From positions 124,001 through 188,000 of the forward strand of contig JALDZX010000038.1 in the NCBI GenBank assembly GCA_022813865.1: a stretch of 64,000 nt of DNA. Direction: 5' to 3'. The translations under genes and the position numbers were made by a program. This DNA is from Xylographa opegraphella. Lineage: Eukaryota. Below the pieces are notes generated by a model, which had not been told where the DNA came from, ran no database searches, and saw only the letters and a list, made by a program, of their open reading frames with translations. Positions 1-64,000 of the stretch are shown in pieces. The number at the start of each line of letters is the position of its first letter. Position 1 is the first letter of the stretch.

Positions 1-410
1 TGTGTCCCCGCCAGACGGCAAGACTGTGAAGAAACCCGTATTACGCCCCCCCCTGATTTTGTAAGTACGAAATCATCCACCATCCACTTTCCTCTGTCCC
101 TGCATACCTACGAAGCGGAACCCTACTTCGCGTTTTCAAGAGGGCCTAGAGGCTGGGGGTGGGGGTTGGAGGCCGTATTTTTTTCTTTGTTTTTTTGTTA
201 CGTGGTCTGGATGGATGGGAGAGATAGAGAAAAGAGAAAAAAGAGGGTTTGGGATTTTTCTTTCTTCGGGTGGAGGGAGGGGGCTTGGAATTGTAGGTTT
301 TGATGGATATGGATGGTACGCCTTTGCTGCTTCGCTGGTTCGCTGTGTGTGCCGGAGGGGAGGGGAAAGGAGGGGATATAGTTGCGGGGGTGGACTCTGC
401 TCTCTCTCTT

Positions 411-438
411 ACACATACACACACACACACACACACAC
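411..438. repeat. (AC)n microsatellite
   Basis: acacatacacacacacacacacacacac read directly, preceded by a short (CT)n tract. Confidence 0.9.
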
Positions 439-498
439 CCACGCACCAGAGAAGCCCGGCTTCAAACTCCCACCAGAGAGCACGAAAGGGCAACAAAA

Positions 499-533
499 CA
501 CAATCACAATCACAATCACAATCACAATCACAA
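499..533. repeat. (CACAAT)n hexanucleotide microsatellite
   Basis: Five full CACAAT units plus a partial unit. Confidence 0.9.
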
Positions 534-1092
534 CCACCCTACAGCAAGAAAACGCGCACCAAAAGCCAGCAGCTAAACCATACCCCATTTTCTTTCACAC
601 GCGCGCGTCTATGTACAGCTAGCTATCTAGCTAAGGTACCTAAGTAGCTGGAAGAAAGAGCCAGGGCCCAGGGGGAGAAGTTAACAGATACCAAGGTAAG
701 CAGTCGAGAAAGCCCACCGGCCCGCAAGTAGCACAGTTGCTTGAGGACGTACACATAGCATCCCCCAAAGCCGAAGGATGCATTGCAATTGTAAACGCCG
801 TCGCTTCGGGATGCGGGAGGCGACTACTACCTAATCCACGGGGAAGTGGAAATCCAGGGCACATGCGAATCCGCCAGACCAAGCCCCATCAGCGTAAGCC
901 GCGCTCAAGCGCGCGCCGGAGCTAGTCTGCGCTCAGTGAAGAGGGGGGGGGGGAAATATTTCGAGGGGTATCATCGCTCTTATTACTACCTAAGGTAGGG
1001 TGGGTGGACGGACGCCATTGCAGCAACTGGAGCTTGATACATTAAGATTCGGGGTCGCGTGCCATCGTGGAAGAACATGACGCCGACGCCGT

Positions 1093-2408
1093 TCAGGCCC
1101 ACTTGCCGAGCAAGGCCATCAGACCTAGGCGGGGAGGGGTTGTCAGCCGATGGACACCGTGTCGCGCAGTTGCAATATATTGCTTACCAGCACCCAAGCA
1201 CATCACCCCAAACGCCGACAGCACGACCCGCAGCCTCGCCCTCCGCATCACCTCGCTGAACATGAACTCGTGAGCCATCAACTCGACCAGGCCGGTGTAG
1301 ATGAGAATGCCGGCCGAGATGGAGTCGAAGACCCCATTGACGATGAGGGCCGTCTGGCTGCCAGGCGCGTAAGAGTTCCGGACCCCGAGCCCAACGGCCA
1401 AGGACAGCGGAGTGCTGACTGCGTACGCGATCCCCATCCAGTACGGGGTGTACTTCTTGTTCTTCGGCCACGGCGTCGCCGCAAGCCGCGATCCCAGGCC
1501 GAGGCCTTCAAAGGTCTGGTGGAAGACGAGCACGACGTAGAGGGTGGCGAACTCGTCCCCGGCGACGGCGAGAGTGAGGCCGACGAAGATGGAGTGGAAG
1601 ATGACGCCGAATTCGAGGATGAAGATTGCGGTCATCTGCGCCGCGAAGAGATCGGTTTGTTTGTCCTTGTTGACTTCCAGGTCGTGATCGGCGTGCTCCC
1701 GCGTATGTCCAAGGTGATCGTTGCCGGGTGTGTGTCCGCTCGCATCGGAAGTGGTCCGGCCCTGCAGCGGAAGCGTGGCAGCGGTGTTGAGAGTCTGAGC
1801 GTGAGAATGACCATCGTCCTGATGGTGGGGCTGGCCAAAAGTCGAGAATCGCATCGCCATCAATTCGGTGAAGAAGAGGATGAAGATGGTCATCAGAGCA
1901 ATGCCTTCTGCCCAATCGTACTCTGTTATCGGCCCGGTGAGGCATGGATCCGTCAGAGCATCGCATGCAGGTGCGAGTAGCTAGGGGGGGTTTAGCATCA
2001 GGGACGTCAATGGTTAAAAATTGGGCACCGATGTGATCCGGGTGTTGCCTTACATGGATGAATGCCGTCGCGATGATGACTCCAGAGCCAAAGTATTTGG
2101 CAATGAAGAATGCCCATTCTGGCACCTTCAACCCTTGATTCTTGTGCGCAAAGACCGGGAAGACGGCGCCTGTGTGTCCGTCAGCTTTGTGTTTATGGAC
2201 TGAGGGCTCTCGCCTGCCTACCGAACAAGGAGCCAACAAGGATGACGAAGATGGCCGAGATTCGGGCGCCCATTTGGCCATTGTAGTCATTATCCGCAGG
2301 GCATCCATCGCTGGACGAGGGTGACGTCGCGATCGCAGTGGCGGCAGAGCCAGCAGCAGTCGTTGCCTGCCGAACCACCATATGGGCCAATTCTTCGAAG
2401 GCCGCCAT
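1093..2408 (-). CDS. ZIP-family plasma-membrane zinc transporter (Zrt2/ZrfB-like), 4 exons
   Basis: Exons 2408-2222, 2169-2054, 1980-1188 and 1124-1093 joined by GT-AG introns; motifs AKYFGSGVIIATAFIHLL, LEFGVIFHSIFVG, FHQTFEGLGLG, a His-rich loop and C-terminal MALLGKWA. Confidence 0.93.
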
Positions 2409-4702
2409 TGCACCCCGACGACTGTTCCGCGTGAAGAGAGTTGATGACGGATCGTCCGAGATTCTGCACCTGGTTCAGGAGTGGAAAGCGTCCCAGCCAG
2501 TGGAGATGGGACAGTCAAACACAATGGATGGAGAGTGGTCCCGTGGTAGAGAGTGGTTTCGGTGGAGGAGAATTGGGAATCGTGACCGAGACAGAGTTTC
2601 CTACAAGGAGACCTTAAGCAATAAAGAACTGACTGACACGCCCTTGAAATGGTGGGTTGTGGTACCCTACCGATTAATTGCCCCAATCACTGGGCCTTCG
2701 GCACGAGCGGCGGCCCCATCATCATTGCAGCTTTGGGGCAGCCATCACGTCGGATCCGATTACCTTAATCTTACCCACTTCTGTGCCCTTTCTGCGCCCT
2801 CTGCGGTGTTATGGCCGGAAGGCTTTTTGGTGGGGTGAAAGATTATTGGTGATGGGTATGGTCCCCACGCTAAGCCGCATGCGGAGAACGTGGTGAGCAA
2901 ATATGCTGACCACGTGCAATCGAGCCTAGTGTCGAAGCAGAAGTCGATGTGCCGGTGCATTTGGCTGCCTTATCTGCTCGTCACATCGAACACAAGAGGA
3001 ACATGGCGTGCTCGAGACCTGCCTCATGCGTCGATGATCAGTCCCGACCAGGTAGTAATAATAATAGCAGAAGGTCAGGTAGGAGGCTCGGAGGAGGGAG
3101 GGTAATCGAAAACTTCAGGTACCGGTTACCACGGGATCCACCCTCCAACCTGCGGCATTGGTCATCATATCCGGAACCATAGTCGGGCCGTGACGCCCTC
3201 GGTATGAACGAAAACCGCTGCAGGGGGGCGGAGGGAGTGGTGGAGCGAGAATCGAGTGGATGTCTTTGCATTTAAGGAGTGAGAGGGTTACTTTCTCACA
3301 TGTACGGTCACGACAAGCATTTTGGAGTCACGGCCAAGGCCTGCTTACTACTGTGCACACACACTCTCTCACAACACCCACCCACACACACACATTGATC
3401 CTGACACCGGGTCCCGCCTGCCGTGCCTTGTCATCTGATCCACCCCTCGCCAAGCCTCCAGTACACAGTACCTCATTCGTAGAAGTACTGCGTAGTTCAG
3501 AGACCAGGTGTAGCTAAGAATACATAACAGGGAAGCCCCGTTCCAAGCGGCCTCACCCACGCCCCCCTTCCCTCCGATTGCCAGCCGCTGGGAAGGCTTG
3601 TCGGCGGTGTCAGATGATCGTAGCCCGTACTCCGTACCGTGATGGCCACGCCCCAAGCCAGCGGGCGAGCCAATCGAGAAGGCACCAAAGGTCTGTGCAT
3701 CTCAACTCCATGCCATTCGACTGGCTATCGCGCGCCGGCTGCAGGAGAATTGAGGGGGTGTGTGTGTGTGCATGAGAGAGCCAGTGGTGGTGGAGGAGAG
3801 AGGTGTTTTGGTACTCCGGTCGGCCAGCTGAGACTGCGGGGAAATGGTCAATTGAAACGGCCATCGTTTGGCTCGCAATTCCCCTACTGCACTCACCAAA
3901 CGCGCCTAAGCTAGATAGCTTTATCGTGTTGGTGCAAAATGCGCACAGGCAGTTCACCCGTGGCTGAGAGCTTGCGGGAAGGCGATCGTTGCCACGGTGG
4001 TGCAGCGGCAGGGAGAAGGAGCGGCCTGTTTGTGTACCACCATCCTCGACTCCGTATGGCTCGAGTGGGGGGTTCAGAAGCTATATAGTACGATGCACGG
4101 CCATGGTGTGGAAAATGGACCGATCGAGGCTGGCGAAGTTGCTGCAAGTCTTCGCTACCTGCTCTCCCGCTTGCGAGGGTTGCCCGGCTATGCATCCCGC
4201 AGGCTCAGCTGCCCGCGGATAATGTTCTGCCAGAGAGGAAAGTACTCGATAGCCAGCATTGCTCGTGCAGTGCGAGATCGCATTTCAAGGCGTCCCCTCT
4301 GCCGGGGCCGGTGCAGAATGCTGACGATCTCCATGTAGAGCCCCACTCACTCACTGTAGGCACTTCCGTGGATCCAAGGTCCGAAGTACTCACTACAAGA
4401 TCGGTGAGCACGCCAAGCATCGTTGGCGCTAGACTGCAAGCTGCAAATGGACTAAGAGTGGGGTAGCTTCCTTGGTTGGCGAGCCAAGCTCGGAAGTGGA
4501 TGTCGTCAGTCCCTGGCAAGCTCAGGAGGCTAAGCCATCGCATAAACATCCAACAGCTCCGTCCTCTTTCTCCCACCTCGACTCCTCCCTTCTTGCTTCC
4601 GTCCCCATCGAAGCAAAAGAAAATCATCACCCCTTCATCCTCACCTGCTGTATCACCTACAGCATACTCAACTACATCAAGTAGATCCTACCACCCGCCA
4701 AC

Positions 4703-5792
4703 ATGACTTCCGTCAGCCCCATCCCCACGGTGGTGCCGACCCTCCCCGAGATCCAGAAAGCCAGTGAAACTGGAACTCGTACACTATGGTAAGCTACATC
4801 GATAATACTTTTGATCTATCCTGCATCATCGTGCTGATGTCGGCCAGGGTTGTCTTCGTGATCATGGTGATCTCGTCGCTCGCCTTCTATGCCATGGCTT
4901 TCCGTGTCCCAGTGGTAAGTCTCTGAGCCCTGAGACGGCTTGCGTAAGCTCGAGCTCCGGTGTTGACAATAATACTCAGCAAAAACGTCTGTTCCACATC
5001 TTGACTGCGTTCATCACCACCTTTGCCGCCATCTCGTACTTCGCCATGGCCATGGGTGACGGCATCTCGTACTCCCACAACACCGAGACGGAGACCCACA
5101 AGCACATCCCCGATACCACCGTCGATGTCTACCGCCAGGTCTACTGGGCCCGATACGTCGACTGGAGTGTCACCACCCCACTTTTGCTCATGGATCTCGC
5201 TTTCCTTGCCGGCCTCAGCGGTGCCAACATCCTCGTGGCCGTCGTCGCTGATATTATCATGATCCTCACCGGTCTGTTCGCTGCTTTCGGATCCAACGAG
5301 AGTGCTCTGTGGGGATACTACGCCATGGCCTGCATTGCCTACCTTGTCGTCATCTACCAGCTCGCAATTCACGGCCGTGCCATGGCAATGTCCAAGGATT
5401 CCAAGACCGGCACTTTCTTCCAGGCCATCGGTGCATTCACTTTGGTCCTCTGGACTGCTTACCCAATGTAAAACGAACCCCCTTTACCTTTGCTCATTGA
5501 CGAAAGCTAAGAGTCTCCAGTGTCTGGGGTATTGCGGACGGATCCCGCAACATCAACGTCGATGCCGAGATCATCTCATACGCCGTCCTTGATGTTCTCG
5601 CCAAGCCCGTCTTCGGCTTCTGGCTCCTCTTCACTCACGATGCTATGCCAGAGACGTGAGTTCGATATCTCCATCGCTGGCTCAGAATATGATTAACATT
5701 TCAGCAGATCCGTTTCGCTTGAGGGATTCTGGGCTCACGGTCTCGGAAAGGAGGGCTCCCTCCGCGTCGGTGACGATGATGAGGGTGCATAA
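4703..5792 (+). CDS. Fungal type-1 rhodopsin (Leptosphaeria rhodopsin/NOP-1 clade), 5 exons
   Basis: Introns 4789-4847, 4915-4979, 5468-5520 and about 5656-5707; helix C ARYVDWSVTTPLLLMD; helix G LDVLAKP carrying the retinal lysine; C-terminus GFWAHGLGKEGSLRVGDDDEGA. Confidence 0.93.
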
Positions 5793-7085
5793 ACGCTTCA
5801 TCTCACTGCCGTCCCAAAGTCGATCGTCAAACTTCAGCAGAACTGGGCGGCATTACTCGTGTCGATGGAGATGAAGGGGAGTGGACAGGTGAAAATTGCG
5901 ATGCTAGGAAGTGAGGGAATGTAATGGACAAGGGCTTGCTTCCGTCTGCTTCGATTCTTGGGTGGGACGCAACATGCATGTGTGCATGGCGCTATTGCAG
6001 CCTCTTCGTGAGCCAAAATTTGTAAACTATGGTAGCTTACATGCATGAAATTTAAGCGTTCCGCTCCAGCCGACGGTGCCATTTATTGGGTGATTGGTGC
6101 ATCTGTGAACATTTGAAGTGAAGTGTGTGGTCAAAAGTTTTATGGTTAAGACATCTGTGAACATGTTCAATGTGAAGTGTGTCAAAGGATTTTATTGTTA
6201 CGACATGACTTGCTTGTTGGGTTTGGGATTGGTCTCGAAGCATCACTGTGATTGACGCCTCCAAGTCATATTCGCATCCTGACATATTACACTATTCACC
6301 ACCCATACTCCCGTCTCATCGTCACCCACCACCGCCATTCAATCACCACTCCCTCCTTCCCTTTCTCCCAGAACACCATCGTGTCAACCTCCCTCCCTCC
6401 CCCCCTCCAAACACCCTTCATCCATCAGTTATTGGCAAGAGAGTATATATCAGTTTCCTCTCCTCTCTTCATAAGACGGATGTCATTCTGGGGCTTTTAG
6501 CTTCCCGCTGGTCTGTGATGGTCGTGTGGTGTTGGATGGGAGGAGGTTGGTTGGAGGAATATGGGGTGCGGATGGGTGGTTGGGGAATGGGTCGGGCTAA
6601 GGGGGGAGGTGTGGGATGGTGTTGGGATGGTAGTGGGGAACTTTGGGGCCGGGACGGTGGGGGAGAGGAGAGGAGGGAGCGTGGTGAGACGGCGAAGAGG
6701 GATGGCTGGGTGGAGAGGGTTGGCGTTGAGGTTCGTTTGTAGGACACGAGGGTGCAAAGGCAGAACGGATACCGCTTGGGGAGAGTTGATCCTGGCAGTA
6801 GGGTTGAGGTGGGATGGATGGACGAGTCCGTTGCAGAAGGTTTTTTTTTTTTGGTGGGACTGATGGTGAAGGTAGTATTATTACCGGATGATGACGATTG
6901 GTCTCGACCGACAGCATCCCTTCTGGTGTACATCAGGTTTGTCAAAGGCCACGAGTCCAATCAGTACGTCCAGGTCCTAATGACGATACTGTCACGAAGG
7001 TGGACACATGCTTCACATCACTTCGTTCACTTGCTCGGAACGTCTGTAAAGTGCCTTGGGTTTAAGATCGAAAGCTATCCCTCGC

Positions 7086-7789
7086 TTAGAATTTCGTAAA
7101 ACCCTTGACTCCCTTGCCCTTTGTTGTGTTGATCTTGATAACATTGAAGCGAACCTGATGGAGATGAATCGTTAGCAGAGATTGGAGAAAGCCAAGATGT
7201 TCATTGTACGCATCATCCCCCGCAGGTCTTGTATACACGACCATGGTAGAACAGCAATCCGGCGCTCGGTGTAACATACCGTCTTGCTCAAAGGTCTACA
7301 TTGCCCAACCGTGACCGAATCTCCCTCCTCCACACGGAACGCTGGCGATACATGCGCGGCAAGGTTCTTGTGTCGTTTCTCGTATCTCGAATATTTGGGG
7401 ATGAAATGAAGGTATTCACGGCGAACGACGAGAGTTCGGTGCATTTTAGTGGACATGACGGTGCCGGTGAGGATACGGCCACGGATGGAGACGAGGCCCG
7501 TGAAGGGGCATTTCTTGTCTGTAGGAATGGTCTTAGTCCAATGACTTCAACAACAGCGGTTTCCAAAAGCATTCATAACTGAATGCTCTGTGAACATCGA
7601 ATCATTACCAATGTAGTTTCCCTCAATCGCAGCTTTTGGTGTTCTGAAGCCTAGTCCGATGTCCTTGAACCATCTTCGGCCACCCTTCCCTACACGCTTC
7701 GTCTTTGCATTCTTGTTCTTGTTGTTGAGGAATATATGGGGCTGCTTCTGGAACGCGCGCTCCGACTGCACGGTCAACTCGGTCGCCAT
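7086..7789 (-). CDS. RPS11: 40S ribosomal protein S11 (uS17), 3 exons
   Basis: [20 protein letters not shown]...[10 protein letters not shown]...[14 protein letters not shown]...[14 protein letters not shown]; introns 7608-7519 and 7279-7155. Confidence 0.97.
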
Positions 7790-8028
7790 GATTGTGGTTG
7801 ATTTCGCTGTTGTCGCTGTCGTCAAAACGTGCTTTAGGGATTTGTGTGGAGGGTTCGCTAAAGCTGATCTAAGCTTGTGCGCTAAGCCCTATTTCCTCTG
7901 TTTACAAACGCGATCGCCTACCACATAAGATAGCTTCCAGACGTGAGCAATCAAAGACATCACACTCTCAGAATGAAAACACTAATCTGGACCTCGCAAT
8001 AAGACTGTACGGTTTCATATCCTTCCAA

Positions 8029-11000
8029 ATGTCGACTACTCAAAGTCCAAAGGCCACTCAAGTCCGGCGCACTCGCAAGTCTATAGCCTATCTACCGTCG
8101 CCAGATGTCACTTTGGACAAGGAGAATACAGAAGATGGGGCGACAACCAACCGTGCTTCTGCGAAACCCGCCAGTCGAAAAGTACGTAGTAGGAGCCTAG
8201 GACCAGGCGGCCTCGATGCTTTGAAGCAGGATCCAGGCAATCGGCAGAAGGTATGGCAGCTAAATCGAGATATGTAGCATTGTGCAAGCGATTCCTGACT
8301 TTACGTCTAGCTTTTACCGGTCGTGAGATCCATTTTGAAGCCAACTATACCACTATCGCCTCCGAAGCAGATTCCGCCCCACCCTAATTCGCGCAAATCC
8401 AGTCCTGCGAAGTCTAGAACTGGGTTTTCCCCAAAGAAAAGCCCGCGAAAGAGCCCTCAGAAAGGAGATGTCAAGGAGACACCGCGTAGTTCGGAGGCCC
8501 TACGACAATCTGGCGTCGAGACCCTGCCCAATCCGTTCAATGAAGTGTCAAATCAAGCTACCGATAACGAGCTATCTCAGGAGACCCGTATTGCGCTACG
8601 TACTGAGGAGGAGCAGCAAGCAGCCGTGAAAGAACGAGAGCGCAAGGAGCTCATAGAGCGCCGGGATGCGAGAAGAAAGTCTCTAGGTAGGTGTGAAGCT
8701 TCCCCGATATTCCTATACGTGGCGGTTTAATATTTGAAATCTGATTTCCTGAGATAATTGATTCACTCTTTGCCAATCGGGCAACTGTATCAAATTTACT
8801 ACTAACACACATTTAGCGAATCGTCGAGTATCCTTTGCACCAGAAGCTACATTGCATACCTGGGATGTTGTTGAACTCGCCGAAGACGCCACAACGTCTT
8901 CGGAGGCCACCAACTCTACGCGACGAGCTTCCAATGGATCAACCCTTACAGCGTCGCCATTCCCTCAAACTCCGAAATCTGATACTGACGAGAACCCTTC
9001 CACACCTACAGAACAAATCGAGGAGATTCAAGTGGCTGCGTCTCCTGACGATCAGAGAAAGGCACATCAGAAGAAGCGTCGTCGCAGCTCCGGTATACCG
9101 CCCATGAATTTTAATAACCCTGACGACTTCTCCTCGAGCCCGGAAGGTTCTATCGTCAGTGAGGACTCAGAAAATCAGACTTTTACCACGGCTGATGCGG
9201 ACATTGACTCCTCCGATTCAGATGACAAAGACCTCATCGAAGGAGAGGATACTGTCACTGGCGTCGATCAAGATGATACTACAAACCACTCTGTGGCCTC
9301 TGTGCAATCGAGCGGAAACTCGAGTACCAGTTCCAGTGGACGTCTGGAGAACTCATTACGCCAGGCTGCTGCACAGGCCGGGACTCAAGGGATAGAGTAT
9401 GATGAACATGGTGATCTAAGTATGGAAATGGCTGAAGACGAAATCACCAATGCTTTCAAATATGTTGCTATACAGAAAGAAAGAGACAATGGCGCGCATC
9501 TATTGCCAGTGGGTGACCAAGAGAATATCAACCCTTTTCCACCAGCATTCAAAGCAAACCTGAAAGCTCTGGATTCAGTGCCTAACGCCGAAGAGGAAGA
9601 GCAGACCATGGACTTTACTGTTGCCGCTGGTGCAATACTCACAGGCAAACAGCCGTCGCAACCTTCACCCAAGAGAGCGCGTCGTAATTCTGTTGCAACC
9701 AATCGTCGAAGGAGCAATGTACGACGTCGGTCTTCAGGAGCTAGCTCGATATTGGCCGACGAAACTATGGATCTGACTACTGCGATCGGTGGTATCCAGC
9801 AAGTCCATCCTCCACATGAGGAGGAATCTCTAATTGAAGATGAAGATCTTACTATGGAATTTACGTCTGCGATTGGTAGCATTATGGACAGGAATATTCA
9901 AAATACGTCCCTTCAAGATGATACAGTCCGCGACGACAGACTTGCAGAGCAGCAGTTGTTGTCTGAGGAACAACGGCGTATGAGTATATCTTCGGTAATC
10001 AGTGACGAAGATATGGACATGACTACGGCAGTGGGAGGTATCCTATCCTCCATCACAGAGCGCACCGAACCTAGCGAAACCGATACACATGAGATGGACA
10101 TAACTACAGCTATTGGTGCCATTCTGCCTGATGACCTCAAAACCGATGACAAAACTGTTGCGAAGCAGCTGATGGAGCAAGAAACCGACCATGGACAGTT
10201 GACCAAATCTGCGTTCGAGAGACAAACCTCTCAAGAACTACTTATCACTACCCCAGTGCCTCAGTCAGCTGCTGCTACGCACCTGGCTACTGCGATCTCA
10301 GATACTGGCAGTCCAAGCTTGATCACTGCTAACACTCGTAGTGGTCGAAGAAGTGGTGTAACAAGAGTATCCACCACACCGAAGACAAATTCGCGTGTCT
10401 CGACCCCAGTTAAGCAACCTAGCACTCCCTCAAAGCAACTTACTCCTCAGCCACCCCGGCCCACCACCCCAGGCAAAACACCGCTATCAAAAAATGTGGC
10501 CATGCGGACGTCCTCTCCAAAAAGACTCTTTAGAGCCGAAATCAAGAAAGCGGCCGCAAGTACACCGACCTCTGTTGTGCCTGCATTGAAATTCGATGAA
10601 AATGCTACTACCGGCACCACTACCCCAAGCGTCGTACTCAAACCTCGATCTCGTCGTGTTTCTGGACTCGGGATTGACAAAGAAGGACTGGGATCCCCGC
10701 GTGTTGCTGTTTTATTGGATGGACGAGGCTCAATCGGCGAAAATGCACTCACATTCACTCCACAAGGCAAGACTGCGGCTGGCGTACGGTTTGAGGATCC
10801 TCGTGCCATGCAGGAGCAGCTCGAAAACGAGCGCATCGTGGAGCAGCGGAGGGAAAGCGGAAGAGGCATTATGCAGCAGGAGGCAGATGCTCAGAACGAG
10901 GACGAAGAGAAAGATGCCACTGCAAATCTGAGAGACATGATCGAGAGCCTGACCCCAAAGAAGAACAAGCTTAGAGGCCGCAAGAGCCTTCACGTTGGTG

Positions 11001-13008
11001 CTGCTACAGGCCTTCTCGGAAAGAGACCTGCAGAACTCGATGAAGACGAGGACGATGACCCTTCGCCAAAACGTCTGATGGGATACAACCGAAGTCCAGT
11101 CAAAAGTATCAAGTTGCCTGCTCCACCGTCCAAGTCGGAGACCACTGGCCGCCTGATGAAAGGTCCCCGTTTCAGTCTGGGTCAAGTGTCAGGCAATGCG
11201 CCGCTACAGACACCCACAGCGCAGACATCTGCCGACGAAGGCGAAAATGTAACCACGCCAAGGAACCATGGCAGGTACAAGGACACGGAACTGGTACTCA
11301 GTACTGCAAAACCACCGATTTCTTTCCACGAGAAAATCGCCGGTACTACCATTGCTGAGATTGAACCCACCAACGCAGAAGACCGTATTCAATTGCAAGA
11401 CTTTCTCAACATGACTAGTATACGCTTCATGGAACTGACCACCACTAAAAGGAGGCACACTCTTGCACCCGCTAACGGTAACGAAGATAATGATAGCACG
11501 ACCCGGATCCACGGTGATGCCAACGACGGTGAGTACAATGCTCGGGAGCTTGAGTCATGTGTAGTTGCTGGTGCTTGTACAGTACCTATGCTCGAACTTT
11601 ATCAACATGTAAGTAGATCCTATCGTTTCTTGAATGGAGACATGCTGACGTTAGGGGAAGTCTTGTCGTGAACTCAAAAAGTACATATCAGAAGGTCGCA
11701 GCATAGTTCGGGAGATTGAAGCCGATACATATGAAGAAAATCCAGCTCTTTTTCGAGAATACATTTCGGCCGCTCCGGAAATAAAATCCATCATGGATAA
11801 TCAGTTCAAGAATGTCAAGACCCATGCTAGGCTTCTGAGCAAGGCTATGTGGTATGAGTGGCGCATGAAGCTGCTTGACGGTCTCAAAGACGGCTTAGTC
11901 CGGATCAGCCAGGACCTGAATAGCGATGCAGTTCTCCTCGGCCAGCAGGAGCGATTGCTTGAAGAAGTGGTACCAACCTTGAATGATGAGCATGAGCGAT
12001 TAAGTGCAGAAGCTCAAACACTGCAAGCCCAAGCAGACGAGATGGCAGACTGTGACCAGGAAGAACTTGCCGATGCTAGAGATAATTTGGTGTATCTGGA
12101 TGAAGAGCTGGATGCCAAGCGGAGGGCAGTGACGGAACTTCAACAACAGCTAATGGAGCAGGAGAAGAGGGTCGAGGACGCCATAGAAAGAAAGCAAGAA
12201 TATCTCGGAGAGATCAGAGAAGCAGAGAGGGTTAAGGGAGAATGCCGAGGGTGGAGCAGCTCCGAAGTGGCTATGTTGAAAGGTATGTGGTGCTATGCTC
12301 AGCTTCTTGGTTGCTCCATCTAATCAATACTCAGCCAATGTCGACGCCCTCGAGCATGCTCACGGTTGGACTATTGCTTCGGTGGCAGGGTCATCCATAA
12401 CATTGACCTATCGCTCCACTCTACAGCTCTTCCTGACGCCCTCCTCTTTCTATGTCAATAAAGCTGCAGTTTCGAACATGTCCAAAGATAATTCATCGAT
12501 CAGCTTGACCTACATCGCCGACACACAACCTAACCACCCAAAACCTCTGTCCACCGAGAATCGCTTCTTCTTGCAAATCATGCGCGCTCGCCTGCAATGC
12601 CTCCGCCAGTGCGAGACGCCGATCAAAGACGTCCTTGCCTTTGTCAGCTCGACCTGGGATCATGCATGCCGCGTTTCGGATGAAGTCCGCGCATTGAACC
12701 TCACGTACATCACCACGCCCGAGATCCAGTCCGACGATATCCTTGCCGTCAAAGCAAGTATCCTTTTGAGGGAAATGAAGACGAAGGTGGGGATCGTGTT
12801 CAAGGTGGATGTTGGAGGGGAGGGTTTGGGCATAGCGGTCGACTTTACGACGCAAGCAAAGGTTGTGTATGGAGAGGACTTGCATGAGAGTAAGATGGGG
12901 GATTTCTTGCGGCAGAAGGTCGCCAGGGACGGGATGGGGTGGGTGAAGGCTTTGAGGGAGTTGGAGGCGAGGCTGGTTGCAAGGCGAAAGCGGGAGAGGG
13001 TCGAGTAG
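8029..13008 (+). CDS. SPC105: Kinetochore scaffold Spc105/Spc7/KNL1, 5 exons
   Basis: N-terminal SILK and RRVSF PP1-docking motifs; MELT-like repeats MDFT, MDLT, MEFT, MDMT, MDIT; Spc7 region LQDFLNMTSIRFMELTTTKRR...PMLELYQHSCRELKKYISEGR; coiled coil and C-terminal domain. Confidence 0.93.
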
Positions 13009-13435
13009 GGGTAGGTGAGGTTTCGGTGAACTAAGCGGAGGCGTTAAGAGTATATCATGTTCTGGCGTCCATGTGACGCAAATTGGTCAGGCAACGAAAG
13101 CATTATTTGCTTCAAAGTGACATTAATATTCATCTGAGAAATGGATTGCTCCTACAAATGTGTTCCTGGGAAGTTGAGTTGACAGAGAATGCCAATCCCG
13201 TAATGCTTTAATACAGTGATGAGTTAGAATTCTCCCTTACGCGCTGCCTTATCTGTACATTACGTCGACGCCTGATGATACCCGCAACTTGAGTTCCATG
13301 CTTCGAAATTCCGCGTGTTGTCTGCAGCAGTGATTTCCGCCTCCCTCCTCTGCCGGCATGCATCAAGCATTGCTTGAATTATTAGACCTTGAAGGTTTTC
13401 TTGCGTCGGAGGCCCCAGCATGGACACTCTAAGCA

Positions 13436-15573
13436 TCATATTCCAGAATGAGATGCCGCAACCGAGGCCGCGTGTTCCAACCGCTTCCTCAGCTTCACCT
13501 GTTCCATATTCGCCCTTCGCGATAATGTTTTGTTCGTGGCCTGTACCATCTCCAATTGCTTCTGCTTCTCCTCGTCCGCAAAGAGCGTTTGGCCTTCTTT
13601 CCACTCTTTCCAGCCCGGCGCTTCCAAGCCTTGGGCGTCGAACTGCTCGTCGGGGATGATCTTCACGACTTTGACTTTCCACTTCCCGACTCGAAGGATT
13701 ATGAGACCGTCGTCGATGATATATTTTGATGTGTCTTCCGGTTTCCAGTTTGTGATGGGCGTGAAGCTCAAAGCATCCGTCATGCCTGACTTTGCGCCGC
13801 GGAGGCCGCCGACGTAGGCACCTCGATTGCTAGCCAGGCGATGGCCCTCGCTACGCGACGCAACCAGACCAGCAGCAAAAAGAACGCGTGCGATTGGTTG
13901 ATTGTGGACGAGGGAGTGGGGAAGGACGATGTTTGCAGTGGGGGCATTCATGGATGATATATGAGGTGCATTAGGATTTAGCGAGACGTTCAGGGGTGGT
14001 GCCCTGGGATCATCAATGGGTATTTCTTGTGGCGTTGAAACAGGACGGAATAACGTCTTGTGTTGAGTCTCTACATCGTCTGCTTCTTTGGTGCCATAGA
14101 TCATTTCGACAACTTCTCGAGCGAGTTGACGTTGTGCTAAACGCTTTGATGGCTCTCGCGCCTGGTCTGTCATGATTTTATCAACTTCGGGTAGTGGTAT
14201 GAAAGTGAAGAGACGAAGATATCGAGCCACGTCAGCGTCGGGTGTTCTCAAAAAGAACTTCGAAGTGTCAATATGAGACACGTAATAGTATTACTAAAAC
14301 TTACTTGGTAGAGCTCAAATGTACTAGTCATATCTTTGTCCAGCCATACGGCATTGCCAGCGCTCTTTCCAAACTTCTCCCCAGAAGCTGTTGTGAGTAG
14401 TGGCACTGTGAAGCCCATTGGCTTCATGAGAGGAAGTTCCTTCTCTTGGCGAACAGTAGGATCGTAATGGCTCTTTCTTATGTGATTGATAGCGTCGATG
14501 CCGGCAATAATATTGCCAAATTGGTCTGATCCTCCGATCTGGATTTGGATGTCTTTGGTGCGATACATGTGCCACCAGTCCCATGCTTGTAATAAAGGAT
14601 AGGTAAACTCCGAGAATGACATGCCGTCACCGCTACTCATCTTATTCTTGACACTGGCCGCCATTTCGTCAGCACGCAGTCTGCCTCCTCAAAATCCAGA
14701 AGACTCACTCACGTGTCCCGTCCTAGCATCGTACCTATCCGTGTCCCGGATCCCAAGACCTTGAGAACCTCAACGAGTGGTAGTGAGTTCATCCAGGTGT
14801 TATTGTTCACGAGCTCTCTACGCCAAGCCCATTCCCATTTGTAGCCGTGCTTAAAGCGAGCGTGGTGTTCCATATTAGCCCACAGCATCTTGAGCTGATA
14901 GTGCATGTTGACCATGTTTGCTTTGCGGACTGACGAGTGACTGGTCTCACGAGTTGTTGTCCTCCCAGTAGGGTCACCAACCTGAGCGGTGGCACCTCCA
15001 AGCTAGATCGTTGGTAACATTAGCTTCTGCGTAACAAAGGAATTAGGGGCATTCACCAATGTGACCGCGTGAAATCCACTGACGTACATCCAGAAAAGAG
15101 ACATTAAAGGTAGTAGATGTCCAACATGAAGAGATGGAGCTGTCGGATCAATCCCAACATAGGCGCCCACCCTTTTGTCGATCATCAGCTGATCTAGGTC
15201 GTCCCGCTCCCTGCGTAGAGGTTCAATAAGCTATATCGAGCAAGCGGTGATACATTCCAAGCATACCCAGCTGTGGAATTGACGTAGCCTCTCTTCTCAA
15301 GCACCGTCAGCATACTCTCCTTAGTCCCAGACCGAATCTCCTGCGCTTGCAGTTTCCACGCTTCCTTTGCCTCTGCTGTCTTCCGAAGCCAGTTCTGTCT
15401 TTGACTTATTAGTCGATTCTCCGCTGGACTCAAAGGAGTACGTACGAGATGCATCGACGTTGCAGGAACGCACTCGCCAGAACAGTCTTTTCACTCCATA
15501 GTCGACGACTGCAGGAGTTGCAGACAAACGGCAGATCCGAAGTCGACCATCGAGACAACATGCTTTTGGTCAT
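13436..15573 (-). CDS. cyt-18: Mitochondrial tyrosyl-tRNA synthetase (CYT-18 type), multi-exon
   Basis: [15 protein letters not shown] (HIGH), [21 protein letters not shown] (KMSKS), S4-like C-terminal domain [11 protein letters not shown]; basic N-terminus; start ATG at 15573 inferred. Confidence 0.9.
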
Positions 15574-15911
15574 CGCACTCGACAACAACGAGAAGCATCA
15601 GGACAATATCTAGGTATATAGTACTCCAAGCTCCCCTTGTCTACACAGCTTTTCCAGCCAGGATCAGGGGTCGACGACATATACCCGTCGATCTAACCAA
15701 ATTAGGGGTATGCCTCACTTAGTGCGGAGATTCGACCAGGATTCGACGGAATACATTACCATACATTCTTGACGGGGAAAGTCTAAAAACAATGCCTACA
15801 AATGATTTAAATGGCATGCCATTCCAGCTCAAGTTCGTCAGAGCTGCACAAGTAAGCCATTGCTGACCTTCATGATTGCCACCAGTCGGATTAATTGTAT
15901 ACCAGATGATT

Positions 15912-18715
15912 ATGTTCTCAAATGTCGTATGCTGGCCTCCCCTCGGGCAGACCACCGTCATACCTCACGGTCAGGCGGAGGTGGGTTTCCTGCTCGCTAA
16001 GCATTTCATCATTGTAACCATCATTTCTGATACACGTGAATACAGGCCAAGTTTCGTGTGCTGATCGAATCGAGTATCTCATTTCCTGAACAGGGGTGGG
16101 AAGCTGTTCTTTGGCACAATGGTAGTGAAGATGGCACCTGGGTTGCCCTGCCACTTGCGGAGGTAGACCAAAAATCAGAAGGAGCTCCAGTAAGACGGCC
16201 GAGATGATCCTTGATCGAATAGTGTATACTTATCTTTGGCATTATAGTTGGCCATCACCTCTCAAGGCCGCCCGAAAGTCTACCGTAGATATTTCACCGG
16301 CGAAATTTCCAAATCTAACGCCAAGTCGACTTCGGTTGAATTCACTTTAAAATTCCGGACAAATGCCAGTGCTGCTTGGAAATGGGTGAATGATCAGTCG
16401 AACCTCTCAAACGGAGAGCTTTTCTTTCAGTCTAATCGCCTTCCCAAGGCGCTGCACGACTGCTTTGGCAATTTTTCGCCCTCCTTTGATGTCCAGGGCC
16501 TCAAGAGTGAAGTCTCCGACACTTCTCTATGGTCGCTCACTCTGCCCATACCGGCTGCTGGCAAGGAGTCTGTTTTCTTAAATGAATCATTGGGCACACC
16601 GCTTGATTTCACACGATGGTTTGCGTTGATCAGGATCTGGAGCCCTTGGCTGGCACCGCGCCATGGCAAGACCAACTTTGAAATCAATGAAGACGCTATA
16701 TTGTGTTCGTTTCTTCGTCGTGACGGGGTTCATCTTGTGCTTCTGGCGGTCAGCGGGCTAGAGGACATACTTACCGTCTTCAAACATGACGGCAAAGGAG
16801 GCATTTTAGTTTCGTCCCGTAACGATGGTATCCATGCGGGCAAAGCGCAGCTGATTGCTGCAGTTGGCCGGACTTTCGAGACAGCCAATGCAGCCTGCAT
16901 GTACCAAGCGCGGAAGCTCGTCAGTGGCCCAGGATCGTTGAGTAAGGGACTTCAGGAAGCTCTGGATGAACCTGTCGACGAAGAAGCTAGAACACGCTGG
17001 ATGGAGAACTGGTACGATGGTTTGACGTATTGCACATGGAATGGACTGGGTCAGGATCTCAACGAGCAGAAAATATATAATGCTCTTGATACATTGGACA
17101 AAAATAATATCAAAATCACGAATCTCATTATTGATGACAACTGGCAATCATTGGATAATCCAGGTAAAGGGCAGTTCGAGCGGCGATGGACCGATTTCGA
17201 AGCAAACAAAGAGGGTTTTCCCAACGGACTGGCATACACTGTCACTACTATTCGAGACAACCACCCAAGCATCCAACATGTCGCAGTCTGGCATGCAATC
17301 CTCGGTTATTGGGGCGGCGTATCTCCGGATGGCAATATCGCAAAGAAGTATAAGACTAAGGTGGTCTCCCGCTCGCAGGGCCACGAGACTTTCATGCCAC
17401 CTGCCATCATTACCGTGGTTGATGCCGATGATGCACAACGGATGTATAATGACTTCTATCAATTCCTCATGTCATGCAGAATAGATTCTGTCAAGACCGA
17501 TGCCCAATTTTTTCTTGATCTACTGGAAAACGCGGAAGACCGTAGGCGCTTTATCGGAGCATATCAAGATGCCTGGACCATCAGCAGTCTTCGCTATTTC
17601 TCGGTCAAAGCCATCTCATGTATGTCTCAGACCCCTCAAATTCTGTTCCACACTCAGCTGCCAACGAGCAAACCTCGGCTCATGGTGCGGAATTCTGATG
17701 ATTTCTTCCCCGAAATTCCGACATCTCATCCCTGGCATATATTCATGAATGCTTACAATTCTCTTTTTACACAACATCTCAATATCCTTCCCGACTGGGA
17801 CATGTTTCAGACCTCGCACGAATACTCCTCTTTTCACGCCGCAGGACGATGTGTATCTGGAGGGCCAATCTACTTTACGGATGAGCCTGGCAAGCACGAT
17901 GTTGACTTGATCCACCAGATGAGTGGTGAGAATGTCCAAGGTAAGACAGTAATTTTACGGCCAAGCAACATCGGAAGTACGATAGCATCTGGAGTATACA
18001 CAGCGTATGAAGAGGAACGGCTGCTGAAGGTTGGCACCTATCATGGGAGCAAAGGGGTCGGCAGTGGCATTCTGGGCATCTTCAACGTCGTCCAAAAACC
18101 AATATCCGAATTTGTCATGCTCACTGAATTCCCCGGGCTAGAGGACGGCATGGAGTACCTGGTGCGCGCACATACAACGGGGGAGATTTCGAAACCTATG
18201 AGCAAGAACGACAACCTGCCTTGTGTTTCATTGGAGCTCCAAACCAAGAGCTGGGAAATCCTTTCGACCTTTCCTATACATCGTATCTCAATGCGGACCA
18301 GTGACGAATCGAAGTCACAGGACGTCAAGGTTTCCGTCTTAGGGTTGTTAGGCAAGATGACTGGCGCTGCAGCTATATTAGGGTCAGAGCTCAACGTTGA
18401 GCAAAATGGCAGACTGCATCTTTCCACGAGGTTGAAAGCCCTAGGTGTGCTTGGTACGTATTCTAGGTGTGATATACCTTGCGTTTTATGGTGCTAATTC
18501 AAGGCGCAGGTATCTATATTTCGGGTCTTTCTGGCAAATCAATCAAGGACGATTTCCTAATTACCATCTTGGGAAGCACTATCCCTGTACATACAGTATC
18601 CAAATCGACAATCTCGGAGAATATATTGCAGGTGGACGTGGAGCGCGCGTGGAAAGAAATGGGCCTCAACAGCGGTTGGCAAAACGAGGTTGCTGTCGAG
18701 GTCTTCATGGCCTAA
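15912..18715 (+). CDS. Glycoside hydrolase family 36, raffinose synthase/Sip1-like alpha-galactosidase
   Basis: YCTWNGLG, IIDDNWQ, AVWHAILGYWGG, SVKTDAQ, RNSDDFFP, PDWDMFQT, SGGPIYFTD; two short upstream exons from ATG 15912 (MFSNVVCWPPLGQ); last intron about 18454-18509. Confidence 0.9.
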
Positions 18716-19612
18716 AAGTAGCTTGCTATGAGTGCAACGTGACACGAATTATGGCGACAAGCATGATTGGCATTAGGCTCAAGCTGTGGATACACTCGGT
18801 CACCACAGCATTTGTATATAACGGAAATGTCCATGTTTGACACGAGTTTCTTCTATATTGTTTGGTCGTGTGTCAACATCATCTGAGCGCAGGCGGCAAC
18901 TCGCAGACGTTGGTGTGCCAAAGGTAGCAACTGCCCAGAAACGGGTGTCAACCTTTTCCATATCAGGATGTGAAAAGCAGCGGCTCAGTTCCGAAACGCA
19001 TTTGAAAACAACCACATAAGCGCTTCGTTCTTGGTGGTCGCCGGCACGGCGTCCTGCGTAGTGCCGCACTGTGGGTCATTGACTCTACAAATACTGCATC
19101 ACAAACCGTGAAGCTCAACCAACAGTAAGATTGGAAGGAGCTTGACGACTGCGGTGGCCAGGAACGACGCGTGGATGAAAAGTAGAAACGATGAAATGGT
19201 CACCTTATTGGGCTGTAGCCGGGCGGCCCTTGTCGCGCCTTATCCGCCCTGGCATGACGGATGAAGCTTAGTCTAGTCTTGGAGGGCGACTGAGGAAGCT
19301 TCGGGCAATAATGGTGAACATGCGAGCTACGACTCTCCTGCGGTGTCAATTGTGACTGCTTGCCTCCGGCAAAGATATCTGGGCTGCGTCAAGCTTGGTC
19401 AGTCTGATTGGTGTCAACTTCATTTCACAAACCCAATCCCTATTTAGTGCCACTCCGCTCTTACGAACCCCTGCGTTTTGCTTCCTCTCACGCCCATGTC
19501 TTGAGTACGTTGCATTCGGCACAACCTTTGGTTTGACCATCCAGTATAATCTTTCCCTTGGGTAGATTGGCTTCTCAATAATCAGTATCGATCTTCAATC
19601 CATCTTCCCACG

Positions 19613-21997
19613 ATGAAGGCCTCTCCTCTTCTCATTTCGTGGCATAACGACAATGCTCCAATCTATTCAACACATTTCGAGCCTCATGGGAAGGGGCGAT
19701 TGGCCACCAGTGGAGGCGACAACAATGTGAGGCTGTGGAAAGTTGAAGTCGAAGGAGAAGACAGAAAGATCACATACTTAACGACATTGATGAAGGTATG
19801 GTTCAAATGCACGTTCTCGGATGTCGTTTCTGATTCCTTTCCAAAGCATACGCAAGCAGTCAATGTCGTCCGATTTGCGCCGAAAGGTGAGGCAGCTCCT
19901 CAGATATTGTACACTTCCGATTTTGACGTGTTTAAGGGGAAATGCTCGCCACTGCTGGAGACGATGGAAATGTCTTGCTCTGGGTGCCTTCCGAAACCCA
20001 GAACCATACCCCGTCCTTCGGGGAAGATGGGCTTGAGGACAAGGAAACATGGAGGGTGAAGCACATGTGTCGGTCTTTTGGTTCGGAGATCTATGATCTT
20101 GCCTGGTCACCGGACGGCGTCTTTTTCATAACTGGCAGCATGGATAATATTGCTCGCATCTACAACGCTCAGACTGGTAAGGCTACCACGTCCTTGTCAT
20201 TGGTGATTTTGAATGTACTGAGAATTTCAAGGACAAATGGTCAGACAAATAGCAGAGCATAATCACTATGTTCAAGGCGTCGCCTGGGATCCTCTAAACG
20301 AGTTCGTGGCAACTCAATCTTCGGACCGTTCGGTCCACATCTACAACTTGAAGACCAAAGACGGCCAATTCACGCTCAATCAGCACAATAAAGTAACCAA
20401 AATGGATTTACCAGGAAGAAGAATTTCGTCTAGCAGTCCAGCACCACCAGATTTGGGATTGAGACCGTACACAATTCCAGACAGCTCGACCCTTGCACCA
20501 GGCTCTCCTGCACCGTCGGCATCCATTCCCGGGACGCCCACATCCTTGGCCCTACCTATGAATCCTCCAGCCATATCACACAGTCGTCGTTCTTCCTTCG
20601 GGTCATCGCCATCTATACGAAGATCTTGCTCTCCAGCACCATCTATGCCCCTTCCAGCCGTACGGCCAATGGAGAATTCGCCTAATCCTTATGGAGGCCT
20701 CGGTGTGAAGAACGCCAACATATACGCGAATGAAACATATACTTCGTTCTTCCGGAGATTGACCTTTGCTCCTGATGGCAGTCTCCTATTTACTCCAGCG
20801 GGCCAATACAAGACTTCTCAGCCATCCGCAGTTGAAGGCGGTAAATCGACAGATGATGTGATCAATACTGTTTATATATATTCTCGCGCAGGCTTCAATA
20901 AGCCTCCAATAGCACATCTACCTGGACACAAGAAACCGTCTATAGCTGTGAAGTGCTCTCCTGTTTATTACACGCACCGTCCTACCTCCAAACCAACTGT
21001 GCAGATTACGATGGATACATCATCTGCTGATGAAGCGATCCCCGCTCTTCCCGATCCAATGGTTCCTACTACGGCTCCTACGTCTCGCTCAGCTATGGAG
21101 CCGCCTCCTTCAGCGATAATCATGCCATCCCCAAGCGACATTCATCGACCAACATCTGCGCCCAGGGAGCCAGAGCCCAGCGCGAACACTCCCGGACCCA
21201 TACCTGCCTTCGCCTTACCATATCGAATAGTGTATGCCGTGGCGACTCAAGATGCTATCCTTGTCTATGACACGCAACAGCAAACACCTTTGTGCGTCGT
21301 CAGTAATCTTCATTTTGCCACTTTCACCGACTTGACCTGGTAAGTTGTCAGATTCAAAAGTCTTCCAAGACATACTAATATGTTAACAAGGTCAAATGAT
21401 GGATTGACTCTATTGATGAGTTCGTCTGATGGCTTTTGCTCAAGTATCAGTTTTTTGCCTAGTGAACTTGGGCAGATTTATACCGGTCCTGTCCCTACCG
21501 CCCATCATCCTCATCATCCTTCACTCGCAATATCTGTCTCAAATTCTGCTCAGCCGTCACCAGTTCCCACACCCACAAACGCCTCCACCCCCAACCTCAG
21601 CAAAGCGGCTGCAGGGCTCTCGGTGGCTGCGACTCCTTTGCCTGCTGCACGACCTGCAAGTCCGAGTAGATCGAATTCCACATCGTCCATTGCCACTCAG
21701 TCGTCGTTCGCCCAGACGCCTGCGGGGCTGATCGCTAGCAACCCAACTCCTACTTTGGGCAACGTCCCCAGCGTTGCTGCGGCCAACTCTACGGTGCCAA
21801 TGCTGCCGCTGTCGACACCCCCAATGACTCCGATGTCGACTGCCAGCGCAGCAAGCTCTGTCGCCGGGAGCATGCTGGGCAAGAGAGACACTGGTGGCAT
21901 GAGCGAGTCAGATCTCGAAGAAACCAAGAACCCTGCCAAGAAGAGGAGGATTGCCCCGACGCCGGTGTCGAATGACGAGCCCGCTATTGGATCCTAG
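19613..21997 (+). CDS. CAC2: Chromatin assembly factor 1 subunit B (p60, WD40), 5 exons
   Basis: RLATSGGDNNVRLW, HTQAVNVVRFAP, EIYDLAWSPDG, HNHYVQGVAWDP, SFFRRLTFAPDG and C-terminal KKRRIAPT (B-domain-like). Confidence 0.93.
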
Positions 21998-23064
21998 GGA
22001 ACATATTTGCATGTAAAATTTGATGCTATTGTTTGATCTTCCGAGCGAGTTTGCTGGGGTATGCGATGGCGATTTCCGGACTCGGAACGAGTTCCCCTCA
22101 GCGCGGCGCTTGGATATATTTCACTCGGAGTCATGGAGCCGGCGGTGTATGGTCGATCATTGCGATTCTTGTGTGGAATGTTGCGAACGTTGATATGATA
22201 CCAGTCACAGTGCTCGCGACCAAAAGTGGCGTGGGTTGGCGTGGGAGACGATAAGGTGTGTACAGGCGGTGCTGGAGAGAACACAGATGCACTTTTAGTG
22301 CCTGGGCGTGGTTTCGTGGGCGGTGCTTGCTGAGGTATGCTTCTGCGTGCATCTACTGTATCTACTGCGAGAGTCGTATCCGACACATCTGGCTTGCGTG
22401 GTGCAGTCTTGCGTGACTAGCCAAAGCCACGCATGTACGTGTTCGCAGCAGCGACCATCGGTTCCCATCCCCGGCGCTCGAACGAGCCAGCCTTGTTCCC
22501 TCTCCGGCGAAAAGTCCGTCGTGACGCCCCGCCCTTCCAACCAGCCCGCCATTGCTCCGTCCATCCACCCCGTCCTCCCATTCCGCCTCCATCCAACGCC
22601 CCCCCTCCCCCTGTGAGAAATACCCCCCCCACTCACCGACCCCCCATCCCGCAGCCCTACTACTCAGACCCCCCCACACCCACACCACCCGCTCGACCAC
22701 GCACCTCGCTCCACCGTCGCCTACTACGAAGTCCCGTGCGCGGAACCCCGAGCCTGCTTTGGTATTGCGCAGGCAGCAACGGCTCTTGCGTCTCTCGTCT
22801 TCAGCTAGTTCCTCACCGCAGCTGGAGGCGGTGTTCTCGTCAGAGGCAGTGTTGTATGCTTGGCGGGGTTGCGGGTTGTGGTTTGTGGCTCTGTAGCTGA
22901 GTCAACATGGGTTTTGCGGCCCTATGGTCGTGGGACGCGGTGGTGCGGCGTGAGGGGGGTTTTCCGGGGTCGGGCTCAGGTGTTGTCTCTGGGTCGAGTC
23001 GGGGATAGGGTGTGGGGCTAGGGTTGGGGAATCGATGCTAGGGTGGGGGGTGGTTAGAGGTGGC

Positions 23065-23190
23065 GGGAGTGGGAGTGGGAGTGGGAGTGGGAGTGGGAGT
23101 GGGAGTGGGAGTGGGAGTGGGAGTGAGAGTGGGAGTGGGAGTGGGAGTGGGAGTGGGAGTGGGAGTGGGAGTGGGAGTGGGAGTGGGAGT
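23065..23190. repeat. (GGGAGT)21 hexanucleotide microsatellite
   Basis: 126 bp, 21 units, one GAGAGT variant. Confidence 0.95.
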
Positions 23191-23490
23191 GAGCGCCTGG
23201 ACTGGTTTATGGGGGCGCGTGGGGGTCGTCTGAGTTGATGATTCAGTGGAGAGTGTGAGGGACGTACAAGCAAGGCCGTGTGGTATTATGAAATCACGGG
23301 TCCCCGTGAGAAATAGCAAAGCAGCCGAACAAAGGCTGAAGAAGTACGGAAGAACAAATCATTATCTCCAGTAGGAGACCCCCAAAGCCCCATGAACGCC
23401 CTGTCTATGCAGCTACCGGTACTCTAGCACGCCCCAATCATAGCAAACGTCCGATGTAAACCCAACCCAAGAGATCCTGCTCCCACAATG

Positions 23491-26400
23491 CTAGCTACTC
23501 CCATCCCCGTTATCGCTACTGACTTTTGTGCTTCCGCTCCCACTGGGACTTTTACTGCTTCCCTCTCCGTTCCCCAGGATGATATGTTCCAGTTGCTCTT
23601 TCTCGCCGCTCTGCCCGACCATCTCGAAGAACTGTCCTTGCTTCTCGTACAGCTCCCTCGGACTACCATACTCCAATGCACGTCCCTCACTCATCACGAG
23701 GATGCGGTCGAAATCGGCAATCGTGCTCAGTCGATGAGCGATGACAAGCAGTGTACTGTCGCCGAACTCTTCTCTGATGCTTCTTTGGATCAGCACGTCA
23801 GTCGCCATGTCCACCGCAGATGTGGCTTCGTCGAGGACCATGATCTTTGGATGTGAGACAATGGCACGTGCAAGACACAGAAGCTGTCGTTGACCTTGGG
23901 AGAGGTTTAAACCCCCTTCGCTGATCTTTGACGACAGCGAATTGAAAATGTTGGTGTTTGTGTCCGCAGCGGTAGGAGTAGCACTACCGCTTCCACTCGC
24001 TTCGGCCAACTCGTCACGGCTGATGAGGCCGGTTCCTCGAATAAGATGTACCCGTTCCAGAGCGTCGCGTAGCTCAGCGTCTGTATGCTCATCGAAGGCA
24101 TCAAGATTTGAACGTACAGTCCCAGAGAAGAGGACAGGATCTTGAGGTATGATTGCAAGACGACTGCGGAGATCATGAAGCGTTATTTTGGAAACGTCGA
24201 TGCCGTCAATGATGATAGTGCCTTCCCGAGCTTCCAAGAATCGGAAAAGCGCCAGCGTGAGCGACGATTTACCTGCGCCCGTACGCCCAACCACTCCAAC
24301 GCGTTGGTTCTTTTTAGCAGTGAATGATAGACCTTTCAGCACCGGAGGAAGGTCTGATGCATATCCAGCGACGAGACCCTGAACCTCCAGTCGTCCTTCG
24401 GTAGGCCAGGCAGCTGGAGCTTCGACGCCGCTCTGGTCCTCGGTTGCGATTCGGGTATATTCAACGATACGTTCCACGGCATTCATGTTCATCTCGAGAT
24501 TAGCATATGATCTTAATACCCAGATGATTGCACCGGTGTATTGAAGAGCAAAGGCCAAGGCAAAACCTGCGAGGGATGCATCGATCGTCCTATTTGAGAC
24601 TATGATACCTGCAACGAGTACTGCGAACGATGCTCCAACAACACTTAGACGGAAGCCCATCCAACGGTTGAACAGCCACATGTACCAGAACGCTCGAGAA
24701 TGGTTATCTATTTTTTTGTACATCCTGAAACATATTGGTCAGCGTCATAACAATATTACCAAGCATGTCTGACAGTACAACTATCAAGAGTGCGACAACG
24801 GAATTACATACCTTTCGATATACTCTTCTGTCTTATCAAATGCTCTAATTGTACCAACCCCAGCAAGTGCGGAGCCAAATTGCTCGAATATAGGACTCTT
24901 CGCATTACTCTCAAGGCGTTTAACCTCTCGCGCTCCCGTGAGATATCGGATAGCAACGAAGAATGCTATGCCCATCAAAGCAAAGGCAAATATGAGAACA
25001 AACGGAGAAACGATGAAGCCCGCAACCATAATGCCAAACAATTCTAGCACCTGGTAACAAAAGAATCCCATGTCGTTTGCTATTCTGGAATCCAGCACGT
25101 TGAAGTCTGCCGTGAACCGATTCAGGACCCGGCCGACGGGGACAGTATCCAGCCATCTCAATGGAGCTCTAAGAACGGTGTAGGAAAGCTTCTCGAACAT
25201 GATCCGCGATGCTCTAATAGCGGCTATAAAGGTGATGAAAAATCTCAATGTGCCGATAACCACGATTGTAACAGACAAACCAACATAGATCCCGAGATAG
25301 TACCAAGTATTACCGCTCGAGGTCACCTGGGCTTCAAAGTCCGAGGATTCTTGATGGGGTATTTGTTGGTAGAAGTGATGTTGAGCAAAAAGAGACTCAG
25401 TATTGTATGACCGCGTCCATAGGCTGACCCACCACGACTGTAACATGTTAGCCAACCGTTTCTTTCCACTAAAAGTATAAAGTTATGCGGTGCGGGCTCG
25501 ACAGGTAACAAAGTGCTTCTGGTTTCTGGATATGAAACCCTTTGAAGTCTGGACTGGATTGATACGTACTCTTCCCAAGATCAGGCTCATATAGCCTACG
25601 AATAGCAGTGCCAGTGGTAGCCACATCTTTAGTCCTCCACTTTGTGTGATATACTCCTTGTAGAGGTCTATTTTGATAGACCCAGTCTCCCGTTTCTCGT
25701 CTTCCGTAAACTTCTTTGCCTGTAACTTCCCTTTGCCATCCGCTCCTCCATCGTCAACTATTGCAGAGCGTCGACTCACGACCTTGGACAGCGTTTCACC
25801 TTTGTCGTTATCCTCTTCAATGAGTTCTTCCTTCTCTGCATTTTCAAGCTCTTCGCTCTCCTCGCGCTTCAGTATTTGTGCCATACTCCCAGTCCGTTGC
25901 AAGTCTTCCACAAGTCCAGCATGTTCCACGGTTCCTTCTCCGAGCGAGACGGTATATTTTGTCTTGGGCAGGCACAGGCCTACATGGTGAGTGACAAGAA
26001 TGCGCGTTCTACCGGCACCCAATTCGCCTGTGAGCGCTTCCTCGAATAATTGCCGCCCAACATGAGCATCAAGAGCACTGAAAATATCATCCAAAACCAA
26101 TATCCCTGCTCTTGAATAAAGTGCACGTGCGAAAGATACGCGCCACCGCTGACCTCCGCTGAGATTAATGCCATTGGCACCTATATCGGTCATTTCACCG
26201 TCCGGGAGCATGTCAAGATCCTTCTCCAACGCGCATACGGAGAGCACTTTGTTGTAGCGACCTGCATCGAATGGTAGCCCAAACAAGATGTTGTCCTTGA
26301 TGGTGGCGTTCTCGATCCAAGGTATTTGTGCGACAAAGGCAATCGAGGAGTCGAGTATCCAATTACCTTTCGTAGCCTTGTGGTCGAATCGCTCTTCCAC

Positions 26401-28564
26401 GGAGAGAGATTTCGGCACTTTGATGGTGCCGGATAGCTTATCTACTTCACCCAGAATGGCTGCTAGCAGGAGGCTCTTGCCTGATCCTGTCTTTCCCGAT
26501 ATGACACTCAGTTCCTTTGGTGGAAATCGAATATTGATGTCTTTCAGCACGAACCTATCTGGGTCCTCTTCCTGTGAGTCTGAGGGCCAGGCTATACAGG
26601 CGTTCTCAAAGGAGACATGGTCTGAAGGTTCAGTGCACTCTATCTTTTCGGGAGCGTTGAGATATTGCTCAATCCGATTGACACTAACCCAAGCATCCAG
26701 AGCTTCCGTGGTTAATTCTGGCACGATTGCCAGAGTGCCTTCAATTTGTCCGAAGATTGCGATCGTCGTGAAAGCAATCGATGGAGACAAATCTCCGAAA
26801 AGATACGAATATACGGCCAGAGACACTGCGGACAGCATGACAGGCCCGAATATCCATAGGCATATTAAGCCAGTATCATATTTAAAGGCAACCCACTGGA
26901 CACCAAGTTCTTGGCTCCTCTTCGCACCAATTTTTGCTTGCCATTGTCGTTCCAAAGCGGAGAATTTAATCTGTCGAATGCCCTGCAGAGCTTCAGTAAC
27001 AACTGCCATTTTTTGATCTCGCAACTTCATAAGTTCTCCTTGAGCGCCGTTATATCTCTTTGAAAAGAAGACGTTGACTGGTACGGAGAGTGCGAATGTG
27101 GCCAGGCCCGCAAAAAGACTTCGACCACCGATCAAGGTGTATAAAAACCACATACTGACGATAAGTTTTGTTGCCACTCCAGGAAAGATGTAGGCATAGC
27201 TTGAGAAGTCGGACACTCTCTTGCTATCGACTCCGACTAGATTTATCGTACTTTGCCGCGACTTTTGCGAAGACCCCTCGTCGTCGTCGTCGTCTTCGCT
27301 TTCCTTCTCGGCGGTAGCGGCGGTATCTTCCCCGTTGGGTCCAGAGGCGTCATTGATAACGGGCTGATTGCCTGATTTGGCATCGATTGTCACTTGAAGT
27401 TTGGCTTTTTGAACACCTTTGACATCTTTTCGGCGCGTGGATTTCATGAATATCAGGGTCGAAAGCATTGCTCTGATAGGCAGGCCCAGGCGCGACCATA
27501 CTATCCAGAATAACCAGCTCTCCAAGAGTGATGTGATGAACATGAACAGTCCAAGGCCAAAAACCCAAGCCCACGCAACCGTGGCAACCTGGCTACCATC
27601 CGAGCGCTGTTCGAGGAGCTTAAGTAGGTTGAACATAGCATATTGCGGCCCGAACTGGGTAACGCCAATAGTAACGATCAGGATGAACTGCTGCACAAAT
27701 GCAAAGCGGAAGTTGTAGACAACCTGCCTCCAAAGACGACTCTCACTCTTATGGCTATTGAACCTTGCCTGTAAAAATTTGGCTCGCATAAACTGACTAA
27801 CCTTTGGTAAATCCTCCAGACCAAGGCTTTTGTTCTTCCTTGCAAAGTTGAGGATTGGATCAGCCCATGAAAAGGTGAAACGACTGAATGTAGAGACAGT
27901 GAATTCTGCGTCCACGGGTTGGCCATCAATAAAAAGGGCGGGTCGTCTCTGCACACTAAGGAACGACACAAGCGTCATGAGAGCAACTCCAAGCCGAGTC
28001 GCTGTCAGAGCAATATGTACAGTGTAAGGTGCGATCGAGTCTATCCGGGAGCGTAGGAAGGCATTCTCCACACATATAGCAACAATTATGAGAAGGGTCG
28101 CAACAGCTCCATATATACCGAGATTAAAGCGATCGAGCGAGCGGTGCACAAAGAACAAGTTCAACGACTGGAGGAGAAGGAGAGCCTGTATAAGCTGTCA
28201 ATAGACGAGACTCGGATGAAATGTATGTGGCTATGCCCACCCACGACCCGAAGGTAAGCCAACTCTCGACTTCAAGTACCCCTTCATGGCGAACGGTATT
28301 TAGTACCGCGGCAACGACGGAGAATAAGAAACCTATCACAGATCCAACCAGAGCGAAGGACCTGGGGATTATGGTAGAGAACTCTCGTTGGGAGTCTATG
28401 GTGGCAGCACCGTCGCCATCCTCGTACAAGACATCAACATCGTGGTAGCCAGAAGCCTTCCGTGGCCGTAATTTTCCGTAAATGGAGAGAACGGACGGTA
28501 TCGTGGTGAGGGCTACAACACCAAGGCCCACGGAACCCACAACGACTGAGGCGATTTCGGTCAT
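23491..28564 (-). CDS. ABCC/MRP-type ABC transporter (Ybt1/bile-acid transporter-like), 4 exons
   Basis: Two NBDs: GKTGSGKS + LSGGQ + LVLDD and GRTGAGKS + LSQGQ + VLDEATS; TMDs with [15 protein letters not shown]; start [10 protein letters not shown] at 28564. Confidence 0.92.
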
Positions 28565-29680
28565 GACTGAGGACACGCGGAACAGTCCATACTCCAAGAG
28601 AAGCGGAGGGTGATGATGGGAGAGGAGGAAGGTAGCCACTCCAGGAAGCCGGCCTGTTGGAGAGCGGTGAAGGCGAAAAGATGACCAGCGGGACAATGAG
28701 AACGAAAATTGAAATCGAGTCATCAGAATTTCGACAGAGCTTCGCGCATTGCGTCAATCGGGAAGGAACGATTGGCTCGCTTACTGGCGGGCACGTTCTC
28801 TATGTCTTATCGGAGCCCTTGCTGCATAAATGCGGGGGGAGAAGGAGGGTCGATTAAGGCTGTGGGTGGCTAAAATCGTCGTTCTCATGCCCACGCCCAC
28901 GCCCACGCCCACCTGCAATACCGAGCACGTCGACAGGGAGCTGATGGACCAATTTGACCAAGTCATCCTCAACCAACTCTTCCAGTCTGCAAGTCGTGCA
29001 GAATCATAACTTACTCTGCACCATCTAGGCCCAATGAGGGGTGCATATACGGAGGTACACACTGGATACTGACTCATCGATAAGAGCACTACTTCCTACC
29101 TCTTTCCTTCGCAGTTCGATTCTACGGTTGTAATCGGTGCTGCGCAGGTCGCAGGTCACGACGGGGAGTGACTACTGACGTGAAGCATGAGGTCCTTTCC
29201 CCAATGGGAAGGTAAAGTGGCAGCGGCACGACGGGAGTAATGACTCAATGACAGGGTCACAGCGGTCATGCATGCACATGGTCCGACCTCCATCTCGCAT
29301 ACGCCCATTGGAGGTCACCACAGCACCACAGCACCACAGTACGGAGGACGGAGCACGCAGTTAGTCACATATTCCTCGGACGGATGAATCCGACACTCTG
29401 AAGGGGATCGATTATTATTATCCGCATTGGACACTACATATGCTCTCTGATCCTAGTGTCCCGCCGTAAACCATGTGCTTGCATCGTCTCCATCCTGGCA
29501 CATCTCTCGCATCCGCTGCCCTGGTGACCATAAGAGATCGGCCATCGCACATGCGTGCGAAGGGGGTAAAGAAAACGGAAGCAACCGAGACCGCACTACG
29601 CAGCTGGGGTATACAAGCAGCCAGCTCCGTCTCCTTCGAAGCTCAACACCATCAACCGTCGACGTCCCGGCCGGGCAAGT

Positions 29681-31231
29681 TTATGCCTCGGTGGCCCGCT
29701 CCTCTTCTCGGCCGCGCGCCTCGCCGTTGGTCTGCCCATCCTCCTCCTCCTCTTCTTCCTCCTCTGCGCCGTCATCGTTGTATTCCCGGTGTGCTCCAGC
29801 CGGCACCCAGAGGCCACTCTCACGACTCTTCAGCGGCTCGTCCTGTCCGGCAAGGTCGACACCCTCCCCCTGATTGCGCTGGCGGTTCTGGTGACGGCGT
29901 TGAGACAGGGTTCGTGCACGCGTGCTCAGCTTGGAGGATACTGCGGCGTTGGCCTCGACCCAGTTGGTGAGAGCATCTTCGCAATCTTGGATGATACTGT
30001 GCAGGCATTAGCTTCGACACTGTTGTACATTGAAATGTTCTGAAGATCGATCTTACGCTTTACTGGCCTCGTAGCCATCGTAGGCGGTCCTGGTCTCACC
30101 AGGGGTCACCGGGGTGTCGTCAACGAGCTCCAGAAGGTGCTTTCCAAATCCAGCGATGATGGCAAGCTTTTCGCTGTGCTCGCGGAGAGCATCGAATTGG
30201 TAGGTGAATGCAGCCTTGAGCTTTTCACGCGTGATGTTGGATAGCTGAGCCTCGGCGACGAGCGACTCGGCCTCAGCACGGACGAGCTCTTGCTCGAGAA
30301 CAACGATACGTGGGCTGTTCGGCTCCTTGTATTTAAGCTGCGCAATCTGGTCGGTAATCTTCTGCTTGCCTAGCAACACCGTCGTTAGTGAAGTTCCGAT
30401 TAAAAACAGCCCACAGACTCACGGTCTCTGCTAGGCTGAACGGAAGCTTCAATGTTGCGAATGCTCTTAATTGTGACACGGTACTGATCGTAACGGTCTA
30501 CAAACTGGTCCTCGAGCTCGCCAATTTCGTAAATTAGAACACCAAGCTTATCAGTCACATCTGAAACATCATCATCACAACCTTCACCCCAAAGGGAAAG
30601 TTGTTGCTAACACCAATTGTTAGTGGGGATCATCACGTGGCTTCTGGCGGGGGTGCCACAAACCGCGACTTCCATTCTCTCCCTTCCCACAAGCTCCATG
30701 CTGCGCATAACGTTCTTCTCCATCTTCACTAGCTGGGAAAGCTTCTTGGCCAGGTCAGGGCCAAAGGCGCCAGCGGTGGATTTGCGGAAGGCATGACCTG
30801 CACCACCTTAATGAGAAACGATGTTAGCTACGAAATCATTTGCGACGGAACCGAAGAGCGACGATGCTTCGCATCAGGTTTAGAAATAACGAAGCCTAGT
30901 CCAAAGCCCGACAATGATAGAAAAGAACAAAATATACTGCTGTCAAGGTGCGTTGTTGCGACATGGAGGGCTTTCATTTCTCAGATCAAGGAAATCCTCC
31001 AATCGAGAGACGCGCGTTCAAACAAATTGACGACGTGAGACTTTCATGTTCGATATGTAGGGAATATTGCCTGGGTAATTCATCGCTACTTCTGCCATCA
31101 CGAGAATACTCACCAAGACCCGCTTTGCCAAAGAATCGACCAGACTTGGTGGAGGAAGTGGGCGGAGGTGGGTTCTGAATCTGGCTCGCAGTCGGGGCGC
31201 GCGACTGGCGCATGCTGTATGTGCGATGCAT
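29681..31231 (-). CDS. PIL1: Eisosome BAR-domain protein Pil1/PilA
   Basis: MHRTYSMRQSRAPTASQIQNPPPP, GAFGPDLAKKLSQLVKMEKN, LEQELVRAEAESLVAEAQLSNITR, LVDDTPVTPGE; acidic tail ends at TAA 29683-29681. Confidence 0.93.
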
Positions 31232-32178
31232 GGTGGCGGTTGATGTAGAGTTTAAAGTGTCCTAAGTATGGTAGATTTGATGATTACGGATGATAATAAA
31301 TGTTGATGGTGGTGACTCGGTATGTGAGAGAAGAGAATTCTGTTTGTTTGTGAAGGGACAGCTTCCAAAGAACAAGTTAAGCACATCTACGTCATTCGTG
31401 ACGCTAGTCCCGGACCCTGGATCGTAGCCTTTGGCGAAATGATCCTTGCTGATTGGCCAAACCGGTTTCAGACAATGCCCATTTCAATGTATGCTAGTCT
31501 CGATCAGAACACCCTCACAGCGGACAGAGCGGAGGCTGCTTGACTCGCATGATATTGCACGGACGAGGGTTGCCGGATCAACGGCTACGTCATCAATCAC
31601 TCGACTGGGCTCCCACAGAAATCCTGGAACTTTCGACGTGCTGCGCCCGAGCTGTTCCACAAGCGGAGGCAACACCGATATTGCAATTTGTTAGAGGCTT
31701 GGATCGAGCTTCAATAACCTTAGTAAACATGGTCGCTCATGGCTCTACAATATTGACATTACGGAGTATAGTATATGCAGTATTCTTATGACTCGAGCAA
31801 TCGACAGTGTCGATTTCGTGTATGTGTATCACCAAGACGTTGTCCAATTGTCCATCCCAGGACCAAGGGGCATTCCGAGATACAACTAAAAATATTGTCG
31901 AGGGTTCGAGGCTATCGAGGTTCAGCTGCGCTGGTCTGCCAGTCTCGGAGAAACTGAGAAAGTCGTAGCACTGGAGCACCTCCCAATTCCTATGTGGTCA
32001 ATTTATGCTGATCGTGAAGCTGACTCGAATTCTCTCTATATCGGAGCTGATGTTGAGGGTTTATTGTAGTCCCTCTGATGATCATTAATTCACTGAGATC
32101 TGATATCCTGTTTCAGGGTAGTGAAGAGCGACCCATAGCTATCGAGCGAGCATGTGTCCTCTGTTCTGGTCCGGTAGA

Positions 32179-33191
32179 TCAGTAGCTTTCCACCACTTCG
32201 TAAGGTCTATCCTCTGGGACCCATCCTTTCGGTCTCTCCCTTCCCCTGATGATCATTCCATATGCTGCATTTTCCACCTTTTCTACACATGTCCGCATCA
32301 CCTCCATCTTCTTCTCGACATCCCGTCCCAGCGGTCCACCGCGCATGTCCATTCCCTCAAACCGCATCCTGAGCTCTCGTAGATCTTGTATCACATCCCT
32401 CTTCTGAGGACCTCCCAAAGCTTCAATTTCGCCTCCATTCTGCACCTCATCACTTCTGGAGCCACCACCGGGCAGCTTCCCTCCCGTTGCTATCCCCGTG
32501 ATTGTAAATCGCATTAGCTCTCCTACCAAGTCAAACAGGCCCAGAACGTAATCATCTTCCATCAATACCACCCCCTCTGGCATTAAGCTTTGCGTTTCTT
32601 CCAATGTGATCAGGCGCTGGGTGGTTAAATAGTGTTGGAACGAGACGGCTTCCACAAACTCCTGCACTCCCGGCGAAACTTGACGTTGATAGCGCCAAAC
32701 ATTGGGTCCTTGCAGATCCGGGATAACAGAGGAAAAGAGCTCAGTGATATTAGCTAAGCGTGTGGAAATGTCTCCGACGATGGAGGACGGTAGCGGAGCA
32801 GGAACATCGCGTGCTCTGTGAGCAGCTTGTATCGGTACTACTATTGATAACACTTCGGAGTTGGGGCCTCACCGCTGTAGCGAAAATATCCTGACAAGTG
32901 TGAGCAGACCTGGGCATCAGGGGGCTGCGGGCCCTTTGTGGGAGCAGGTTCTCACATCTTCTTGCTGAGGGCTGTGATGTCGCGGGACGCTTTGATAACG
33001 CGCTCGCGACGGTCGTGGTGCTCGTCGAGCTCTGCGCGGAAAGTGGAGAACATTGATGTGATAGCGGAGGTGGGATCCGAGGCGGTCATTGGTAGGGAGG
33101 TGCGGGGAGGCATCTGAGGTGCAGGTCTTGTCGTGGACATGGAGTTGTTGCGGGGGGACTCGCGTGGCGAAGAGGAGGCGCGACGCTTCAT
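32179..33191 (-). CDS. TSNAX: Translin-associated factor X (TRAX, catalytic subunit of C3PO)
   Basis: ELDEHHDRRERVIKASRDITALSKK, PGVQEFVEA, DYVLGLFDLVGELMR, SCVEKVEN-like TCVEKVENAAY, RGRERPKGW; start codon uncertain. Confidence 0.85.
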
Positions 33192-33465
33192 GCTTTGTTG
33201 TGGGCTGTAACTGGTTGGGAATATTTGGGGTGACAGCTGCGGTGGATATATATGCAATTTGGAATGGCGGAAACTATTTTCACCGTTACATCACAACCGA
33301 TAGATTTAATGGCGGTATAAACCATAGCTGAATATCATATCAAACATGGTAATCAGGTAGTCGTCATTTGAAAATTGTGGCTATCTGGAGATCACATTGT
33401 TCGGAGTTTTCTATACAAGTATCCTGGGAACAAAGAGGCAGCTGCCACCGAAAATTGAGCGTCTT

Positions 33466-34896
33466 TTACCGGGCGACTCCATCTGAAAGGCTCTGGTCAA
33501 CCTTTGACTCTTGGGCTCCCAACTTTTCGTCCTCCGACCTATTTGCAAACATAACGTTCACAGGCCGCTTTCCCACATCGCTGATGATAATTCCTAGAAT
33601 CCATATATTTACAGCATAGAATAGCAGCCCGCTTCCCCACAGACCTGGTACGAATGTGCTGTGGCCAAGAAACTCGAGTTCATAACCCTGCCAGAGCCAG
33701 AGAGCTTGAGCGCCAACCCAAAGAGCTCCAGCCGTAATGCCGAGGTATGGCTTCGAGAGAAGCGAGGAATTGGGAAGATATATTGGGACGAGCACGAGAA
33801 ACCAGATGAAATACTGTTAGTTCAGATGATTAGCGGTTGTCAGGAAGCGCTAACAAAAATCAAAGAGGCTCTATATGAATGTGGCTACGGTTCGTGACAA
33901 TATTTATAGACGTACCTGTGACGTACAGACTTTGTTTAGAGCCACGAAGGCGAAAGTCTGTGCAAGCATTGTACCCGGAAGATCAAGCTTTGCAAGCATG
34001 AGAGGTATCAGGACAGCGCTGAGGAGCAGCTGAGGTACGAAAGCTATAGATTCAAAATGGAATGTACTTGCCGCGGTAGGTGATGAGGAGGAGAGATATA
34101 GTAGAATGTTGTATGGAGAGAAATTATGACGATGATCGATGCGGGTGACGTGGTGAAGGTATGTATGCTGGAGGAAAGGGTAACCGTACAACATATACAT
34201 GGCGAGGTTGAGCCCAGCAAATGTTAAGAGGGAGAAGGTTGTGATGGCTATGTTATCGTTCGAGAAAAAGGGAACAACGTATTTGGCAAATATTGTTGCA
34301 CTTCCTTTCCTGGCCACTGGGTCCGAAGAGAGGTAGAGAAGAATTGCTGGAGCATAAATGAAAGGATATATTTTGAAGTGCACAGCAAGCCCCAGAAGCA
34401 CACCGGCCAATTTGATGTGCCGATTTATGATTGCCCATAGAAGTGAAATAACCATGATTCCCAACAAACCCTCGGAGCTCCCTCTCGTGCTAATCGTCGC
34501 TACCATAGGATTGAGCAGCCAAATGCTCGCATATTTCAAGCTGTTCTGTGTACTCATGTTTCGACCAGCTTTGGAGCGTAGAATCAGAACAAGAAGCCAG
34601 CCGGTTAAGATGTCGGCAGTCGCGAAAACACCCTTTCCGAAAGAGAACCATGCAGTTCCAGACCATGTCGTTGGAATAAGCAACCATGCTAGAAGTGGTG
34701 TGTAACGGTATGTTTCTCGGTCATAAGGGGAACGGCCCCAACCAACGAATCGAGCAGCATCCGTAAAGACGAAGTAGTCGATATCAGTGTATTTGAGCGG
34801 CGAGTAAGCATCCTGAAAAAGACCGTAGCAGAATAATACAACGCGCAGGAAAACTGCACCCCCAAAGACCAGCGACGGTGTCCACAACGACCGCAT
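33466..34896 (-). CDS. GPI14: GPI mannosyltransferase I (PIG-M)
   Basis: KYTDIDYFVFTDAA, ETYRYTPLLAW, ISTRGSSE, AVHFKIYP, RIDHRHNFS, NKVCTSQ|YFIW; one intron near 33820-33915. Confidence 0.93.
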
Positions 34897-35626
34897 GTTA
34901 GACAAATCAATATTTTACCGTGGCAGGGAACGCAATCGCATTGTTGACATAGTACCTTCTGCCCGTTGAGAACTACAGTATCCCAGTTCCTGCAAGAAGG
35001 GGGATATCTGGTGTTGTAGAATAGAAGTTTGGATCATTCAGGTTAGCACACATCCACTAGGAGGAAATTAGTTATCCTAGTTACGAATATTTTTCACTAA
35101 ACATAATGTTGTTTATGCATAACTTTTCGGGTCAATAGTTGGTACACGTTCGACTGACGACTTGTTATGAGTTTGCGTTGCTAAGGCTCTAATTATGGTG
35201 GACTCTCCCATCCGATGTTCACCAACAATACACTTCTCGAACTCAACGACCCAGACCTCGTTCTGTGAAAGTGCTTGAGAAGTGCAAAAGTCAAAATTAT
35301 GTCCGTACAAGTCTTGTAGTCGAATAGCTAATGAAGTTCCAGCAATCCGTAAATACGAAAATCCTCGCAGTTCAATCACCCATGAGCAATCATTGATATA
35401 AGCACATCTTCGGCACAGCCACAGCCACGATGTGTAGAGACTGGGCTGCAATTTGACATCCGTGCTAAAGACCCAGAGCACATAGCGGTTTGCCCTACCC
35501 AGAAAGCTTTGTCGTGAGAGTAAGGCAATCGGAATCCAGTTTCTGAAATGTCTCATCAAATGCAGAGGACATCACGCTTGCTAGCAAATAGTAATACATA
35601 TATGTACAGATGGGAGAAAGTGTGTA

Positions 35627-37284
35627 CTAGAGTTCTCCATGATCATACCTCCGAATGGCCTCTTTTGCTTCCATGGGACTGCCTCTCCCAAGGTTGCCTC
35701 TCATTAATTCGGCAATCGCTACATCGAATCGGGCACCGAAGATATACGCTATCCAAATCTAAAAAGTGGAGTTATCAGCCAGGACAGAAACCAACTTCAA
35801 GTCTCACGACACTTACCATGATGGCAGTCAGGAAGAGAAGACTTCCAATGACAGCAACGAATAGGTAGACTGTAGTGATATGTTAGTATTGACTAAATTC
35901 AAGGGTACAAAGACTATGCCCTACTTGTATCCTGTTTTGCTTGCTGGGCTTTGACCATGTCCACTGGAGATTTCTCAGTGCTTGCCTGGGTCGCCCGTAG
36001 TTGTGCAATAGCCTTTGGATCTTGTGTAGGATAGAGCGATTCGATGAATTGTTCGATCTGATTGAATATCAGCATCCTAGCGCTACATACACTAACGGAG
36101 CAATACCTTGCCACAAGCAATACTAATCTTGAGGAAATTTGGGTCCTTAGGGGTGTTCTTTCTATGTATCTTCTTCGCAAACTTTCTGAATACTTCACAG
36201 AGTATTTGGTGGTTTTGAGTGGATTCAATCATGATTTGACATGCTTGACCCTTGGTGATCTTGACGTTGCGTCGAAAGATCTTTGGATTCCGGAAGACTA
36301 CCTCTAAGGTAGCTATTGCCATTGCTTGGGGAATCGCAGCAAAGTTGAACACACTCTGTTCCTTCAGGCCGGCAAGGTAGAACATACATTCGTCCGCATG
36401 AGTCATGGCATTCAGCACCATCTCGGAGCTGCAGTTCATCGCGACATCTATGTTCTCTGGCTTGAAAAGGTCTTCGAATTTGTCTACATATTTTGACCAA
36501 ATCTCTTTCGGCCAGAACCTTCTTTTGTCCTCGAAATCCTCACGCACATCACGTATGATGTTTGTCTTCTGAAGGAACAATCCCATTGACTCCTGGAGAT
36601 ATTGTCGTTCGAGTAGCACAGGGTTCGCAAGCTTGCTCTCCACGAATAGTTTGGTTAAACCTTCTCCCACAAGACCTGCAACGTAATGGCAGTACATGTT
36701 ATAGTCTTCGATAGTGTTGACTCCGTTCGCGTTATGCTCGGCATTATTCGCATAGTCAGCCATACCGCGTCCCATGTTTTGAGTAATGTCTTTGATGATT
36801 GCACGATAAGCTGGTTGTATCTTCTTGAACTCGGTAATCACGTTCGGAAATTGCACCAATAACTCCCTATCTTTCTCATTAGGGCCATTCCCGTCAAAAT
36901 TCCAACCATCCTTTTCGAGAATATTGTGGAAGTTCCTCAGAAGCGCCTCCTTTTTGTCCAGTGGTATGGTCATATCATCTTCAATAGTGTCCAGTCCTCG
37001 AAGAATGAGATAGAATAATGCAACGGGAACGAGTAACTCTGGATGAAGTTCTTGAATCACGGCACTAAAGCTCCTACTTGTCTCGATGAGGAACTTGAAG
37101 CAGATCTGCAAAGAAGGATCCTCTTTTGTCTCATCCCGCTCGTGTACTGGGTCGTGCCATGTATACCTGGGGCATTCTTAGCTGCATACACGTGAGATCA
37201 GAATTTGACTTACCACTGTGCTATAGACTTGAACTCGTTTATGTGTATGGTGTAATAAAGGATGTCAGTTAATTTGAACCCCAT
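35627..37284 (-). CDS. ERG9: Squalene synthase, 5 exons
   Basis: [53 protein letters not shown]-terminal TM segment, ends ...HGEL-stop. Confidence 0.95.
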
Positions 37285-37372
37285 CTTGTTGAATGTATCT
37301 CTACGTGATCTTTGAGCTAATTGAGGATGTCACCAATGATCTTCAAGTTGTTAATGACAAATTGCTTTTTGA

Positions 37373-37382
37373 ATCATGCGAT
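37373..37382. promoter_or_regulatory. Candidate sterol-regulatory element (SREBP/SrbA-type) upstream of ERG9
   Basis: ATCATGCGAT about 90 bp upstream of the ERG9 ATG; resembles the fungal SRE pattern ATCRTACGAT as recalled. Confidence 0.4.
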
Positions 37383-37752
37383 AGTGACAGAACTTTGACG
37401 GTAGATCGTTTTATGTACAGTTGCGTAGAAGTGGGAGATCGGGACGTGGGAAATATTACTGGACCGCGTCCTGATGTTAGCTCTGTCAGTCGCATTTTCT
37501 TGGTCGTGGAAGCTTAGGTAGTACCCCGGCTCACAATCCCTGATTGCGGGGCCGGGATTAAGTAGCATCCGCCCGACCTGTCAGCCTTATTTGGGATGAT
37601 ATTGTACAATCACAAGCCTTTAATAACGTGCAGTGGCATATCTCAGGAAGCACTCATCCTTTTTTGAGCAGAGAGGCCTGTAGTGGCTACCACTGCATTT
37701 ATTATTCACAAGCATCTCAATACTGTAACAGCTGATCGCCAGTCTGCAGAAG

Positions 37753-39360
37753 ATGGTTGTCGACACAACGTATTATGACGCTTTAGGCGTCAGGCCTACA
37801 GCTTCTGAGTTGGATATTAAGAAAGCATACAGGAAACTAGCTATCACTACCCATCCTGACAAGAACCCTGGAGACGAGACAGCACATGCTCGCTTTCAAG
37901 CTATAGGCGAGGCTTATCAAGTCCTTAGCAATGACGAGTTACGGAAACGATATGACAAATTTGGAAAAGAGCAAGCTATGCCAGGAGGAGGGTTTGAGGA
38001 TCCTGCCGAGTTCTTTACCATGATATTTGGCGGAGAAGCTTTTGTGGACCTTATAGGAGAGATCTCATTGATGAAGGATTTGACGAAAACGATGGACATC
38101 ACAATGAGGCAGATGGAAGAGGAGGATGCTGCCGAGTCAGCGGAACTGAAGATGGAGGCAAAGGATAAGGATAACGCAGCTAAGAGTAGTGCAACACCTT
38201 CAACGAGCACAGTACCATCTACTCCAGGCGTAATACCTCCCACTCCATTCGTTGCCGAAGAGAGAACAGCGCATACACCTACGACCAGCTCTTCCTTGCC
38301 TTATAGTCCTACTTCCGACCTCAAGCCACCCCGCAATGACAGTGCCGCCTCTTCGTCTGGGGCCTCAACCCCGCGCCGGCAGCTGGGCCAGCAGGCACTG
38401 ATGGATAGATCAGAGGAAGACGCTCGTATGGATGCAGCAGGCTTGACAACAGAAGAAAAGGAGTTGCGTAAGAAGGACAAGAAGAAAGGGCTTTCGAAGG
38501 AGCAGAGGGAAGAGCTAGCTGCATACGAAGCCGAGAGGAAGCGCATACGTGACGAGAGGGTGGAGACTCTTGCAAAGAAGCTTCTCGACCGAATAAGTAT
38601 ATGGACGGAAACAGACAAGGGTAACGATGTTACGAAGGCGTTCCAGGAGAAAACGCGACTGGAGGTGGAAAACTTGAAAATGGAGTCGTTTGGGTTGGAG
38701 ATTCTCCATGCCGTTGGCAACACATATCTGCAGAAAGCCACGTCTTTTCTCAAGTCTCAGAAATTTCTCGGCATTTCGGGGTTCTTTTCGAGATTGAAGG
38801 ACAAAGGCACCTTGGCAAAGGACACTTGGGCCACGATATCGACGGCTCTCGATGCTCAAATGACAATGGAGGAGATGGCCAAGATGGAAGAAAAGGGTGG
38901 AGAAGATTGGACGGATGAGAAAAAGGCAGAGTACGAGAAGCGGGTCACGGGAAAAATCCTTGCTGCTGCATGGAAGGGTAGTAGATATGAAATACAAGGA
39001 GTGCTGCGCGATGTTTGCGACAAGGTTCTGAATGACAAGAATGTGAAAATGGAGAAGCGAATTGAGAGGGCACATGCATTAGTCCTTTGTGGCACAGTCT
39101 ATCAAAAAGTAAGCACAACCAATAATCATTTTGTCACCTTGCTGAACCTAATATAGGCTCACCGAGATCCCGAGGAAGAGGGTGATTACATGGCATTCGA
39201 GCAGCTCATGGCCGAAGCAGCCGCAAAGAAGGGCAAGGATGACAAGAAAGATGGCAAGAAAGGAAAGAAAGAAGAAGCAAAGAAAGAGGAATCGACGCCA
39301 ACATCCTCGAGTCAACATTCGTCTCACATGCATCACAAGCAGAAAGAAGGGCCTTCATAG
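37753..39360 (+). CDS. DJP1: J-domain protein with DnaJ-X domain (Djp1/Caj1-like)
   Basis: YYDALGV...IKKAYRKLA...HPDKN; LKMESFGLEILHAVG; EIQGVLRDVCDKVL; one intron about 39109-39157; stop 39358-39360. Confidence 0.85.
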
Positions 39361-39768
39361 AATAAGCTCTGCAGTACCATCTCATGTTCGTCATACAAAA
39401 TGCTTAGTCAACTTCATTTATAGCGTACGCGATAGATGGCCGAGCTGTAGAAATCTAGAGGAAACAGCGACCCCAGTGAATTGCATGATACGGAGGGATT
39501 TTCATGACAGTATGTAGTCTCCTTTGACGTTACTCATGTGCTCGTTATGTAAAGACAGCGATTTTACCCCGTTTCAGTATTGTACAAAAGCAATCTGATG
39601 TCGAGCTCATCTTTTGCCCTTGACTCCCATGAGTTCTCCGCCTAAGAGCTTAATTAACTCGTCCCCAACGCCAACATCCCTAATTGCATCTACGTGCCCC
39701 AGCACGAATCGTGACTCAAGTCGTGTATATCCATAATCTCTCCACGGTATCATCACGCTCCGGCCATA

Positions 39769-40401
39769 TCAGCCACCGCCGCCTTCCACGACCCGCCTCA
39801 ACTCTCCCATCCGTCTCCCGAATGTCTCCACCAGCCCCTCCAGCCCCAGCCCCTCAACCTCTTCTGCCTTCAGCCCTTCGGTCCCCTCGATCCTTAGTAT
39901 TAACCCACCCTCCCCACCACCACCCCCTTCCAGCGTCGGCGCTTTCCCAATCTCCGCGCTCAGCACCTGCCAGTCGCCCGTCAGGCTATGCACGGACTCC
40001 ACAGCGGTACCCGAAGCAGCGAGGTTGAGAAGCACGTAGCGCTCCTGTGTCTCCGGAACCGCTCTCGGGGGTAAACTCGCACCGCTCGACTGGTTCGCCC
40101 GGGGCTGGGCGGCCTGGGAATCGTGGATGTGGAGGAGGGTGTTGGTCAAGAGGTCGGAGTCGTCGTCGGAGAAAATGTAGTGGACCGTGGGGTGATGGGT
40201 GGTGGGCGAGTGGGCGTCTTCAATGAGGGTGAAGAAGGGGCTGAAGGGTTGGGAGGCTGCCTCCGTTGTGGAAGGCTCGGCGGGTGGGGAGGGAGGGATT
40301 TGTGTTGTGGTGGAGTCTTCGGAGAGGTCTTTTGGTAGAGCGGAAGGAAGCAGGGGTGATACTGCTGCGCGAGAGGGAAGCGGGGTGGTGGGGCGGGGCA
40401 T
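39769..40401 (-). CDS. Conserved fungal protein, candidate Atg31-like autophagy factor
   Basis: Single-exon 210-aa ORF; HPTVHYIFSDDD, YVLLNLAASG, SLTGDWQVL and C-terminal helix LEGLVETFGRRMGELRRVV. Confidence 0.7.
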   Translation of the reverse strand: MPRPTTPLPSRAAVSPLLPSALPKDLSEDSTTTQIPPSPPAEPSTTEAASQPFSPFFTLIEDAHSPTTHHPTVHYIFSDDDSDLLTNTLLHIHDSQAAQPRANQSSGASLPPRAVPETQERYVLLNLAASGTAVESVHSLTGDWQVLSAEIGKAPTLEGGGGGEGGLILRIEGTEGLKAEEVEGLGLEGLVETFGRRMGELRRVVEGGGG

Positions 40402-41006
40402 TTGTGGTGTGGGATGGATATGGTTGTTGGAGGAGGGGGTTAGCGGAGATAAGAAATAGCGGAAGCTTTTATGGAGTTCGCGATGACTAAGCTAGGGTTT
40501 CTTATAGATGTGATTTGACTCAGTTGAACGACTGAGGCAAGATGTGATAAGAAGTCCGAGGGGCTTGAGCTACTTCATCGAGTAGAGCCTGTATTCAAGC
40601 TTTCAGTACGAGACAATATGAAGTTGCTGGCTTGCTCGCGTCCATGGAAGTAAAATTGGGAACCGTGCCCCCTTCATTCTGATGCTGAAATTCAGCAATG
40701 AACAAACGCTCCGCTACCGCTTTTGGCAGCATAATTGGCAAGACTTGATTCCTTTTGGCCTCAGCCGACTTCTTAGGAATGAGATCCTTCCACCACAGTA
40801 GTCGTCCAAATTGTCTTCATATACCTGGTGAAGACTGTCTAAAGTGGACTGGTGTGTAGCCCTAAGGATTGGCCGTCTTCTTGCGAACACGATACGCATA
40901 GGCGATACTGGATGGATTGATGATAACTATCGCATCGGTGTCCTCGGACAAATGGAGTGGTAGTGGCTGTAAAGTGACAAGATAAGTCCGGTCGTACTTC
41001 CCAAGC

Positions 41007-41443
41007 TTAGTCGTTTCCTTCGTCGCTCTGCTTCCATTCGAATTCTTGAATTCATATCAGGCAAAGTCCTAAAACGATAAAGGATATAACGTACTTTGCC
41101 TACACATAGGACATAAGCCTTTCGATGAATCTTGCTGGATCCATGTAACAAGGCAGTGCTATAAGTAATTAGTATCACTGAACTCTAGATTTCTAGGGAA
41201 TACTCACCATATGGAATGAGTGCCCGCATTTGCCAATGACTATAAATAGTTTGTCAGACAACCCTTTGTGTTGTTTGCTATCCTTTGCATGATGTACATA
41301 CGAAGAGCACAGTCGTCTCCAGGATACTTGCAGGTAGGGCACGTTCCGTCGAACTGGACCCTACATATTCCGCACACTTCGTCGTCCGGCATGTCCCATC
41401 GCCACGACGCTACTCCATTCCATTGCTTTATGACAACCTTCAT
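41007..41443 (-). CDS. APC11: Anaphase-promoting complex RING-H2 subunit 11, 4 exons
   Basis: WRWDMPDDEVCGICRVQFDGTCPTCKYPGDDC, GKCGHSFHMHCL, LCPMCRQ. Confidence 0.95.
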
Positions 41444-41735
41444 CTAGGGAGATCTCAATGAGGATCTAATACTTCCCTTTTGATAGCGAGTGACGGAAAA
41501 GTGTATAAAGTTGAAGTCTGAATCTATTATTTAATTAAGCGAATTGGTTGCGGGGTCGACACTCTGGTGTTTTCGTGTTTTCTTATCGCCAGTCAAGACA
41601 GGCACAATATTGATCAAATCCACCACTCGTTTGTGGTTCAGGGGGCTAGTGATAGTGGGCGGAAGTCTTTGGTACGTGATTCTACCAGATTAGTATACAC
41701 GGCGCAAAATTCACCAGATTGATTATTGTTAGATC

Positions 41736-42770
41736 ATGAATGTGGCGGCCTTCCGTGGCTCAAGCAGGGCTTCGTCAAAATATTACACTATCTACAAGCT
41801 GCACTCCACGTTCTGTCGGATGGCCTCTAGTGCTACAGCTGGGCACTACGAACAAATACTTATCAGCCCTAGGGAAGCTGCTGATAAAATGGCTATGAAT
41901 GAAAGTAGTCCTTCCACAAGTCGTATTGTGCCACTGTGTGCAGCATGGTTCTTACCAAATGATCCCCAAGGCCGTACCGGGCGGAAGGTTTTCGCCCAGA
42001 CACGGATACCCGGAGCACGCTTCTTCGACATTGATGGTGTCAAAGATGAAGAGTCCCCATATCCACACATGTTACCAACTGCCGAACGCTTCGCTCAAGC
42101 TATGTCCGAATTAGGACTCAAACGGGACGACGATCTGATGGTGTACGACACGCATGAGCTTGGGATATTTTCCGCACCTCGAGTTGCATGGATGTTGCAA
42201 GTCTTCGGTCATCCCAAAATTCACATCTTGAACAATTTCAGACTCTGGGTGGAACAAGGATATCCTACAACTACTGGTGAACCGTTGTCTAACGTGCAAG
42301 TCAGTACTAGCTATCCGGTACCGACTTTCGATGTGGACAGAGTCATTACTTTCAGAGGTGTAAGGGATATTGTGAAGGAGCAGGGGGGGAAGGGATCCGA
42401 AGGAGTACAAATCATTGATGCTAGGAGTGCTGGGCGGTTTTCCGGCAGCGAACCAGAACCTCGTCCAGGACTGTCCAGCGGACACATGCCGGGAAGCATC
42501 AATCTTCCTTTGCCAGAGATTCTTGATCCGAAGACGAAAGCATTTTTGCCGAAAGAAGAGCTCAAAAAGGTCTTTCAACGTAAAGGTCTCGAGCCTGAGA
42601 GGCCAATCGTGACCACATGTGGGACTGGCGTGATGGCTGCAGCCCTTGACACAGCTCTACAAGAGGCGCAGTTTGGTGCAGGGGTTGACAGGAGAGTTTA
42701 TGATGGGAGCTGGACCGAGTGGGCGCAAAGAGGGTCAGAGAAGGATGGTTTGATAGAGCAATCGACTTGA
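41736..42770 (+). CDS. TUM1: 3-mercaptopyruvate/thiosulfate sulfurtransferase (tandem rhodanese)
   Basis: RIPGARFFDID, PYPHMLP, IIDARSAGRF, SSGHMPGS, active-site CGTGV, VYDGSWTEW. Confidence 0.93.
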   Translation: MNVAAFRGSSRASSKYYTIYKLHSTFCRMASSATAGHYEQILISPREAADKMAMNESSPSTSRIVPLCAAWFLPNDPQGRTGRKVFAQTRIPGARFFDIDGVKDEESPYPHMLPTAERFAQAMSELGLKRDDDLMVYDTHELGIFSAPRVAWMLQVFGHPKIHILNNFRLWVEQGYPTTTGEPLSNVQVSTSYPVPTFDVDRVITFRGVRDIVKEQGGKGSEGVQIIDARSAGRFSGSEPEPRPGLSSGHMPGSINLPLPEILDPKTKAFLPKEELKKVFQRKGLEPERPIVTTCGTGVMAAALDTALQEAQFGAGVDRRVYDGSWTEWAQRGSEKDGLIEQST

Positions 42771-43489
42771 TATCACCACGGATCTCTCCTGCACAGCGTC
42801 ATGGAGGTACAATTGTGGACGCTGAGGCTTTGACATTATGTGCCGGCGTTTGTAGTAGATAAATTATTTGTACGAAAGCTGTCCTTCATCAACGACCAAA
42901 TCAATATATGAGTTCTTGTATGGATCAGTTGGTCGTTTGCAACCCCAACAATCATGAGAGTTTGTCTATGGAAGAGGAGTACGAGAGAGCGAAGTTCGTA
43001 CCGAGGCGACTCCGATGCCAAGCCTCGCTTCGGCGGCTAGCTCGGAAAGGAACGGGCCCTGTTTCCGGTGTCCAAATTCACATTTCGACTCCCGCTTGAC
43101 ACTACCTTATTGTTGTCTCGCAATCTTTCAAATGGTCAAACCGTCAAAGAGTTCGTGACTCACGTACCATTGCAATATTTACACATGCTGTCATATCGCG
43201 CCTCTACTGCCAGCCTCTTGGAACTCCGAGAGGCCAGAGTGACTGTTCACGATGACATGTAGGCCTTCTTCGTTCAACGGACCATTTAACATCTGTATGT
43301 AAGATACGCCGAGTTTGGGTTTAGACTGAGCTATATGTTACCATAACTACTTCCGTAGTTGTGATCTCTTCAAGCTAACCGTTTACCAATTAGGCCCTTT
43401 TGACGGGCTTGCTCGGTTTGCTTTACAGAATCCATGAAACAGACAGACTGTTCCTGAACATATTTACGTTCATCTATGATATTTCGATC

Positions 43490-45558
43490 ATGGATCACCT
43501 TACATGCGTCATTGACGCCAGAACTCTAGTGGATAGAATCCACGAGATCAAGCAATGGGTGTACAGTGATGCCATTGGCATTCATATCCCTCTCTCCAGT
43601 ACGTTCATTTTACTGTCTCTGTTCGGTTTGCATGCTGAGAACTTGAAAGCCTTCGAAAAATTTGAGGAGCTGTACCAAACATCGCTCGTCACGAAAGAAG
43701 TTCAGAAAGAATCTGCGCCTAAGAGGGCTTCAAGCAAGTCTACTCGCAAAGAAACCCCATTGTTCGACATAAACCCTCGGACAGCACGGGAGTTTTTGTT
43801 AAGAACACAAGGAGCAAACATCAACAACATATCCTTTCAGCTACCGCATGAACAATTTACGCAGTGGAGGGAGGAAGAGCAACAAGCCAACAAGGTCGAG
43901 AATCTTCCTGAAGGTCCTCCAACTAGCTTTGCTGAAGCTCTACGTCGCAAGAAATTCAATGATGAACTTGAAGCTAACGGCACTAAGGGTACGTACTGTG
44001 AACACCGCTGATGGAATTTGCTCATGTCTCCCTAGGTTCATCGAAACCGAAGCTTGTAGCTCGGTCTTCAAGCCCCAAATCTCCTTGGAAATACCACAAA
44101 GTGCCAATCATCGCTTCGTCAGAGATATCACAAGCAGCGAAACCACTCTTCAGCTGTATGTTGTGGCGGCTTCACGAATTTGAGAATAACCCGCTCATGC
44201 CAGAGACCTTCGTCCTACTAAGTAATGACAACGATACTCGCATCATCGCGCAGAAGCTCGGGATTCCTACGAAGAACACCTATGAGATCAGTCAAGCCTT
44301 AAAATTTGAAAAGGCTGGGAAAGACAATCGAGTTACTGTAGGAGAATTGGAGAACGATTTTCCTCAGATGACTTCAGCGGAAGAGGGATTAGAAAACGAA
44401 TGTCGTCATCAGCATGCTCCAGCGTTTGCTCCGCCTGACGGGTTCGATTTTGCGGTGGCAGCGTTTCCACAGCAGGATGAGGAGATTGAAGAATTGAAGG
44501 AACCCACTTCTAATGACAGGTTTACGGAGGAAGCTTCTGTGACAGTCGCAACTTCTGTTGATCTCGCGTCAAACGAAGTACCGAATCCCACCGAAGAAAC
44601 AGTGACTTCCTCCGTACTCAAACCTCTATTGACTCCAGAAATTACACCCGCAGCCGTGTTGGACAGTAATATTGACGAGCTAGAACTGGAGATCAATCAG
44701 CTATTGGCGGACAACGGTGCTGAAATGAAAGAGTCTCTATCGTCTCAGAAGAAGGATATAGGCTTGGCAGAGCCCAGCGAACAGATTGAGTACGTGGCAT
44801 TCCCGCTCACGTTCTCCCAGTCGACTCATCATGAGAAGAAAGAAGATGTCATCGATATCAAGGAAGAGAGTGATGACGATGAGGAGGTTGTGGTTTTCAA
44901 GCCAAAATCAAAGCGCTTCTCTGGCTCGAATAGATTTTCCGCCGAGCCTTCGCGACCAAAGACGGCAGATTCTATTACTGAAACCTCAGAAAGCCACACG
45001 CTACTGAGCCCATTCAAACCGCACATCATAACACAGCTGAAGCCACAGAGCCCAGTTTTCGTACCGAAATGCGAGCAAGGCCATGTTAATAGCTACTCGC
45101 AACCTCCGAAGAAGGCTACAGTCCATGCTACAGATGCGGCGTCTATACCACTTCAGAAGCCTACGCCGCCTCCGATCCAACAACAAAAACGCGTGCACAA
45201 GCCGCAGAACATACGAAGCGAAGGACTAGCTCAACGCCAGAGCCGAGAAATAATTGAACGTCAACGAGAAGTGATTAATCGTCAAGTCAAATCTCCTGCA
45301 AAACCGCCTCCACGAAAAATACAAATGCAACCAACTTCGTCTCCAACTGTCATTGACCCTGATGCGTTCGACCGTTCGTACGTCGTTCAATCGCCCAGTA
45401 TTGCGACAACTGGGACTAGCGGCAATCACCGTGTGCAAGGTGGCCGTGGTGGCCCTAGGCATGCACCTAAGACACCAGAGCCTGATTTTGAATTTGTGCT
45501 CAAGTCTGGCTCGCCTAGAGGATCTGCGCGTGGCAGAGGTAAACTATGGGTGCCATAG
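43490..45558 (+). CDS. PIN-like domain protein, candidate Nmd4 homologue
   Basis: N-terminal CVIDARTL...IKQWV...IHIPLST; FVLLSNDNDTRIIAQKLGI; C-terminal RGRGKLWVP; introns 43599-43649 and about 43989-44035. Confidence 0.7.
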
Positions 45559-47084
45559 GTTATAGATACGAGTGGATCACTAAGCTACCAAAGTAGAAAG
45601 AAGCCCTGAAATGGGTGCAGCTTTCGATCTCTCGCAGGAGGAGCCGTCTAGCTTGCTATGTGTTGGTAACGAGGCCAGCCGCAAGTTCAGTCAAAATGCC
45701 TTCCGGGTCTTCATCGCGTTATACGAACTTCTCCTGCAGATACCGAGATGGCGAAGTTTGGGCTCGAAACCAGCCTGGTCGTTTAAGCAGAGCACTAATG
45801 TAACCGTCGGGAATAGCAGTATCTAGGCATTGCACGGGGATCAACAGGAGAGAAGGATGTGCTGAAAAGTTAAATTGTCAACGAAAAGGGGGGAAATGTT
45901 GGAGTTGGATTATCATCTTGCATGTACATTGATCATTCTTGATTGCTGCATTTCTCGGATAACAAGTTTGAAGAGTTGATGTCGCTGTATACTTGCTGCG
46001 TCGAATCGAGCTTCGATATACCCCAGGAGTGTCAGTCGAGTACCGCTTAACTATGACATTTGGATCAATATCTTCCGAACCAGATAGTAAGCCCGGGATT
46101 CTGCCGCTGGGCTCATCTGACAAACTTTTTAAAACAGCGCGTTCATGGTGCCTCGAAGCACGTATAAAACGGCCGTTGCCATCGTTAGTATTGACATATG
46201 GCTTTCCTTGTTCTTGAATGGTTGATCTCTCACACAGGGAGAATGACTGATTTTCTTGGCCCACTGATCGATGCAGGCACTATCCGGTTAATTGAGACCA
46301 CTGAAGGAGCCACTTGCTGTCTTGCTCTGGACAGATAAGCCTGTATGAATGGAATCTACTCTGACAGAATGATCATGCCTACGGACTGAGTTGCCATCTC
46401 ATGACCTGAGACGGCACTATGGCCAGTCAGGTCCGACGAACAGCTTCCAGAATCTTCTGCCGACCTTTGTCTATTCATAGTGAATCAATATCATTTAGCC
46501 ATGTTTTGTTTGGAGCACGAATTTCTGTTCGCTTACTGGAGAATGACGAAGTCAATCCCCGAAGCTTTATTGGGTTGGTAAACCTCGCACTTTGATTAAG
46601 GACATGTCTCATCGAGTTGATATATCGCACAATCATAGTTTTACTTTAATCACAGATGATGTTTTCTACGTTTTATGCCAATGAGCTGCTTTTAACTGTA
46701 TTGTTTTGCGTGCTTTAACAAGCATAATCATGAGCTATATCCCGCTTGTTTTTATTCCTAATATTTTCGTTCTTTTAGCCCCTTCAATGGAAAAACTTAC
46801 TATCTTCTTCCAACGCCTCGAAAGCGAAGATAAACAGTCGTAGTCGGTCAAAGCTCAACGCCTGTCATCACCGTCAAGTCGAGGGCTTATCGGACTACAC
46901 AGGAAACTGAGACTCATAAGCATCCTACTCGTCGTCAGACTCGGGCTCAGAAATTAGGATTGCAATCGTCGCAGGGGCAGGGGCAATCGCAACCGCAATC
47001 GCAATCACAATTGCATCGAAAAAGAGCTCGATTTCGGGATGGGTCCGGGCCTCACTTAAAGAGATCACGGACGGCTCCTCGTCC

Positions 47085-47179
47085 TGTTGGTCCGAGTGCA
47101 GAAGTCCTGCTGCGTCGAGTGCAATAAGTTCTGCTGTGTTGAGCGCAAGAACTCCTGCGTCTCCGAGTGCCAAAAGATT
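47085..47179. repeat. Second array of the same 24-bp unit, 4 units
   Basis: tgttggtccgagtgca-gaagtcc / tgctgcgtcgagtgcaataagttc / tgctgtgttgagcgcaagaactcc / tgcgtctccgagtgccaaaagatt. Confidence 0.8.
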
Positions 47180-47252
47180 GGGAAGAAACTCGGCACACCA
47201 CAGTAACCTGGGATCAGGATCAGGATTGAGACTCCGGGTCGGAGTTTATGGC

Positions 47253-47491
47253 TGCTGATTCGCTTGCAAGAATTCCTGCTGATTCGCGTGTAAGAAGTAC
47301 TGCTGGTTCGCGTGTAAGAAGTCCTGCTGATTCGCGTGTAGAAGTCCTGCTGATTCGAGTTCATGAACTCCTGGTGTTTCGCGTGCAAGAAGTCCTGATG
47401 AAAAGCGTGCAAGAAGTCCCGCAGATTGGAGTGCAAGAAGTCCCACTGGTTGGACTGTAAAAAGTCTTGCTGATTGGAGTGCACGAAGTCC
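47253..47491. repeat. 24-bp minisatellite array, 10 units
   Basis: Consensus about TGCTGATTCGCGTGCAAGAAGTCC; nine 24-nt units and one 23-nt unit. Confidence 0.9.
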
Positions 47492-48740
47492 GGAAAGAAA
47501 CTCGGCCAAAGACTTGGGTGTATCATTATCAGGATTGGACTCTGAGGCGGAGTTGTCAGCCGATTCGAGCTCACAAAGTCCGGAAGGCAACTCGGCCAAC
47601 CCTTCAGTCCCGGTATTAGAACTGGGCGCCAAGTGGGCACTTGTGTCAGCTGATTTGAGATGGCAAGGTACGGAAGGCAACACGCCATGGTACCCATGAA
47701 TATCGCAGATAAGACAGCAATTGCAACCGAAATTGCAATCATTGTCGCAGTTACAAGATCCGCGATCGAAAGTGAAATTGCTTTTGTTTATTTCGGTTTC
47801 GCTTCGGACCTCATCCTCAGACGAGTTGAGTTCGATTCCGGATTCCGTCCGCCCCTTCTCTGGAGTCGTGGAGCTCGTTTGGAAGAGTTTGCGCCGTATC
47901 CGGGAGAGTTCGCACCATAGCGCGAAGAGTACGAAAAGAACCAGGCTCCGCATGAGGATAACGACTACTAAGTACACGATGAGCGTCACGATCAGAATGT
48001 GGACCAACCGGACAGAAAATGGGGTTGGTGCATCTATCACGTTGAGCTGCTGGATCATGCAGATGCAAGCTGATTCTGCACTTGACGGTACAGCAATGCT
48101 GAAGGCAGGGGGCCGCTCGACGGGAGTGGACATGGTTGGTGTAAGATGGTAGTGGTGACTTGAGGTACTGGTGACCTTTTGAGTTTCGAAGCTTGAGATG
48201 TTGAAGCTGAGTTTGGCTTCTGAAGTTTTGAAGTGATGTTCGATGTCGCGGAGCCGTACTAAGAGGAGGAAATGGAGATAACAAGCTATTTATAGGAAAC
48301 GGTGAAGCTTGATACAAAAATACAGAGAATATAGAAAACGTGGTAACAAAGTAGATTGTTACTGATTGATTGGGATACTCGGAGGCTCTTTGACAGCTAG
48401 AACAACGAGCGATGGCCTATTGTTTGATCGCTCATGCTGATAACAATGAGATTGTATACTTTGAGTGAATCACAAGTGAATACCCATTATGCGAATCTGG
48501 CGGATTTTGGCCGTCACCATCTCTCTTTGATGGTGTGGACAAAGACCATCCACCATCTGGTCGGTATCCAGTATACTTTCTCCTCAGGCGTTCTTCACTA
48601 GCCATAGCTCGGCATCAACAGTTATTTGGATGTATCCAGTCCTTACAGTGGCCTTGACACGGGTTGGTGCAGATTAGTCCGAGATCCCGCTCGTGATCTC
48701 GGCCTAGTGTATACGTCTGAGATAGCATTCGTTTTGAATC

Positions 48741-48803
48741 CTATACCAGTCTCATCGAGTACTGATTCGGTTTGGACTTCTATGCCAGTCTCATCGAGTA
48801 CTG
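48741..48803. repeat. Direct repeat, 24 bp with a 39-bp period
   Basis: ctataccagtctcatcgagtactg (48741) and ctatgccagtctcatcgagtactg (48780). Confidence 0.85.
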
Positions 48804-49266
48804 CAACGGTCAATGCCGTCCCTCCCCATAAGGAGTATAACACGGTCATCTTGTGCGATTACTCAGTTGAGATGCTGAACTTTATAGAGTGGAGACATAA
48901 TCCGTTAAATACAACATACTACTATTCCCACGAGTCAATGCTATTTTGCAACTGAGGAAATTCCCTCACCTGACTTAGTTTTTATACAACATTCATCGTC
49001 TCCTCGATATGACTTAGGTGGGTCAAGCACAGCCTCTTGGCGGTGTAACAGAGACGTGGAACTCTGGTCAATCACGAAAGCGGAACTTGATACCGTGTAC
49101 GGGTTGTACGGGCCCCCACTCTGGACGGTGGTCAGATGATAGTTTCGTGAGGTGAATTGATGTTCTTTCATTATCCTCGTTTCTTGGGCTTTCTCAATAG
49201 CATTGTCTGGATCATTTTTACAAGTCTTTGTGTTTTACAAGCTTTAAAGTGGAATAACGTCAGATT

Positions 49267-51250
49267 ATGGGGCTCCTATCTCTCCATGAGCGTATTGAAT
49301 CTTTTCAGGACTGTCTGCAACTCCTGGCTCAAGAGGCTAACCAAAACGAACATGCTCGGAAGGAGCTCCTCAATGTGACAGCAAAGGCAGTGGCCTCTTT
49401 AGAGACGCCTGCGGAAACGATTTTGCGAATGATGCATTCAGTGAGATGCTTTCCCACTTGATACATATGCTTAAAAGCTCCGAGTTTAATATTATTGTAA
49501 GCCGGTTGTGCCTTCGGTCTTGATGGCAGTTATCAAAATGGGTGCTCTTCAGGCTATTGTCCAGAGCCGGACTCCCATGACCGTCACACAGCTGGCAACC
49601 ATCACAGGTGCCGATAAGGTTCTCATAGGTATGATTTTCATTGGGAACTCCTGTTCCTGATAGAAGCTAATACATGTCAAGTGCGATTACTGAGACCTCT
49701 CGTCGCTTTGGGTTATTTTACAGAGACCGATATTGAGACGTATACGTCAACCCCAATCTCGCAGATGCTGACCGCACCGCACTTCTTTGGAGGCTTCCAG
49801 TTCCTGTTTGTATTTTCTCTCTGGCTGATATCTTTTTATTCTAATAGCGTTACTTAGCTCCGCGGGAGCTACAAAGTCTCTCGCTTACTTGCCGGACTAT
49901 CTTGCTATGACGGGGTTCAGATCTGTGAACTCCGTTCCCGGTCCTTTCGAGTACACTATGGGAGCGAATGAGTATGGAGAATGTGGTATGTTTGAATGGC
50001 TGTTATCGGACCCTCCAATGCTTGCCAACTGGAATGCTTTCATGTCCGGACGCCGAGCATATAGGAAGCAATGGTACGAGATGTTCCCTGCAGATCAAAT
50101 CATTCTGGAGGATGCCAGCAATAACAGTGATGATGCTATCTTACTCGTCGATATTGGTGGAGGCGAAGGGCAAGATGCCGAGGCTTTCCGTGCCAAGTTC
50201 TCCGATATTCGCGGTCGAGTGATACTTCAAGATTTGCCCGAAGTCATAAACAATATCAAGAAGCTTGACGATAGAGTCATGCAGATGGCGCACGATTTCT
50301 TCAACCCCCAGCCGGTCAAAGGTAAAGCCTGCAAGTCTCGTCTGGATTCTCTGGCTGCTAAGCTTTGTTATTTATAGGCGCTAATGCATACTACTTCCGC
50401 AACATCTTTCACAACTGGTCGGATGTTGACTGCCTCAAAATCCTTAAGAACACTGCCTCAGCGATGAAAAAAGCCCATTCCAAGCTCTTGCTGTTTGAAT
50501 GGATTTTGCCGCAGAAGGACGTACCTCTGTTCCCGGCCCTTCTCGATATCAACCTGATGGCTTTGCTAAGCGGTATGGAGCGCACCGAAGCTCAATGGCG
50601 GATGTTGCTAGATTCTGGCGGCTTCGAGATTGTCAAGTTCTGGAAGACTTCCCCGGATACCGAAGGCATGATTGAAGCTGTCCTGAAGGAGGGGAATCAA
50701 AAAGATACAGAAGCCCCGATCGAGTNNNNNNNNNNNNNNNNNNNNNNNNNNNNNNNNNNNNNNNNNNNNNNNNNNGAATCAAAAAGATACAGAAGCCCCG
50801 ATCGAGTCTGTGCTAAAGACGGAGAATGGAACGGATATGAAAGGCATGATCGAGACTATGCCAATTGGGGAAACAGAACCAGAAACAGAAATCAACAAAT
50901 ACATTGAAGCTATGCCAAAGGAGAACAAAGAACATATAGAAAGCGATGAAGACACGGAAGGCAAGGTTGATGCTCTCTCAAAGGTGGACGAAAACGATAA
51001 GGAAGGTATCACTAAGGCTGTGATAAAGGGCGGGACTGGAACAGTTGTGGAAGACATGCCAGAAGATGTCTCGAAAGCGAAGAACGAAATAGACTTGGAA
51101 ACCATACCTGAGGCTGCGTCGAAGGTGGAGGACGGAAAGCTCATCGAGCTCGAAGACATCCAGCACAGGTTACGACCCGCGGACCAGGTCAAAGCGGCTG
51201 ACTGCAGTAGTATGAACGTTGGAGTGCCACTATCAGGTCATATCTCTTGA
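49267..51250 (+). CDS. SAM-dependent O-methyltransferase (Methyltransf_2, secondary-metabolite type) with an acidic C-terminal extension
   Basis: LVDIGGGEG, ILQDLPEV, HDFFNPQPVKGANAYYFRNIFHNWSD, GMERTEAQW; 4 introns; the 3' end is inferred by joining across the N gap. Confidence 0.85.
50726..50775. other. Assembly gap (50 N)
   Basis: Run of N flanked on both sides by an identical 32-bp sequence. Confidence 0.99.
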
Positions 51251-51666
51251 ATCCAGAATTAGATCATAGAAGGTGGGAGAGTGGGAGCTGTATGCATGAG
51301 TGCTTCATTAGAACAGATTCGATTGGATAGGAAAGGGAAATATGTACGTGCGAATTGCTTGACTATGGTAGATTTGAACGTACTGTGATTGTGTCCCTGA
51401 AAGGTGAAAGAAGTTGCAAGACGATGTTTCTGTGACTTGTCAGTGGACACAGTTCGCCACCTCATTCCTCCTTGGACTAACAAGCATTGTTGCCCTAACA
51501 CAACTGCTCGAATAGTCCAACGGGCCCTGCGAGACTTCTTCATCGCAAGGCTTCTACGAATTAGCGCACTGAACTACAACTGGATCCACTACAACCGAGC
51601 CCTTATGCGAGGAAACATCCAGTTCTTCTATGAATCCATTGTTCGCCGTTTGCATTGCGCCGACTG

Positions 51667-53393
51667 CTATCGTGTTGATTGCTCCAGCTCAAACACCCAG
51701 CCCGTCTGCCCATCCTTGGTTTCTCGTTTCATTGACGCCTCAATATCTGCACGATACGGTCTGAATGATGATACCAGCAGATGGCTGAAGCCTTCGAGCC
51801 TGTCTCCCTTGAACACCCATCGCGCATCATCAATTTGAGCTACCCCTAGAGCTGTGATTTTGCTCCACTCCAACCGTTCCTTGCGTGAACGATCGTAAAT
51901 GCTTTGTCTGCCGTGGCCTTCTCCAATAGTTAACTCCCAATCACCTGCCCAATCGGACCATCCAGGTTTATCAGTCGCATGGCTCCTCTGTCCATTAATG
52001 GAGTGTGTTGCAACGAGGCAGATAGGATTGAACTCAAAATCAAAACCGAGTTTGATGTACCTGACACTTCCCTTCTGCTGCGAAATATTAAGAGTTCCCA
52101 CGTGTCCGTACACTACGGAGCCAGGAGCATATTTCGCTTTCTCTCCACCCTCCCTGAGGTTTCCTTCAATCTCAAAAAGATTCCTACCTTTTGAATCATG
52201 CTTAAGCAATTCGGTGCTGATCCTGATACCATGATTTCTTTTCTGGGCCAGCAATGTCATTTCATTTAGCTGAAGCTTGGCTTGGGGGACATGGACCGAC
52301 ACACTGAGGTATTCAGTGAGTCCTTCTTCCGGCAGCGGAATGGTCACTATTTCCACGCCATGTACGGTCACTCGGGCATACTGATCGTCGCCGGTTAATC
52401 TGCGCAGAAAGATACCCATCAAGCACGGACGACCAGTGCTGTCGGCATTGGCAGGAGTTCTAGAGCACTCCAAGATAGCCAGATATGTGTCTCGTGTCCA
52501 CGGCTTCAGGCTGAGATTGATGGAAGACCCCTGTTAGTGACTGAATATGGATGTCTTCCCTTTCGCGCTCGTACATTTGTAATGTTTCGACCAGTTGCGA
52601 AATATTCCGGCTTCAATGCCAGCATACCAGGCTGCTCTGAATCTATTCCCTGCCATGCGAAGAGAGATTGGTCGTCTGATTGCTTGATAATCTCCTCTTG
52701 CAATCGAAGAAACGCTTTCGTCCCTTCACCGTAAAGCATTGGCATTCGGACATCAAATATCCCCAGCAAACTGTACGCTCGGTCTTCTACACGTTTCGTG
52801 GTACGTTTCGAGGCCCACGACATTCTTTCAGCGACAGAGACATCTTGCAATCTGCCTTTTCCTCTCAAAATGTCACAGCTGATGCCGGTGACTGCCGCAA
52901 TATCATGCTGAAGTGAAGTCTTATCACCCAGCTCACACCAATGCTGACCATAGAAGGAGATATTGTCAGGCGCTACTAGCTCCTGCAACGTCCATCCACG
53001 TTGAAACCACACGCTCTTTCCAAACGCCGGGCACGAAGGTACTTGGCCGCCCTACCAATCACTCTCAACATCAAACAAATAGGCGTAGCACCTTTCAGCA
53101 TTTCGGTACCATTGATACATTGAATTTATCGCTTCTTGCAGTTCGGCACTGCTCGTTTTGTCGATACAGCATGTGTCAACCCATACATAATTTAGATTGT
53201 CGCCATTGGCTATTCGACAGCACATTTGAATCTTCTGGAAACCCTTCTTATTTTGCCGCGCGGATTGGGATTGCATTTCTTGGAATGTCACTTCTTCCTC
53301 CTCCCAACGATGGGATTATATACCATACGCAGGAATTGTCTCCATCGTCTCCGTGTCCACCATCTCCAGGGTGGTGCTGTAGACAAGACGCAT
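51667..53393 (-). pseudogene. HET-domain (heterokaryon incompatibility) pseudogene
   Basis: MRLV...YGI*SHRW, YVWVDTCCIDKTSSAELQEAINSMYQWY, WFQRGWTLQEL, AERMSWASKRTTKRVEDRAYSLLGIF; stops at 53318-53316 and 53054-53052; frameshift near 52524. Confidence 0.9.
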
Positions 53394-53454
53394 GACTTTA
53401 CTCAACGCATGACTTTACTCAACGCATGACTTTACTCAACGCATGACTTTACTC
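53388..53454. repeat. 17-bp tandem repeat x4 containing the HET pseudogene start codon
   Basis: ACGCATGACTTTACTCA three times plus a 16-nt fourth copy. Confidence 0.95.
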
Positions 53455-54216
53455 GAGCTCAAACAATTTTTCAATTTTGTAGCAGGTCACAGTTAAACAG
53501 GTCTCTGGCTTGGCTTGAAAAAGTATCCAAGATTAAGGACGTTCAGTTCCACAGAATGTCTCGTCTGTGCGAAAATGATAGGGGGACGATCCTTCGGGAA
53601 ACATGTAGAATGAATGAGAAAACGCTTTCAGGGATAGAATGCAATCGCTCTGCCTGGAGTGTATCCAAAGAACATACTACACTCCATCCATATCATTATT
53701 GGCTCATCCTTCGCTCCGATATTCGAAACCTGGCAGGACAGTTCGAGTCTTCTAGCGGCTCGTCATGGCGATCGAGGCTGTGTGCGATCTCATTTCATTT
53801 CTACATAGCCAAGGCTCAGCTCGGTACTGTCACTTCGAGAGCTCGACCAATGCGAAGGTCGAATAATCGACATAGCCCTGTACCTGTGGTCCAGGCGGTT
53901 ACTTGTAAGTAGATGGCTGTGCTATTCAGGATTCCAGAGCTGATTCCTATTCGCCCACCTGGGGTGGCACGGACCACTGCGGCAGGTAAGGCAAGCCGCC
54001 AGGCATTTCTTGTCTCATCCTTTTAATACCCAGTTGAGGTCTGAATTTGAACGTATGATCTGGAATATTTTCTAGGCAGTTCACTTCATTTAGCGCCGTG
54101 GCCATATATTGTAAGTAGAATATCTTAGAGTCCTCTGGAAGCCGAGACGATTTCCACTATAGCCCTGAAAGGCATCTCCAATCGCCTGTGTTTGCGTATT
54201 TGTCACAGATCAAACA

Positions 54217-56661
54217 ATGCTTCCCTACGGTATCCAGCCCGGAAAGGTGTTTGGATCTGCCCGTTATAATCATAAAATCCTAGATGAGGATGAGATCAGG
54301 AGTTTCTTCGAAAGAGCAGGTATGGGAAATGCCCCAGAAAGTTCTTCACGCCCGCCTCGTCGTCCAAACCCACAACCGCGCGTGATCCACCTGCAAAGGC
54401 AGCCAGAGTCACAGGTACAATATCCTCAAGACTCGAATTTGCTAGTCCATAAAAAGCAGCACGCAACTGAAAGAAGCACAGATCGTCGTTTTAATATTGC
54501 ATCAGATATTGTTGCATCACCACAGCTTCCAGTTGGAGCACGGTCGTCTCGCGGGCGTGGATCTGGCCGCTTATCGAGCCACAGAGATCTTTTGGCTCTC
54601 CAGCGTCCAAGCAATGTTTCTCTAGGCGGTTCCTCCGGTACCAGCCTCTCCGAGCTGCCGAAGAACAGCGACCAAGTCATGGAAAATGTCTTTTGTGGCC
54701 ACTGTCAACTCTTTATCGATGAATCTCGGACAGTAAGAATGCGGGCTGTGGGAACAACCACCGGGCACAACGGCGGAGGTTTGGATATATACGTCGAGCC
54801 CAGTAACAAGAAAAGAAAAGGAGAAGATGTCATTGAGAGTTTTCCTCACTACGACAACATCGGAGCCCTTCAGCAGTCGGCCTTGAACGGATGTCACCTT
54901 TGCTCCCTCTTCGCCGCTCCAGACCCAACGGCCTCTGAGCTGCCGCCGAATTACAGCTCAAAACCATATTCGTTGTGGGTACATTGTAAGCAAAATTACG
55001 ATGGCCCAGGACGGATTGAGATGGACGTACAAGGGCATCGTCCGAAGACGACGTATATCTCCTACGACAGACCGCTAGCGAGAATTCAAGGTTCACTCAG
55101 GTATAAACGGACGGATGCAGATGAAGTTTTGAAGCTTGCAAAAGTCTGGCTTGAATCCTGCCTCGACCATCACGAGAAATGCCGTCACAGCTCCAGTGGA
55201 TGTGGTTTCGTCCCTACTCGCCTCTTAAAGATTACTACAAGCGGCCCTGTTCTCCTTTGTGTACAACTGTGTCTTACGAACAGCAAAGACTTCGACCCAT
55301 GCACTCCTTACCTGGCCCTCAGCCACTGCTGGGGGGCGTCTGATATCCTCAAACTTACAAAATCCTCCCTGCCCACCTTCATCAGCAATCTTCCACTCGC
55401 CTCCCTTCCTCAAAACTTCAGCGACGCCGCCCTCATAACCGCACGTCTCGGTTATACATACCTGTGGGTCGACTCCCTCTGCATTATTCAGGACTGCCCC
55501 GAAGACTGGGACAAGGAAGCCGCAACCATGGGCAACGTCTACAGCAACGCAGTGTGTACCATCGCTGCACTTGGCGTCACTGACAGCCGTGGTGGCTGCT
55601 TCGTGACGCGTAATCCACTGTCTTTTGAGCCTTGCCTGCTGCGTGACGGCGACGGTAGGGATACCATTTGGGCAGAGAACCAGCGGGTACAGCGGCCAGA
55701 TTCAGAGGGCGAAATGAAGCCCCCACTGCATCGGCGTGCGTGGGTCGTGCAGGAGCGGGCACTGGCGCCGCGGACGTTGTATTTCGGGTCTGAGATGGTG
55801 TTTTGGGAATGCTTGGAAGGGACGGCATCGGAAGAAATACCAGGATTGAAAGCGATGGCGTCTAAGAATTCGGATGATCGATCCGACAATCCATCTTTGG
55901 CATCGTCGTTGGGCCTAAAAGCGACGCTGGTTACGATGAAGAAGTCATGCCGCAGTGGCGATTGGGCGGACTGGGAGTGTTTCTGGTGGAAGATGGTCAA
56001 GGAGTACACCGCGAGCAAACTGACGTTCGACAGCGACAAGTGGACCGCGTTCTCGGGATTGGCGATTGCGATCGAGCAGCATACTCAGACGCGACTCTAC
56101 CATGGGCTTTGGGAGTCGAACGTCTTCGACGAGCTGCTCTGGAAAGTGCTGAAGCCTGGCCGTAGACTGGACTTTGACGCCCCGTCATGGTCGTGGCTTT
56201 CAGTCGATGCGGGCGTCCATGAACAGCGCTACAATTACAACAGCGATTTCCGGCAAGCGGCCACGGTTTCCATTCCACCCTCCGATAATTCACAACGGTC
56301 CAACAAACTGTCGGTACGAGGACGCCTGCTACGGTTCACTTCGCGCGTGATACACACGGGAAGCGGAAAGCGGGAATACAAATTCAAGCTCCAGAACGGG
56401 CGTCCAACGCCGGAACGGTCCACCGACGGCCGCTGGCATCCAGACATCACGCCGGACGAGAAGTGGGAGCTGTCGATCTTACAGTTCGTCACCACGGCGT
56501 ATAAAGAAAGCTACGGGCTGGTGGTTCGGCCTCTCGATGCTTCGAAGACGAGCTGGCAACGGGTCGGGTACTACGGGATGTGCTGGGCCCATGAGGATCA
56601 CGGGACTCAGATGGCACCGCCGCGGTATTTTGGGGAGATAGAAACTGTGACTCTCGTATGA
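54217..56661 (+). CDS. Intact HET-domain protein, 814 aa
   Basis: FCGHC...SALNGCHLC, PTRLLKI, YLALSHCWG, LPQNFSDA, YLWVDSLCIIQD, EAATMGNVYSNA, RAWVVQER, APSWSWLS. Confidence 0.9.
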   Translation: MLPYGIQPGKVFGSARYNHKILDEDEIRSFFERAGMGNAPESSSRPPRRPNPQPRVIHLQRQPESQVQYPQDSNLLVHKKQHATERSTDRRFNIASDIVASPQLPVGARSSRGRGSGRLSSHRDLLALQRPSNVSLGGSSGTSLSELPKNSDQVMENVFCGHCQLFIDESRTVRMRAVGTTTGHNGGGLDIYVEPSNKKRKGEDVIESFPHYDNIGALQQSALNGCHLCSLFAAPDPTASELPPNYSSKPYSLWVHCKQNYDGPGRIEMDVQGHRPKTTYISYDRPLARIQGSLRYKRTDADEVLKLAKVWLESCLDHHEKCRHSSSGCGFVPTRLLKITTSGPVLLCVQLCLTNSKDFDPCTPYLALSHCWGASDILKLTKSSLPTFISNLPLASLPQNFSDAALITARLGYTYLWVDSLCIIQDCPEDWDKEAATMGNVYSNAVCTIAALGVTDSRGGCFVTRNPLSFEPCLLRDGDGRDTIWAENQRVQRPDSEGEMKPPLHRRAWVVQERALAPRTLYFGSEMVFWECLEGTASEEIPGLKAMASKNSDDRSDNPSLASSLGLKATLVTMKKSCRSGDWADWECFWWKMVKEYTASKLTFDSDKWTAFSGLAIAIEQHTQTRLYHGLWESNVFDELLWKVLKPGRRLDFDAPSWSWLSVDAGVHEQRYNYNSDFRQAATVSIPPSDNSQRSNKLSVRGRLLRFTSRVIHTGSGKREYKFKLQNGRPTPERSTDGRWHPDITPDEKWELSILQFVTTAYKESYGLVVRPLDASKTSWQRVGYYGMCWAHEDHGTQMAPPRYFGEIETVTLV

Positions 56662-57251
56662 AGTTGGGGGCGATATTATGGTTACTCATCATGTCCGAGG
56701 CTCATCCACTATTTCACGGCCGGGTCCTCCACTTCGTCGGGCGACAGAGCCAGCGACTCTGGCCGGTCGTCCAGAGCGGGATGACACTTCCATAAATTAA
56801 TCGGACCTATAATCCAGCACGTCGGTATGAAGCGCCCAGAAGATGGCGGAAGAACCAGTAACAGACTGGCACTGCTTTGAACCGCGGGTACTATCTCGAA
56901 TCCAGCCAGCAGCTACCAAAGGCTTGGTCTGTAGATTACTGGAGCCAAATCACCAGCTGAACAGGTTGACAGCCTCATCAGTGCTGCAAGCCGGTCCTCC
57001 TCCGGCAGCGGACCTGCGCAGCGAGTGGCAAGGGTAGACCGTACGATCAGGAAATATCTCACTGCTGTTCCAGATGGGCACGATTGTACTACGGCGCAAA
57101 CATGTTTCACCTTCCGCAGTCAACAAGAATCACCACACGAAATCATGATCTGAGTCTCACTTCGGATCGTCGTCGCGGCACGCAACAATATACCGTTTCT
57201 TTACTCAAATCTGCAATAGCTTTTGAAGTCTTCCTAATTTGTACATGAATT

Positions 57252-58764
<1,513 letters not shown>

Positions 58765-59041
58765 GATGAAGACGTAGAGAAAAGCCTACAAGATGTTCTG
58801 AGACGTCGGGGACCATTGTGTAGAATCAGCTCTTTAATGATACTCCCTACGTGGGAGCCACAAACATGACCCCACACGAACTATAGCCTGAAATTGACAG
58901 CGATGCGGTCTGAAGGAACGGTGAGTCGCTGGCTCTGATTCCCTTCCATCGTCACCACCGTCGTCGAGGTAGCCAAGCGACGAGCTTCAGGAGAGCTTGC
59001 TTGCACTCACTCTAGACCTCGCGACGGATTGGTCCGTCGTG

Positions 59042-59122
59042 CCAATCCCCGCTTCCCCAGGAAATAGACTTCCCCGGGAAAGGCAGTTCATGGTGAGGGG
59101 ATAAAGGTATTTAGCCGGCTAA
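59042..59122 (-). promoter_or_regulatory. CCAAT box, three CreA sites and an inverted XlnR site pair upstream of GH30
   Basis: CCAAT 59042-59046; reverse-strand SYGGRG at 59047, 59055 and 59072; palindrome TTAGCCGGCTAA 59111-59122. Confidence 0.65.
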
Positions 59123-59609
59123 TATCGAGTGCGTTCAACCCGATTTCTTCGTCCGAAGGTGCATGGTTTCAACGGCGTGCCTGGAGCTATACCATATCGG
59201 CGAGTCGTGTGGGGCGGTAGGATGTGGAGACAGATGACCGGAAGCAAACAACCAGAAGTTGCTCTGAGATGGAAGAGGGAAGCTCGGCACTTGTCCGAAT
59301 ATAAAGTTCGGCAGCCCGGCGCTTACTTAGTCCACAACGGTACAGGGCAGCCTCGCTTGGATAATCTTATCCTAAGCGCGTCAGGTAAGTTAGGCGCCGA
59401 TTTTAAACTTTCTGCAGCCAACAAGTCTCCTGCAAGGCCCGACGAAAGGAGCGCAGATATCCACCGACAGGATCCTAGAGCACCAAACCAAGCATAGCGT
59501 TCCGCACTCCCACGGCAAACAATTCAGCTGGATACCACACCTGGCAGCAGCGTACACCCTCTCGCCTAAGCCGCCGACCGGCCATTCCCACTTCCCACAG
59601 CGCTCAGCA

Positions 59610-60110
59610 ATGTCGCTCGTGAACCTCTCGCACCTATGCTCCCACCTCCAAAACGCCTCCAAAGCCCGCCTCGGGTTGACCTCGTTCCCACACTCCAACC
59701 TCCACCTCTCGCTCCTGCACTCGCTCCAACGCTCCGGCTTCATCAGCACCGTCACACTCGGGGGCCCGACGCCGCCCCCGCCCTCGCCGCTGCTCTCTCA
59801 CCCGCGGGACCCCGAGGGCTCGGTGATCACGCAGACGAACCGCGCGTCGCGCCGGCTGTGGGTGGGGCTGAAGTACTGGAACAATGAGCCTGTGTTGAGT
59901 AAGATGGGGATGGTGAGCAAGCCGACGCGGCGGATATGGATGGACGTGGAGGAGCTGCGGGACGTGGCGAAGGGGGTACGAAGCGGCTATATCGAGGGCT
60001 TGAGGGGCGTGGGGGAGTGCTTGTTTGTGAGCACCGATCGAGGGATTATGGAGGTGAGGGAGTGTGTGGAGAGGGGTGTGGGGGGGATGGTTCTGTGTCG
60101 GGTGTTGTGA
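59610..60110 (+). CDS. MRPS8: Mitochondrial ribosomal protein uS8m
   Basis: MSLVNLSHLCSHLQNASKARLGLTS, RRLWVGLKYWNNEPVL, SKPTRRIW, STDRGIME, GGMVLCRV. Confidence 0.93.
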   Translation: MSLVNLSHLCSHLQNASKARLGLTSFPHSNLHLSLLHSLQRSGFISTVTLGGPTPPPPSPLLSHPRDPEGSVITQTNRASRRLWVGLKYWNNEPVLSKMGMVSKPTRRIWMDVEELRDVAKGVRSGYIEGLRGVGECLFVSTDRGIMEVRECVERGVGGMVLCRVL

Positions 60111-60474
60111 AGGACCGGCGGGAAAGCTGGATGGGATAATTGGGAGGGAGAGCTGTGGATTTGATGAACTGAGATGGAGAGCCGCGGGTGGCTTTAGCAT
60201 TGCGATGGCGTTTTTGAGAGCTGTGTATATACCGGGTAGGGGAGAAGTGATTTGCGGGTCTTTCAATAGCACCTACATATTACAAAAACTAAGCTACGCA
60301 TTTCAGGAGCTAGTGCGAACATTACTTATAGAATGAACCTCTCGGTGATGGGCGCTCAGCGTCCGAACGAAGGTCACGATCCAGAATCGCGGACAACGCT
60401 CCAGCAACAAACAGCAAGGGCTAAAGCTTCAACACGAAAGAGACAATGACCCACACAAAAGGAGCACGCAACGC

Positions 60475-62313
60475 TCAGTTTGAGACAGGATCGACGGTTA
60501 ACCCAGCTCCATCTGTCAGTCCCTTGCTCAGTCCGATTCCATTTTCCACGGGCTCGTGATTGGGGACATCGGCCTGAGCCTTCGTCTTGGGTTCATCTTC
60601 GAACAATTTCGATTTGCCCTCATCAGAGAACTCGCTCTTCCTCTTCGACTTCGTGATTGGTGCTTTGCGTGGTGGACTCTTCGGCTCAACCTTTTCGTGG
60701 GCCTTGCTTGCTGAGCTTGCAGTAGGCCGCATCATTCTTGCAAGGAATCCTTCATCTGGTGGCTTCGAACCCACCGTACTGGCCCGGGACTTGGGGCGGT
60801 CGGCGGGATGCGAACCAGGGGGCAATGATGGACGGGAGGATTTCTTCTGCAATCCAGGAGCAGCACTGGCAGCTGGGACTACTCGAGAACTCACGATGAG
60901 GCGGTCTTTCTTCTGGGTTGAAGCCTTACGATCGGTACTTGTACCAATCGTGCTTGTACCGTTGGATAGTTGCGTGGACGAATTAGCTCCGAGCTTTGCG
61001 GCAGAGGCAGCTGTAGGAGCAGTGGCCGCAGCTGGGAGACGTGTAGGTCGTGTGGGCGACTTGGGCGTGGGTTTCTTTGGTAGAGAGGAAGAAGCTGTCG
61101 GAGCTTTCTTGGCCTCAGAAGCAGTAGTTGTGGATGTAGGAGGCGGTTTTGAGTTTGAGGTCGAAGTGACGCGTTTGCTTGTGGCTGCATTCGACGCTGG
61201 TGGCATTGGAGGATACTTGGTCTTCCCGTCCCATTTGTTTGCCTCCAGCGAAGATTTGGTGGCGCCTGTAACGGTCGGCTTTGCAGAGATCCCAGTGGAA
61301 ACTCTACTGGTCGGTTTTCCTGGCAAAGCTTGCCGAGGAGAACTCGTCTTTCCAAGCGGCTGTCTAGGAGAAGATGTCTTTGGACTTGCAGTCTGACTCG
61401 GTGTGATAGGCGTCTTAGGAGTACTGGGCTTGGCCGATTTCATAGCTTTGCCGGAAGACTGTGCGTGACTAGATTTCGGACCCTGCGGGGTGACTCCTTT
61501 TGTCGAGATTGGAGAAGGTCTTGAGGACAACCCCATAGGATCCGCTGCAGACTTTGCAGTTGTCGGGACTATACCATTTGATATAGGGTTCTGCTTCTCC
61601 TGAGCTGGTGTGATAGATTTTTCAAGTTTGGCTTCAGGAGAGTTGTCAGTGGTTTCGTTGTCAGGCAGTATTGGTGTTTTGGTCGCAGTACTGTCTTCTG
61701 CTTCAAATGAAGAACCTTTAAGAACGTGCCCAAGATCTTCAATGATACTCGATGGTGCAGCGGTAGAATTCTTTGCGATATCTCCAGGGACATTAGCTGC
61801 CGGATTTGCAGAACTATTGATACCTGGTTTGGTATCCTGATATTCAACGGCTTCGGGCTCGTTGGAGTCCGCAGGTTTAAGTGAGTTCGCAGGTCCATCG
61901 AAATTGATGTTTCCGTCTATTTCACCACGTTTTACATTCTCGGGTGCTTCGGAAGCTTGAGTACCATTTGTTCTGCTTCTATGTGGATTTTCGCCATTGA
62001 TTTCCACCTGTTGTCCTGGGGTAATCGAATCCGTATTCACACCACCAGTTTCCCTATTCTCACCATTGCCCACTCGTGGGACTGCATCACCAGTATCACT
62101 CATCTTCCTCAAGCCAATGGCAGGCCCCAATAGACCACTCCGTTCGACTGCTACAAAGCTTGTGCGTACTTTTGAAAGCGGCCTTGAGCTCGTGCTTCTT
62201 ATGCCTTCAGAACCGACTGGTGACCGACCTCTGGAAGGAGGTGACGTGTTCTCGCTTTTGGCCTCAAACATTGCCCGTATACCACGAACACCACTGCTTG
62301 ATCGTTCTCCCAT
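60475..62313 (-). CDS. Hypothetical low-complexity S/T/P/K-rich protein with short conserved-looking motifs
   Basis: Single long ORF; GVRGIRAMFE, RPLSKVRTSFVAVE, PTRLPAAATAPTAAS, FLARMMRPTASSASK; first ATG at 62313. Confidence 0.75.
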   Translation of the reverse strand: MGERSSSGVRGIRAMFEAKSENTSPPSRGRSPVGSEGIRSTSSRPLSKVRTSFVAVERSGLLGPAIGLRKMSDTGDAVPRVGNGENRETGGVNTDSITPGQQVEINGENPHRSRTNGTQASEAPENVKRGEIDGNINFDGPANSLKPADSNEPEAVEYQDTKPGINSSANPAANVPGDIAKNSTAAPSSIIEDLGHVLKGSSFEAEDSTATKTPILPDNETTDNSPEAKLEKSITPAQEKQNPISNGIVPTTAKSAADPMGLSSRPSPISTKGVTPQGPKSSHAQSSGKAMKSAKPSTPKTPITPSQTASPKTSSPRQPLGKTSSPRQALPGKPTSRVSTGISAKPTVTGATKSSLEANKWDGKTKYPPMPPASNAATSKRVTSTSNSKPPPTSTTTASEAKKAPTASSSLPKKPTPKSPTRPTRLPAAATAPTAASAAKLGANSSTQLSNGTSTIGTSTDRKASTQKKDRLIVSSRVVPAASAAPGLQKKSSRPSLPPGSHPADRPKSRASTVGSKPPDEGFLARMMRPTASSASKAHEKVEPKSPPRKAPITKSKRKSEFSDEGKSKLFEDEPKTKAQADVPNHEPVENGIGLSKGLTDGAGLTVDPVSN

Positions 62314-62868
62314 GGCTGCATACACGTTAATAATTAGCCTTGGTGATTCTGCGAAAAAGTGTTCGCCGTGTCTCTATCATCAATGCAAAACGTCCATTGA
62401 GGGGAATGCCAAGGTGTTCAAACACAGGGGAAGTTGGCTCCCGAGACGCGACGCGATGTCTTTGTTGACAATGTGCAGAGCAAGAAAGACTTACGATTCA
62501 CACGAACGACATGAGGAACGAATAGACCACTAATGTGGACAGATTGCCAAAGGAACTAGCTATGTCAGACTCCCGAGGTCTTCTGGGTAGAAGTAATGGA
62601 GCAGGTTACTACCGTACCTGCTTGGATTTACTTTTCGGCCCAGGAGCTATGACCTACTCTCGGCTAGAGCCGCCAAGCAAGCGTGACAGCGGGCTGGATG
62701 ATTGGTGATGGCAGCCTCACTACTTTAGACTACCTACTCTGTATTGTATTCGATTCACATGGCGACAGTGTCCGTGCCTATCTGATGTCCTGGCCACAAT
62801 ACTTATCAAAGCGGCATCATCAGCTCGTATTTTCTTAACAGGAGTAACCACTATCTCCTCTTGCGAAC

Positions 62869-64000
62869 ATGGCTAGCTCCAACGGAGAGGAGCGGCTATT
62901 GACTCTGTAGGCAGAATACTCATTTCTTGCACGGTGGAACACCAGGCTCACAGCAGGTCTTATAGTTACGCCGATGTTCATTACTACTTCAGCGAACCCA
63001 CTCCGAGACCGCTTCATCACCGCTTCGATAAAGGGTCATATGTCTACCTCTACAGAAATACGACCGAGAAGCGGGGCAGACTCGAAATCGCAAACAATGC
63101 TGGAAAGCCAGAGCAGGATGCTTTTACAGGCTGTGAGATAAGATTCTTACGAGTTGGGCAGGTTCTTGCTGACTCATATAGACCTCGACTCTGCCAAAAT
63201 ATCACAATCCTACAAACATCCGACACTTTGTACTATTGTCGTCGATGGGTTTCATTCCCGTACAGGATCCAAGTCATCACCCATTTCGCAAGATAATCAT
63301 CACTGGCGGCTACCAAGCACTGATCCTCGTGATGAGGGAAAGTTCCTCTTCCGCCTTCATACAATCGACCTGTACTTCTGGACGGTCCAAGACGCCCAAA
63401 CATTTCTTGCCGCTGTTCGGAGGTCTCTGCAGGAAGAGCAACTAGATATTGAAGGGCCAGTAGCACCAGAGCCGCATGTTGGAGTCATGAGTCCTGTAGT
63501 TCAGCAGTTGGAAAAGGTTGCCATTACAGATCCCGCATATCACAATGGACAGACTCGTAATTCTCGTACTGCTTCCATACCGACAACGTCTCCAGCACCA
63601 GCGCAGTCGACACAAGAGGATCCGAGGAAGCAGGAGGCTGCAGACTTCACACCGTTAGCATACAATCCTGCTGCACCTCCAGCTCCCGAGGTCATCAAGC
63701 ACCGCGAGAAAACACCGCCGCCACCGGAAGCCGTAGCAGGCACTGGCTTGGCCGCTGCAGCATACCACGATCAAGTGCAAGCTTCTCGCCCTCAAGATCA
63801 TACTTCGTTTTCTCCTGTTCCTCCAGCCAATATGCAGTCCCCACCGCCTAACATGCAATCACCACAAGCATATTCGGGCCCTCCACAAAGCCATGCCTCT
63901 TCCGCTTATGGACCAGATTCGCCCTCCGGACCATATACCACCTCACCCTCAACTTCGACACAAGGCAATCGAGTATCAAGTATTTCTTCACTGCCTCCGC
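62869..64000 (+). CDS. Hypothetical fungal protein, 5' part, truncated by the window end
   Basis: MASSNGEERLLTL|YADVHYYF...HHRFDKGSYVYLY...|...RLHTIDLYFW...AYNPAAPPAPEVIKHREKTPPP; two GT-AG introns; frame stays open to the window end. Confidence 0.75.

Follow-up and report, generated by a model that had tools for sequence, protein, structure and literature searches.

A probable divergent orthologue of yeast Atg31 in Xylographa opegraphella and other Pezizomycotina

Can Atg31, an autophagy protein regarded as missing from filamentous fungi, be recognised in a short gene of Xylographa opegraphella? In yeast, as described in excerpts of two papers (PMC4506457; PMC12482441), Atg17 consists of four long helices and Atg29 of one strand and helices, and Atg31 is an eight-stranded sandwich to which the Atg29 N-terminus donates one strand. 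The C-terminal helix of yeast Atg31 binds Atg17 on its concave side, and Atg31 bridges Atg29 to Atg17. The same excerpts present Atg31 as the sole means by which Atg29 joins Atg17, and Atg31 is said there not to fold properly without Atg29 (PMC4506457; PMC12482441). With regard to filamentous fungi, the absence of ATG31, which the earlier note on this DNA had mentioned, is indeed stated in excerpts of three papers, for F. graminearum (PMC5594004), for filamentous species generally (PMC6550541) and for M. oryzae (PMC9643702), the last of these reporting that Atg17 and Atg29 are present in M. oryzae. Since Atg29 reaches Atg17 only via Atg31, filamentous fungi with an 'orphan' Atg29 and no Atg31 have looked paradoxical. 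Hypotheses have been built on this absence: either Atg101 takes the place of Atg31, or some novel mechanism is at work (excerpts of PMC5594004, PMC6550541 and PMC9643702).

The evolutionary literature points in the same direction. According to the excerpted text of a 2015 review, Atg29 and Atg31 are missing wherever Atg101 is present, and vice versa (PMC4506457). A 2025 study on the evolution of the Atg1 complex, which covers Saccharomycetes and Schizosaccharomycetes only, suggests in excerpt that Atg29 and Atg31 might have emerged within yeasts, and its available text nowhere mentions the terms filamentous, Pezizomycotina, Aspergillus, Magnaporthe, Neurospora or Ascomycota (PMC12482441). No earlier report of Atg31 in filamentous fungi or Pezizomycotina, and no mention of AN10405, was found among the full texts searched and the titles listed, a body of literature outside which most subscription journals lie.

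The window, that is, the whole stretch of 64,000 nucleotides that was analysed, contains at 39769..40401 an ATG-to-stop open reading frame of 210 codons plus stop, as seen from the list of open reading frames and the translation. The earlier note had described a 210-residue single-exon frame at this place without giving a strand; the frame does exist and lies on the minus strand. The four blocks that had been quoted from it are all present in the translation and in the same order, namely HPTVHYIFSDDD at residues 70-81, YVLLNLAASGTAVESVHSLTGDWQVL at 122-147, LILRIEG at 167-173 and LGLEGLVETFGRRMGELRRV at 185-204. The protein (P0001) can be aligned with homologues over its full length, and its start methionine and the four blocks are aligned without an intron-like break, so that a complete single-exon coding sequence fits. 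Nearest to it are proteins labelled 'hypothetical' from six Xylographa species, with 76-83% identity over the whole length, and further close relatives are found in other lichen-forming Lecanoromycetes. On sequence grounds, the frame at 39769..40401 is a real conserved gene, and its conservation suggests that it is also expressed.

A search of the databases with the protein itself retrieved 236 proteins at E ≤ 0.001. A 40-sequence profile (HMMER, exhaustive) matched 728 cluster representatives at E ≤ 0.001; a threshold of E ≤ 1e-10 left 632 of them, and one of E ≤ 1e-30 left 370. Named members are found in five classes, the Lecanoromycetes, the Geoglossomycetes, the Eurotiomycetes (Aspergillus, including A. 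nidulans ANIA_10405, Penicillium and Talaromyces), the Leotiomycetes (Sclerotinia, Monilinia, Pseudogymnoascus, Coleophoma and Phialocephala) and the Sordariomycetes (Verticillium dahliae VDAG_06048, Colletotrichum, many Fusarium, Trichoderma and Cytospora). In the databases they all go under the names 'hypothetical' or 'uncharacterized', the sole exceptions being a few gene models that bear the name of APC11. Further deep clades in a tree of the family may include Dothideomycetes. Among the matches listed, no orthologue was named as one of M. oryzae, N. crassa or F. graminearum, and only relatives appeared. Yeast Atg31 was not found among the best 150 of the 728 profile matches, and when it was sought with two other members of the family, P0238 and P0271, only Pezizomycotina proteins were returned.

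Two AlphaFold2 models of the protein were built. The first, based on 40 sequences, had a pLDDT of 65.2, with only the C-terminal sheet and helix confident and the N-terminal block unfolded. The second, template-free and based on 147 diverse sequences, had a mean pLDDT of 80.8 and a pTM of 0.67, the five models lying at 79-81, and comprises a strand at 57-62, a confident extended stretch at 68-81, a helix at 83-97, a variable linker, four strands and a helix at 187-208. The Pro/Ser/Thr-rich N-terminal tail (residues 1-50; 40252..40401, minus strand) is predicted to be disordered and is poorly conserved, its pLDDT ranging from 51 to 74 per 10-residue block in the 147-sequence model and its length and sequence varying among homologues. 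Residues 53-97 (40111..40245, minus strand; pLDDT 85-94), the most conserved block, comprise, apart from the helix 83-97, the first strand (FFTLIED) and the invariant HHPTVHYIFSDDD segment, and residues 70-81 within this block are placed confidently in the second model without being assigned as a strand. A Ser/Pro-rich linker (residues 98-119; 40045..40110, minus strand; pLDDT about 60-72) is very variable in length across the family and strongly enlarged in Eurotiales. The second part of the sandwich is formed by residues 120-175 (39877..40044, minus strand; pLDDT 80-94), in which DSSP assigns four beta-strands on the model (123-127, 134-139, 145-153 and 167-174) and which hold S139, W144, A154-P155 and G173. 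At the C-terminus, residues 187-208 (39778..39843, minus strand) form an amphipathic helix in both models, which would be the Atg17-binding element.

P71, Y75, F77 and D80 do not vary in any of the 147 aligned sequences, and at least 90% of these retain F57, L59, H70, H74, D79, S139, W144, A154, P155 and G173. In the C-terminal helix, the eight heptad-like positions 187, 190, 191, 194, 198, 201, 204 and 205 carry large hydrophobic residues in at least 94% of these sequences, and at most of the positions in between polar residues predominate. No parts of the family are conserved as well as the N-terminal block and the C-terminal helix; an amphipathic C-terminal helix of the Atg31 kind is present and conserved, and by analogy it may bind Atg17. 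The Eurotiales members (Aspergillus, Penicillium and Talaromyces; for instance P0045, P0051 and P0100) bear a low-complexity insert of 40-70 residues between strands 1 and 2 of the C-terminal sheet (columns ~270-320 of the 40-sequence alignment). They also bear long acidic C-terminal tails, and the insert and the tails account for their length of 330-370 residues, as compared with about 210 in lichen fungi.

With regard to the relationship with Atg31 at the sequence level, the protein alone matched no Pfam family even at E ≤ 10. When 164 relatives were scanned one by one, 15 of them (6 of 40 and 9 of 124) matched PF09795, the ATG31 family, and the other 149 did not. Apart from RING domains of fused neighbour genes, PF09795 was the only Pfam family that recurred among the relatives; DUF6907, the next commonest (3 of 164, E 0.039-0.071), was rejected as noise. 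The best scores were obtained for P0238 (25.0 bits, with a cutoff of 25 and an E of 2.2e-5), P0219 (23.2 bits) and P0116 (19.7 bits). P0238 is the one relative that reaches the curated cutoff, the 14 other matching relatives scoring 12-23 bits, and it is a clear member of the family, with an E of 4.3e-47 against the 40-sequence profile. The matches are colinear and begin at profile positions 25-36; the FFTLIED...HYIFSDDD block always falls on positions ~25-51, and the block corresponding to residues 53-97 is aligned with positions ~30-51 in relatives. In P0014, residues 53-208 are matched to positions 34-152 of the 156 in the profile, and since the matches of P0014 and P0018 extend to positions 151-152 of 156, they include the C-terminal helix.

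A precomputed PF09795 tag is carried by P0238 (Coleophoma crateriformis) and P0250 (Phialocephala subalpina). The expectation of the earlier note that the Pfam ATG31 profile would be hit thus holds in part, for some relatives, one of them at the cutoff and two by their tags, and not for the protein by itself. Likewise, its description of the homologue as unrecognised agrees with the names under which the members are deposited, and has to be qualified for the two Leotiomycete members that Pfam already assigns to ATG31. Searches of PDB chain sequences with P0001, P0116, P0238, P0219 and the family profiles A1 and A2 found no Atg31 chain at E ≤ 10; the matches that they did return, a designed four-helix bundle hit through a Gly run, ETAA1 and nanobodies, were set aside as low-complexity or coiled-coil noise. 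Taken by itself, the sequence link to Atg31 is suggestive, and it is transitive, not direct.

A protein language model provided a further comparison. In the ESM Atlas, the best named cluster was 'Cis1p', 50% of whose members carry PF09795. For the whole protein its score was 0.90, with 197 of the 256 features shared, and for residues 50-210 it was 0.91, with 200 of 256. CIS1 is the older name of ATG31. By the rule of thumb for the ESM Atlas, a family found in one of the ten best named matches is uncertain, and as this is the case for ATG31 here, the match serves as a lead only. In the search of named clusters with residues 50-210, the second-best cluster was that of a 170-residue 'hypothetical protein' with 438 members, mostly from Basidiomycota (score 0.89, 191 of 256 features), which may represent a more distant Atg31-like family outside the Ascomycota.

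The decisive evidence came from the structure searches. Chains of the Atg17-Atg31-Atg29 complex already ranked first in both searches with the first model (Foldseek E 0.1; VIA Z 4.2). When the second model was compared by VIA-align with 48,161 PDB representatives, 4hpq_B was found with a Z of 8.4 and an rmsd of 3.1 Å over 109 of 115 residues at 22% identity, residues 54-208 of the model being superposed on residues 11-145 of the chain. This was the only chain with a Z of at least 5, the second rank having a Z of 3.0. Over the 277 alignable Foldseek chains, VIA-align gave Z values of 8.4 for 4hpq_B, 8.3 for 4p1w_E and 8.2 for 5jhf_E, followed by 3.6, and the three alignments had an rmsd of 3.1-3.4 Å over 109-115 residues with 18-22% identity. 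Among the 350,542 chains searched by Foldseek itself, the five ranked highest were 4p1w_E/B, 5jhf_E/B and 4hpq_B, with a probability of 0.99-1.00, an E of 1.9e-3 to 1.7e-2 and a target TM of 0.51-0.63, the sixth rank having a probability of 0.15. The match to PDB entries of the Atg17-Atg31-Atg29 complex that the earlier note had proposed to look for was thus obtained, as the single outstanding one.

4HPQ, 4P1W and 5JHF are crystal structures of the Lachancea thermotolerans Atg17-Atg31-Atg29 complex. Their chains B and E are, by deduction from size, numbering and fold, Atg31, because only this subunit agrees with a length of ~115-135 residues, a numbering of 9-146 and a superposition on six strands and a terminal helix. 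Residues 120-175 of the model are among the parts superposed on these putative Atg31 chains in VIA-align, and its C-terminal helix is aligned with the end of the chains, up to chain residues 145/146. A best Z of 7-8 is common in VIA-align for models without a clear Foldseek match, and the case therefore rests on the gap to the second rank, on the near-complete coverage and on the agreement with Pfam and the language model. As far as a predicted model can show, the protein folds like crystallised Atg31: its core is a beta-sandwich, a helix comes after it at the C-terminus, and the whole can be superposed on the solved structures. No confident match to another family arose from the sequence or the structure searches, which bears out what had been anticipated for an Atg31 homologue.

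Chains of the FIP200 C-terminal region, or Claw, appeared at Foldseek ranks 6 and 8-10, with a probability of at most 0.15 and a TM of at most 0.22 at these ranks and of at most 0.27 over the Claw rows as a whole, and were absent from the VIA-align lists; the likeness is probably due to chance. FIP200 is the animal counterpart of the Atg17 and Atg11 scaffolds, and its Claw is a small beta-rich domain of this metazoan autophagy scaffold. Atg101, which has a HORMA domain, is a partner of Atg13 in M. oryzae as well as in animals and fission yeast, and no HORMA proteins were present in the Foldseek or VIA-align results for the second model.

With regard to its genomic context, the Atg31-like frame lies directly downstream of a gene for APC11 (RING-H2, PF12861, three exon pieces) at about 41069-41443 on the minus strand, whose exons match PF12861 with E values of 2e-15 and 1e-9. 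The same order of the two genes in Penicillium and Colletotrichum explains the fused public gene models found there, and the fused models P0105, P0130, P0171, P0284 and P0289 bear the name 'anaphase-promoting complex subunit 11'. As far as sequences and gene models show, the synteny of APC11 and the Atg31-like gene is conserved across three classes. The other genes, among them those at 37729-39156, 41733-42770, 54169-56661 and 4815-5471, all four on the plus strand, are ordinary ones: the pair is flanked by a DnaJ and DnaJ-X chaperone and a rhodanese-domain protein, and the rest of the window contains a HET-domain gene, a bacteriorhodopsin-like opsin, Spc7/Knl1, an ABC transporter, translin, PIG-M and a squalene/phytoene synthase. 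Neither Atg29, Atg17 nor any other autophagy gene was found among the 35 open reading frames of the window that were scanned.

Taken together, the protein is probably a divergent Pezizomycotina orthologue of yeast Atg31, a reading that draws mainly on structure and to a lesser extent on sequence. The proposal of the earlier note that the gene encodes an Atg31 homologue is supported in this respect by the fold match in the PDB and by the PF09795 matches of relatives. The likeness to Atg31 (Cis1, PF09795) of budding yeasts extends over nearly the whole crystallised chain, and includes a structured core of similar size, a colinear Pfam profile in relatives, the amphipathic C-terminal helix and disordered Ser/Thr-rich regions. 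Conversely, the identity to the yeast protein is only 18-22% and the Xylographa protein falls below Pfam detection; it has an additional Pro/Ser/Thr-rich N-terminal tail of ~50 residues and an invariant HHPTVHYIFSDDD signature of its own, and the Eurotiales members of the family carry their 40-70-residue inserts. Furthermore, unlike yeast Atg31, the family occurs in organisms that, according to excerpts of PMC9643702, also have Atg101.

By analogy with yeast, the protein would be a small adaptor in an Atg17-Atg31-Atg29 scaffold that starts starvation-induced autophagy. Its incomplete beta-sandwich core may be completed by the N-terminal strand of Atg29, and the invariant HHPTVHYIFSDDD segment is a candidate for the edge that receives this strand: residues 70-81 are placed without forming a strand, and the N-terminal block is unfolded in the shallow model, from which we infer an edge that awaits its partner strand. 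The amphipathic helix 187-208 would dock on the crescent-shaped Atg17, at its concave face. With the helix docked on Atg17 and the sandwich accepting the Atg29 strand, the Atg31-like protein would bridge Atg29 to Atg17. It is thus the comparison with yeast which suggests that the protein may bind Atg29 and Atg17 and take part in starvation-induced autophagy. The Ser/Thr/Pro-rich tail and linker may be regulatory and possibly phosphorylated, as has been reported for yeast Atg31 in the excerpted text of PMC4383750.

Three other explanations have to be weighed against the orthology to Atg31. That the frame at 39769..40401 arose by chance or is a pseudogene, with no functional gene, has a negligible probability and is effectively refuted by its conservation: the frame is intact and full-length, six Xylographa species have orthologues with 76-83% identity, and invariant residues are common to hundreds of homologues across five classes. 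An unrelated protein made of a small beta-sandwich and a helix might resemble Atg31 through convergence or chance, in which case the weak Pfam and language-model matches would be noise. Small beta-sandwiches are widespread and VIA-align often gives middling Z scores, and such a look-alike would agree with the lack of a Pfam match for the protein itself and of Atg31 in any PDB sequence search. It nevertheless appears quite improbable, since the Pfam HMM, the ESM features and two structure aligners, three kinds of method that take no input from one another, each put Atg31 first among known families. Moreover, the structural match extends over 109 of 115 residues, takes in the C-terminal helix and stands more than 5 Z units above the next chain, and one member of the family reaches the curated Pfam cutoff.

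The protein could also be a true relative of Atg31 with the same fold that has been put to another use and forms no Atg17-Atg31-Atg29 complex, its helix docking on another coiled-coil scaffold (e.g. Atg11) or on a partner outside autophagy. This appears unlikely, though less so than a chance resemblance. The functional steps set out above for an Atg31 are all drawn by analogy, the identity to crystallised Atg31 is just 18-22%, and tails and inserts in the family are lineage-specific, all of which would be compatible with such re-use. In addition, excerpts of PMC9643702 propose that Atg101 assumes the role of Atg31 in M. oryzae, as a functional stand-in for the 'missing' Atg31 of filamentous fungi. 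However, conservation in the family is highest in the elements that make the contacts in yeast, namely the edge of the sheet and the amphipathic C-terminal helix, and Atg29, which is known to be attached only via Atg31, has been kept in filamentous fungi (PMC9643702, in excerpt). With regard to Atg101 as a substitute, the excerpted review describes it as having no sequence or structural likeness to the Atg29-Atg31 pair and as binding Atg13, not Atg17 (PMC4506457).

If the protein is the orthologue of Atg31, the kind of protein is already known and its presence in Pezizomycotina is the new part, a novelty that is tempered by the fact that Pfam already tags at least two Leotiomycete members. A Pezizomycotina-wide protein with the Atg31 fold, present in Fusarium, Colletotrichum, Trichoderma, Sclerotinia and Penicillium among others, offers a concrete gene for functional work, and in many of these fungi the initiation of autophagy is important both for development and for the infection of plants. 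The identification of the family also corrects the 'APC11' mis-annotations. Furthermore, an Atg31-fold protein in Pezizomycotina changes the evolutionary account of the Atg1 complex. We lean, by a little over even chances, towards an Atg17-Atg31-Atg29 scaffold that goes back at least as far as the ancestor which Saccharomycotina and Pezizomycotina share and that in filamentous ascomycetes would exist side by side with Atg101 in a six-subunit hybrid Atg1 complex; the Basidiomycota look-alike cluster hints that the scaffold may be older still. Such a hybrid complex, if true, would overturn the rule of 'Atg101 or Atg29/Atg31, never both', and a substitution of Atg31 by Atg101 would no longer be needed.
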